Of a stretch of DNA of 36,700 nucleotides, positions 1-36,700 are shown in pieces (within the stretch, counting starts at the first letter, position 1; each line of letters opens with the position of its first letter). Position numbers and translations under genes: made by a program. The stretch is from an uncultured archaeon. GTDB taxonomy: Archaea > Asgardarchaeota > Lokiarchaeia > Sigyniarchaeales > SOKP01. The stretch is from positions 1 to 36,700 of the forward strand of contig CAYLZE010000009.1 in the NCBI GenBank assembly GCA_964388035.1. Reading direction: 5' to 3'. Under the pieces are notes generated by a model. That model worked only from the letters and a program-made list of their open reading frames with translations, ran no database searches and was not told where the DNA came from.

Positions 1-21
1 AAAGTTCACTCGAAAGAAATA

Positions 22-83
22 TTTAAATACTGAAACGAATTAATGATCTAAGATCATTCAACTTTTTGATGATCATTGATCAT
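22..83 (+). promoter_or_regulatory. TATA box followed by two palindromic operator-like sites (ATGATC-N3-GATCAT at 43-57 and 69-83) upstream of the MFS gene
   Basis: TTTAAATA at 22-29 after a purine-rich BRE-like run; perfect inverted repeat AATGATCT-A-AGATCATT (42-58); ATGATCATTGATCAT (69-83). Confidence 0.55.
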
Positions 84-118
84 TAAATAATAATGAAATA
101 ATAAAAAAGTTTTATAAC

Positions 119-1537
119 ATGTCAAATATGGAAATTGGTAATGAAACTACTGTAACAAAAGAAAAAAGTACAATGGACCATTCTTGGGCAATTATTCTCT
201 CTTATTCAATAAGTTCTTTCTCGTTTGAAGCCTTACCCGGCCTGTTAACCACGCAACTCTTTTTCTTTTATGAGACGGTTGTCCTTTTGCCGACATTTTT
301 GGTAACACTAGCCTTCGTGATCTTCGGAATTTGGGATGCTGTCAATGATCCCATAATGGGATTTCTTTCTGATCGACCCAATCGGTTCTGGAAACGATGG
401 GGTAGACGATTTCCATGGATAATCTTTAGTTCAGTCCCTGTATGCGTGTTCTTCTTTTTTGTCTTCACCCCTCCTGAACTCGATCCTGTTTCTGGAGCCA
501 TTCCGCTCTTTCTTTGGTTAGTTTCTTTCCTTTTATTATACGAACTCTTCTTGACCACCATAACCCTCAATCGTGCTGCTCTCTTACCCGAGAAATTTAG
601 AACAGATAGGGACCGAAATCGGGTCTCCGCGATGACTAACGTGTTTTTAACTGTTGGAATGCTGATAGGCATGGTTATTCCCCCCCTAATTGTTTCAATG
701 TCATCATCCTATTCATTGGCTGCCTTATTCGTAGTGATTTTTTCTTTAATTTTTGTATTTCTTTCCATACCCGGCTGTCGTGACGATCCAAGGATGATAG
801 AGCAAGCTATGAAAGCAAGAGAGGAAGGCGTAGTTAAAGATCCCTTCATTAAAGTTATAATAGCAATTGCTAAAAATAGAAACTTTTGGGCTTATATCAT
901 AGCAGTAATTGCAATGGATACGCTTTATCTATGTTCATTCATGTCAATTCCCTTTTTCAATGAATATATTCTAAACCAACCAAAAGATAATGAAATGACA
1001 ATTCTTTTAGGATTTTTGTTGCTCAGTTTTGCTGCTGTTCCCATTTGGTATTTTGTGATTAAAAAAATAGGGCATTATAAAGTATTATTTATTGGGGTTA
1101 TTTGGGCGGCAGTTTCGATGATTCCCGTTCTTTTTGTAAACACAACTTTAGGAATAACTCTTGTCGGGGCTAGCGTGGCGGTCGGTGTGGTAGCTTTCTC
1201 AATTGCGGGAACCATTGCATTTACCGATATTATTGATGAGACCGTTTCTAATCGAGGGAAGCGTCAAGAGGGAAGTTATATGGGAGTTTGGGTTCTTTTC
1301 AAAAGATTGGCTACGGTTATTGCGAGTATATTCATCGGGGGGACGCATATAATTACGGGATTCAACCCTCTCTCGCCCATCCAAACGGGATTAGCTCAAT
1401 GGGGGATTCGAATCCATTTTGCCTTACTTCCTCTAATCTTTCTGATAATTGCTGGATTAATCTTCTATAGATTTTATGATCTTAATCCTGGTAAAGTTTC
1501 CATGATTAAAAACAAGCTAAAAGAACTAAATCTTTAA
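119..1537 (+). CDS. MFS transporter, glycoside-pentoside-hexuronide (MelB/GPH-like) family
   Basis: About 12 hydrophobic segments; GPH motifs WDAVNDPIMGFLSDR...WGRRFPWI and DIIDE...RQEGSYMG. Confidence 0.9.
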   Translation: MSNMEIGNETTVTKEKSTMDHSWAIILSYSISSFSFEALPGLLTTQLFFFYETVVLLPTFLVTLAFVIFGIWDAVNDPIMGFLSDRPNRFWKRWGRRFPWIIFSSVPVCVFFFFVFTPPELDPVSGAIPLFLWLVSFLLLYELFLTTITLNRAALLPEKFRTDRDRNRVSAMTNVFLTVGMLIGMVIPPLIVSMSSSYSLAALFVVIFSLIFVFLSIPGCRDDPRMIEQAMKAREEGVVKDPFIKVIIAIAKNRNFWAYIIAVIAMDTLYLCSFMSIPFFNEYILNQPKDNEMTILLGFLLLSFAAVPIWYFVIKKIGHYKVLFIGVIWAAVSMIPVLFVNTTLGITLVGASVAVGVVAFSIAGTIAFTDIIDETVSNRGKRQEGSYMGVWVLFKRLATVIASIFIGGTHIITGFNPLSPIQTGLAQWGIRIHFALLPLIFLIIAGLIFYRFYDLNPGKVSMIKNKLKELNL

Positions 1538-1622
1538 TTAATTTTCTTCTTATTCAAGAAGAATTATTTTTTTTATATATAAAATTCATTAAAATAAAAC
1601 ATGCTGAAGTGAATAAATTATA

Positions 1623-2999
1623 ATAAAAGTAATCGCCATTAATGGAAGCCCTCAAGGGAAAAAGGGAAATACAATATATTTTTATAATTATGGAATAAAA
1701 TACTTTCCCGATTCAGAAAGTAAGATTTTCAATGTAGGAGCAAAAATTAAAAAAATTGAACGGGATAATGAATATTTTGATGCAATCATTAAAGAAATAA
1801 GAGAAGCAAAAGTGATTTTCTGGGTTTTTCCCGCCTATATTTTCATCATGCCCTCACAATTCAAGCGATTTATTGAATTGATACGGGAGCGAGGCGTGGA
1901 GGATGCATTTAAAGGCAAGTATGCCACCACCATCATGACCTCCATTCATTTTTGTGATGACTTCGGTCTTGAATATATCCAAGGCATCTCGGAAGATTTG
2001 GGGATGAAATATTTTAAACCTTATTCAGCCCACATGAGGGATATTGAAAATGTTGAGGAACGCAAACGATTAGCCTTATTTTTTAAATATTTTCATAATG
2101 TCGTTGAAAATAACCTTGCTTTACCTCGTTTAACTACTTCAATTGAATATAATCCTATTGAATATGAACCAAACAACATCCAAGAAGTTTCTAAAAACAA
2201 GGGTTATAATTTACTTCTAATTACTGATGCTGAAGAAAAGGATAAGAATTTAAGGAACATGATCGGAACTTTGCAAAAATTGATGCCAAATCCAATAGAA
2301 GTGGTCAATCTACATGATATTAAAATAGAAAGTGGATGTGTGGGTTGCGGGAATTGCCAATTTGACGTTGGAAAGTGTCAATGGGCGGAAAAGGATGATT
2401 ACGAACAAAAAATAAGAACAAAAATTCGAAATGCTGACGCCCTTATTTTGGCCCCCATCATTAAGGATCGATATTTCTCAGCAAAGTGGAAACAGGTGGA
2501 AGATAGACGTTTTGTTGATAACCATCGTCCTTTATGGACCAATAAACAAGTAGTGTACTTAATTTCAGGTCCATTACGAGCTCTGCCTAATTTGCAGCAA
2601 CTATTACACATGAGAAAACAAATAAATGATGCGGAGATTGCTGGTATAGTCACTGATGAGTATAAATCCTCTGAAGAGATTATTAATCTAATCAGAACTG
2701 CAGTTGTCAATCTTATCTGGTCTTTAGAAAAAGCATATCGTTTTCCAGACACCTTCATCGGGGTAGCGGGAAAAAAATTATTTCGTGATTTTGTCTGGGA
2801 TTACCAAGCTTTCTTCCCTGGGGATTATGAATATTATAAAAAACACGCTTTCTTTGACTTTCCAAAGAAAAAAAGAATCTCTAATTTCATGATGAGAAAT
2901 TTAATTCAAAATGAAAAATTCAGAAATTGGATTGGCAAAAAGATGAGTAAAAGTTATCAAGAAAAGAGAAAAGCTCTGCTCGAGGAAAATCTCCTTTAA
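1623..2999 (+). CDS. NAD(P)H-dependent FMN reductase / iron-sulfur flavoprotein with two flavodoxin-like domains; probable non-AUG (ATA) start
   Basis: The frame is open upstream of the called GTG (1812) to TAA at 1614 and reads IKVIAINGSPQGKKGNT, the canonical flavoprotein N-terminus; second domain has CVGCGNCQFDVGKC (Isf-type Cys motif). Confidence 0.8.
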   Translation: MKVIAINGSPQGKKGNTIYFYNYGIKYFPDSESKIFNVGAKIKKIERDNEYFDAIIKEIREAKVIFWVFPAYIFIMPSQFKRFIELIRERGVEDAFKGKYATTIMTSIHFCDDFGLEYIQGISEDLGMKYFKPYSAHMRDIENVEERKRLALFFKYFHNVVENNLALPRLTTSIEYNPIEYEPNNIQEVSKNKGYNLLLITDAEEKDKNLRNMIGTLQKLMPNPIEVVNLHDIKIESGCVGCGNCQFDVGKCQWAEKDDYEQKIRTKIRNADALILAPIIKDRYFSAKWKQVEDRRFVDNHRPLWTNKQVVYLISGPLRALPNLQQLLHMRKQINDAEIAGIVTDEYKSSEEIINLIRTAVVNLIWSLEKAYRFPDTFIGVAGKKLFRDFVWDYQAFFPGDYEYYKKHAFFDFPKKKRISNFMMRNLIQNEKFRNWIGKKMSKSYQEKRKALLEENLL

Positions 3000-3000
3000 T
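2971..3000 (+). repeat. Direct repeat copy 1 (3' end of the flavoprotein gene)
   Basis: aagctctgctcgaggaaaatctcctttaat; 25/30 identical to 4665-4694. Confidence 0.75.
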
Positions 3001-3438
3001 TTGAAGTGAAATAATTAGAATAAAAATATAATTTGGCATCATTTTGACGCTTTTCTTAATTCAAAACGCTATGCAACGGTAGTTTATACCACGCTCAAGA
3101 GTTTGAAGAAGCTCTAATGTCTCATGATTCACTTCAGGAAGATAAAGCTTATTTAGTGGTAATTTCTTTTTTACTACGACATTTAGAAATATTATATAAA
3201 AGAAAGCGATGAACAAGAATAAATGCTAAATGTGAAATAAGATCCTTTAGAAATTTCTTTAAAAAATAATCGGTTGTTTTCGAAGCGCAATAATATCCCA
3301 AATAAAGAAATATTCATTATTAGTTTAAGATATAAAAAGATTTAAAGAGTGGATTTAATGTCCCTAGCTACTAATTCTTCTTACTAATTTAAATAACCTT
3401 ATTTCCTAATATAATTTGAAACCCCTTGAGGTCATATA

Positions 3439-4158
3439 ATGAAAAGATTACAAAATAATAAAAATGGAATAATTCAAAGCCAAAAGCTATTATATGGAAA
3501 ACTAAGAAAATTAAATCAATTATTCAAAATTCATTTTTCATTTTTATTCTTCTTCTTCTTATTTTGTATTCTCAATATTATTCTTTGGTCAATTTTATTC
3601 ATTACTGGTCAATTAAAATTTGAATTGACTCAAATATATGGAATGTTCGGAACTATAGTGACTTTTTTTCAAATACTAGTACTTTTTTTATTATTAATTT
3701 ATATAGGAATACAAATTTTTTTTTATGCGTTATTTATTTTCAGAGGAGTTAATTCTTTAAAATAAATTAGAGATAAAAATGAAGTCCAGATATCACTCTA
3801 TAATGGAATTACCCTCTATATTAACCACCTCTATGATTTTTTTAGTCGTTTTTCAAAAGAAAAAATAAACTTGAGTAAATTAGTTAATGGATTCCTATTC
3901 TTCAATTTCTTCTTCTTTTTTTATGTAATTTTTTTATTTACACGGTTGATGGAAGTTAATAATGCGAACAATTTAATAACTTTTTATAGGGTGATATTAT
4001 TTCTCTTAATGCTATTCTTTATGATCAGCAGCTTGATAACTTCAATCAAAATTAGAGATGTGATAATGAAATGGGAGCACTTATTCCCTAAATTAGAAGA
4101 ATGGGCTCAGGAATTAGAGCAATATCCCCCTAAAAACTCAATTAACAGGCATGAGTAG
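3439..4158 (+). pseudogene. Multi-pass membrane protein interrupted by one in-frame TAA (3763-3765)
   Basis: ORFs 3439-3765 and 3871-4158 share a frame and 3766-3870 is stop-free, giving one 240-codon frame with about 4 hydrophobic segments. Confidence 0.65.
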
Positions 4159-4468
4159 GAACCTTTGTAATAATTCTAAAAGTGATTTTGCCATGAATTC
4201 TTCAAAACGCAGCAAATTTGAAATATGGTCTAAAGTATTGGAATTTTGTCTAAGGAAAAAAAGGAGTCAAACATGGTTATTACAAAACGCACGTTTAAAT
4301 ACAAGTTCGATAAAGGAAGCTCTTCAGTTTCTCTTACCTCGAAATTTAATTGAAGAATTAAACGAAGAAAATGTGATAAAGTTTCAAACAACTGCTAAAG
4401 GAGAAGAGGCATTACAGAAATTTTATACTCTCATTAATGATTATTTTGATTTAAATCCGGATAAATAA
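4151..4468 (+). CDS. Winged helix-turn-helix transcriptional regulator (archaeal HTH_45-like)
   Basis: KRSKFEIWSKVLEFC...LLQNARLN...LQFL...NLI...FQTTAKGEEAL pattern; true start may be ATG at 4193. Confidence 0.8.
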   Translation: MSRNLCNNSKSDFAMNSSKRSKFEIWSKVLEFCLRKKRSQTWLLQNARLNTSSIKEALQFLLPRNLIEELNEENVIKFQTTAKGEEALQKFYTLINDYFDLNPDK

Positions 4469-4664
4469 TAAAGAAAATTCTTCAAATCTTTTCAAATTAA
4501 ACCAAGAATTTTATTCTTAATTAATAACATCAAGTAATTTTAATTTTTTCAAAGTTGCTTTTAATTTTATAAATATGAATATATTACTTTTATATTCTAC
4601 ATTTTTATAATATTGGTTTAATACCTTTACTTTTTACCTTGTTTTTTTCTTCCTCTTTCTAATT

Positions 4665-4694
4665 AAGCCATGCTCGAGGAGAATCTTTTTTAAT
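4665..4694 (+). repeat. Direct repeat copy 2 (duplicated flavoprotein 3' end, reads AMLEENLF*)
   Basis: aagccatgctcgaggagaatcttttttaat; matches 2971-3000, which reads ALLEENLL*. Confidence 0.75.
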
Positions 4695-4818
4695 GCGGTG
4701 AAAACTATTTATAAACTCCTAGAGTTCATCATCCTTGAGAAAATTAGATGAAAAAAAAGAAAGATAATTAAGTTTAAAAAAAGCAATAATAAGTCTTAAT
4801 TTAATAAAAAAGTGAAAT

Positions 4819-6597
4819 TTATTTTTTATATAATGGATCTGCTTCTTGCAGCATTCTCCTTTGTACTTTTCCCATGATATTTTTGGGAACATCATCAATG
4901 AATTCGATGATTGCTGGACATTTCCATTTGGTCATATTTTTCTCCGTCCAAGCTTTTAATTCTTCTTCCGTAATTTTACCGATGTATTCTGGTTTCAACG
5001 CAACCCACGCCTTAGTTATCTCTCCCACCTTTCCTTCAGGATCGGGTAATCCTGCTACTGCGGCTTCGGAAACGGCTTCATTTTTCATTATTAATTCTTC
5101 CACTTCTTTAGGAAAGACAGAATGTCCCGCCACTTTTATTAACTGTTTCTTTCGATCCCGAAGGGTGACACAACCATCTTCTCGCATGAATCCAATATCT
5201 CCAGTTAATAACCATATTCTCCCGTTCCACGCTTTTAAAGTTTCTTTTGTTTCTTCTGGTTGATCTAAATAAGCTTTCATTACTTGCGGACCACAAACAC
5301 ATAATTCTCCCGTGTTTTCCTCTCCATATTTCGAACCAGGCATTCCATCAGCAATTGGTCCTTTTTCAAATTCTCTATCATCAAAAATAGCCCAGTCGGT
5401 GCCAGGAAGAGGCATTCCAATTGTACCCAATGGGCTTTCTCCAAATAAGTTTCCCGCACTAACGACGGGAGATGCTTCAGATAATCCATAGCCTTCTACT
5501 ATTTTTCCTCCCGTATTCTTTTGAAAGGATTCTTGTACGGGAGCATGTAATGGACCAGCTCCTGAAATACATAACTTTAATTTTCCCATAAAGTCGGGAT
5601 ATTTATCTAATTGGGGAAAATCAGCAATTCTTTTGAAAAGGATTTCCGCTCCAGCATACGCCAACCCTTTTGGTGCAGGGATGTCAGAAACTTCCTTAAT
5701 GAATTCCTCTGTAGGAGGTGGTCTCGGGAAAAGCATCATCCATCCTCCTAGTCCAATCGTAACATTCATGACAGCAGTCAATCCAAAAGAATGGAAAAGA
5801 GGAAGTGCTCCGATATCTCCGATTCCAGGATCTTCGCCTCCTAATATTAGGACACATTGCTTTACATTTGAGACAAGATTGAAGTGCGTGAGAACAGTAG
5901 CTTTCGGTACTCCAGTAGTTCCACCTGTCATGATATAAGTGGCCGTATCTTCGGTGGGATTTATTTTAACATCCGGTGGGTTTGGTGAAGAATTTAATAA
6001 ATCCATGAAATTATATGATGGTTCAAAATCAACTTTGCCCTTAGGAATCTTTTTAATCAATTTTCCAAGAAATTTGATGAATCCCGAGAGTCCCGATGCC
6101 AAATCCACGAGATTGGTTGATATGACGAATTTAATGGGTGTTTTACCGATGATTGGCTTTACCAATTCCTCGTACAATGCATCAAGTGTTATTAAATATT
6201 GAGCCTTGGTTAATTCTAAATGATGCAATACCTCGGTTGCTTTATAGGTGGGATTGATCCCCGTGGGAATTGCTCCTAATCTTAAACTTGCATAAAAACC
6301 AATAACATATTGAAAACTGTTGGGTAACAAGAGAGCCACTACTTCATCTTTTCTTACGCCTAATTCATGGAGAGCTGTTGCAAAGGAATCCACATGATTT
6401 TTAAATTCTTTATACTTCATCCAAGTATTTAAAAACCACATTATATTTTCATCAGGATATTTATTCACTTGATTTTCCAACAATTGGTAGAGACTTATTT
6501 CCTCAAAGTTCACGTTTTTAGGTACATTTTTTGGCCACCATTTCTTAAACCATGGTTTGTCCTCATTTACTTGCCATTTATTACTAGTTTTTGACAA
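4819..6597 (-). CDS. fadD: Long-chain fatty acid--CoA ligase (AMP-binding family)
   Basis: P-loop MTGGTTGVPKA, EGYGLSE, TGDIG, DRKKQLIKVAGHSVFPKEVE, PKNIMGKVQRR; TTG start. Confidence 0.9.
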   Translation of the reverse strand: MSKTSNKWQVNEDKPWFKKWWPKNVPKNVNFEEISLYQLLENQVNKYPDENIMWFLNTWMKYKEFKNHVDSFATALHELGVRKDEVVALLLPNSFQYVIGFYASLRLGAIPTGINPTYKATEVLHHLELTKAQYLITLDALYEELVKPIIGKTPIKFVISTNLVDLASGLSGFIKFLGKLIKKIPKGKVDFEPSYNFMDLLNSSPNPPDVKINPTEDTATYIMTGGTTGVPKATVLTHFNLVSNVKQCVLILGGEDPGIGDIGALPLFHSFGLTAVMNVTIGLGGWMMLFPRPPPTEEFIKEVSDIPAPKGLAYAGAEILFKRIADFPQLDKYPDFMGKLKLCISGAGPLHAPVQESFQKNTGGKIVEGYGLSEASPVVSAGNLFGESPLGTIGMPLPGTDWAIFDDREFEKGPIADGMPGSKYGEENTGELCVCGPQVMKAYLDQPEETKETLKAWNGRIWLLTGDIGFMREDGCVTLRDRKKQLIKVAGHSVFPKEVEELIMKNEAVSEAAVAGLPDPEGKVGEITKAWVALKPEYIGKITEEELKAWTEKNMTKWKCPAIIEFIDDVPKNIMGKVQRRMLQEADPLYKK

Positions 6598-6918
6598 TTT
6601 TTATTCATCTTGAGTTACTAATTTATTTTTAAATGTTGAATATCTTGTAATGAAACAGTTTTATATTTGATTTCTTAGTATTTAAAATTTCATGTTTTAA
6701 AATATTGAGATAGAAAAGTGCTGATGAGCTCATGATATTCCTTTAGGGTCTACATAGAAGCCAAAAAATGTACTTTAACAAGGTAACTTTGTATTAAATT
6801 GCTCTTCTTCAAACGGATCCATGCATAAATGTCTACTATTTAAAATTATAATTAAAAAAATTTAATACAATGTTATTATGTATATTTTAGAAACACACTT
6901 TATTTCTGGTGAAATTTT

Positions 6919-9174
6919 ATGTTTAAAAAAAGTAAGAAAGAGGAAGAGAAGAAAAAGCCGTCACCTAAAAAATATGAAGAGCCAAGGAAAAAAGAAAAAG
7001 TAGAAGGCCAAAAATATACGGTAATTGACGAAGAAGAAGGAAGAGCAGAAATTGTTGAAGAAGCAACCTCTATTCCCTATGTAGAAAAATATGGTGAGGA
7101 TACCCAAGAATTAGAAGAGTCTGTATTATTAAAAGATGGTAAGCGGGATGGACTTTTAGCCCAGGTAAAATTAATTGAAGATGTTGAAGTTATTCAAGAT
7201 CACGATGCAAATATTGAATCTATTGGATTCAATGGCAAGTTGAACATTGAAAATCCAAGTAAAATTGATAGATTATGGGATATTGACTTAGTGTTAAAAA
7301 ACATCGAACAGACCAGTTTAGACTCAAATGAAATTATTATTCAAGAACTAGGGACAAGCGATAACGATAACGTTGACAGCCATGATTTTAAAATCAAAGG
7401 GGAAGCAAAAAATCTATTACTTGTTAAAGAATATATAAATACCCTTCCAAATGCAGATGATATCTTAAATATAAGAGATATTGAAAATGATTTACTGAAC
7501 TTAAAGGATAAGAGTGCTAAAGCAGGAGCGCTTCCCGAAAAAAAGGCGGATAAAAAGAAGAAGGAAGAAAAAGAGGAAGATACGGAAGAAGACGAGGAAG
7601 AGGACGATGATTACGATGGTGGTGCTGCTGCCGAAGAATACCATTTAGAGTCTTTTGGAATTTCCAAAGACAAAGAGTTAACAGTCACTTTTGCTATTGG
7701 CATGCGAAGTCTCTTTGAAAAACCGCTTTACAACGTTCAAGTAAAGAAAAAGATATTAGGAGATTTTACTAATGCGAAAGTTACAGATACTTCTATTGGA
7801 TCGGCTGATGTGGAAGGAGATCAAATAATTTGGAAGATGGATGAGTTAAATTCTGAAGAAACGGTTCTCTTAAAGTTTACCTGCAATATCATGGTATCCG
7901 AAGTCGAAGCTAAAAAAACGGGTGAAATTGAGGTAACCTATGAAGCCAGTTCTTCATTTGTACCGGGATTCGGAATTGATAAGTTCGATGCTTATACACG
8001 AAATAAGTTTCACATTGATATCATGGAAAGAGATGAAGAGCCGGGAGTTTGGGATTGTAAGTTAGTTTTTGAAAATACTTCCGAATTTATCATGGAATTG
8101 TTTGATATTGACTTACATCTTACTGATGATGCATCTAAAAAATTCGTCCCTCTGAATCCAGAGGATCTACCCTTATTACCACCGGGTGCACAATGGCACA
8201 CTGCCCACTGGGATCTGGAAAGTGAAGATTATCCTAAATTTAAGAAAAGCATCGAATTTCGAGTGTTACCGAATTTCCAAACCAAAGTTAATAGTACCAT
8301 TAGTATCAAAGATGTAGAGCTTGTTTTAGCAAGTATGATGGGTACATTGACATACGATGTTGAGGAACTTGACCTACCCGTGGAAGAAGAAGAGGGAGTC
8401 ATTAAAATTCCTACTTACCAAGAGACCGATATTAATGCCATACTTACCGTTAATAATGATGGTTCTGCACCTCTCAACGAATTAAAAGTTCAGCATAAGC
8501 CATTTAATGAGCCGTTCCTGCCTCCTAACTTAGAAGAAACAACAGATAAAGAAACAGGAGAAAAAATACCCCTTGAAGTGCAAGTTTTTAAGGATGGAAA
8601 ACCCATTACGGTGGAACCAGGCGATCTCCGGTTTGAGGATGATACTCTTATTTATGATGTCAAGGACCTTAAGAATAGACCGGAAGGAATGTTTGATCCC
8701 GATTCTGCTTATGAATTCAAATATCCCGTTCACGCCGTGAACCCCGTCGAAGATGCGCAATTCGAAACAGATGCAATTATAAACGCGAATACTTATCCCA
8801 TTGGCCCTGAACTCGAATATATAATTGTACCTGAGGAGACTCCCATCATAAAAGCAGTCCACTTGAGAAGACAATACAGACTTGCGAAGGAAATTATTCA
8901 TATGGGAGAGCTTGGTCATTACAAGATTATTCTTCATTTGGAAAACATTACCACAACTCACATGCCCTTGAAAAACTTTCCAATCATAGATAAAATTCCC
9001 GAAAACTTTAAACAAAGTAATTTTTCAATGAAACCCCAGATAACGGACTTTAAAGGAGAAGATATATTAAAGTGGGAAATTCCACTTCTCGAAGAGGGAA
9101 AGGAACTGGATATAACATATGAAATAAAAGGAGAAGGAGATTATCACCCGAGCGATGCTCATCCTACTTATTAA
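6919..9174 (+). CDS. Large acidic multi-beta-sandwich protein with a possible mu-homology-domain-like region
   Basis: 751-aa ORF after GGTGA; no signal peptide or TM segment; charged low-complexity N-terminus and linker; beta-strand-rich segments resemble adaptin-mu/delta-COP motifs by eye. Confidence 0.75.
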   Translation: MFKKSKKEEEKKKPSPKKYEEPRKKEKVEGQKYTVIDEEEGRAEIVEEATSIPYVEKYGEDTQELEESVLLKDGKRDGLLAQVKLIEDVEVIQDHDANIESIGFNGKLNIENPSKIDRLWDIDLVLKNIEQTSLDSNEIIIQELGTSDNDNVDSHDFKIKGEAKNLLLVKEYINTLPNADDILNIRDIENDLLNLKDKSAKAGALPEKKADKKKKEEKEEDTEEDEEEDDDYDGGAAAEEYHLESFGISKDKELTVTFAIGMRSLFEKPLYNVQVKKKILGDFTNAKVTDTSIGSADVEGDQIIWKMDELNSEETVLLKFTCNIMVSEVEAKKTGEIEVTYEASSSFVPGFGIDKFDAYTRNKFHIDIMERDEEPGVWDCKLVFENTSEFIMELFDIDLHLTDDASKKFVPLNPEDLPLLPPGAQWHTAHWDLESEDYPKFKKSIEFRVLPNFQTKVNSTISIKDVELVLASMMGTLTYDVEELDLPVEEEEGVIKIPTYQETDINAILTVNNDGSAPLNELKVQHKPFNEPFLPPNLEETTDKETGEKIPLEVQVFKDGKPITVEPGDLRFEDDTLIYDVKDLKNRPEGMFDPDSAYEFKYPVHAVNPVEDAQFETDAIINANTYPIGPELEYIIVPEETPIIKAVHLRRQYRLAKEIIHMGELGHYKIILHLENITTTHMPLKNFPIIDKIPENFKQSNFSMKPQITDFKGEDILKWEIPLLEEGKELDITYEIKGEGDYHPSDAHPTY

Positions 9175-9609
9175 GGCATCCTATAACAATTAATTTTATT
9201 TTTTTTCTTAACTATTTTATTTTTATTAAATTCGTATTTATTTATTGTAAGATTGTTAATTTTAGAGAATAGTTATTTCAATTTAACTCCTTTATTCCTA
9301 AGAAAATTAAATCGGTTGAAACTTAATAATTTCTAGATCAAATTGTACCTGAAAAGAAATACTTGCTAATTCTCGTGATTATAAATAATTAAATTTATCG
9401 GATATTGAATTATATTCGAAATCGCTTAAATTATAAAATGAATTTTAGAATCATTTAATAAAAATGCATTACCCTTAACCCTAAATTATCTTTAATGAAT
9501 TTATAATTAGTATTTGACATTAAAACTAAAGTATAAATAGAAGATAGCTCACATTATATTAATCACAAAAAGTTTACAATTAATTATTATTAATTAAGGC
9601 AATGTTTAT

Positions 9610-10467
9610 ATGGGTGGCGGAACCGTAAAAGTTCAAGGAAAAAAAATTAAGGTTGAAAAAAAATTTGGTTTACAACGATTAGAATTAATAGGCATGAAAA
9701 TTAATGATATCTCTGAAATCGAGGGCTTGGAAAAACTGAAAGATTTACAGGCTCTAGAACTTGCAGGTAATGAAATCTCAGATCTCAAAAATCTGGATGT
9801 TTTATCTAATCTCCAACAATTATTTCTAGAAGAAAACCAGATTAAGGAACTTAAAGGAATAGAGACACTGACTAATCTCGATCGAATTTTTCTTAATAGA
9901 AATGAAATCGTTAATCTTAAAGGATTAGATAAATTGAGCAACCTTCAATGGATTGAACTCAAGGATAATAAAATTACGGACCTTAAGGGATTGGAGAAGC
10001 TCACCAATCTCATACAATTAGAGCTTGAAGAAAATCAAATAAAGGATATGAGTCCCTTAAATTCGTTGACTAAATTGCAAAAATTAGACTTAAGTAGGAA
10101 TCAAATAAGTGAAATTAAGGGATTGGAGAAATTAACAAATTTACGCATGTTACTCCTCGATCATAATAACATTAAGGAGATTAAAGGATTGGATACACTA
10201 GAAAATCTTGAATCATTATATCTTAACAATAATCAAATTACTGAAATTAAAGGCTTGGAAAAATTGACCAAGCTAGAAACTTTATATCTTGATACGAATA
10301 AAATAACCTCCTTGAAAGGATTAGATAAACTGGAAAAGTTTGAAAAACTGGGCCTCTTATATCTAGGATTTAATCCTATCAAAGTTGGCGGGAAAGAATT
10401 TAAGGGGGATCTTGATTTTATGGGTAAAGGAAATGTTAATACTTTTATTAAAACCCATAAAGAATAA
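9610..10467 (+). CDS. Leucine-rich repeat protein (SDS22/internalin-like 22-aa repeats)
   Basis: About 10 repeats of LEKLTNLxxLxLxxNxIxEIKG. Confidence 0.92.
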   Translation: MGGGTVKVQGKKIKVEKKFGLQRLELIGMKINDISEIEGLEKLKDLQALELAGNEISDLKNLDVLSNLQQLFLEENQIKELKGIETLTNLDRIFLNRNEIVNLKGLDKLSNLQWIELKDNKITDLKGLEKLTNLIQLELEENQIKDMSPLNSLTKLQKLDLSRNQISEIKGLEKLTNLRMLLLDHNNIKEIKGLDTLENLESLYLNNNQITEIKGLEKLTKLETLYLDTNKITSLKGLDKLEKFEKLGLLYLGFNPIKVGGKEFKGDLDFMGKGNVNTFIKTHKE

Positions 10468-10604
10468 GAAACGTACCATCTTTTAGGTCAAATTTTTAGT
10501 ATAATTCTCTTGATTATACTTTTTATTTCTTTTTCTTCTTCTTTTTAATTTCTTAGCTTATTAGCATTAAATAAATTGAGATAAGAATAATATATATAAG
10601 ATAA

Positions 10605-10757
10605 TCAATCCCGGTCATATAATTCATTGGGTATCGACCCACAAAATGCCTCAAATCTAAAAAATTTCATACATTTTTGGCAATTGGGACAATAATAGAT
10701 TCCAGGTTCCTTATCTCTGTAAGAAAATCCGCATTGTTTACAAATCGCAATCTTCAT
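10605..10757 (-). CDS. Small zinc-ribbon protein, 50 aa (Cys-containing paralog of 15523-15636)
   Basis: MKIAICKQCGFSYRDKEPGIYYCPNCQKCMKFFRFEAFCGSIPNELYDRD*; CxxC-13-CxxC; below the ORF-track size cutoff. Confidence 0.8.
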   Translation of the reverse strand: MKIAICKQCGFSYRDKEPGIYYCPNCQKCMKFFRFEAFCGSIPNELYDRD

Positions 10758-10890
10758 AATTTGAAGATGATATTACCTTGTTTTTAATTTAAACATAATA
10801 TTTTAATCATTTTAGATAAAGTTGAAAAGTAAAAAATAATAAAGTTTCCAATTTAACTTATTTTTGAAAAAAGAAAAGAGATTGTAAAAA

Positions 10891-10960
10891 ATTCCAACAC
10901 CCTCGCGGGGTAGTCCTCGGGCATCTCATTTTTTCATGTACGAATCATTCTGATTGGAAT
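10891..10960 (-). promoter_or_regulatory. Eukaryote-like SECIS element 1
   Basis: AUUCCAAU/GUUGGAAU lower stem; AUGA (10948-10945) and GA (10915-10914) core; upper stem UUCGuaCAU/AUGccCGAG; A-rich loop GAAAAAAUGAG; side hairpin ACCCCGCGAGGGU. Confidence 0.75.
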
Positions 10961-11477
10961 CTTGTATCATGGAATCAATAATTTCTGTAAGCAATGGTAT
11001 GGAAGGCCTTTCCGCATGAGCACTGATAGATTTCCATTTTATTTTAAAATTTTTATCAATAAGAAAGGTGGAAGGAATAGCTATCCTTGATCTCAAATCC
11101 TTTGCATTCATTTTACTCCAAGCTATAGATACTTCATAGTTCTTAGCAATCTTAGCTCCTCTATCGGCAATCATGATGAAATTAAATCCATTCTCTTCAT
11201 AGCATGTGCGCAAATGATGAGCGCTATCTACAGCGATCGTAATTAATTCTACCTTTCTTTTTTCAAATTCAGAAATATTTTTATTTAAATTTGCTAAATG
11301 GACCAATCATGGTTTTCAGAATGCACCTCTAAAAAATTCGATAAAAAGTACATTCCATTTTTGAGTTAAATCTTTCAATACGATCCTTTTTCCATAAATA
11401 TCTTCAATATCGATGGGAGGTGCTTCCGTACCTACTTCCAGACCCAAATTTTGATTCGAAATGTCCTCGTTAGTCAT
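10926..11477 (-). CDS. Peroxiredoxin-like (AhpC/TSA, Trx-fold) selenoprotein with a UxxU motif, about 183 aa
   Basis: ORFs 11316-11501 and 10926-11306 are in frame, joined by TGA-AAA-CCA-TGA (FFRGAF-U-K-P-U-LVHL) where the family has RGxWCPxC; later ADRGAKIAKNY and PSTFLID motifs; SECIS-like hairpin at the 3' end. Confidence 0.88.
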
Positions 11478-11756
11478 ATAAGAAATAATGAGTTCGTTCA
11501 AATTTAAAATAATCGAAAATGGAATTGGATTCTTACATGAAAGTACATTTATCCCTAATTAAGATAAGATTCAATTAAGACCAAATTGGAAAATCATGTG
11601 AAATGTTCAAAAGTAGAATCTAGTATAAAATGTACCTTTTATATACTCGCTTATTTTGAAAAAAGCAATCCGTTTATTTGTATATATAGTGTAGGTATAT
11701 AATTCTGCAATTTTTGATAAAAAATCCTTTAATTTGGCAAATTACTATGGATTCTT

Positions 11757-12560
11757 ATGAGAAAATTATCTAATGAAGAAATAGGAAAGTTGGGAATGTA
11801 TGAACTTCAAGGATACATTGGAGCCATGAATAGTCCAACCTTTGGAGGTTGGCGAGGTACGAACACGTTAATTGAGAAATTAAATATGGGAGAGAAGAAA
11901 AAACTAAAATTATTGGAAGTAGGATGTTCCACGGGATATATTACTAGATACATTGCGCAACAATATGATTGTGAGATCATCGGGATTGATTTATCCGAAG
12001 TACTTCTGGAAATAGCCCGAGAAGAAGCGTTGGAACTAAATTTAACGAATGTATCTTTTCAAAAAGGAAATGCTGAAAATCTTCCTTTTTCCGATGATTC
12101 TTTTGATATCGTATATGGTGAAGCTATCACCGCATTAGTGCCAGATCCTTTAAAAGTTATCAATGAATATAGAAGGGTATTAAAACCCGGTGGCAAATTG
12201 GCAACTTTAGATTTATACATGAATGAGTCTTTAAACAAAAATCTGGTTATTGAATTAAACGAGATAATGACAAATGTAATTGGTACTGAAGTTAAAATTA
12301 GGACTCTAAAAGATTGGAAGAATATTTACATGGAAACAGGATTTGATTCCATTCAAATTGAGGATCATCATGAAGATCTCTTTAAAAGAGAATATTCATT
12401 TGGGACGATGGTTAAGATCACATTTAAATTAATATATTATTTGATTTTCAATAAAAAAGTACGCAAAAAAGTTATGCCTACTTTAAAATTTGCCCGAAAA
12501 TTCCAGGATGCATTGAAAAGGGATTGTTTTGGTTATTTTATATTCATGGGAATAAAATAA
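11757..12560 (+). CDS. Class I SAM-dependent methyltransferase
   Basis: LLEVGCSTG, IGIDLS, GNAENLPFSDDSFD, RVLKPGG motifs. Confidence 0.9.
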   Translation: MRKLSNEEIGKLGMYELQGYIGAMNSPTFGGWRGTNTLIEKLNMGEKKKLKLLEVGCSTGYITRYIAQQYDCEIIGIDLSEVLLEIAREEALELNLTNVSFQKGNAENLPFSDDSFDIVYGEAITALVPDPLKVINEYRRVLKPGGKLATLDLYMNESLNKNLVIELNEIMTNVIGTEVKIRTLKDWKNIYMETGFDSIQIEDHHEDLFKREYSFGTMVKITFKLIYYLIFNKKVRKKVMPTLKFARKFQDALKRDCFGYFIFMGIK

Positions 12561-12651
12561 GTAATCATCCTAAGGAAGAATTAAAATTATTAGTAATATA
12601 AAGATATTTGAAAAAAATAGATTCGATTTTATTAAAATAAATAAGGTCTAA

Positions 12652-13809
12652 TCAATTATTTTTTATTGCTTTCAATTTTTTGCGATATTCTCGCCGAAAT
12701 TCCTTATAATCCGATTTTGCACCATTTCCACCAACAAACTCGGGGAGATAGTATTGAGCTTGAACATCCGACAAGAAAATCAAGGGCATAATTAAAAATT
12801 TGGGATTAAATTGCTTGTAAAGCTGGACAGATGCTTCTGGAGTGGATCCTGGATTATCTACTATAATACCTTTTCCCGCAGATTCGATCTTCTTATAGAG
12901 AGAAAACCATTTTTCATCAGAAGCAGGGGCTGCACCATCACCTGGAACCCATTGGATAGCTGTGATGGAAGGCTCCGCTAATAAATCATCTATGTGAACA
13001 ATTTGTCTAGCGCCATCTAAATGATAAATGGCATAATCCATGTGCTCAGCTTGAGCTCTAAGATCGGACAGCACGAATCTTTTGAAATATTTAGGAGAAA
13101 GCATTGCGGCGAAATCACATTGGAGAGTATAATATCTTTTTGGACACCATATTGGAATCCAAGAATTGCTTCCTCCATTATATTGTTCAATTATATCTTG
13201 TAATTCGTCATAAACTTTTAAATATTTTTCAAGGATGATAGAACGACACGCATCAACTATTTCGGGCTTTCTCTTTAAAGTTACAATGAGATTAGTAGGA
13301 CCCAAAAACGAAGATAAAATATCCATTATTCCTCCCAAATCAGTCATTGCAACGGAGTAGTTTTTTCCAGCCCTTTTAGCTGCATATTCAGTTATTTTGA
13401 CTAGTCGTACATACCAAGGATTATTTTGATTCAGTTCAACACTTTCCAAATGACTTTCTAATTCTTCCACTGGAGTGGGACGATTAAACCATACAGTCTG
13501 GGTTTGCTCTTCAAATCTCGGATTCACTCCCAAGACGGAAGCCATTATCCCGGGGCCATAATTCGGCCAAAACCAAGGTAACCATTCTCCTCCAAAAATT
13601 AATGCTTCTGATTTTTTCTCAAAATCATCCAAGCAACCCTCAATATCATCCCATTTTTTCGCTAGATACCACAAATCATAAAGGCCAGGGAAGGATACAT
13701 CCGGTCTGGGGTAAGCATAAAGGAGATTAGGACGATCAATAAGCTCATGATCCCACCATGCTGATAATCTCTCTTTAGCTTGTTCAATGTCCTCTTTGTA
13801 AATACTCAT
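12652..13809 (-). CDS. URO-D/methylcobamide methyltransferase-like TIM-barrel protein (paralog A)
   Basis: AWWDHELIDRP, PNYGPGIMA, TDLGG, LQCDFAAMLSP, IYHLDG, IQWVPG motifs. Confidence 0.75.
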   Translation of the reverse strand: MSIYKEDIEQAKERLSAWWDHELIDRPNLLYAYPRPDVSFPGLYDLWYLAKKWDDIEGCLDDFEKKSEALIFGGEWLPWFWPNYGPGIMASVLGVNPRFEEQTQTVWFNRPTPVEELESHLESVELNQNNPWYVRLVKITEYAAKRAGKNYSVAMTDLGGIMDILSSFLGPTNLIVTLKRKPEIVDACRSIILEKYLKVYDELQDIIEQYNGGSNSWIPIWCPKRYYTLQCDFAAMLSPKYFKRFVLSDLRAQAEHMDYAIYHLDGARQIVHIDDLLAEPSITAIQWVPGDGAAPASDEKWFSLYKKIESAGKGIIVDNPGSTPEASVQLYKQFNPKFLIMPLIFLSDVQAQYYLPEFVGGNGAKSDYKEFRREYRKKLKAIKNN

Positions 13810-14078
13810 AATTTAATGAATTTTTTATTTTATTTTATAATTTTTTAAAACTCCATTACTAAAATAAGATTCTACTTTAAGCGCTTTTTTGAAACTACTC
13901 ATGCACTTCTAAAATTAATAATAGAATCATCAAGAAAAAAGCATGATGATTAAAGCTAGTTTATTATATGGAGTTCGATATTCACATTAAATTGAAGTAA
14001 ACTTAAAAAAACTTTTAATAGTGATGATAATTTTGTGTAAAGTAATTGTTTATGATATCTGAAGGGGAAAGATAAATT

Positions 14079-15248
14079 ATTAGTGATTTTAAAGAGGACT
14101 TAAAAGAAGCAAAAGAAAGATGGAATGCCTGGTGGAATCATGAAATAATCGATCGCCCTTGTTGCGGCTATTATTGTCCCCGCATTGGGCAAAAAGTGCC
14201 AGAGGGTGAAAAAATTCTCGATTTCTTCGATCCTTGGTATTTAGCTAAAAATAATGATGATATTGAAGGTGCATTAAAGGAATTTGAAGAAACGGCTAAA
14301 ATGTATGAGTTTGGAGGAGAAAACATCCCTCAATTTTTCCCTAATTTTGGACCAGGCATCATGGCTGCTGTTTTTGGCATAGAACCTAAATATCAATCAC
14401 GCACTGTCTGGTTTCATCAAAAAACAGATATAGGTGATATTGTTTCTCATTTAGAAGGAATTAAATTAAATTCTAACAATCATTGGTATGCACGTTTAAA
14501 ACGAGTAACGGAAATTGCAGCAAAACACGCAAAAACAAATTATTCCGTTTCCATCACGGATATAGGGGGTGTTCTAGATGTCCTTTCTTCCTTTTTGGGC
14601 CCTACCCAAATCATTTTGACCATGAGAAAAAATTCCGGATTAATTGACGCGTGTCGTTCTATCATCCTTGAAAAATTATTACAAGCATATGATGAACTTC
14701 AATCCATCTTATTTCAACACGGGGATGGCATGGGCAGTTGGATGCATTTATGGTTTTCAAAACGATGGTACCCCATACAATGCGATTTCAGTGCTTTCCT
14801 TAATCCGAAATATTTTAAGCGGTTTGCCCTTCCGGACATCATCGCACAAGCTGACCACATGGACCGTGCTATTTATCATTTAGACGGTCCGAATGCACTT
14901 CCGCATTTGGATGAATTATTAAAAGTACCTTCTATTACGGGCATTCAATGGGTACCGGGCGCCGGCAAGGAGTTATATTGTAGTGACGCTTGGATGCCGG
15001 TTTATAAAAAGATTCAAGCTGCAGGAAAGAACGTGGTGATGGACTTTTTTGAGCTCCCGGAACGATTAACTCATTTCTATAACACCTTGAATCCTAAACA
15101 ACTATTTACGCTTACAATATTTTCTGATAAAGCCAGGGCATTGTTCAATCTTCCAAAATTCTTGGGAGGAAATGGAGGAGAAGGAAATTATAGACAGTTT
15201 AAAAAAGAATATAGGAAAAAAGCAAAAGGAGAAGCCTCGGCCGATTAA
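14079..15248 (+). CDS. URO-D/methylcobamide methyltransferase-like protein (paralog B); probable non-AUG (ATT) start
   Basis: Extension upstream of the called GTG (14196) reads ISDFKEDLKEAKERWNAWWNHEIIDRP, matching paralog A MSIYKEDIEQAKERLSAWWDHELIDRP; in-frame TAA at 14073; GGGGA upstream. Confidence 0.78.
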   Translation: MSDFKEDLKEAKERWNAWWNHEIIDRPCCGYYCPRIGQKVPEGEKILDFFDPWYLAKNNDDIEGALKEFEETAKMYEFGGENIPQFFPNFGPGIMAAVFGIEPKYQSRTVWFHQKTDIGDIVSHLEGIKLNSNNHWYARLKRVTEIAAKHAKTNYSVSITDIGGVLDVLSSFLGPTQIILTMRKNSGLIDACRSIILEKLLQAYDELQSILFQHGDGMGSWMHLWFSKRWYPIQCDFSAFLNPKYFKRFALPDIIAQADHMDRAIYHLDGPNALPHLDELLKVPSITGIQWVPGAGKELYCSDAWMPVYKKIQAAGKNVVMDFFELPERLTHFYNTLNPKQLFTLTIFSDKARALFNLPKFLGGNGGEGNYRQFKKEYRKKAKGEASAD

Positions 15249-15422
15249 TTCTTTCTGTTATTGTTATCTTTAAAAATCTTGATAAAAAATTCCTATATTA
15301 TGTATTTTAGACGAATATTGTAATAAGATTATCTGACACACATTATTGAACATTAATTTTGAATTAATTAATAAGTTATAAAGATTCTTTATAAGACAAG
15401 ATTCTACTTTGAATAATCCTTA

Positions 15423-15509
15423 AAGGGAATTTTCTTACCCGGGCGAGGGTTGTCGGCACTTGTCTAATTTTTTTACAAGCACTTCATTCTTAATCAATTA
15501 AATTCCCTC
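15423..15509 (-). promoter_or_regulatory. Eukaryote-like SECIS element 2
   Basis: GAGGGAAUUU/AAAUUCCCUU lower stem; AUGA (15487-15484) and GA (15454-15453) core; upper stem GUGCUUGU/ACAAGUGC; loop AAAAAAAUUAG; side hairpin ACCCUCGCCCGGGU; same 29-nt core spacing as SECIS 1. Confidence 0.8.
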
Positions 15510-15522
15510 ATTTCTGCAAAAT

Positions 15523-15636
15523 CTATCATTTTGAATAATATTCCATGAAATATGATAGCTTTTTACAATGCGGACAATAGACATACCCTTGGGATTTATC
15601 TCTGAAAATGTACCCGCATTTAGAACAGATTATCAT
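15523..15636 (-). CDS. Small zinc-ribbon protein; candidate selenoprotein with C-terminal Sec (37 aa)
   Basis: MIICSKCGYIFRDKSQGYVYCPHCKKLSYFMEYYSK-UGA-UAG; the UGA aligns with Cys39 of the 10605-10757 paralog; SECIS 2 begins about 14 nt after the UAG. Confidence 0.7.
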
Positions 15637-16132
15637 GATTCATAATTCATTAACGGAACACATAAGTTAAATTTAAGCTTTATAATGTAAAAGAATACAA
15701 GAAATTGGAATTATAAAAATCAAATATTTTAAATAGTTTCTGTTAAATTGTGCGTGGTAATTGAAATTCAAAATGAATTATCATTCATAATTCAATAAGT
15801 AGAACAATTTTGCAAGGGTTTTTCTATATTATATAGAGATGATAATTTGTTCATAAATGCTGAAGAGTTAAAATGGTTTAAATAATCAGTGCTACGCATG
15901 GAATTACATTCATATAATTGAGCTATATTGAATATATTACTAAACAATTATCTAGGTTCAATTAACTATTGAATAAATATTTCCTCGTAATTAATTATTT
16001 TAAATAAACAACGTTTAATATTTCAATTAAAACAAGACCATATATTGAACAGAAAAAGATTTAAAGCCATTTAATTTTTTTTCCATAACTTACTTAAATA
16101 AATTTATTTTTGCTAATATTAGAGGAAAAAAT

Positions 16133-17392
16133 ATGGTTGAAAATTCATATAATCCCTATGAGAATGTTAAGAAGTTGATTGATATAGTTGCCGAATGCAT
16201 AAATTTGGATCCAAATATCGTGAGATTTCTCAAAAGAGTCGAACGCGCGCTAATCGTTTCCATTCCTGTTATAATGGATGATGGATCCCTTCAAATCTTC
16301 GATGGATTTAGAGTGCATCATTCAACGATTAGAGGTCCTGCCAAAGGAGGAATAAGATATGCACCTAATGTTTATCTTGACGAGGTGAAAGCCCTTGCAT
16401 TTTGGATGAGCTTGAAATGTAGCTTGGTAAATCTGCCTTTTGGTGGAGCAAAAGGAGGCGTGCGGGTAAATGTAAAGGATCTCTCCAATAGGGAACTAGA
16501 ACGTCTTACCCGGCGATATACCGCAGAAATTATTAACATAATTGGACCCGATATAGATATTCCCGCTCCGGATATGTATACCGATGAGCAAATAATGGCT
16601 TGGGTAATGGACAGCTACTCCATGAACAAGGGACGCACCATTCCAGGAGTTGTGACAGGAAAACCCATCGAAATAGGAGGTTCAGTAGGGCGTAGAGATG
16701 CAACTGGGATGGGAATGTTTTATGTCATTGATGCATATTGTAAAAAAAAAAATTTGGACTTAAAATCAATGAACGTGTTGATTCAGGGATTTGGTAAAGT
16801 GGGAAGTGTTATTGCAAAAGATCTATATGATTTGGGTTGCAAGATTTTGGCGGTTCAAGAATTGGAAGGCACGCTTTATTGTGAAAACGGATTGAATATT
16901 GATGAATTATTAGAATTGAAGGCGCATGGTAAGTTATTAGTAGAGCACGAAAAGGAAGGCGTTAAATCGATTCCCAATGAAGATTTCTTTAAAATCAAAT
17001 GTGATCTCTTGGTTCCCGCGGCGACTGAAAATCAAATAACCAAGAATAATGCAAATGACATTGATTGTAAGATAATTTTGGAAGGTGCTAATGGACCAAC
17101 GACACCCGAAGCAGATGAAATTCTAAATAAAAAGGGGATTCCCGTTTTGCCTGATATTTTATCCAATGCGGGGGGTGTTATTGTTTCTTACTTCGAATAC
17201 ATTCAAGATATTAATGCTTATTTCTGGAAACTGGATCGCATAAATACTGAGCTAAAAAATATAATCTTGGAAGCATTTGAAGGAGTTTACGCCCTTTCGG
17301 AAAAGGAGAATATTCCTCTTCGAACGGCAGCTTACATAATTGCTGTGGAAAGAATTGCAAAAGCTATAAAACTTCGGGGTTTCTTTCCTTAA
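16133..17392 (+). CDS. gdhA: Glutamate dehydrogenase (Glu/Leu/Phe/Val dehydrogenase family)
   Basis: RGPAKGGIRY, PFGGAKGG, DIPAPD, VVTGKP, IQGFGKVG, EGANGP, PDILSNAGGV. Confidence 0.95.
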   Translation: MVENSYNPYENVKKLIDIVAECINLDPNIVRFLKRVERALIVSIPVIMDDGSLQIFDGFRVHHSTIRGPAKGGIRYAPNVYLDEVKALAFWMSLKCSLVNLPFGGAKGGVRVNVKDLSNRELERLTRRYTAEIINIIGPDIDIPAPDMYTDEQIMAWVMDSYSMNKGRTIPGVVTGKPIEIGGSVGRRDATGMGMFYVIDAYCKKKNLDLKSMNVLIQGFGKVGSVIAKDLYDLGCKILAVQELEGTLYCENGLNIDELLELKAHGKLLVEHEKEGVKSIPNEDFFKIKCDLLVPAATENQITKNNANDIDCKIILEGANGPTTPEADEILNKKGIPVLPDILSNAGGVIVSYFEYIQDINAYFWKLDRINTELKNIILEAFEGVYALSEKENIPLRTAAYIIAVERIAKAIKLRGFFP

Positions 17393-17780
17393 ATCACATC
17401 TAAAGGTTCAAATATAAGATTTTTTTCAAAATAGTTTTATTTTTCTTAATCGAAATAAGGGTTTTCTCTTTATTATGGGAAATTTAAGTAACTTACTATT
17501 TCCTTCAGCATTGCAATAATGAATATTCATTCTCAATTTATTGGAAACACCAATCATTATGAATATCCTTAGCTTTTCATTATACCTTTTTCTACTGTCT
17601 TTCTACTTAAATGAATTGTATTTATATTACTGAACACTTATATTTTTATTATAGAAAAAAATTTATTAATCAATTAGATTTTCAAGTTTTTTAATTATCT
17701 GTATTAATTTTTAAAAAGGATTAACATATCTCATATTTCTATCAAAAATGAACGGGATTTTATGGATCTGAAGCAGAAAA

Positions 17781-18557
17781 ATGACAGATAAGTCCAATGT
17801 GGTTAAAATATTAGTTGACGGGCGTGGAGGAGTGGGGAAAACGACAATGCTTAAGGCTTTGGTCAAGGGCGACTTCGATTGCAGTACAAAAATTACCATT
17901 GGAGCAAATTTTTTTGCTAAAGATTATCATGTCTTAGGACACGATATAAAAGCTCAATTCTGGGATTTGGGTGGCGTGTGTAGGTTTGATTTTTTACGCT
18001 CCAATTCTTATGTTGGCGCAAATAGCCTCGTATTAGTAGTGGATTTGACACGTCCTACCTCTTTTGAGGAATTAGAATATTTTATTAAACTAGCCAAAAA
18101 TGCGAATGTTGATCCTCAACAAATCATACTAGTTGGGAATAAAACGGATTTATTTGATAATAGAATCGCCGATCCCTCGTATTTAAGAATCATTGTAGAT
18201 GAATATAATTTAGCGGATCTAGTTGAGACTTCTGCTCGATTTCGAGATAATTTAGAAGTAGTATTTGAATTAGCAATATTAATAGGGTTGAAGTCAAAAG
18301 GAGTCATTGGAGAACCGGAATATAATGATTATCGGGAATATCTTCGAGGAAGGATACAAAATGTTCTTAATTGTTTGAATGATACTCAAAAGATAATTAG
18401 AAAGTGTTGGAAATGTTCACGGTCCCTTTATTTTTCTGAATTTAGTTCGACGAATTCCAAATTATCAAAAGAGCGTTTAATTGAATTATGGGAAGCTCCT
18501 AATTTGGAATTTTATTGCTGTAGTTGTTATAAACAGTTCATGGAAGAATTAAAATAA
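17781..18557 (+). CDS. Rab-like small GTPase with a C-terminal Cys-rich (putative Zn-binding) domain
   Basis: G1 GRGGVGKT, G2 T, G3 WDLGG, G4 NKTD, G5 ETSA; tail CWKC...CCSC. Confidence 0.9.
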   Translation: MTDKSNVVKILVDGRGGVGKTTMLKALVKGDFDCSTKITIGANFFAKDYHVLGHDIKAQFWDLGGVCRFDFLRSNSYVGANSLVLVVDLTRPTSFEELEYFIKLAKNANVDPQQIILVGNKTDLFDNRIADPSYLRIIVDEYNLADLVETSARFRDNLEVVFELAILIGLKSKGVIGEPEYNDYREYLRGRIQNVLNCLNDTQKIIRKCWKCSRSLYFSEFSSTNSKLSKERLIELWEAPNLEFYCCSCYKQFMEELK

Positions 18558-18600
18558 TCTCATTTAAAACAAAACATTCTTATTGAGAAAAATAGATTCT

Positions 18601-19386
18601 TTAAGAAGAATCTAAATCAAGATCATTACCAAAAATGCTATTCACTATTTCTTTTACTTCTAAATAGCTTTTTGTATCATTCGGTAAATTAATAAGGGGT
18701 TTTCCTTGCAAATCATATTCATGAATATTGGGGTCCTCTGATATTAATCCTAAGATCGAAATTTCTAGCTCCTTTATTCGTTTTATCAAGGGATCTATAT
18801 TTCCAGTTGCTCGATTAATAACAATTCCGAAGTCCTGACATCCCGAAAATTTCATGGCACTTTTCTTTATAGAATGAGCAGTTTCAATACTTCTTAAAGA
18901 GAGATCGGAAAGTATGATCAAGTAATTAATGGCCTTGAATACTTGGCGATGAATTTGTTCCAAACCCGCCTCAGCATCTATTATAATCACATCAAAATCT
19001 CGGGAGATGTTCTCAATCACGTTTCTTAATAAGAGATTAGAAGGACAAAAGCATCCTGGACCCTCTGGTTGCCCCAGAGAAAGTAAGCAGAAATATTTGG
19101 TTTCTGTCATAGCATCATATACCTTGAAATCGATATTCTGGGCTATATCAGATACATTTTTATTTTTTTCAGAAACTTGTTGAATGAGATTTTTCCTAAC
19201 TGCTTCAATGCTTTTTTTAGGATGGATGTTCATCATATCACATAAGTGCGAATGGGTAGGATCCGCATCAATCAAGAGAATTTTGTACTTTTCAAGTTCA
19301 GAAAGTGCTTTAAAAAATAAAACCGTAAAGGATGTCTTTCCAACACCTCCTTTTCCCGCGATTGTTAAAATGAACGGTTTTTTCAT
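18601..19386 (-). CDS. cooC: CooC/AcsF-type nickel-insertion ATPase (CODH/ACS maturation)
   Basis: GKGGVGKT, IDADP, GPGCFCP (CxC), DAEAGLE. Confidence 0.88.
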   Translation of the reverse strand: MKKPFILTIAGKGGVGKTSFTVLFFKALSELEKYKILLIDADPTHSHLCDMMNIHPKKSIEAVRKNLIQQVSEKNKNVSDIAQNIDFKVYDAMTETKYFCLLSLGQPEGPGCFCPSNLLLRNVIENISRDFDVIIIDAEAGLEQIHRQVFKAINYLIILSDLSLRSIETAHSIKKSAMKFSGCQDFGIVINRATGNIDPLIKRIKELEISILGLISEDPNIHEYDLQGKPLINLPNDTKSYLEVKEIVNSIFGNDLDLDSS

Positions 19387-19409
19387 GGTATTATAATAGG
19401 TGCTTTTAA

Positions 19410-20177
19410 TTAATTACTAATTCTACTTCTATAGTCCAATACTTTACGTAATTCTTCACAAGTTTCAATATACGGGCATGCTTCACACCCCCATTCATAT
19501 TCACAATCTACTCGTTTTTTCCAATCATTTACTTTTTTAATCCACAGAGTATCTTCAAGTTCTCTAAGTTTGCCTGTAAGGGAAATCATTTTCTTAATAA
19601 TATCCAAGTAAGAATTGATAAATAATATTTCCATGGTTTTAATTATGGAAGGAAAATGAAGCCGGAATAAATAGAAGATCGCCTGGCCCAAAAATTCAAA
19701 CGAGAAATTTTTTTTTAAAACATCTTTTTGAATTCTGCACCAAAATCGGCGGGGAATACTACGAATGGAAAACCCTTCAATACTATTCGAGATAAATTGA
19801 AGATCTTTAAGTTGAGTCCGATCTTTTGAAGTGACATTTGTTGTTTGAATGAGGATTATCAATCCAAAATCTATTGCTAATTCTTTTAATTCTCTAATCT
19901 CAGGTCCTAACAAACTGATCCTACCGTCCTCGATATCTAAGGGATTATCCGAAGAATAGACTAAAGAAAAGGAAGTATTATTCATTCCTCCGAGCTCTAA
20001 ACTCGTTTCTTCTTGAAGAATAATCCCATTATGAGAATTTAGCGCTACATGAATGTTAGAATTTCTAATATACCTGGTGAGATCAGGCTCCACATGAAAC
20101 TCGTGATAGTCTTTATTCAATCGACGTTCATGTTCAATAAGCTTCATGATTTCGGAAATAATCTCGTTTTCTGACAC
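19410..20177 (-). CDS. Short acetyl-CoA synthase beta-subunit (CdhC)-like domain protein with a C-terminal 4-Cys motif
   Basis: LELGG...SFSL, DGRISLLGPEI, IEGF...WCRIQKD...FSFEFLG resemble the ACS beta middle domain; C-terminal CEYEWGCEACPYIETC; upstream of cooC. Confidence 0.7.
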   Translation of the reverse strand: MSENEIISEIMKLIEHERRLNKDYHEFHVEPDLTRYIRNSNIHVALNSHNGIILQEETSLELGGMNNTSFSLVYSSDNPLDIEDGRISLLGPEIRELKELAIDFGLIILIQTTNVTSKDRTQLKDLQFISNSIEGFSIRSIPRRFWCRIQKDVLKKNFSFEFLGQAIFYLFRLHFPSIIKTMEILFINSYLDIIKKMISLTGKLRELEDTLWIKKVNDWKKRVDCEYEWGCEACPYIETCEELRKVLDYRSRISN

Positions 20178-20321
20178 GACAAACTTAGAAAAGATTCACA
20201 TTTTTAATTTAAAAATTGATTGATAATTAAAAGTGTTGGTAATAGTTAATTATTTATACTTCTAATGTAAATCTAGTATTATTTATATTTAAAATAATAC
20301 GATTACAGAATTACAAAGAAC

Positions 20322-20741
20322 ATGATTTCTATTGAAAAGCCCGAGGATCTAATTTCCGTATCTTTACATAACATTTTTAATTATCGAGTTAATGAATGGG
20401 AATTCATCAGGCGTGTCAAGGATTGGAATAAGCAAGTCGTGCTATACCTCAAGCCTTTTTATCCCTTAACCATCATTTTTCAAGGAGAGGAGATCAGATT
20501 TGAACAGAAAGATACTCCTAAGGCAGATTTAAAAGTAACCCTCGAATTCAATGCCATGCTCGATATTGCCTATGGAAAGCTCAATCCCATAATGGCGTTA
20601 TTAACCGGCAAACTTAAAATTAAAGGGATCTTTAGGATAAAAACGTTATTAAATTTCATGAATATCTTCCTTTATACCATGAAGGTGGTAGCGGAGGATC
20701 CCACTCAGAACTATTTTGAAATGAACAAATCTCTTCGATGA
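20322..20741 (+). CDS. SCP2 sterol/lipid-binding domain protein
   Basis: ADLKVT...LDIAYGKLNPIMALLTGKLKIKG signature. Confidence 0.85.
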   Translation: MISIEKPEDLISVSLHNIFNYRVNEWEFIRRVKDWNKQVVLYLKPFYPLTIIFQGEEIRFEQKDTPKADLKVTLEFNAMLDIAYGKLNPIMALLTGKLKIKGIFRIKTLLNFMNIFLYTMKVVAEDPTQNYFEMNKSLR

Positions 20742-20754
20742 GGGGTGGATTGAA

Positions 20755-22233
20755 ATGACAACCATTAAAGAACGAAATTTCTTCAAAGATGTAAGTAAAG
20801 AGGATATCTTTAAAAAACTTGTAGAAATTTTCGGTCAGAGCAACGTTTCAAATAAAAATGTAGATTTATATCCTTATTCTTATGATATGACGGAAAGTAA
20901 GCCCCACATGCCCGATTTCATCGTGATTCCGGACAATAAGGAGCAATTAATTCAATTAATCAAATATTGCAACGAAAAACTCATCCCCATAGTTCCCTAC
21001 ATGACAGGTAATAACGTAGGTGGGTTAACAATTCCCGAGAAAGGAGGAATTATCGTGGATTTTGGAAAGAAAATGAAACGCATATTACATGTCAATGAGA
21101 ACATGATGTATGCCATTTTGGAACCAGGTGTTACTTTCGGACAACTCAAGAGTTATTTAGATAAGAACCATCCCAATTTAAGATATTCCTATCCTTTTGC
21201 TCCCCCCTATGCAAGCGTGGTTGGGAACGTGCTTCTGAGCGGGATGAATAATTTATCTTGCAAGGTAGGGGCCATGGCAGATAGCATTAACGGGCTAGAA
21301 GTTATAACCACGGAAGGAGATATCGTACGAACGGGCTCTTGCTTTTATGGAACTAAGGAAGCCGATCCCGATAGTTGGTGGTGTAGATATCCCATGCCGG
21401 ACTTAACCGGATTATTTGTCAATTGGCAAGGAATGACGGGGTTAGTTACTAAATGCGCGGTTCAATTATGGCCAAAATTGCCTATAAATAAAGTTATTGG
21501 CTTAGTTATATTCAATTTAGAAGATGTTGGGGAAATTTGCAGGGAAATTGGCAGAACGGAAGTGATTGATGACATTGCTATTGCCAGCACCGAAGTCGTG
21601 AAAATGTGTTGTGAAATTCCTGAACCAAAGAGATTTCCCCAAGAACCAAGAATGTTTTCGATTGCTGCAATTTCTGCGCATACCGAAAAAGAATATGAAG
21701 CAAAAATGGAAATTTACATGGAAGTAGTGAATAGATTAATTAATAAGGGCATGAAAATCTATCCTGTAAATAAATTTGATGAATTTATAAAACTCTTAAA
21801 TCTGCGCTTACGATGTTATGTAGATTTACCTGCAATGGTTTTAACGTTAGTTGAATACTCGGGATTAACTTGGTTTGGGAGTTATGCTCCCAGTCATAAA
21901 ATTGAGGTCATGTCCGCTAAGGTGGATGAATTATTTGAAAAATATGAAATTCCCTTCTTCTTATACATGAAACCCATGAGATACTCGCATTATTGTATAT
22001 TTCGCCCCATTATTAGATATCATAAATTTAAAGACGAAGAAAAGGTACATGCATTATTAAATGAAATAGCAGACGCCTTAATTCCTGAAGGAGCAATTCC
22101 TTACAAAGCCCCCTTCTGGTTAACTGAAAAATTGAGGAAGGTCATTAATCCCGGATGGCTGAAATTATTTGAAAAGGTGAAAAATACCATGGATCCTAAT
22201 GGAATTTTTAATCCGGGTCGTTGGAACACGTGA
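20755..22233 (+). CDS. FAD-linked oxidoreductase (GlcD / alkyl-DHAP-synthase-like, VAO/PCMH family)
   Basis: YSYD...PDFIVIP, GGIIVDF, EPGVTFGQL, GLVTK, C-terminal DPNGIFNPG. Confidence 0.88.
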   Translation: MTTIKERNFFKDVSKEDIFKKLVEIFGQSNVSNKNVDLYPYSYDMTESKPHMPDFIVIPDNKEQLIQLIKYCNEKLIPIVPYMTGNNVGGLTIPEKGGIIVDFGKKMKRILHVNENMMYAILEPGVTFGQLKSYLDKNHPNLRYSYPFAPPYASVVGNVLLSGMNNLSCKVGAMADSINGLEVITTEGDIVRTGSCFYGTKEADPDSWWCRYPMPDLTGLFVNWQGMTGLVTKCAVQLWPKLPINKVIGLVIFNLEDVGEICREIGRTEVIDDIAIASTEVVKMCCEIPEPKRFPQEPRMFSIAAISAHTEKEYEAKMEIYMEVVNRLINKGMKIYPVNKFDEFIKLLNLRLRCYVDLPAMVLTLVEYSGLTWFGSYAPSHKIEVMSAKVDELFEKYEIPFFLYMKPMRYSHYCIFRPIIRYHKFKDEEKVHALLNEIADALIPEGAIPYKAPFWLTEKLRKVINPGWLKLFEKVKNTMDPNGIFNPGRWNT

Positions 22234-22373
22234 TTTCCTATTTTACTCTTTTTTTTCGAAGAATCGTTTCGATTGGTATGAAAATATTATAGGATAACTT
22301 TTTAAGTATAAATTAGCTCTAATTATTCTACAGTAATTTCAATAGATTTTTAATTAAAAGGTAAAAATGGACA

Positions 22374-22547
22374 ATGTCAAGCTTAAAAGACAAATTAAAA
22401 GAAAGTGGAAAAAAAATTAAGGAAGGATCTAAAAAAGCAGGGAAAAAAATAGCAGACGGTGGCAAAAAGGTCGGTGGATCTGTTAAGAAGGCTGCCAAAA
22501 GAGAGAAAGAAGCTCCTTCCGAAGAAATTAGTGAAACTACGGAGTAA
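22374..22547 (+). CDS. Small Lys/Gly-rich 11-mer-repeat peptide with an acidic tail (57 aa)
   Basis: MSSLKDKLKESGKKIKEGSKKAGKKIADGGKKVGGSVKKAAKREKEAPSEEISETTE*; GC-richer than the flanks; T-tract downstream. Confidence 0.75.
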   Translation: MSSLKDKLKESGKKIKEGSKKAGKKIADGGKKVGGSVKKAAKREKEAPSEEISETTE

Positions 22548-22816
22548 GATATCCTTCATTCTGAAGTTCATTATATAAATTTTAACACATTTTTTTTATT
22601 TTTAGCATTTAAATGAATTATTAAACATTTTTCTCATTTTAGTCTAATCTTGCTAATATTTAAACCATGATCTTTTACTTATAAGAGAAAATTATCAAAT
22701 TTCTATCTAAGATAATAAAAGTAAAAGTTCTAAGTCAATCCAAAATTGAGTTTAACAAAATTAGTACATTATTTGGTAATCTCTCTGAGTCTAATCAAAT
22801 TCTTTACTATTTCTCG

Positions 22817-23326
22817 TCAATAATAATATAATTGAACTAAACCCGATTTATAAGAAACCACGTTTGATAACGTTAATTTAATTTCGGGATATTTTCCCAG
22901 AAATAATGGAATTCCATTTCCAAGCAATATGGGAATAATGGTAATGATAAATTCATCTATTAAACTTTTCCGCATGAATTGATGAATCAAATTAGCACCA
23001 CCTACTAACCACATATCTCCCTTATCTTCCTTCTCCATCTTAAAGAGGATGGATTGAATATTACCACTAACAAAATGAATGTTGTCTCCTTTATTAGCAG
23101 GCATTCTACTTGAGAAGACATATACTTCCTTCCCTTTATAGTCTTCTTGAACTTGCCTAAAGGTCGTACCTCCAATTAAAACAATGCTAATCTTGTTATA
23201 AAGTTCTTTAAAACCATAATCCTCTCCGCTGTTTTCATACATAGTTAGCCAATCAATAGACCCATCTTCTCTTGCAATATATCCATCCAGACTCATTGCA
23301 ATGTATACGATTATCTTATTCTTCAC
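22817..23326 (-). CDS. Dihydrofolate reductase / RibD C-terminal domain protein
   Basis: YIAMSLDGYIA, WLVGGANL, LIDEFIITIIPILLGNGIPLF. Confidence 0.92.
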   Translation of the reverse strand: MKNKIIVYIAMSLDGYIAREDGSIDWLTMYENSGEDYGFKELYNKISIVLIGGTTFRQVQEDYKGKEVYVFSSRMPANKGDNIHFVSGNIQSILFKMEKEDKGDMWLVGGANLIHQFMRKSLIDEFIITIIPILLGNGIPLFLGKYPEIKLTLSNVVSYKSGLVQLYYY

Positions 23327-23490
23327 ATAATTGAAAGGAAATGGGCAACCTAATAAAATTGTGGTCTATAATCTGAAAGAGTTAAAGAATTAAATATAAA
23401 TAAAACAAATTACAAATATCAAGTAATATTGAAGGTTAATTAACTATTCATATTTAAAGAGTAATTATAATTGAACTGAAGGATGTAGTT

Positions 23491-24684
23491 TTGACAGAGA
23501 TAAAAATCAGTGATGAGTTAAATGGAAAAAATTTTCTAGAAATGGCGTTTGAACGCTGTATCAAGTGTTCCACTTGTAAATATTCTTACAACGACTTTTT
23601 ACCGTCATGTCCTTCAGGGGAAAAATTCTTATTTGAGTCATATTGGGCATCAGGACGCATTCGATTGATTAGAGGATTAATAAAGGGCGAATTGGATTGG
23701 TCGGATGATTTAAAGCATGCAATCTTCGCATGTCCCACGTGTGGAGCTTGTTCTGATTCCTGCCAAGCACCGCATTCCGATTATATCATGGATATGATCG
23801 AAGCATTAAGAGAATTAGCAGTAAAAAAAATAGGACCTGGCCCGAATCAAGAAAAGTTAGTCCAACGCACGTTAGAAAATTTTAATCCTTATGGAGAACC
23901 CAATTCGAATAATGAAGATTTAAAAAAGAAATATAATTTACCGGATAAAGCAGAATGGGTATATTTTATTGGGTGTACTTCCAATTATCGCCAGCAAAAA
24001 ATTCGAGATGCCACCATTCAATTTCTTATTGATGCAGGAATTAATTTTACATTAATTGATGAGCATTGTTGCACCAGTCCCTTGCTGCGAACGGGGCAAG
24101 TCGACAACGTTAAGGATTTCATGAATTATAACATTAAGAAAGTTAAAGATGCGGGAAGTTCCAAAGTGATTACGAGTTGTGCGGGTTGCTATAGAACGAT
24201 GAAAAAAGATTTTGAGAAATACGGTATCGAGTCAGATGTTAACATATATCATACTATTGAGCTAATAAAGAATTTATTAGATGAGAAACAAATTAGATTC
24301 AAGGGAAAATTTAATAAGATAGTGACATATCATGACCCTTGTCATTTAGGAAGACACATGGGAATCTATGAAATACCACGAGAAATTTATAGAAAGATTC
24401 CTGGATTGGAATTAGTGGAGATGGAACGCAATAGAAATCACGCTTGGTGTTGCGGGGCAGGGGGAGGAGTTAAAATTGGATTTCCCGAATGGTCAATTGA
24501 AATCTCAAATGAACGATTAATCGAAGCAAAAGCCACGGGAGCAAGCATATTATCTTCAGTATGTCCCTTTTGTAGGACCAATTTAAGTGATGCTAACGAG
24601 AAATATGCGATGCGTTTTGACGTGCTTGATTTATTAGAAATAGTAGATCAAGTTGGTATTGAAAAGGTAAATCGAGGAAAATAA
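23491..24684 (+). CDS. Fe-S oxidoreductase, GlcF/HdrD-like (ferredoxin plus two CCG domains)
   Basis: CIKCSTC, CPTCGACSDSC, HCCT, SCAGC, YHDPCHLGR, CCGAGGG, CPFC. Confidence 0.9.
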   Translation: MTEIKISDELNGKNFLEMAFERCIKCSTCKYSYNDFLPSCPSGEKFLFESYWASGRIRLIRGLIKGELDWSDDLKHAIFACPTCGACSDSCQAPHSDYIMDMIEALRELAVKKIGPGPNQEKLVQRTLENFNPYGEPNSNNEDLKKKYNLPDKAEWVYFIGCTSNYRQQKIRDATIQFLIDAGINFTLIDEHCCTSPLLRTGQVDNVKDFMNYNIKKVKDAGSSKVITSCAGCYRTMKKDFEKYGIESDVNIYHTIELIKNLLDEKQIRFKGKFNKIVTYHDPCHLGRHMGIYEIPREIYRKIPGLELVEMERNRNHAWCCGAGGGVKIGFPEWSIEISNERLIEAKATGASILSSVCPFCRTNLSDANEKYAMRFDVLDLLEIVDQVGIEKVNRGK

Positions 24685-24746
24685 CTAGTAATTTAAAGAA
24701 TGGAAATTTATATTTATTAAATTATCTCATCACAACCGTGAGCTTC

Positions 24747-24908
24747 ATGATCTTAGCAATCTTGCTTTTTCTCTTGGAACTATTAGAAGGGGTTGAATTA
24801 GAAGGTGTAGATGTGGATGTAAAGCTAATTACGATCTTGATAGTTGTTTTTATCTTAGTTGTGATGATTGTTGGCAAGATATATGTAAAGTACTTCAAGT
24901 ACCAGTAA
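24747..24908 (+). CDS. Putative small membrane protein (53 aa)
   Basis: MILAILLFLLELLEGVELEGVDVDVKLITILIVVFILVVMIVGKIYVKYFKYQ*; hydrophobic helix followed by a basic tail; start uncertain. Confidence 0.45.
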   Translation: MILAILLFLLELLEGVELEGVDVDVKLITILIVVFILVVMIVGKIYVKYFKYQ

Positions 24909-24984
24909 AGATTTTTCTTCCATTATTCATTATCATGTATTAATTTAACCTTATATATTACTTATAATTTAGAATAAGATTAAA

Positions 24985-26469
24985 ATGGCTAAACCAAACA
25001 TAATTTTTATTTTATATGATCACCAAGCGTATTATGGACACGGTAAACTGGGAGGAGCCTCTCCAATAAAGCGCCCGAGTTTTGAAAAGCTGGGGCAAGA
25101 AGGCGTGAGATTCTCTCGGGCATACACGTGCTGTCCATTATGTGGGCCGGCAAGACGTAGCATGCTTAATGGGCTTTATCCTCATTCCCACGGTGAGATA
25201 AAAAATGACTCTTATGCTCCTTTTTTAGAAGAGGATTACTTAATAAAGCTTGCTAAACAAGAATATCATAATTATTATTATGGAAAGTGGCATGCTGGGC
25301 CTGGAAATGCACATGACCATGCTTGTGAAGGATTTAGTTATACTAGTTATGGAAATCCATATATAACAAGGGAATATCAGGAGTATTTGCAAGAACAGCA
25401 TCTTCCTCCCTTTGAGGTTGAAATTGTACAGAGTTTTCAAAAAAACTTAGAAAAAGGCTCTTATTATAAGCCACTACAATCCATGTACACCGAAAGCATG
25501 GCAGGAATAATGACTACTCCCAAGGAAACCCATGAGTCCTACTTTTTAGCTCATCTTGCTTGTGAAAAACTGGAACAAATAGCGCGCATTAATGAAAATA
25601 AACCATTCCATCTACGCGTAGATTTTTGGGGCCCTCACCAACCTTACCTCCCAGCACGAGAATTTTATGACATGTATGATCCTAAAGCAATACCAAAGCA
25701 TCCGAATTTTGATGATGATTTATCTGATAAACCAGAGATATATAAATACGAACATCATTATCCAATCAGCAAAGATTTGAAAATAATTCACCCCAATCCC
25801 GTTCCCTGGAGCACATGGCAAGAAGTTTTAGCGTGTAATTATGCAGAACAAACCATGTTAGATACTGCGGCAGGAATGATTATTAAAAGGTTAGAAGAGT
25901 TAGGATTAGCGGAAAATACTTTTATTATTTGGACCACGGACCATGGCGATGGATTAGCTTGTCATGGCGGTCATTTTGATAAAAATGCTTACATGCCCGA
26001 AGAGATGGTAAGAATCCCAATGGCGATTAAATATCCTGGCGTAATCGAAAAAGGGCAAACTAGAGATGAATTAGTAAATGTGATTGACTTTGCTCCTACC
26101 TTCCTCGATCTTGCAGGTACTTCTTTCTCCCAACCTGTGACAGGTAAGAGCATGTTGCCTTTATTGCGAGGTGCAAATAACGATTGGCGGGAGGATGTAA
26201 TGTGCGAAACATTTGGCCACCATTCTTCACATCTTGGAAGATTAGTGGTACACGATCATTATAAATATGTCTACAATGAAGGTGATATGGATGAACTGTA
26301 CGATTTATCGAGAGATCCATATGAACTCATAAATCTAATCAATGATAAAAATTCTTCTAAATTGCTGAGTGACATGAAATCGAGATTAAAAAAGTGGCGA
26401 GAGATGACAAACGATACTGTAACACAAGATATGATCGGAAGAAAACGTCTTAAACCATCTAAATCTTAA
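24985..26469 (+). CDS. Sulfatase (Cys-type formylglycine family)
   Basis: KPNIIFILYD, LCGPARRSMLNGLYP (CxPxR), GKWH, TTDHGD, ELYDL..DPYE. Confidence 0.92.
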   Translation: MAKPNIIFILYDHQAYYGHGKLGGASPIKRPSFEKLGQEGVRFSRAYTCCPLCGPARRSMLNGLYPHSHGEIKNDSYAPFLEEDYLIKLAKQEYHNYYYGKWHAGPGNAHDHACEGFSYTSYGNPYITREYQEYLQEQHLPPFEVEIVQSFQKNLEKGSYYKPLQSMYTESMAGIMTTPKETHESYFLAHLACEKLEQIARINENKPFHLRVDFWGPHQPYLPAREFYDMYDPKAIPKHPNFDDDLSDKPEIYKYEHHYPISKDLKIIHPNPVPWSTWQEVLACNYAEQTMLDTAAGMIIKRLEELGLAENTFIIWTTDHGDGLACHGGHFDKNAYMPEEMVRIPMAIKYPGVIEKGQTRDELVNVIDFAPTFLDLAGTSFSQPVTGKSMLPLLRGANNDWREDVMCETFGHHSSHLGRLVVHDHYKYVYNEGDMDELYDLSRDPYELINLINDKNSSKLLSDMKSRLKKWREMTNDTVTQDMIGRKRLKPSKS

Positions 26470-26633
26470 TCTCATTTTACTTAATAATAGAATAGGAAGG
26501 CGTGGCTAATCTCCTTCCTTAGTTTCCCAGATTTGTAAGTGGTTTAAGAGTTTTAAATCTTTATGATTATATGAGATATCAAGTATCTATATCATAAAAA
26601 AAATATTTAATAATTGTTAATATTAACAAAAAT

Positions 26634-27041
26634 ATGAATGAGAAAGAAAAATCAGCGTTAAAAAATGAGATCATGCAGATGTTGAAATCGTTTGATAAAC
26701 TATATGCAAGAGAAGGAAAAGATGATGAATTTAACAATTTTCTTCATGAGGAAGTCTTTGCAATAACCCCAGATGAAGCAAAAAGAGTTAATGGCAGAAT
26801 TAATTGCATAAATACTTGGAAAAAGCGTTATGCTGGAAAAAAGATTTACTCTTGGAACGCACATGATCATGAAATTCATCTTTATGGTAAAGGAGAATTT
26901 GCTGTCATGAGCTACTATTTTGATATGGTATATGATGTTAAAGGAAAGAAAACTAATTATAAAGGAAGGGACATGATCGTGTTGGTTAAAGAAAATGGAA
27001 AATGGTTAATAGTTGCTGACCAATTTTCTCCTTCTCCATAA
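26634..27041 (+). CDS. NTF2/SnoaL-like (DUF4440-type) protein
   Basis: About 135 aa with C-terminal GRDMIVLVKENGKWLIVADQFS. Confidence 0.75.
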   Translation: MNEKEKSALKNEIMQMLKSFDKLYAREGKDDEFNNFLHEEVFAITPDEAKRVNGRINCINTWKKRYAGKKIYSWNAHDHEIHLYGKGEFAVMSYYFDMVYDVKGKKTNYKGRDMIVLVKENGKWLIVADQFSPSP

Positions 27042-27117
27042 ATATATAAGACGGGATAGATTTGAAACCATGTGCTCTTACTCCACTTAAAAAATAAAAA
27101 GGAAATTATAGTTAAAA

Positions 27118-27729
27118 ATGAATTCAAAATATTTGGAAAGCACTTACTTTATCGATTCGGGTTCTACTCTCATCCAACAACTTGTCTCATCCTTGAAAAT
27201 AGGTCCGAATGATAATATAATTGAAAAAGCAAGGGCTATCTTTTATTTCACGCGGGATGAGATAAAATATGATCCATATACGAGTTTCGTTGATATTAAA
27301 AGTCACTATAAAGCATCTTATATATTAAAGAGAAAAAAGGGCTGGTGCGTTCAAAAAGCTTGTGTTTTGACGGCACTCGCACGGGCATTAAAGATCCCTT
27401 CCCGCTTGCATTTTGCAGATATTATTAATCATAAAGTGCCCGAGAAATTAAAAGAAATAATGGGAACGAATAAATTTGTTTTTCATGGTTTTACAGAACT
27501 TTATTTGAACGAGAAATGGATCAAGGCCACTCCTGCGTTTAATATTGAAATGTGTGAAAAACTGGGATTACCAACGGTGGAATTTGATGGGATAAATGAT
27601 GGAGTTTTGCCTGATACCACGTTAATGGGAGAAAAATACATAGAATATGTTAAGGATAGAGGGTCTTATCATGATTTCCCATTCGAACTTATATTTAAAA
27701 CGCTGAAGGATTATTATGACTTTGTGTGA
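27118..27729 (+). CDS. Transglutaminase-like protein
   Basis: RDEIKYDP, GWCVQKA (catalytic Cys), FHGFTELY...WIKATPAFN. Confidence 0.88.
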   Translation: MNSKYLESTYFIDSGSTLIQQLVSSLKIGPNDNIIEKARAIFYFTRDEIKYDPYTSFVDIKSHYKASYILKRKKGWCVQKACVLTALARALKIPSRLHFADIINHKVPEKLKEIMGTNKFVFHGFTELYLNEKWIKATPAFNIEMCEKLGLPTVEFDGINDGVLPDTTLMGEKYIEYVKDRGSYHDFPFELIFKTLKDYYDFV

Positions 27730-27840
27730 TAAAATTTTGTATTCTTCTGATAATCTCTAAAAATTAAATTTATGAACTTATAATCAGATTTTTTAAGGGA
27801 AATAAATTCTTTAGGGGGGTCATTGGAAGTAAAATAAGAA

Positions 27841-28356
27841 TCAACCCCTTCCTATAATCTTTGAGGCAAATTTCTTAGCTTTTTCAAGATCATCCTCATT
27901 GGGTCGCCCTTTTGAAATTTCAAGCGATTTTATGATCTCTTCCCGTCTTTCAGGAGGAAACGAGTTAATCATTTTCATTCTATCTTCTACGGGCATTCCT
28001 AAATTCTCACCTACGCAATCAAATTCTCCAACAATGGAGCATCCTTGTTTTTGAAACAATTTTTCCAGCTTTTTAAAGGGGGTTTGATAAAACTCCAAAC
28101 TTTCATGTGTGCAAAATAATGCAATCTTTTTCGGCAAGGCAGGTGCTGACGTAATGAATTTAATCAACGAATTTTTTGCCCTACTTGCATAAACACCTGA
28201 ACCTAAAATTAATAGCTCATAATCTGATAAAGTTGTGGAAGCTGCATTATCTAAAGCAATGAGATCCACGTCTTGATTCTGCAAGCCTTCTTTAATAGCT
28301 TTAGCGACTTTTTCCGTATTTCCCGTGTTTGAATAATATAATATCAATACTTTCAT
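27841..28356 (-). CDS. Flavodoxin family protein
   Basis: MKVLILYYSNTGNTEKVAKAI, LGSGVY, GRPNEDDLEKAKKFA; start taken at ATG 28356. Confidence 0.88.
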   Translation of the reverse strand: MKVLILYYSNTGNTEKVAKAIKEGLQNQDVDLIALDNAASTTLSDYELLILGSGVYASRAKNSLIKFITSAPALPKKIALFCTHESLEFYQTPFKKLEKLFQKQGCSIVGEFDCVGENLGMPVEDRMKMINSFPPERREEIIKSLEISKGRPNEDDLEKAKKFASKIIGRG

Positions 28357-28502
28357 GATTTCCAACGCTATAAAAATTCATTAAATTTAAATTAATTAGT
28401 AAATAGAATGAAAATTTTTAAATTCTTATCCTTTTTTTTAAATATTTCTCTAGTTTAATTAGTAAGTATAACTGGTTCTTTTTCAAATAAGGTGAAAAGG
28501 GA

Positions 28503-28898
28503 ATAAAACAAAGAACACACGATAAAATCGATGCAGAATTCAGTGGATTGCCCATTTCATTAGAAGAGGGCCATAGTACAGTTAAACTCTTAACTAATGA
28601 TAAAATGAGAACGGATGATACCGGACTAATTCATGGTGGTTTTATTTTTAGTTTAGCAGATTATGCCGCAATGCTGGCGGTAAATCATCCTAACGTCGTA
28701 TTGGGATCATCTGAAGTTAAATTTATTAAACCCGCTGTGAGTGGTCAGGAACTTATAGCAGAAGGGAGAATAACTGAAAAAGAAGGAAAGAAATTTATAG
28801 TACATGTGGATGTTAAATATGAAGACTCGATTATTTTCCAAGGTACTTTTATTTGTTATACCCCCGAAGAACACGTATTAAAGAGGATTAAAACATGA
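28503..28898 (+). CDS. PaaI-family hotdog thioesterase; probable non-AUG (ATA) start
   Basis: [21 protein letters not shown]; frame open from TAA 28488; GGTGA at 28491 then ATA-AAA-CAA-AGA-ACA-CAC (xKQRTH). Confidence 0.85.
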
Positions 28899-30637
28899 AT
28901 GGTGGAGAAATACTAGCAGAAATAATTAAAAAGCAGGGAGTAGAATATATCTTTACCCTGTGTGGTGGACACATCGCACCAATTTTAGTAGGAGCTAAAA
29001 AACAAGGATTGAAAGTAATAGATACAAGACAAGAGCCTACCGCCGTTTTTGCCGCTGACGCAACCGCAAGATTGACGGGAATTCCGGGAATAGCCGTCGT
29101 CACAGCAGGGCCCGGAGTTACCAATTCCATCACGGCAATTAAGAATGCTCAGATGGCGGAATCCCCTGTAATCTTACTCGGAGGTGCCGTTGCTACAGCT
29201 CTTAAAGGAAGGGGAGCATTGCAAGATATAGAGCAAATAGAGTTATTTAAAACCTTGGTAAAATGGTCTGCATCCTTGGAACAAGATTGTGATTTAATCC
29301 CCGTTATGGAAGAGGCATTTGATGTTGCTAAATCAGGCATTCCCGGCCCAGTTTTTGTTGAATGTCCTATAGATCTTTTATATGATGAATCATTAGTTCG
29401 GGAATGGTATGGCGAAAAATCAGGATATACCCAACCAAAAGGAATCGTGGATCGGGTAATCAAATGGTATCTACGTAGGCATGTAGATAAATTATTTGCT
29501 TGTTCGCCCAAAAGCGAGGAAATCTCGAAAAAAGAGAACATTATCCCCTTTCATGTATCGGAAAATGAAATTAGTAAAGTTAAGAAGAATCTCTATGAAG
29601 CGGTGTCTCCCGTCTTGCTTTTAGGTGATCAAGTCACCAAGCGCGTTGAAAATGTTCCGGAATTAGCCTCCGCAATCAAGAATCTTGGAATTCCAACATT
29701 CCTTAGTGGAATGGCACGTGGATTATTAGGAGCGGATCATCCTCTCTATTATAGACACAAAAGAGGGCAAGCACTAAGGAATGCGGATCTCATCATATTA
29801 GCAGGAATTCCTCTTGATTTTAGACTTAATTATGGAAGAGGATTCAATTCGAAAGCAACCTTAGTTAATATCAATCGAAGTGAGGAGCTCATGAAACAAA
29901 ATAAGAAACCGGACATTGGACTTCAAGCGGATCCCTCCACCTTTCTTATTGAATTATCAAAAGCGTCTAAAGACCTTGACACGTCTAAATGGCGGGAATG
30001 GAAAAATAAACTTACCAACCTAAATGAAGAAAGCGAAGAAGAAATTAGAAAGTTTGCCGAAGCACCCACATCATATATAAATCCCTTAGTGTTATGTGAG
30101 AAAATAAATGATCATCTCGAAAATAATAGCATCATTATCGGTGATGGAGGAGATTTTGTGGCAACTGCATCTTACTTGGTGAAGCCCAAGAACCCCCTTT
30201 CTTGGCTGGATCCCGGTCCATACGGTACTCTGGGGGTTGGGGCAGGTTTTGCCATGGCCGCAAAAATAGCGAATCCGTCTGCTGAAGTATGGCTGTTATA
30301 TGGAGATGGAGCCGCAGGATATAGTATCATTGAATTTGATAGTTTCATTAGACACGGACTTCCTATAATAGCAGTGATTGGGAATGATGCAGGGTGGACG
30401 CAAATTGCACGAGATCAAGTGGAATACTTAAACGATGACGTTGCAACAGTACTTAGATATAATGATTATCATATCATTGCAGAAGGATGTGGTGCTAAAG
30501 GACTCTTATTAAATAAGACTGAAGATATCGATAAAGTTCTGCAAGAAGCTAAGGACCTGAATGAAAAAGGATATCCCGTCTTGATTAATGCACTTATTGG
30601 AAAAACAGATTTTCGAAAAGGTTCGATTTCAATGTAA
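28895..30637 (+). CDS. Thiamine-diphosphate enzyme, ILVBL/HACL2-like (acetolactate synthase-like / 2-hydroxyacyl-CoA lyase)
   Basis: [33 protein letters not shown]...GND TPP motif, C-terminal [13 protein letters not shown]; ATGA overlap with the thioesterase. Confidence 0.88.
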
Positions 30638-30652
30638 TTTCTTTATCTTGCT

Positions 30653-31558
30653 TTAAATTTCAAGTTTAAAAAACTTTTTAGCATTTTGAACTGTTTTTTC
30701 ACTTACCTCTTTTTGAGACAATTTGAGAATGAATGCGATAGCTGCAATGGAATATCGAACATTTGAAGGAACGTTTACCGGACCCCTTTTGAACGGATGC
30801 TGGTAATAACTATCCGTCTCTGTTACAAGTGCGTTTAACGATGCAGATTTAAGATTTTCTTGCCATCTTTTAAATCCAAAAGCCGAGCTTGGAACAGACA
30901 ACGTGTATCCTTGTTTGGAGAGGATCGATCCATATTTCATGGGACCCGAAAAACAATGCCACATTACTTTATCTGGGGGGACTTTAAACTCCTTTAAAAT
31001 TTTTAGAATTTCTTGGTTTGCCCCATCCTCGTGATTATATTCATGATCAGGGTTTTCCTTATCAATTTCATGGCTTGCTGCATTTCTAACGTGTAATACA
31101 TATGGTTTATCCAAATGTTGAGTCTGTTCAAATATTTTTCTTAACTCCTCGACTTGCCTTTCCCTTTTTTGTAATGTTTTTGCATGATGAAAATCTAATC
31201 CAATCTCTCCAATAGCAAGGAAATTCTCTGAGTTCTCTTTAACATACTGTATCCATTCTTTCCACTGAGATTCATAATTCTTTGGAGGAGAATACGTGAC
31301 CGTTTGAGGTGCCCAACCACAAGTGAATCCATATTTAGTATTATCCACTTTTTCTCGAAATTCTAAAGTTATTTTCAATGTCTGCATATCTATGGTACTA
31401 CTAATCATGTACAAGCCCCCCAACTTAAAAAAGTGATCATATTGTTCTCTATCGGGGGGAAGAATATCCTTTGGAGGTCGTGGGAAGGGTAAATGACAAT
31501 GAACATCGATGAATTCGAGATTTCGTTCTGGTTCAGGAGGAACAGATTTTATACTCAT
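30653..31558 (-). CDS. tatD: TatD-family metal-dependent hydrolase
   Basis: DVHCH, IGEIGLD, LHVR, HCFSG, ETDS. Confidence 0.85.
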   Translation of the reverse strand: MSIKSVPPEPERNLEFIDVHCHLPFPRPPKDILPPDREQYDHFFKLGGLYMISSTIDMQTLKITLEFREKVDNTKYGFTCGWAPQTVTYSPPKNYESQWKEWIQYVKENSENFLAIGEIGLDFHHAKTLQKRERQVEELRKIFEQTQHLDKPYVLHVRNAASHEIDKENPDHEYNHEDGANQEILKILKEFKVPPDKVMWHCFSGPMKYGSILSKQGYTLSVPSSAFGFKRWQENLKSASLNALVTETDSYYQHPFKRGPVNVPSNVRYSIAAIAFILKLSQKEVSEKTVQNAKKFFKLEI

Positions 31559-31773
31559 AGAATTAGCTACGTGTAATTTTCATTGCTATTGAAAATACTT
31601 ATTCAATTATAATTTTTTTTAAGATTTAGAGATAAGTGTTAAATACAAAATATTCCTTTTTATTATCGAATCCAATAGTTCCTTTTTAAATTAAATTAAT
31701 AGTTTATAAATTTTTGGTTTTAATAGAGATTTAAATAGATCTGGTGCCACCATAATTTTGAAGGTTCTTTATC

Positions 31774-31995
31774 ATGCAATCATCAAAATTTTATCGAGCT
31801 ATCTTTAAGGGAAAATTTAAAAAAAATCTGAAAATAAACCGGTATTCGTCAGCTGAAGTTCTTCACGCGATAATGGAATATATTCCCGAAGAAGATGAAG
31901 GAATCATTGAAATATACGAAATTGATTTTGAGACTAAAGCTGAAAAAGCTCATAAAAAGATATTGATAATAAACGATTTAGGGTTCCAAGAATAA
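31774..31995 (+). CDS. Hypothetical protein (73 aa)
   Basis: ATG-initiated ORF with plausible composition; no recognisable motif. Confidence 0.55.
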   Translation: MQSSKFYRAIFKGKFKKNLKINRYSSAEVLHAIMEYIPEEDEGIIEIYEIDFETKAEKAHKKILIINDLGFQE

Positions 31996-32186
31996 AAACT
32001 GTACCCAATAGATATGTAAAAATTCTGGGATTATTAAACTTCATTACTGTCGCTTTGGTTTGTATCAAGAATTATAAGTCTCCTCCCTCTTCATGATATA
32101 TTTGAAAAAATATACTATCGTGATATTACTTCATCTTTAATACTAAATTTTGAATAAATATATAAAAAATATATAGGTGTGATTTT

Positions 32187-32330
32187 TTGGAACTATTTGA
32201 AGAAGAAATTGAAATCTATAACTCAAAAATGAGGCTTCTAAATTGGATCATGGAAGAAATATCCCTCCAAAAAGGATCCTATGAAGAAATAATAAAGAAG
32301 GAAGGTCAAAATCTCCCCATAAATATTTGA
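32187..32330 (+). CDS. Putative small acidic helical protein (47 aa)
   Basis: TTG start after GGTGTGA; MELFEEEIEIYNSKMRLLNWIMEEISLQKGSYEEIIKKEGQNLPINI*. Confidence 0.5.
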   Translation: MELFEEEIEIYNSKMRLLNWIMEEISLQKGSYEEIIKKEGQNLPINI

Positions 32331-32396
32331 AATAAATAAAAAAATAGTATAAAAAGAACAAAAAATAAGTAGTAATTTTAAAAAAAAATAATATAC

Positions 32397-32801
32397 TCAT
32401 GCTTGAGCCGCTTTCTGCAAAGCAGCTAGCTCCTTATTAAGAGCTTTAATTTCCTTATTAAGAGCTTTTATATTAGTACTTTTTTCCTTTTCAATTTCTT
32501 TCAATTTAGCTTTAAGGGATTTATCCTTGTTTGATTTTAAAGAACTCAGTTCATTGGTAAGATTCTTGACTGAGGCTTTCTTTTCATCCAAAGTGGTTTT
32601 CCATTTATTGAAATTCTGGGTTGCCTCATCTAAAAGCTTTTGTTCTGCTCCAAGTTTGGTACTTGAAGCATCAATCTTAGGATTGAAATCTGCTTCAATT
32701 TGCTTTTCAGCATCCGCTTCCTTTTTAGAAGCTGCTTCTTCAACCTTAGTGATCTCATCCTCTTTAGCAGAAATTTTACTTCGAATATCTTCTTCGCTCA
32801 T
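32397..32801 (-). CDS. All-helical coiled-coil protein (134 aa)
   Basis: K/E/A-rich heptads; tandem IKALNKE-IKALNKE; AGGTGA upstream of the ATG. Confidence 0.8.
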   Translation of the reverse strand: MSEEDIRSKISAKEDEITKVEEAASKKEADAEKQIEADFNPKIDASSTKLGAEQKLLDEATQNFNKWKTTLDEKKASVKNLTNELSSLKSNKDKSLKAKLKEIEKEKSTNIKALNKEIKALNKELAALQKAAQA

Positions 32802-33040
32802 TTAATTCACCTTTTTTGATTATAATATTTAAAATTAATACGATTGTGGTTTTCAATAGAATTTTATTAAATTTCTATATGATTCTAATATCTTTTGAAT
32901 ATTAAAAATTTTTTCTATAAATGCTTGTTTAACAAAAGGAGAACTAAAATATTGAAGCGAGTATCAAATAATAGCAGATTTAAGAAAAAGAAGATATTTT
33001 AAAAAAATAAAAAGCTATATTTTACAAATTCTGATTCCTC

Positions 33041-34066
33041 TTATCTTTCAGGAACGGTTTCTCCCAAGGATAAACGGCATAAATCGCTTAATAGATAATT
33101 CTTCAATCCTTTTCTATTCACTTTTGAACCGAGGGATTCTAAACACATCGGGCAATTATAAACAGCAGCAACCGCCTCATGATCAATCATATCTTGTATA
33201 TTTTTATCTTGGGTTTCACGCATTAACTTGCTCTTACCCAGGGTTGCTAACACTCCCGCACAACATAAAGCATTTTCTCTGTCATACTTTCTGTTTACTC
33301 TTTCTACTCCGATTAAATCGCAGATCTCATCCACCACTTTTTCAATATGAGGCGAAAAACGATTAGAGCAAGGTCTCTGATAAGCTATTTTCATGTTCAA
33401 TTTTTTAATATCTCCGTCGTGAGATTTTAAATAATCCCGAATATATTCAAAAAGGTGAATAGGTTTAAATCCATCGGGAAGTGGCAAATTATTTCTGGGA
33501 CAATAAGAATTATAGAACCCATAACATTCATCGTGAAAACATATCATCTCCTTGATACCTTGCTGTTTAATGTTATCAGCAATAATGGGAGCTCGTTCCA
33601 TGATAACGGAATCCTTTGCAAAATGGTGGTATAATAAATTACAAAAATAGGATAATCCGCTGACATTTTGTAAGTCATCAAATAATTTTCCCTGCATACT
33701 TTCTGCGTTGGATTTTACAAAAGCGCATTTATTTAAAACGGGTTTATTGGGATCGATCTCTTTCAATCGCAATTCTGGATGAGGTTTATACCTGTTCACC
33801 GTGGATTCCACCAATTTCGGATTAATATTTAAAGAGCCATATTTTTCCTGCAGAACCGTGATTAAATCGAAAGGATGAGAATTGTAGGGACAATATTCAT
33901 CACAAGCAAAGCATGTAATACAATCTTTTAAGACAGAGGATTCCTCTCCGTTAATCATTTTTACTATTTCCGATCTTGCCGCATCCACATTATCAAAATC
34001 AATCCATTGACATCGGGTAAGGCAATCTATACTCGCACAATTAGCACAATTCGAGTTATCAAACAT
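33041..34066 (-). CDS. Fe-S-binding CCG-domain oxidoreductase subunit (HdrB/D-related)
   Basis: CANCASIDC...C, CITCFACDEYCP, YQRPC, LCCAG, CPMC. Confidence 0.82.
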   Translation of the reverse strand: MFDNSNCANCASIDCLTRCQWIDFDNVDAARSEIVKMINGEESSVLKDCITCFACDEYCPYNSHPFDLITVLQEKYGSLNINPKLVESTVNRYKPHPELRLKEIDPNKPVLNKCAFVKSNAESMQGKLFDDLQNVSGLSYFCNLLYHHFAKDSVIMERAPIIADNIKQQGIKEMICFHDECYGFYNSYCPRNNLPLPDGFKPIHLFEYIRDYLKSHDGDIKKLNMKIAYQRPCSNRFSPHIEKVVDEICDLIGVERVNRKYDRENALCCAGVLATLGKSKLMRETQDKNIQDMIDHEAVAAVYNCPMCLESLGSKVNRKGLKNYLLSDLCRLSLGETVPER

Positions 34067-34175
34067 TTTTATTCTTTATAGTTGTTTTATGAATGATTAT
34101 TAATTTTAATAAATCGTATATAATAGATATTATGGTTAATTCACATAAAAAAATTATACCCTTTTCTCATAAGTA

Positions 34176-34691
34176 CTATTCCCTTAATATAAATTCCCAA
34201 GCACAATAAAAGTTTTTGGGATGAGCATCGGGCGGACAAGCAATACAGCGAGTTTCGATTCTAGGATCGATGGTTTTGGCAAAATTAGAATATTCCACGA
34301 CCCCCACCTTTTTGCAAGGAAAATCAGGCAATCCTTTTCTATTCCGGGCAGATTGAACGCGACAATTGTTCATTCTAAACACGCAACGTGTTTTGGATTC
34401 CTCAATGATTTCTTGTTCGTTTATATTAGCATACACCCTAAATTTTAAAGCTTTTATTAACGCAGGAATGCCTCCATTCTTTGGAATGTTAAATCTCTGC
34501 ATTATTCTTTCTGCCTCGACCATAGTAAACCTTTGCCATGATTTGGTGTCTAATTCAATAGCCACATCCATTCCGAATTTTTCTTCTGCCGCTAAAAACC
34601 AAGTTCCATCAATTGCTAACCAGTTTTTAGAAATGTCTTCGATATATTGAATTAATTCGTCTTTTGAAAGGTTTTTTAACTCCTCATTCAT
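34176..34691 (-). CDS. DUF6125-like / V4R-related Cys-containing protein
   Basis: WLAIDGTWF, CRVQSAR..KGL..FPC, FAKTIDPRI..RC..CPPD...CAWEF. Confidence 0.7.
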   Translation of the reverse strand: MNEELKNLSKDELIQYIEDISKNWLAIDGTWFLAAEEKFGMDVAIELDTKSWQRFTMVEAERIMQRFNIPKNGGIPALIKALKFRVYANINEQEIIEESKTRCVFRMNNCRVQSARNRKGLPDFPCKKVGVVEYSNFAKTIDPRIETRCIACPPDAHPKNFYCAWEFILRE

Positions 34692-34893
34692 ACTAATAGA
34701 TTCTCTTTCAAATTGTTTTATTTAATGAATGGGAAAAATAATACTACTTATTATTCTTTTTTAAATAGCTACCTTTTTGCCCCTACTTTTCCGTAAGAAT
34801 TTTGTTGTAAGCATTAACTATTCTATATAATATTCAAATGATCATTCAAATTGAATAAAAAAATTAAGTGTTCAACCAAAGTGAGGATAAAAG

Positions 34894-35241
34894 TTGAAAG
34901 AAATTGATAAAATTAATAAAAATAGAGAGGAAGCAAATAAATACTTGCTTACTCATGGTTCAAAGGTATTTAAAGCATTCATGGATTTAGAAAAAGCGAC
35001 CTTCTCAGAAGGTTCATTAAAAAAAATGTATAAAGAGCTTATTGCTTTGGGGATATCCGTTATAATCAATTGTGAATCGTGCATGCAATGGCACATGAAG
35101 CAAGCTTTAGACTCTGGAGCCAGTAAGGAAGAGATTATCGAAACTATTGAAGTCGCAATAGAAATGGGGGGAGGCCCTGCTACAGTTTCCAGTCGATTCG
35201 CATTAAGAGCCCTTAAACATTATACAGAGACAGGGGGCTAA
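34894..35241 (+). CDS. Carboxymuconolactone decarboxylase / AhpD-like protein
   Basis: KELIALGISVIINCESCMQWH...GASKEEIIE. Confidence 0.9.
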   Translation: MKEIDKINKNREEANKYLLTHGSKVFKAFMDLEKATFSEGSLKKMYKELIALGISVIINCESCMQWHMKQALDSGASKEEIIETIEVAIEMGGGPATVSSRFALRALKHYTETGG

Positions 35242-35244
35242 ATC

Positions 35245-35496
35245 ATGAGATTATCGCAACGAAGTGGAACAATTTTAATGGCGGCCTTAATGGCAAGTAT
35301 ATTGTCACTAATCATGTCGTTTACTATGGATTCCATTAACGTGGGATTCGTATCGTACTTTTTCATGGTTTGGATGCGAGATTTTTTAATTGCATTTTTA
35401 GTTTCTTTCCCCTCGACTCTATTATTTCAACCGGTATTAATGAAATTAATAGATAAATGGGTCGATGAAAAGGAAAAATTGAAGCAAGGAACTTAA
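35245..35496 (+). CDS. DUF2798-like small membrane protein
   Basis: Two hydrophobic helices; W..FLIAFLVSFP pattern. Confidence 0.7.
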   Translation: MRLSQRSGTILMAALMASILSLIMSFTMDSINVGFVSYFFMVWMRDFLIAFLVSFPSTLLFQPVLMKLIDKWVDEKEKLKQGT

Positions 35497-36374
35497 CTTA
35501 GGGGCCATTTTAACAGTGATTTAATGAGATTCATTATAGATAAATCACCACGTGTTAACGTCCCTATTGCAGTTTCTCTTCCAAACGTTCTCTTTAAAAT
35601 TTTTTTTAATATCTTTTCATTATCTTGGAGCTTTTCAGATTCTTCTTGAAAAAGTTGATGAACTTTTCGATGAAGGGAGTTAATCTCGTTCAATTTTTCT
35701 GTTAGAAATGCTTTCCCTTTATATTCATCGTGACCACTAAGAAAGATTTTCAAATCCCCCATTCCTTCAGTATATTCATCCAACTTCTTAATAGAATTAT
35801 AAATTTCTTGCATATCTTCTTGAATATCACTTTCTCCCCCGAATAACATTTTATATTTGGGCTGGATAGCATCGGCCGTGAAGAGCCATTGTTTAGTTTT
35901 TTCAATTAATGCAATTTGGTCGGGAGAATGACCAGGCATTGGAAAAACTTCAAATACATAATTACCGGATTGGGATGTAATTGATGCCGGGATTATTTCA
36001 GCTTCAACGGGCAATCTCTTTTCTCCCCAAGCTGCTTGACGATATTGGGGGTAAGTATGCTCTTCTCTAAGGATTTTAATCGCGTTTTCGTGAGCAAATA
36101 GAGGGATTTTGAATTCTCTTTGTAAAATATGAGCCCCTCCGCAATGATCCTCGTGGGTGTGCGTTATAACACAGAGTTTTAATGGGCTTTTTTCTTTTAT
36201 TTCTTTTACAAAATTTCTAAAATCATTTACTCCTGCTGGTGCTCCTGAATCGATTAAAATGCCATCAACATGATAAACAGAGCAAAAGAAAGGGCTGGGG
36301 ATTAATTCATTGTCCGATGCCCATTTCCATTCTATAATATCTCCCGCTTCATGGCTTATAATTTTAGTAACCAT
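35493..36374 (-). CDS. Metallo-beta-lactamase fold hydrolase
   Basis: LIDSG, THTHEDHCGG, PGHS, LFTAD, SGH. Confidence 0.9.
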   Translation of the reverse strand: MVTKIISHEAGDIIEWKWASDNELIPSPFFCSVYHVDGILIDSGAPAGVNDFRNFVKEIKEKSPLKLCVITHTHEDHCGGAHILQREFKIPLFAHENAIKILREEHTYPQYRQAAWGEKRLPVEAEIIPASITSQSGNYVFEVFPMPGHSPDQIALIEKTKQWLFTADAIQPKYKMLFGGESDIQEDMQEIYNSIKKLDEYTEGMGDLKIFLSGHDEYKGKAFLTEKLNEINSLHRKVHQLFQEESEKLQDNEKILKKILKRTFGRETAIGTLTRGDLSIMNLIKSLLKWPLS

Positions 36375-36700
36375 ATAATTTCAAAAATTCTGATTATTAC
36401 TTGAATTTTATTTTAATTCTCATCTTTAAATCTCAATCAAAATAAAACCTTAAGAAATTATTTTTAATTTAGTTATGACTTCATGGATTAAACAAGCAGT
36501 TTAAAGATCTCCTGATCTCGAGTAAAAAAAAATACTAAAAGAAGTACCTTCTGTACTTAAAAATTGAATTCTCTATGGGTTTTTGATGCAATACTAAATA
36601 AAAATAATAATTAACGATTTAGATTAGGTGAAAAGAAGGTTTTTTATCACTTTTATTTAATTTCTTGAGAAATTTTTATAAGGAAAATGATTTTAAACTT

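Follow-up and report, generated by a model that had tools for sequence, protein, structure and literature searches.

The locus analyzed here raises the question of whether a reading frame interrupted twice in close succession, at TGA AAA CCA TGA, encodes a redox protein with two selenocysteines (Sec) or is a gene that has lost its full-length product. It lies in the window, the whole 36,700-nucleotide stretch of DNA that we analyzed, which belongs to an assembly of 5.47 Mb in 211 contigs with a completeness of 96.7%. An earlier note on this DNA had proposed the first of these readings, namely a peroxiredoxin (Prx)-like selenoprotein with a UxxU active site that decodes both UGA codons from a single 3' SECIS element.

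Proteins of this kind have precedents. In Lokiarchaeota, Mariotti et al. 2016 described PrxL.1, in which both redox-box Cys residues are replaced by Sec and for which a diselenide was proposed, along with further one- and two-Sec PrxL homologues (PMC4989117). According to Huang et al. 2024, 43% of the Sec-using Asgard archaea have Prx-like selenoproteins (PMC11227280), and a 2026 review includes a Prx-like thiol:disulfide oxidoreductase, "UxxC, UxxU", with one to two Sec residues (PMC13188914). The remark in the earlier note that Prx-like selenoproteins had been reported in Lokiarchaeota is thus correct and applies to the two-Sec form as well (PMC4989117). Two-Sec PrxL of Lokiarchaeia has been known since 2016 and is not a discovery of the present work; our concern is with the particular form that it takes in this genome.

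Two UGA codons in one reading frame

The PrxL frame opens with the ATG at 11475-11477 and closes with the TGA at 10926-10928 on the minus strand, and the TGAs at 11316-11318 and 11307-11309 are the sole in-frame stops inside it (Table 1). Translation of 10926-11477 bears out the proposal that two ORF fragments are one frame, which reads FFRGAF-U-K-P-U-LVHL across the junction. Under translation table 11 this frame is cut into ORFs at 11316-11501 and 10926-11306, and public gene calls contain just a 126-residue C-terminal piece of PrxL (P0002). Since TGA closes 22% of the long open frames of this genome, it is an ordinary stop elsewhere and not a codon reassigned genome-wide.

The TGA pair is also present in the Logan contigs of three separately assembled salt-marsh metagenome runs (X1, X2 and X3), which cover 11307-11318 and do not differ there from the window; neither TGT nor TGC occurs in them at either position. 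The contigs have a low depth of about 2-7, and those of a further run (X6) leave the motif uncovered. No RNA run was among the sequencing runs listed for this sequence. Because X1-X3 may include the source sample, their agreement is evidence against an assembly error and does not represent independent populations. A single variant of the coding sequence was seen in the run contigs, a synonymous change from GGA to GGC at position 11157.

Table 1. Positions of PrxL, its SECIS element and the associated zinc-ribbon ORFs in the window
Feature	Position	Strand	Remarks
PrxL coding sequence	10926..11477	minus	183 codons and TGA stop; Sec at codons 54 and 57
UGA codon 54, redox-box position 1	11316..11318	minus	Sec in 118/118 homologues
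UGA codon 57, redox-box position 2	11307..11309	minus	homologues: TGA 37, TGT/TGC 81
Loki-type SECIS	10878..10964	minus	full-length match to covariance model R1, 68.4 bits, E 1.4e-16
SECIS lower stem	10954-10960 with 10891-10897	minus	
SECIS AUGA core	10945-10948	minus	
SECIS 5' arm	10936-10944	minus	
SECIS 3' arm	10916-10924	minus	
SECIS apical loop	10925-10935	minus	11 nt
SECIS GA	10914-10915	minus	
SECIS side hairpin	10898-10912	minus	
CAA (Gln172), in the place of the TAA stop of L016	10962..10964	minus	two-sequence alignment
Terminating UGA inside the SECIS apical loop (GAAAAAAUGAG)	10926..10928	minus	
Type-2 small zinc-ribbon ORF (P0004)	10605..10757	minus	50 aa; directly downstream of PrxL, as in relatives
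Type-1 tiny zinc-ribbon ORF	15523-15636 (feature 15416..15663)	minus	37 codons; ends ...YYSK-UGA-TAG
SECIS of the type-1 zinc-ribbon ORF	15416-15503	minus	R1 49.9 bits, E 3e-11; 19 nt past the ORF

Fold and active site of the PrxL protein

The Pfam profiles AhpC-TSA (E 7.2e-23, residues 15-148) and Redoxin (E 4.5e-14) both match the protein in alignments that span both TGAs. Its closest solved relative by sequence is ResA 4nmu (E 4e-12), whose W-C-K-P-C aligns with F-U-K-P-U, and the UGA pair does fall, as had been claimed, at the redox-box positions of AhpC/TSA-like proteins. An AlphaFold model computed with 61 homologues (pLDDT 87.3) has a Prx/ResA-type thioredoxin fold with U54 just ahead of a helix that begins at residue 55, and its Foldseek matches include Bcp4, ResA, AhpE and PrxQ, with a TM score of 0.76 to Bcp4 3hjp. 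Sec54 corresponds to the TxxC Thr of Prx and to the first CxxC cysteine of ResA; Sec57 corresponds to the peroxidatic Prx cysteine and to the second cysteine of the ResA box.

PrxL is Prx-like in fold and ResA-like in its active site, which agrees with the description of PrxL by Mariotti et al. (PMC4989117). With the canonical peroxiredoxins (BCP/PrxQ, AhpC) it shares the fold and has its second Sec at the position of the peroxidatic Cys, but the Thr of TxxC is replaced by Sec54, the PxxxTxxC pattern is absent, and the catalytic Arg, in an alignment with 2ywn, gives way to Pro135, which is invariant in the PrxL family. The likeness to ResA/TlpA (4nmu, 1st9) lies in the alignment of WCKPC with FUKPU at a helix N-terminus and in a cis-Pro that precedes the TFLID strand. 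PrxL differs from ResA in having Sec for Cys, in an N-terminus that, as read, has neither a membrane anchor nor a signal peptide, and in a score of 57.3 bits on the ResA model NF002854, against a cut-off of 170. The note's comparison with SelL stands in part. Like PrxL, metazoan SelL has a UxxU box in a Prx-like thioredoxin fold, encoded by UGAs two codons apart and served by one 3' SECIS, and its UxxU diselenide is described by Shchedrina et al. 2007, as cited in PMC4989117. The box is thus of the same kind, but PrxL of the window is not a SelL orthologue, scoring 39.7 bits against a cut-off of 120 on the NCBIfam model SelL_rel_redox (NF040769), and the likeness is one of analogy only.

All nine residues that are invariant in the family are kept in the window protein, including P135, W148 and R157-P158, and 3 of the 19 near-invariant ones are altered. 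It also carries an extra Cys, C92, in a column occupied by F, L, Y or M in the other homologues. Cys outside the redox box is absent in 107 of 117 homologues; Mariotti et al. noted this absence for PrxL as a property and not a definition (PMC4989117).

Homologues and phylogeny

Searching 400 genomes from this phylum, we recovered 118 PrxL homologues in 90 genomes, nearly all of them within the window's own family-level group. These relatives are Promethearchaeota (Lokiarchaeota) MAGs, among them Loki_b32 and bin41, which had been used in the earlier Asgard selenoprotein studies (PMC4989117, PMC11227280). The survey of redox-box states bears out a conserved UGA/Cys pattern, with 81 UxxC, 37 UxxU and no CxxC: position 1 is TGA in every homologue, and position 2 is TGA in 37, TGT in 44 and TGC in 37.

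In the tree the window gene groups with the PrxL of Lokiarchaeia, in a clade of five (SH-aLRT 95). The other four members (L016, L017, L027 and L076) are all U-x-P-C, so the window copy is the only UxxU of its clade; the sister clade is all UxxU (support 87). As the fork is a polytomy, the second Sec of the window may be either an independent gain or one that was kept here and lost in its neighbors. Well-supported branches force at least 7 changes of the Cys/Sec state at position 2, and the tree indicates that UxxU arose inside the Asgard PrxL family, out of UxxC. The end branch of the window gene measures 0.9 against a median of 0.1, and together with the altered near-invariant residues this makes the copy look fast-evolving. 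Its nearest homologue is 51% identical, and synonymous sites are therefore saturated for dN/dS. PrxL had no match at E 1e-10 in the only other genome of this genus.

Compared with the PrxL.1 kind already described from the same Asgard lineage, the window protein has the same AhpC/TSA-type thioredoxin fold without a Prx signature, Sec at both redox-box positions, and a single lokiSECIS near the gene end. It differs in its distance from the nearest homologue, its extra C92, its UxxU box amid a U-x-P-C clade and, as detailed below, in the position of its stop codon.

Two further sequences were encountered in the course of the survey. A distant PrxL paralogue in the same genome (C14:29365-29742, L015) is 26% identical and has one in-frame TGA in a box that would read U-P-Y-C; covariance model R1 (see below) found no convincing SECIS near it. 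A public protein related to PrxL (P0003, 171 aa) has Trp at redox position 1 (FFRGAW-W-KPC), presumably from a TGA read under another code in a mis-annotated selenoprotein.

A SECIS element that overlaps the coding sequence

Just past the stop, the PrxL homologues share a pattern made up of AUGA, a 9-nt arm, an 11-nt A-rich loop ending in AG, a second 9-nt arm and GA, followed by a small hairpin, with the whole element closed by a lower stem. The published lokiSECIS pattern (PMC4989117) agrees with these elements. A covariance model, R1, was built on 90 SECIS elements of relatives with the window left out. In the 90-element alignment the upper stem is 90% paired and shows changes on both sides in 9 of 9 pairs; none of 500 shuffles reached as high a covariation, and no slid register comes near. 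R1 matches the window over its full length at the 3' end of PrxL (Table 1), with the AUGA core 361-370 nt past the two UGAs, and it found no second SECIS nearer to them. Across the whole genome it reports five further sites: three follow HdrA-VhuD pairs, one follows a VhuU-like selenoprotein gene, and the fifth is at 15416-15503 in the window. The model therefore marks the known Loki selenoprotein set. Rfam at its gathering threshold gives nothing in the window, and no Rfam family fires on the Loki-type SECIS here. When the 3' UTR was folded alone, an alternative hairpin centered on the AUGA of the stop region appeared (-14.1 kcal/mol), but with a z of 0.13 it was no better than shuffles, and it was dropped in favor of the homology-based fold that the covariance model backs.

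In the window element the upper stem includes a U.C and an A.C mismatch next to each other. Its stability of -2.0 kcal/mol (median -5.9) places it 100th of 106, with six intact relatives equally weak or weaker. The score of the whole element nonetheless exceeds that of several elements from intact relatives.

The stop codon of the window copy lies within this element. Alignment with L016 sets ...ATT TAA ATC CCA... of that homologue against ...ATA CAA GAT TCC... of the window, which suggests that the ancestral stop was lost here by a change of TAA to CAA. Loss of the stop adds 12 codons taken from the 5' half of the SECIS, namely its lower stem, AUGA core and 5' arm, and translation would then run on to a UGA in the apical loop. 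In 95 of the 104 homologues with a recognizable SECIS, the stop precedes the AUGA by 4-98 nt, and the window is the only one in which it lies beyond the core. As a separate observation, the stop is the UGA of the AUGA core itself in 8 of the 104 (L023, L031, L033, L039, L043, L079, L081 and L087). The single eukaryote-like SECIS (AUGA...GA) anticipated by the earlier note was thus found at the 3' end of the gene, but it is not purely a 3' UTR element, because its 5' half is inside the coding sequence.

Selenocysteine machinery of the genome

The genome contains SepSecS (385 bits), a SelD gene with one in-frame TGA, an EFSec-like gene (237 bits) and a PSTK-like gene (153 bits). ARAGORN and a whole-genome Rfam tRNA-Sec scan detected no tRNA-Sec, and a pattern search located a candidate directly upstream of SepSecS at C6:~4040-4210 (L001 921-1088). 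Its CUUCAAA anticodon loop has UCA as the anticodon, and its acceptor stem is 9 bp long. On the Rfam tRNA-Sec model it scores 25 bits, which is below the gathering score, apparently owing to what look like insertions in the T-arm and behind the 5' strand of the acceptor. Judged from these features, the gene beside SepSecS is a probable tRNA-Sec. ARAGORN reports just 22 tRNA genes in the 5.5 Mb assembly, many of them with introns; standard tools detect the tRNAs of this lineage poorly.

Zinc-ribbon genes around PrxL

In at least 14 loci of relatives from several genera, PrxL is immediately preceded on its strand by a tiny zinc-ribbon ORF (type 1) and immediately followed by a second, small one (type 2) (L016, L017, L025, L027, L043, L045, L049, L073, L076, L091, L092, L099, L100 and L113). 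Thirteen of the upstream ORFs close with ...K-Cys or ...K-UGA before the stop, while that of L100 has ...K-UGA without the preceding F, S or Y, and the downstream ORF carries a conserved AFCG tail. An extra SECIS hit between the upstream ORF and PrxL occurs in all 8 loci whose upstream ORF has a UGA end and in none of the 5 with a Cys end. Both small ORFs are present in the window (Table 1), with type 1 located 4 kb upstream of PrxL on the same strand rather than directly upstream as in relatives. NCBIfam gives only weak matches to the type-1 ORF, all far below cut-off, and a selenoprotein of this type is absent from the seven Asgard selenoprotein families of PMC11227280. The other neighbors in the window encode an LRR protein, a methyltransferase and a glutamate dehydrogenase, and offer no functional hint.

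Discussion

Taken together, our analysis makes it very probable that this gene genuinely encodes a cytoplasmic two-Sec thiol/selenol oxidoreductase of the PrxL family with the box U54-K-P-U57, in an archaeon of the Lokiarchaeia (Promethearchaeota) type. As has been proposed for Loki PrxL.1 and for SelL, a single SECIS would recruit EFSec with its Sec-tRNA, and both upstream UGAs would be recoded. The U54/U57 pair is then expected to cycle between diselenol and diselenide, or to pass through a selenenyl intermediate; the diselenide is suggested by the CxxC-like geometry at the start of the helix in the model and by the SelL precedent. Because the Arg and the Thr of Prx are replaced by cis-Pro135 and Sec, respectively, we suspect that PrxL is no true peroxiredoxin but exchanges disulfides and selenides at low potential, in the manner of ResA/TlpA. 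In the SECIS loop, the third in-frame UGA would terminate translation: by the time a ribosome arrives there, the 5' arm has been melted and no SECIS remains for its recoding.

Alternatively, the gene could be a decaying copy, that is, a former UxxC PrxL in which the second TGA, the lost stop and the weak stem reflect relaxed selection and from which no full-length product is made. The U-x-P-C boxes of its four nearest relatives, its long branch, its lost stop, the low rank of its upper stem and the lack of an orthologue in the same-genus genome all fit such a course. However, the frame continues for 126 codons past the second TGA, to 183 in all, without a TAA or TAG at 33% G+C, and shuffling of the coding sequence gave such a frame in only 2 of 200,000 trials. 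The invariant residues of the family are moreover intact, the SECIS, at 68 bits, still outscores several of those from intact relatives, 37 homologues attest that the UxxU state is viable, and the only variant seen is synonymous. We therefore consider decay unlikely.

It is also conceivable that one or both UGAs are decoded otherwise, for example as Cys or Trp by near-cognate read-through, or that they terminate translation to give two small products. Gene callers do split PrxL in this way, and one relative has been translated with Trp at position 1. Yet long frames of this genome regularly end in TGA, the genome has Sec machinery, the family shares a SECIS, and neither half of the protein alone makes a thioredoxin fold, all of which leaves this reading very improbable. 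That both TGAs are artefacts of sequencing or assembly has a negligible chance of being right: the low depth of the run contigs is the one point that could be raised in its favor and no supporting evidence was found, whereas separately assembled contigs of three runs are identical over the motif, and homologues from other assemblies, 118 in all, show the same states again.

Returning to a genuine two-Sec PrxL, the conserved gene order raises the tentative possibility that it is not a stand-alone enzyme but the center of a three-gene module in which the zinc-ribbon proteins, the first ending in Cys or Sec and the second with a single tail Cys, are its redox partners or substrates. According to this proposal, to which we give rather less than even credence, the module would have been pulled apart in this genome, where PrxL would also have gained its second Sec and a coding sequence that ends in its own SECIS loop. 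The zinc-ribbon proteins and PrxL might then exchange via selenenyl-sulfide or diselenide bonds. If the module proposal is true, the locus would provide a natural case of a UGA placed beyond the reach of SECIS recoding, with the SECIS unfolded by translation.

As a selenoprotein, the PrxL of the window adds little to the 37 UxxU members of the survey, and the interest of this copy is modest, resting on the SECIS-overlap arrangement and the zinc-ribbon synteny. With a UGA in its SECIS loop and a translated 5' arm, it is a natural construct whose arrangement bears on the distance and unfolding rules of archaeal and eukaryote-like Sec recoding. For the family as a whole, the frequent Cys/Sec flips at position 2 make PrxL a good system for studying the benefit of a diselenide relative to a selenenyl-sulfide, and the Cys/Sec neighborhood of zinc-ribbon genes provides a first lead to a partner for these proteins.

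Follow-up and report, generated by a model that had tools for sequence, protein, structure and literature searches.

A co-varying side hairpin makes eukaryote-like SECIS elements of a lokiarchaeal genome predicted three-way junctions with a kink-turn core

The SECIS elements of Asgard archaea have been proposed to connect the archaeal and eukaryotic ways of decoding selenocysteine. Their recognition would do without SBP2, which is absent from Asgard archaea according to the text of two published Asgard surveys. In a lokiarchaeal window (the whole stretch of DNA analysed, 36,700 nucleotides), two RNAs had been singled out as SECIS-like elements that share one architecture and carry an extra hairpin on the 3' side. 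This locus raises the question of whether the two RNAs are indeed SECIS elements, whether the hairpin is a real part of them, and what such a hairpin might be for.

Both RNAs read on the minus strand exactly as the original prediction quoted them. The architecture it described is present in both elements: the stem has 9 bp, the A-rich loop has 11 nt and ends in AG, and GA follows, with 29 nt between AUGA and GA and with a closing lower stem whose coordinates could be mapped in each. Element 1 (10891..10960, minus strand) is defined by its sequence, a constrained fold and a genome-wide model match. Its lower stem pairs 10960-10953 with 10898-10891, and AUGA (10948-10945) is followed by the upper stem (10944-10936 with 10924-10916, 7 of 9 pairs), which encloses the apical loop (10935-10925); the G.A pairs join 10946-10945 to the GA at 10915-10914. 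Element 2 (15423..15509, minus strand) is defined by sequence, its unconstrained minimum free energy (MFE) fold and model matches. Here the lower stem pairs 15509-15500 with 15432-15423, AUGA lies at 15487-15484, and the upper stem (15483-15475 with 15463-15455, 8 of 9 pairs) carries an apical loop at 15474-15464 and is followed by GA at 15454-15453. The apical loops of elements 1 and 2, GAAAAAAUGAG and AAAAAAAUUAG, start with adenines and end in A-G, and the consensus is AAAAAUNNUAG.

A core of this kind, with a 9-bp stem, an 11-nt loop and a final G, was described under the name lokiSECIS in 2016 (Mariotti et al., PMC4989117), and is also known as the Asgard type I 'eSECIS-like' element (Huang, Xiao and Zhang 2024, PMC11227280). 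In the text of the 2016 paper, GA or AA directly follows the stem, and the loop begins with adenines and ends in G, usually after A. Elements 1 and 2 both have AUGA directly 5' of a 9-bp stem, an 11-nt loop and GA directly 3', and both lie near the end of a gene with an in-frame UGA, as do all 11 copies in the genome. The likeness extends to the placement at or overlapping the ends of selenoprotein genes (PrxL, vhuD, vhuU) and to hosts within the Lokiarchaeia. AUGA is invariant across 109 relatives. The main stem co-varies at 9 of 9 pairs. Feature by feature, the core of both elements is the published lokiSECIS and hence not new; judged by sequence, both RNAs are genuine SECIS and belong to the eukaryote-like type already published for Lokiarchaeota, and the earlier reading of them as SECIS with a kink-turn core is borne out. 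The AUGA_GA non-Watson-Crick core and unpaired apical adenines of eukaryotic SECIS (form 1, form 2) are found in both, and a 3'-UTR site and presumed action on a UGA at a distance are further likenesses. The SECIS of Euryarchaeota (Methanococcales, Methanopyrus) are likewise archaeal 3'-UTR Sec signals, and their vhuD versions are described in published text as carrying AUGA and GAC/AAC; elements 1 and 2 lack the GAA_A bulge and the GC-only 3-bp upper stem of the euryarchaeal type. In Rfam, neither element matched a family at the gathering score, and at E <= 10 only chance-level, non-SECIS matches were obtained.

A covariance model of the core alone, built from 11 sites, was searched against the whole 5.47-Mb genome. 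Element 1 was matched at E = 1.1e-5 and element 2 at E = 2.4e-6, and at E <= 1 the scan returned the 11 sites from which the model had been built and no other. Given these E-values and the restriction to 11 sites, the occurrence of the elements is not due to chance. Each of the 11 copies belongs to an ORF with an in-frame UGA, whose end it either overlaps or approaches to within 40 nt, the genes being vhuD (four copies), vhuU (two), PrxL and four others, so that the expected adjacency of model matches to UGA-containing genes holds without exception in this genome.

Element 1 lies at the end of a peroxiredoxin-like (PrxL) selenoprotein gene of the AhpC/TSA family (10926..11477, minus strand), which was identified from its translation and a Pfam match (AhpC-TSA, 7.1e-23). 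The gene encodes the motif F-U-K-P-U, with Sec codons at UGA 11318-11316 and 11309-11307. Its start is likely the ATG at 11477, with a TTG at 11501 as an alternative. The stop UGA (10928-10926) falls within the apical loop of element 1.

The gene served by element 2 is less obvious, as no long ORF lies upstream. On the minus strand at 15523..15636, the ORF list contains a 37-codon zinc-ribbon ORF (CxxC...CxxC) that ends in K-UGA(15528-15526)-UAG(15525-15523), and its UGA is 38 nt upstream of the AUGA of element 2. Element 2 could be read as an orphan or decaying SECIS without cargo, with the UGA of this small ORF being an ordinary stop backed by UAG. The missing long ORF would fit such a reading. 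So would the junction of element 2, looser than that of any other element in the set, and its three-arm model score, which falls near the bottom of the 11; the selD gene of this genome also ends in K-UGA-UAG, and its UGA is probably just a stop. Against this, the ORF recurs in two other genomes. In both it has the K-UGA-UAR ending, with its UGA again in last place, and a SECIS follows after 34-39 nt. The Sec position also aligns with a Cys of a paralog at 10605-10757 in the same window. Moreover, some 14 nt separate the UGA of the ORF from the lower stem of element 2, so that a ribosome decoding it need not unwind the element. We consider the orphan reading improbable. Element 2 most likely serves the 37-codon zinc-ribbon ORF, a candidate selenoprotein to which the SECIS itself pointed.

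On the 3' side of the core, element 1 carries the side hairpin ACCC(CGCGA)GGGU (10899..10911, minus strand), assigned from sequence, the constrained fold and co-varying homologous columns, and element 2 carries ACCC(UCGCCC)GGGU (15437..15450, minus strand), assigned from sequence and folds. In element 1 the hairpin adjoins the 3' strand of the lower stem directly. The unconstrained MFE of element 1, whose upper stem has two mismatches, is a different fold (z = -1.1), and the three-way junction appears once the upper stem is imposed. For element 2, the unconstrained MFE is the three-way junction itself (z = -2.4), with a junction looser than in most relatives (9-10 nt unpaired on the 5' side and 4 nt on the 3' side).

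For the hairpin statistics, all elements were gathered without reference to the hairpin. Of 190 distinct elements, 177 have a side hairpin 3' of the core. Strong hairpins (score >= 10) occur in 92% of 109 elements and in 19% of shuffled sequences, and a 24-nt MFE of -3 kcal/mol or below is reached by 83%, compared to 29% after shuffling and 1% further downstream. The lower stem scores >= 12 in 79% (shuffled, 29%) and in most elements adjoins the hairpin by 0-2 nt. Among 68 pattern matches from Asgard-labelled records, 48 of which are new sequences, the hairpin is present in 96%; chance pattern matches from bacteria contain it in 3 of 10 cases.

Covariation was assessed by pair counting with shuffle and slide controls. 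An ungapped alignment of 33 sequences was used, in which the upper stem is 96.6% paired and the side hairpin 97% paired, with all five hairpin pairs changing on both sides (for example, GC 15, CG 12; AU 17, CG 15). None of 500 shuffles reached the observed pairing, a statistic that overstates significance because related genomes are not independent, and the slid controls were 40-52% paired. A model-fitted alignment with 97 distinct rows agrees with these results. On this evidence, the side hairpin is a third arm that is conserved and co-varies, and the claim that it makes a three-way junction absent from the canonical eukaryotic SECIS is supported by covariation over about 100-190 elements. 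The supposed conservation of ACCC..GGGU fared differently, since relatives do not keep this sequence; only the pairing and a G-C/U in the hairpin loop are kept. The published lokiSECIS, as described in text, is one stem-loop with an internal loop and a lower stem, and the same text does not mention a co-varying side hairpin, its loop G-C/U, or a 3-bp C helix closing a 3-nt bulge.

The hairpin is rich in G+C (47% GC) and its 3' surroundings are A+T-rich (13% GC), which may also suggest a terminator-like or 3'-end-forming mRNA signal outside the SECIS, and some copies, such as that on contig C6, are followed by U-rich sequence. Only 2% of the 177 elements, however, have five consecutive T no more than 2 nt from the hairpin. 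What comes next is the lower stem's 3' strand, whose pairing partner lies upstream of AUGA, and the T-runs come after the whole element rather than after the hairpin. For this reason the terminator reading, which we regard as very improbable, was rejected.

The two nucleotides after GA, 'cu' in element 1 and 'ca' in element 2, had been taken as a linker. They instead pair with the 'ag' that precedes the bulge and form part of a short C helix, which in element 1 comprises A10951 and G10950 with U10912 and C10913 (2 of 3 pairs), next to a bulge at 10949-10947, and in element 2 is a single pair, G15489-C15452. In the 33-sequence alignment this 3-bp helix is 95% paired (AU 14, UA 12, CG 3, GC 3), and in 18 of the 33 rows both partners of its middle pair are changed, so that the bulge must be N-A-U. 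With the 'linker' assigned to this co-varying helix, the core is, as predicted from these alignments, a canonical kink-turn with a 3-nt bulge: a Watson-Crick C helix, the bulge and tandem G.A/A.G pairs are all present, and the 3b-3n position is unpaired in 40 of 97 rows. Archaeal box C/D-type kink-turns, which are bound by L7Ae, are similar: N-A-U-G-A stands in the bulged strand and G-A-C in the non-bulged strand, the bulge has 3 nt, the G.A pairs are in tandem, and 3b-3n is often not a Watson-Crick pair. The Asgard elements differ from these in their location in an mRNA 3' region, in having no guide function and in the added side hairpin. Compared to eukaryotic SECIS, they have a shorter upper stem, a tight 3-nt-bulge kink-turn instead of a large internal loop, and a third helix on the 3' strand.

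Within the family, the core-only model has matches in 61 of 61 genomes searched, with all 13 genera represented. A search of 36 genomes from 17 other Asgard families gave no match at E <= 5e-4. Those families were reached via their Sec-vhuD genes. In four families from other Asgard classes (f11, f16, f19, f22), each of 12 vhuD genes with two UGAs is followed by the third arm; these matches were obtained with a hairpin-containing model at individually weak E-values (0.001 to 1), and the argument relies on their common position behind the vhuD gene. In this genome, the same third arm also lies 3' of the type II SECIS of selD. The side hairpin is thereby found both among relatives and across Asgard classes, and the description of it as lineage-specific is too narrow. 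A three-arm model was built after the core-only model; the ungapped subset was used for it because MAFFT misaligned some flank-containing sets. It gives typical family members up to 86 bits, compared to at most 54 bits for the core-only model, scores some copies lower (element 2, at 39.5 bits, and the vhuU copies), and has no off-target match in this genome.

Both elements are probably working Sec-insertion signals in the form of three-arm junctions. Pairing together with covariation was observed for all four helices. Located at the 3' end of the mRNA, they would cause an upstream in-frame UGA to be read as selenocysteine, element 1 serving the two UGAs of the PrxL gene and element 2 the last sense codon of the zinc-ribbon gene. 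The first arm would be the closing lower stem. The second would be the kink-turn, with a 2-3-bp C helix, the N-A-U bulge, the tandem G.A/A.G pairs, the 9-bp stem and the 11-nt loop (AAAAAUNNUAG). The third would be the 4-7-bp side hairpin, which leaves the non-bulged strand right after the C helix and has a near-invariant G followed by C/U in its loop.

A comparable arrangement is the k-junction of TPP riboswitches, in which a third helix in the non-bulged strand turns a kink-turn into a three-way junction and makes the kinked fold more stable (Wang, Daldrop, Huang and Lilley 2014, PMC4005666). In the k-junction this helix lies directly opposite the loop, whereas in the Asgard elements it follows the 2-3-bp C helix, on which, by analogy, it may stack coaxially. 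Such stacking would hold the kink and place the hairpin loop beside the A-rich apical loop. It is possible, though doubtful, that the hairpin is purely architectural, locking the junction and kink-turn so that the element folds without a dedicated protein, and is read by no factor. The stacking and stabilising role of the k-junction helix would agree with this, as would the freely varying stem sequence and a junction with almost no unpaired linker nucleotides. A strut, however, needs no near-invariant loop letters, and GC or GU is found in the hairpin loop of 96% of elements, compared to 53% after shuffling of the loop letters, with the G invariant in the 33-sequence alignment. This conservation points to a specific contact. 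A loop-loop base pair is unsupported as that contact, since a mutual-information scan of the hairpin loop against apical-loop or core columns found no covariation (MI <= 0.05 for the pyrimidine after G).

In the preferred explanation of a contacted third arm, the two loops would form a surface for an Asgard recognition factor, possibly EFsec/SelB or an adaptor, and L7Ae, a general kink-turn protein, may occupy the core. A wider and more tentative proposal is that all Asgard SECIS are kink-turn three-way junctions whose loop G-C/U is a putative dock for EFsec or an Asgard-specific adaptor, with L7Ae on the kink-turn, and that eukaryotic SECIS lost the arm once SBP2 had fused an L7Ae domain to a specificity function. 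A third arm with fixed loop letters alters the structural model with which archaeal and eukaryotic SECIS are compared, and provides a concrete bait and mutant set for finding the recognition factor.

Public sequencing runs with this locus are DNA only, mostly salt-marsh metagenomes, and no RNA run is listed among them. The host belongs to the class Lokiarchaeia, which carries the name Promethearchaeia at NCBI.

Two SECIS-like RNAs lie on the minus strand of the window, in an assembly of 5.47 Mb with 33% G+C, and both have exactly the sequence quoted in the original prediction. Element 1 (10891-10960) consists of AUGA (10948-10945), an upper stem with 9-nt arms of which 7/9 positions pair (10944-10936 with 10924-10916), an 11-nt apical loop (GAAAAAAUGAG), GA (10915-10914), the side hairpin ACCC(CGCGA)GGGU (10911-10899), and an 8-bp closing stem (10960-10953 with 10898-10891). 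Element 2 (15423-15509) is built likewise, with AUGA (15487-15484), an upper stem with 8/9 pairs (15483-15475 with 15463-15455), the apical loop AAAAAAAUUAG, GA (15454-15453), the side hairpin ACCC(UCGCCC)GGGU (15450-15437), and a 10-bp closing stem (15509-15500 with 15432-15423). The three-way junction is the fold of element 2 without constraints (z = -2.4), and is obtained for element 1 on imposing the upper stem.

The core of these elements is already known, as they satisfy every item of the "lokiSECIS" set out in the text of Mariotti et al. 2016 (PMC4989117): AUGA 5' of a 9-bp stem, an 11-nt loop that starts with about five adenines and ends in an ultraconserved G, usually preceded by A, GA or AA 3' of the stem, and a location at the end of PrxL (peroxiredoxin-like), vhuU, and hdrA-vhuD genes. 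No Rfam family, eukaryotic SECIS included, matched element 1 or element 2. A text search of Huang 2024, Mariotti 2016, Sun 2021, and a review of 2026 turned up no mention of a side hairpin, third helix, or three-way junction; some published figure may draw the third arm without comment. In the text of Huang 2024 (PMC11227280), the region is modelled as an internal loop and lower stem, for which no conserved nucleotides are reported. A literature search pairing SECIS with three-way junction returned nothing relevant.

A covariance model of the core (46 nt), from which the side hairpin and lower stem were left out, found 11 sites and no others in the whole genome at E <= 1. All 11 overlap, or come within 40 nt of, the end of a reading frame that contains in-frame UGA, which bears out the expected link to UGA genes. 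Four of these genes are vhuD-like and two are vhuU; the others are PrxL, a gene for a 116-aa protein containing RSUSGTSC, two paralogs that have UGUU or UU, and the small ORF 5' of element 2. The model also matched in 61/61 genomes and 13/13 genera of the family. Since this model and a later plain sequence pattern both omit the hairpin, the collected elements are a fair test of its occurrence. A perfectly paired hairpin of 4 bp or more begins 0-5 nt 3' of GA in 96% of 109 distinct elements, and 92% have a strong one (score >= 10), compared with 19% of shuffled sequences. The 24 nt 3' of GA fold at <= -3 kcal/mol in 83% of elements, a figure that drops to 29% for shuffled sequences and to 1% when a segment farther downstream is taken, and G+C in this stretch is 47% versus 13% in the flanks. 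Scanning approximately 185,000 species genomes with the pattern gave 68 matches in records labelled as Asgard, of which 48 were new sequences, with the upper stem in 99% of the 68 and the hairpin in 96%; ten chance matches in bacteria had 1-4 upper-stem pairs, and three had a hairpin. Related genomes thus carry the side hairpin, which is present in 177/190 distinct elements when the sets are pooled.

Covariation was assessed in 33 elements of equal geometry, aligned with zero gaps. Pairing across the five hairpin pairs is 97%, which matches the upper stem (96.6%), and all five show changes on both sides (for example, GC 15 and CG 12 at one pair, AU 17 and CG 15 at another). None of 500 shuffles attained the observed values, and sliding the partners by 1-3 columns lowered pairing to 40-52%. 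The same picture comes from a model-fitted alignment with 97 distinct rows, in which each of the three central hairpin pairs is unpaired in at most one row. The letters of the stem are not what is conserved: ACCC/GGGU, originally called conserved, is replaced in relatives by AUAGGA/UCCUAU, AAUGG/CCAUU, AAGGU/ACCUU, and others. The hairpin loop has its central G in every row of the ungapped set, and 96% of loops contain GC or GU, versus 53% with loop letters shuffled.

The 2-3 nt after GA ("cu", "ca"), originally read as a spacer, turned out to be one strand of a C helix, 95% paired with the 2-3 nt 5' of N-A-U-G-A. Its middle pair has changes on both sides in 18/33 rows (AU 14, UA 12, CG 3, GC 3), which excludes the invariant A of AUGA as partner and sets the bulge at 3 nt. 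Judged by its sequence, the core is therefore a canonical kink-turn, composed of the C helix, a 3-nt bulge, tandem G.A, and a helix that frequently opens with a non-Watson-Crick position (40/97 rows). On the non-bulged strand, the C helix leads straight into the side hairpin, the gap from the hairpin to the lower stem is 0-2 nt in most elements, and a strong lower stem is found in 79% versus 29% of shuffled sequences. Covariation of the hairpin and C helix, next to this lower stem, upholds the predicted three-way junction. With two C-helix pairs in element 1 and one in element 2, the two elements are looser versions of the general architecture. Structurally, the nearest relative is the TPP-riboswitch k-junction, whose third helix comes in across from the loop and is stacked on the C helix; the SECIS third arm enters 2-3 bp farther away, so the elements resemble the k-junction without being members.

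Covariation shows the fold, loop letters are conserved, and the elements are linked to UGA-containing genes. The hairpin may stack on the short C helix and thereby stabilize the kink. Its G-C/U loop could be read by a factor or contact another RNA near the A-rich apical loop; covariation pointing to a loop-loop base pair was looked for and none was found. The main rival is a purely architectural role, against which the conserved hairpin loop letters argue. A terminator was also considered and rejected: a T5 run adjoins the hairpin in only 2% of elements, and the next segment is the pairing strand of the lower stem.

The third arm spans more than one gene family and more than one lineage. Near-identical elements occur elsewhere in records labelled Promethearchaeota or Promethearchaeia, the present NCBI names of Asgard and Lokiarchaeia. 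The hairpin had been suggested as a possible lineage-specific binding site for SelB or L7Ae; its restriction to one lineage does not stand, as it also lies behind vhuD of other classes. The selD gene of the same genome, on contig C47, has a type II SECIS with an AGGA...GA core, then UCCAUU(CGCAA)AAUGGA and a closing stem. Genes for vhuD with two in-frame UGAs were located in four families from other classes of the phylum. In five of these genes, a simple motif finder detected AUGA-stem-loop-GA, then a hairpin whose loop reads ..AGC.., then a closing stem. The full model with filters off placed a three-way junction in the homologous position downstream of 12/12 of these vhuD genes, in a search biased toward the hairpin and with weak E-values; the argument for breadth rests on shared position, not on these E-values. 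Complete lokiSECIS with the third arm were also seen on short contigs of a Nanopelagicaceae bacterium MAG (DATKTW010000119.1) and a Bathyarchaeota MAG (JAENXI010000076.1), which probably represent mis-binned Asgard DNA.

At its end, a gene of the AhpC/TSA family carrying the motif F-U-K-P-U overlaps with element 1; this gene is the PrxL family of Mariotti 2016 (PMC4989117). Its stop is a UGA (10926-10928, minus strand) within the apical loop of its own SECIS. A ribosome at this stop would already have unwound the SECIS, which would explain termination there and recoding at the two upstream UGAs. Overlap of lokiSECIS with coding sequence has been published, including a vhuU whose AUGA core is also the stop codon. 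For element 2, the sole upstream candidate is a 37-codon zinc-ribbon ORF (15523-15636, minus strand) ending in K-UGA-UAG, which two other genomes also have, ending identically and with a SECIS 34-39 nt further on. In an alignment with a paralog in the window (10605-10757, minus strand), its UGA stands opposite Cys39, and its Pfam zinc-ribbon matches are weak and under the cut-off. This ORF may encode a tiny selenoprotein with Sec at the C-terminus, one that does not figure among the archaeal selenoprotein families named in the passages compared from the 2026 review. The selD gene, with Sec in HGUSCK, also ends in K-UGA-UAG, its terminal UGA lying only ~5 nt 5' of the SECIS lower stem.

Among the other SECIS-linked ORFs is a 150-aa family, collected as 21 members, in which UGUU, CUU, or UU lies close to the C-terminus. 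Further cases are membrane proteins containing GGGUPCP or GGGGUAC, and one ORF has the motif CKPUFSH. Pfam gave no match for the 150-aa family or the 116-aa RSUSGTSC protein. Loci of SECIS-linked ORFs in this genome include L013 (contig C9:106082), L011 (C81:2544), and L014 (C6:94709), together with their relatives. The 150-aa, RSUSGTSC, GGGUPCP/GGGGUAC, and CKPUFSH ORFs are candidates for further Asgard selenoprotein families.

Follow-up and report, generated by a model that had tools for sequence, protein, structure and literature searches.

The window, as we call the whole stretch of 36,700 nt of DNA analysed here, carries a previously unannotated minus-strand gene for a 37-residue zinc ribbon (Table 1), which in all likelihood represents a new archaeal selenoprotein family with selenocysteine (Sec) as the terminal residue. 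At the level of sequence the gene, its SECIS, the Sec machinery, the conservation and the Cys orthologs are all present, and the features by which selenoproteins are recognised computationally (a conserved in-frame UGA, alignment of Cys to it, co-occurrence of a SECIS, and Sec machinery) were each found. We consider insertion of Sec at codon 37 to be highly probable. The reading frame, which the initial annotation had already proposed with its UGA and following UAG at these positions, starts with ATG at 15636-15634 and comprises 36 codons, followed by TGA (15528-15526) and TAG (15525-15523).

According to the mechanism we propose, a short mRNA would be translated from the ATG at 15636, the lokiSECIS 38 nt downstream would let EFsec and Sec-tRNA read the UGA of codon 37 as Sec, and the UAG codon after Sec37 would end the chain. 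In the absence of selenium, this mRNA would yield a 36-aa ribbon terminated by Lys. As the product of termination at the UGA is folded too, a Sec-on and a Sec-off form would be made side by side. It is reasonably likely that decoding of the terminal Sec relies on a eukaryote-type SECIS at a distance of just 30-52 nt, with this pair being set by selenium supply.

Sec machinery, the lack of which would have refuted the initial proposal, is present in the genome. SepSecS and a UGA-containing, Sec-type SelD pass their cut-offs, an EFsec-like gene scores 236.7 bits versus a cut-off of 242, and a PSTK-like gene was found at E 2e-44, below its cut-off. An Rfam search of the genome for tRNA-Sec came back blank. 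BLAST with the tRNA-Sec of relatives located this tRNA at C6:4052-~4200 (L243), with a UCA anticodon and adjoining the SepSecS gene. It is split by two inserts, one in the D-arm and one in the T-loop, which look like introns; because these inserts hide it, the tRNA was missed by Rfam and ARAGORN. The SelD gene (L248, G000 C47:26170-27200) itself ends with UGA followed by UAG.

Table 1. Features of the selenoprotein locus and of the related genes in the window.
Feature	Position	Strand	Remarks
Selenoprotein gene including UAG stop	15523..15636	(-)	CxxC-x13-CxxC, ends Lys36-Sec37 (predicted)
UGA as putative terminal Sec37	15526..15528	(-)	46 genomes have UGA+UAA/UAG, 5 have TGT+stop
TATA-like AT-rich region	15666..15690	(-)	peak in orthologs: -38 to -36 relative to ATG
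lokiSECIS	15423..15509	(-)	lower stem, AUGA core, 9-bp upper stem, 11-nt A-rich loop ending AG, GA
3′ side hairpin between GA and lower stem	15437..15450	(-)	in most SECIS of this archaeal family
Cys-type paralog, 50 aa	10605..10757	(-)	Phe-Cys-Gly-x-x-Pro tail, Cys39 in Sec column, no SECIS
Prx-like (PrxL) selenoprotein, UxxU	10926..11477	(-)	TGA at 11318 and 11309; known Loki family
lokiSECIS of PrxL	10891..10960	(-)	core AUGA at 10948

The gene family and its conserved UGA

A profile search covered the 134 other genomes of the GTDB family of the window and 400 genomes across the phylum. The gene family was found in 92 of the 134 genomes, and outside that GTDB family five weak matches were obtained among the 400; one outside match (L135) turned out to be the end of a larger protein and not a family copy. 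This search did not find the family in two genera of its own archaeal family. Among the genomes searched, the gene is confined to one Lokiarchaeia family, and the relatives are labelled Promethearchaeota (Lokiarchaeia), including SOKP01 and Loki_b31 assemblies.

In about 100 fetched loci, subfamilies were told apart by their tails. Forty-six genes, including that of the window, are exactly 37 codons long and end in UGA followed by UAA or UAG, never by a second UGA; a single genus contributes 30 of these copies, and the counts are therefore not independent. In the genome background, such UGA plus UAA/UAG ends are found in 38 of 3356 long ORFs (1.1%). The four Cys, Gly17 and Lys36 are invariant in the 46 UGA-type genes. 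In five orthologs TGT replaces the UGA and leads to Lys-Cys-stop, and residue 36 is Lys in all 51 genes of both types. A gene tree gives one change for the Cys-terminal forms in 62% of the bootstrap trees; they may stem from one or two independent events. Longer paralogs are of two kinds: 61 that have a Phe-Cys-Gly-x-Lys-Pro tail and a length of about 50 aa carry Cys in the Sec column, and 38 have Asp there, one of them being of a divergent acidic type. These longer paralogs end mostly at UAA, and a few short acidic copies are located elsewhere. The initial annotation had named homologs with UAA or UAG, or with variable lengths, at this position as evidence against a selenoprotein; what the homologs keep is UGA, then UAA or UAG, at a fixed length.

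The paralog in the window belongs to the 61. As initially noted, it aligns with the new protein without gaps (45% over 31 aa on the minus strand; tblastn E 2e-7, next match E 0.13), and its Cys39 (10643-10641) lies 13 residues past the last ligand Cys, in the column of the UGA. Its Cys does stand in this column, but it represents a separate 50-aa subfamily, and the best evidence for a Cys counterpart comes from the five Lys-Cys-stop orthologs. The RDK motif pointed out at the same time is common to both copies in the window but is not conserved across the family.

Since the classes had been defined by use of the codon itself, a second search was performed with a 36-residue profile lacking residue 37. 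An ending of UGA plus stop is seen in all 23 loci retrieved from genomes and in 40 of the 41 retrieved from metagenomes, the matches being mostly near kin of one genus and partly identical sequences. The single metagenome exception (L176:1501-1611) has UAA, has lost its start, has Ser in place of Cys7 and a SECIS that is weaker, and looks like a decayed or dead copy. Variation is greatest at the third codon position (entropy 0.94/0.72/1.31 by position), which indicates clear selection at the protein level.

Two orthologs deviate from the common form. L066:6553-6669 (-) has a second in-frame UGA at the fourth Zn-ligand Cys (CPLU) together with an intact SECIS, and this UGA may specify a Sec ligand or be a nonsense mutation. 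L041:4527-4646 (+) is a divergent 40-aa ortholog with insertions, in which Lys-UGA-stop is kept and a SECIS follows about 35 nt later.

The initial annotation had also offered a longer reading from an in-frame ATG at 15663 through a UGA at 15642-15640. Both the ATG and this UGA exist, this genome keeps the frame open, and a TGA at −9 is found in 23 of 51 orthologs. The SECIS could then serve the upstream UGA, leaving the terminal UGA as a stop. We consider this extremely unlikely and rejected the longer reading: an in-frame ATG before such a UGA without a hard stop occurs in one of the 51 orthologs, that of the window, and the TATA-like box conserved at −38 to −36 places ATG 15663 (at −27) probably upstream of or at the transcript start. 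A sigma-70 promoter scan was set aside as unsuited to archaea.

An AlphaFold2 model of the protein (pLDDT 86.8) has three strands, the last of which ends at residue 32. Three strands in the model and four invariant Cys in two CxxC knuckles are what defines a zinc ribbon fold, and the four Cys are predicted to form a structural ribbon, in which the metal could be Zn or Fe. In the model, Sec37 is on a short tail beyond the last strand, beside the invariant Lys and with no vicinal Cys. A homodimer prediction scored 0.04, which speaks neither for nor against a dimer. Matches in the Atlas are clusters without names, gene callers output 36-aa products, and the database copies stop at Lys36, with no protein name attached to those looked up.

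A fold search returned generic ribbons only, with bL33 as the best match (Z 4.3, rmsd 1.9, 35 aligned). This top match, the basic, aromatic tail, an AlaX neighbour and weak RpoP profile matches would suit an accessory factor of translation or transcription (bL33-, RpoP- or aS21-like) to which Sec adds a redox handle. The RpoP matches concern 8 of the 50 members examined, with a best E of 7e-5, and the window protein is not among them. Such a function is unlikely: the scores are all at the level of generic zinc ribbons, and the profile search found the gene family in one archaeal family only and not in two of its genera.

The SECIS element and its distance from the UGA

The hairpin that follows the gene had initially been described as SECIS-like, and our analysis agrees. 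A lokiSECIS consists of AUGA, a 9-bp stem, an 11-nt loop with 5′ adenines and a final (A)G, and then GA (PMC4989117). The window hairpin fits this published geometry: its core is formed by AUGA (15487-15484) and GA (15454-15453), the upper stem has eight pairs beyond the AUGA (15482-15475/15463-15456) and carries the 11-nt loop AAAAAAAUUAG, and the lower stem is formed by 15509-15500 and 15432-15423. Folding gave a z score of −3.24, with 2 of 200 shuffles being equally good. A strict lokiSECIS pattern had 11 matches in the real genome versus one in the reversed genome. Among the real matches are those at VhuD and VhuU genes, and the SECIS of the window PrxL needs two mismatches to be allowed. 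Rfam gave no match at the hairpin. Most SECIS of this archaeal family have a side hairpin directly after the GA, the loop of which is often GCAA or GCGA (alignment L036-L129); we found no mention of it in the available parts of PMC4989117 and PMC11227280.

One SECIS rule was applied to all classes within 200 nt of the gene. By this rule a SECIS is present at 45 of the 46 UGA-type genes, and the remaining one passes a stricter rule. By the same rule no SECIS was found at the Cys-terminal orthologs (0/5) or at the longer paralogs (0/61 and 0/38). The element goes with UGA-type and not with Cys-type genes, the co-occurrence by which the initial annotation had suggested its proposal be checked. 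In 29 loci with longer paralogs but with neither the Sec gene nor PrxL, one SECIS was seen, located upstream at a contig edge. Covariation was observed in all eight counted pairs of the upper stem over 38 sequences (94% paired), with 84 double-sided changes versus 22 after shuffling and 18-26 when the alignment was slid; these figures are favoured by the fact that the SECIS structure was defined from the same sequences, and the side hairpin is not among the counted pairs. The upstream gene is mostly on the opposite strand, and PrxL is served by a SECIS of its own, which leaves the terminal UGA as the one evident target of the element.

From the end of the UGA to the AUGA there are 38 nt in the window. 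The initial annotation had flagged this distance as short by eukaryotic standards; it is short, but it is a conserved family trait and not peculiar to the window, as the distance from UGA to core is 30-52 nt in the family and 140 nt in one copy. The minimal SECIS distance determined for Dio1 is 51-111 nt (PMC3316567). The lower stem begins 16 nt after the UGA in the window, and predicted starts vary widely across the family, being at least 15 nt away in 37 of 42 cases. The lower stem would probably lie just outside the ribosome.

A minimal distance was also proposed for the lokiSECIS, because a UGA close to the element is the stop codon in many selenoprotein genes of Loki (PMC4989117). This argument, a distance that is below all benchmarks, that of Dio1 included, and the products of gene callers are in line with an ordinary stop too near the SECIS. 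The protein would then have 36 aa, and the hairpin would be a stability or regulatory element, e.g., one that binds EFsec or an L7Ae/L30-type protein. As a benchmark for the distance we used 77 known Loki PrxL, VhuU and VhuD genes with a SECIS; a first VhuD search had yielded mostly Cys forms and was of no help here. All 19 UGA stops in the benchmark are located between 23 nt inside the core and 2 nt before it. The stops at 5-58 nt upstream of the core are UAA or UAG in 29 of 29 cases, with only one of the 29 at least 30 nt from the core. As 22% of the genomic stops are UGA, its absence corresponds to a nominal p of 7e-4, for genes that are kin and not independent. Since UGA stops occur only in the core or at most 2 nt from it, a plain stop at the window UGA is unlikely. 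The pattern implies that genes keep clear of UGA stops from as little as 11-20 nt on, in agreement with recoding at 38 nt. No Sec codon in the benchmark is nearer to its core than 80 nt (VhuU), and therefore the new family would have the shortest distance. Moreover, an ordinary stop leaves unexplained why the UGA is invariant and followed by a second, non-UGA stop, and why there are Cys-then-stop orthologs without SECIS; in one copy the SECIS is 140 nt away. We regard an ordinary stop as quite improbable, and insertion of Sec is the reading we prefer.

Gene neighbourhood and possible functions

The UxxU PrxL found in the window was already described (PMC4989117). Its SECIS overlaps the last PrxL codons, and the stop UGA is inside the apical loop. 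A CCCTCGC..GGGT motif at 10899, considered as a plus-strand repeat or ribozyme, is actually the palindromic side hairpin of this minus-strand SECIS.

In the usual gene order, gdhA and an LRR gene are on one strand, and divergently from them come the Sec gene and its SECIS, at some loci PrxL together with the PrxL SECIS, the paralogs of Cys and Asp type, and then an AlaX-type editing protein. A CxxCxxCC chelating protein is also among the neighbours. Because PrxL is directly downstream in 5/5 Cys-terminal loci and in several UGA loci, we tentatively favour a redox function: the exposed selenolate may be a redox-active or oxidant-sensing nucleophile that is recycled by, or feeds, the neighbouring PrxL. 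Two findings speak against this function: of the 53 loci that carry the Sec gene just 14 have PrxL, and in the D-type paralog the Sec column holds Asp instead of a thiol.

Sec, Cys and Asp are all possible metal ligands. Since they alternate in this column (Sec/Cys in 51, Cys in 61, Asp in 38), we also considered that Sec is inserted as a ligand to a soft metal or to the metal site of a partner, or that the peptide is a carrier or sink for selenium or metal. The chelating protein and the AlaX-type protein among the neighbours point in this direction, as do the bacterial Sec-terminated proteins SaoC and KCU-star, which are encoded beside transporters and organometal genes. However, the tail has no second Cys for chelation and the conserved neighbourhood has no transporter, and a function of this kind appears doubtful.

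At nearly all loci the Sec gene is the first of its same-strand cluster, and a folded protein results from either outcome at the UGA. Both would be expected if Sec was inserted and the gene acted mainly as a selenium-sensing leader, with ribosomes pausing at the terminal UGA and thereby tuning how the PrxL, paralog or AlaX genes downstream are expressed or decay. A leader function is unlikely as well. The Cys-terminal orthologs retain the residue without recoding, so that the side chain is what is kept, the protein-level selection is clear, and in the window no gene follows the Sec gene on the same strand. Taken together, we favour a redox role with PrxL over a metal-ligand or carrier role, followed by leader-sensing and translation-factor roles.

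Comparison with known selenoproteins

A survey from 2024, which searched with known families (PMC11227280), lists seven Asgard selenoprotein families, namely SelD, FrhA, HdrA, FrhD, PrxL, AhpF-N and DsbA-like. For the SECIS-led search of 2016, no further Loki candidates are reported in the available part of PMC4989117. The new family is not among the seven Asgard families as far as the available part of PMC11227280 goes, nor among the 119 prokaryotic families of a 2026 review (PMC13188914), and the initial impression of an unrecognised family holds for all three inventories. The window protein stays below every cut-off in Pfam and NCBIfam, each family in these databases is matched by at most 15 of 50 members, and neither database gave a match, and hence homology, to any of the seven Asgard families. 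A literature search, with subscription papers mostly beyond its reach, retrieved no description of the family. With 37 aa, the protein is very small.

A SECIS-first scan of the genome revealed two further uncatalogued Sec candidates. One (G000 C9:105622-106082 (+), L240/L339; C81:~2070-2544 (+), L241) has about 150 codons and a (C/U)-G-(C/U)-U-U-like motif, which reads DAGCUU in some relatives and SSUGUU here, corresponding to 2-3 UGA. A lokiSECIS follows about 120-140 nt later, homologs are present in 28 of 31 family genomes, and there is no Pfam match; its N-terminal part may be MoaD/ubiquitin-like. The other (G000 C6:94723-95067 (-), L239/L354) has about 115 aa and R-S-U-S-(G/R). Its UGA is kept in 9/9 matches, with a SECIS 227-275 nt later in eight of them, and it has no significant Pfam match; it may be HesB-like. 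With these two candidates, the Asgard selenoproteome looks under-counted.

If our reading is true, the UGA and its SECIS are closer together than the minimum for eukaryotes, in a layout intermediate between those of bacteria and eukaryotes, and Asgard EFsec would read a SECIS right at the ribosome entry. To our knowledge, no SBP2 is known in that lineage. The family makes it testable how near to the UGA a eukaryote-like SECIS can sit in the lineage next to eukaryotes, and it offers a natural distance series (30-52 and 140 nt) together with natural Cys controls.

Generic rubredoxin-like ribbons (bL33, RpoP/Rpb12, the rubrerythrin C-terminal domain) share the two CxxC knuckles and three strands with the new protein but are without a Sec tail, and the window protein reaches none of their curated cut-offs (Z at most 4.3). 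NF041197 (dual-CXXC), NF049953 (DG family) and FmdB (TIGR02605) are bacterial small CxxC...CxxC Sec proteins and likewise zinc ribbons, but their listed Sec motifs (RxU/GxU, GUxG and UxxU) are absent from the new family; the three did not match the window protein at E ≤ 1 and were not among the best 25 families for 50 members. SaoC (NF040734) and KCU-star/DUF466 (NF033934) are bacterial proteins that end in Cys-Sec-COOH (10.1101/2022.07.06.499078). They resemble the new family in having Sec as the final residue and a UGA-UAG double stop, in being recognised by Cys alignment and in having been missed by annotation. They differ from it by the lack of homology, a bacterial SECIS and a Cys-Sec dyad instead of the Lys-Sec zinc ribbon seen here, and neither is among the matches listed for the new family.

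The Loki genes with a lokiSECIS (SelD, VhuU/FrhA, VhuD/FrhD, HdrA and PrxL; PMC4989117, PMC11227280) have the same SECIS geometry just after the coding sequence and use the same machinery. Compared to these selenoproteins, the new protein is unrelated and would carry Sec as its last residue, with a Sec-to-core distance of 30-52 nt (140 nt in one copy) versus at least 80 nt in the VhuU, VhuD and PrxL genes measured here. The SECIS and the machinery are of known kinds, and the protein family, judged by its sequence very probably one of selenoproteins, is absent from the catalogues checked.
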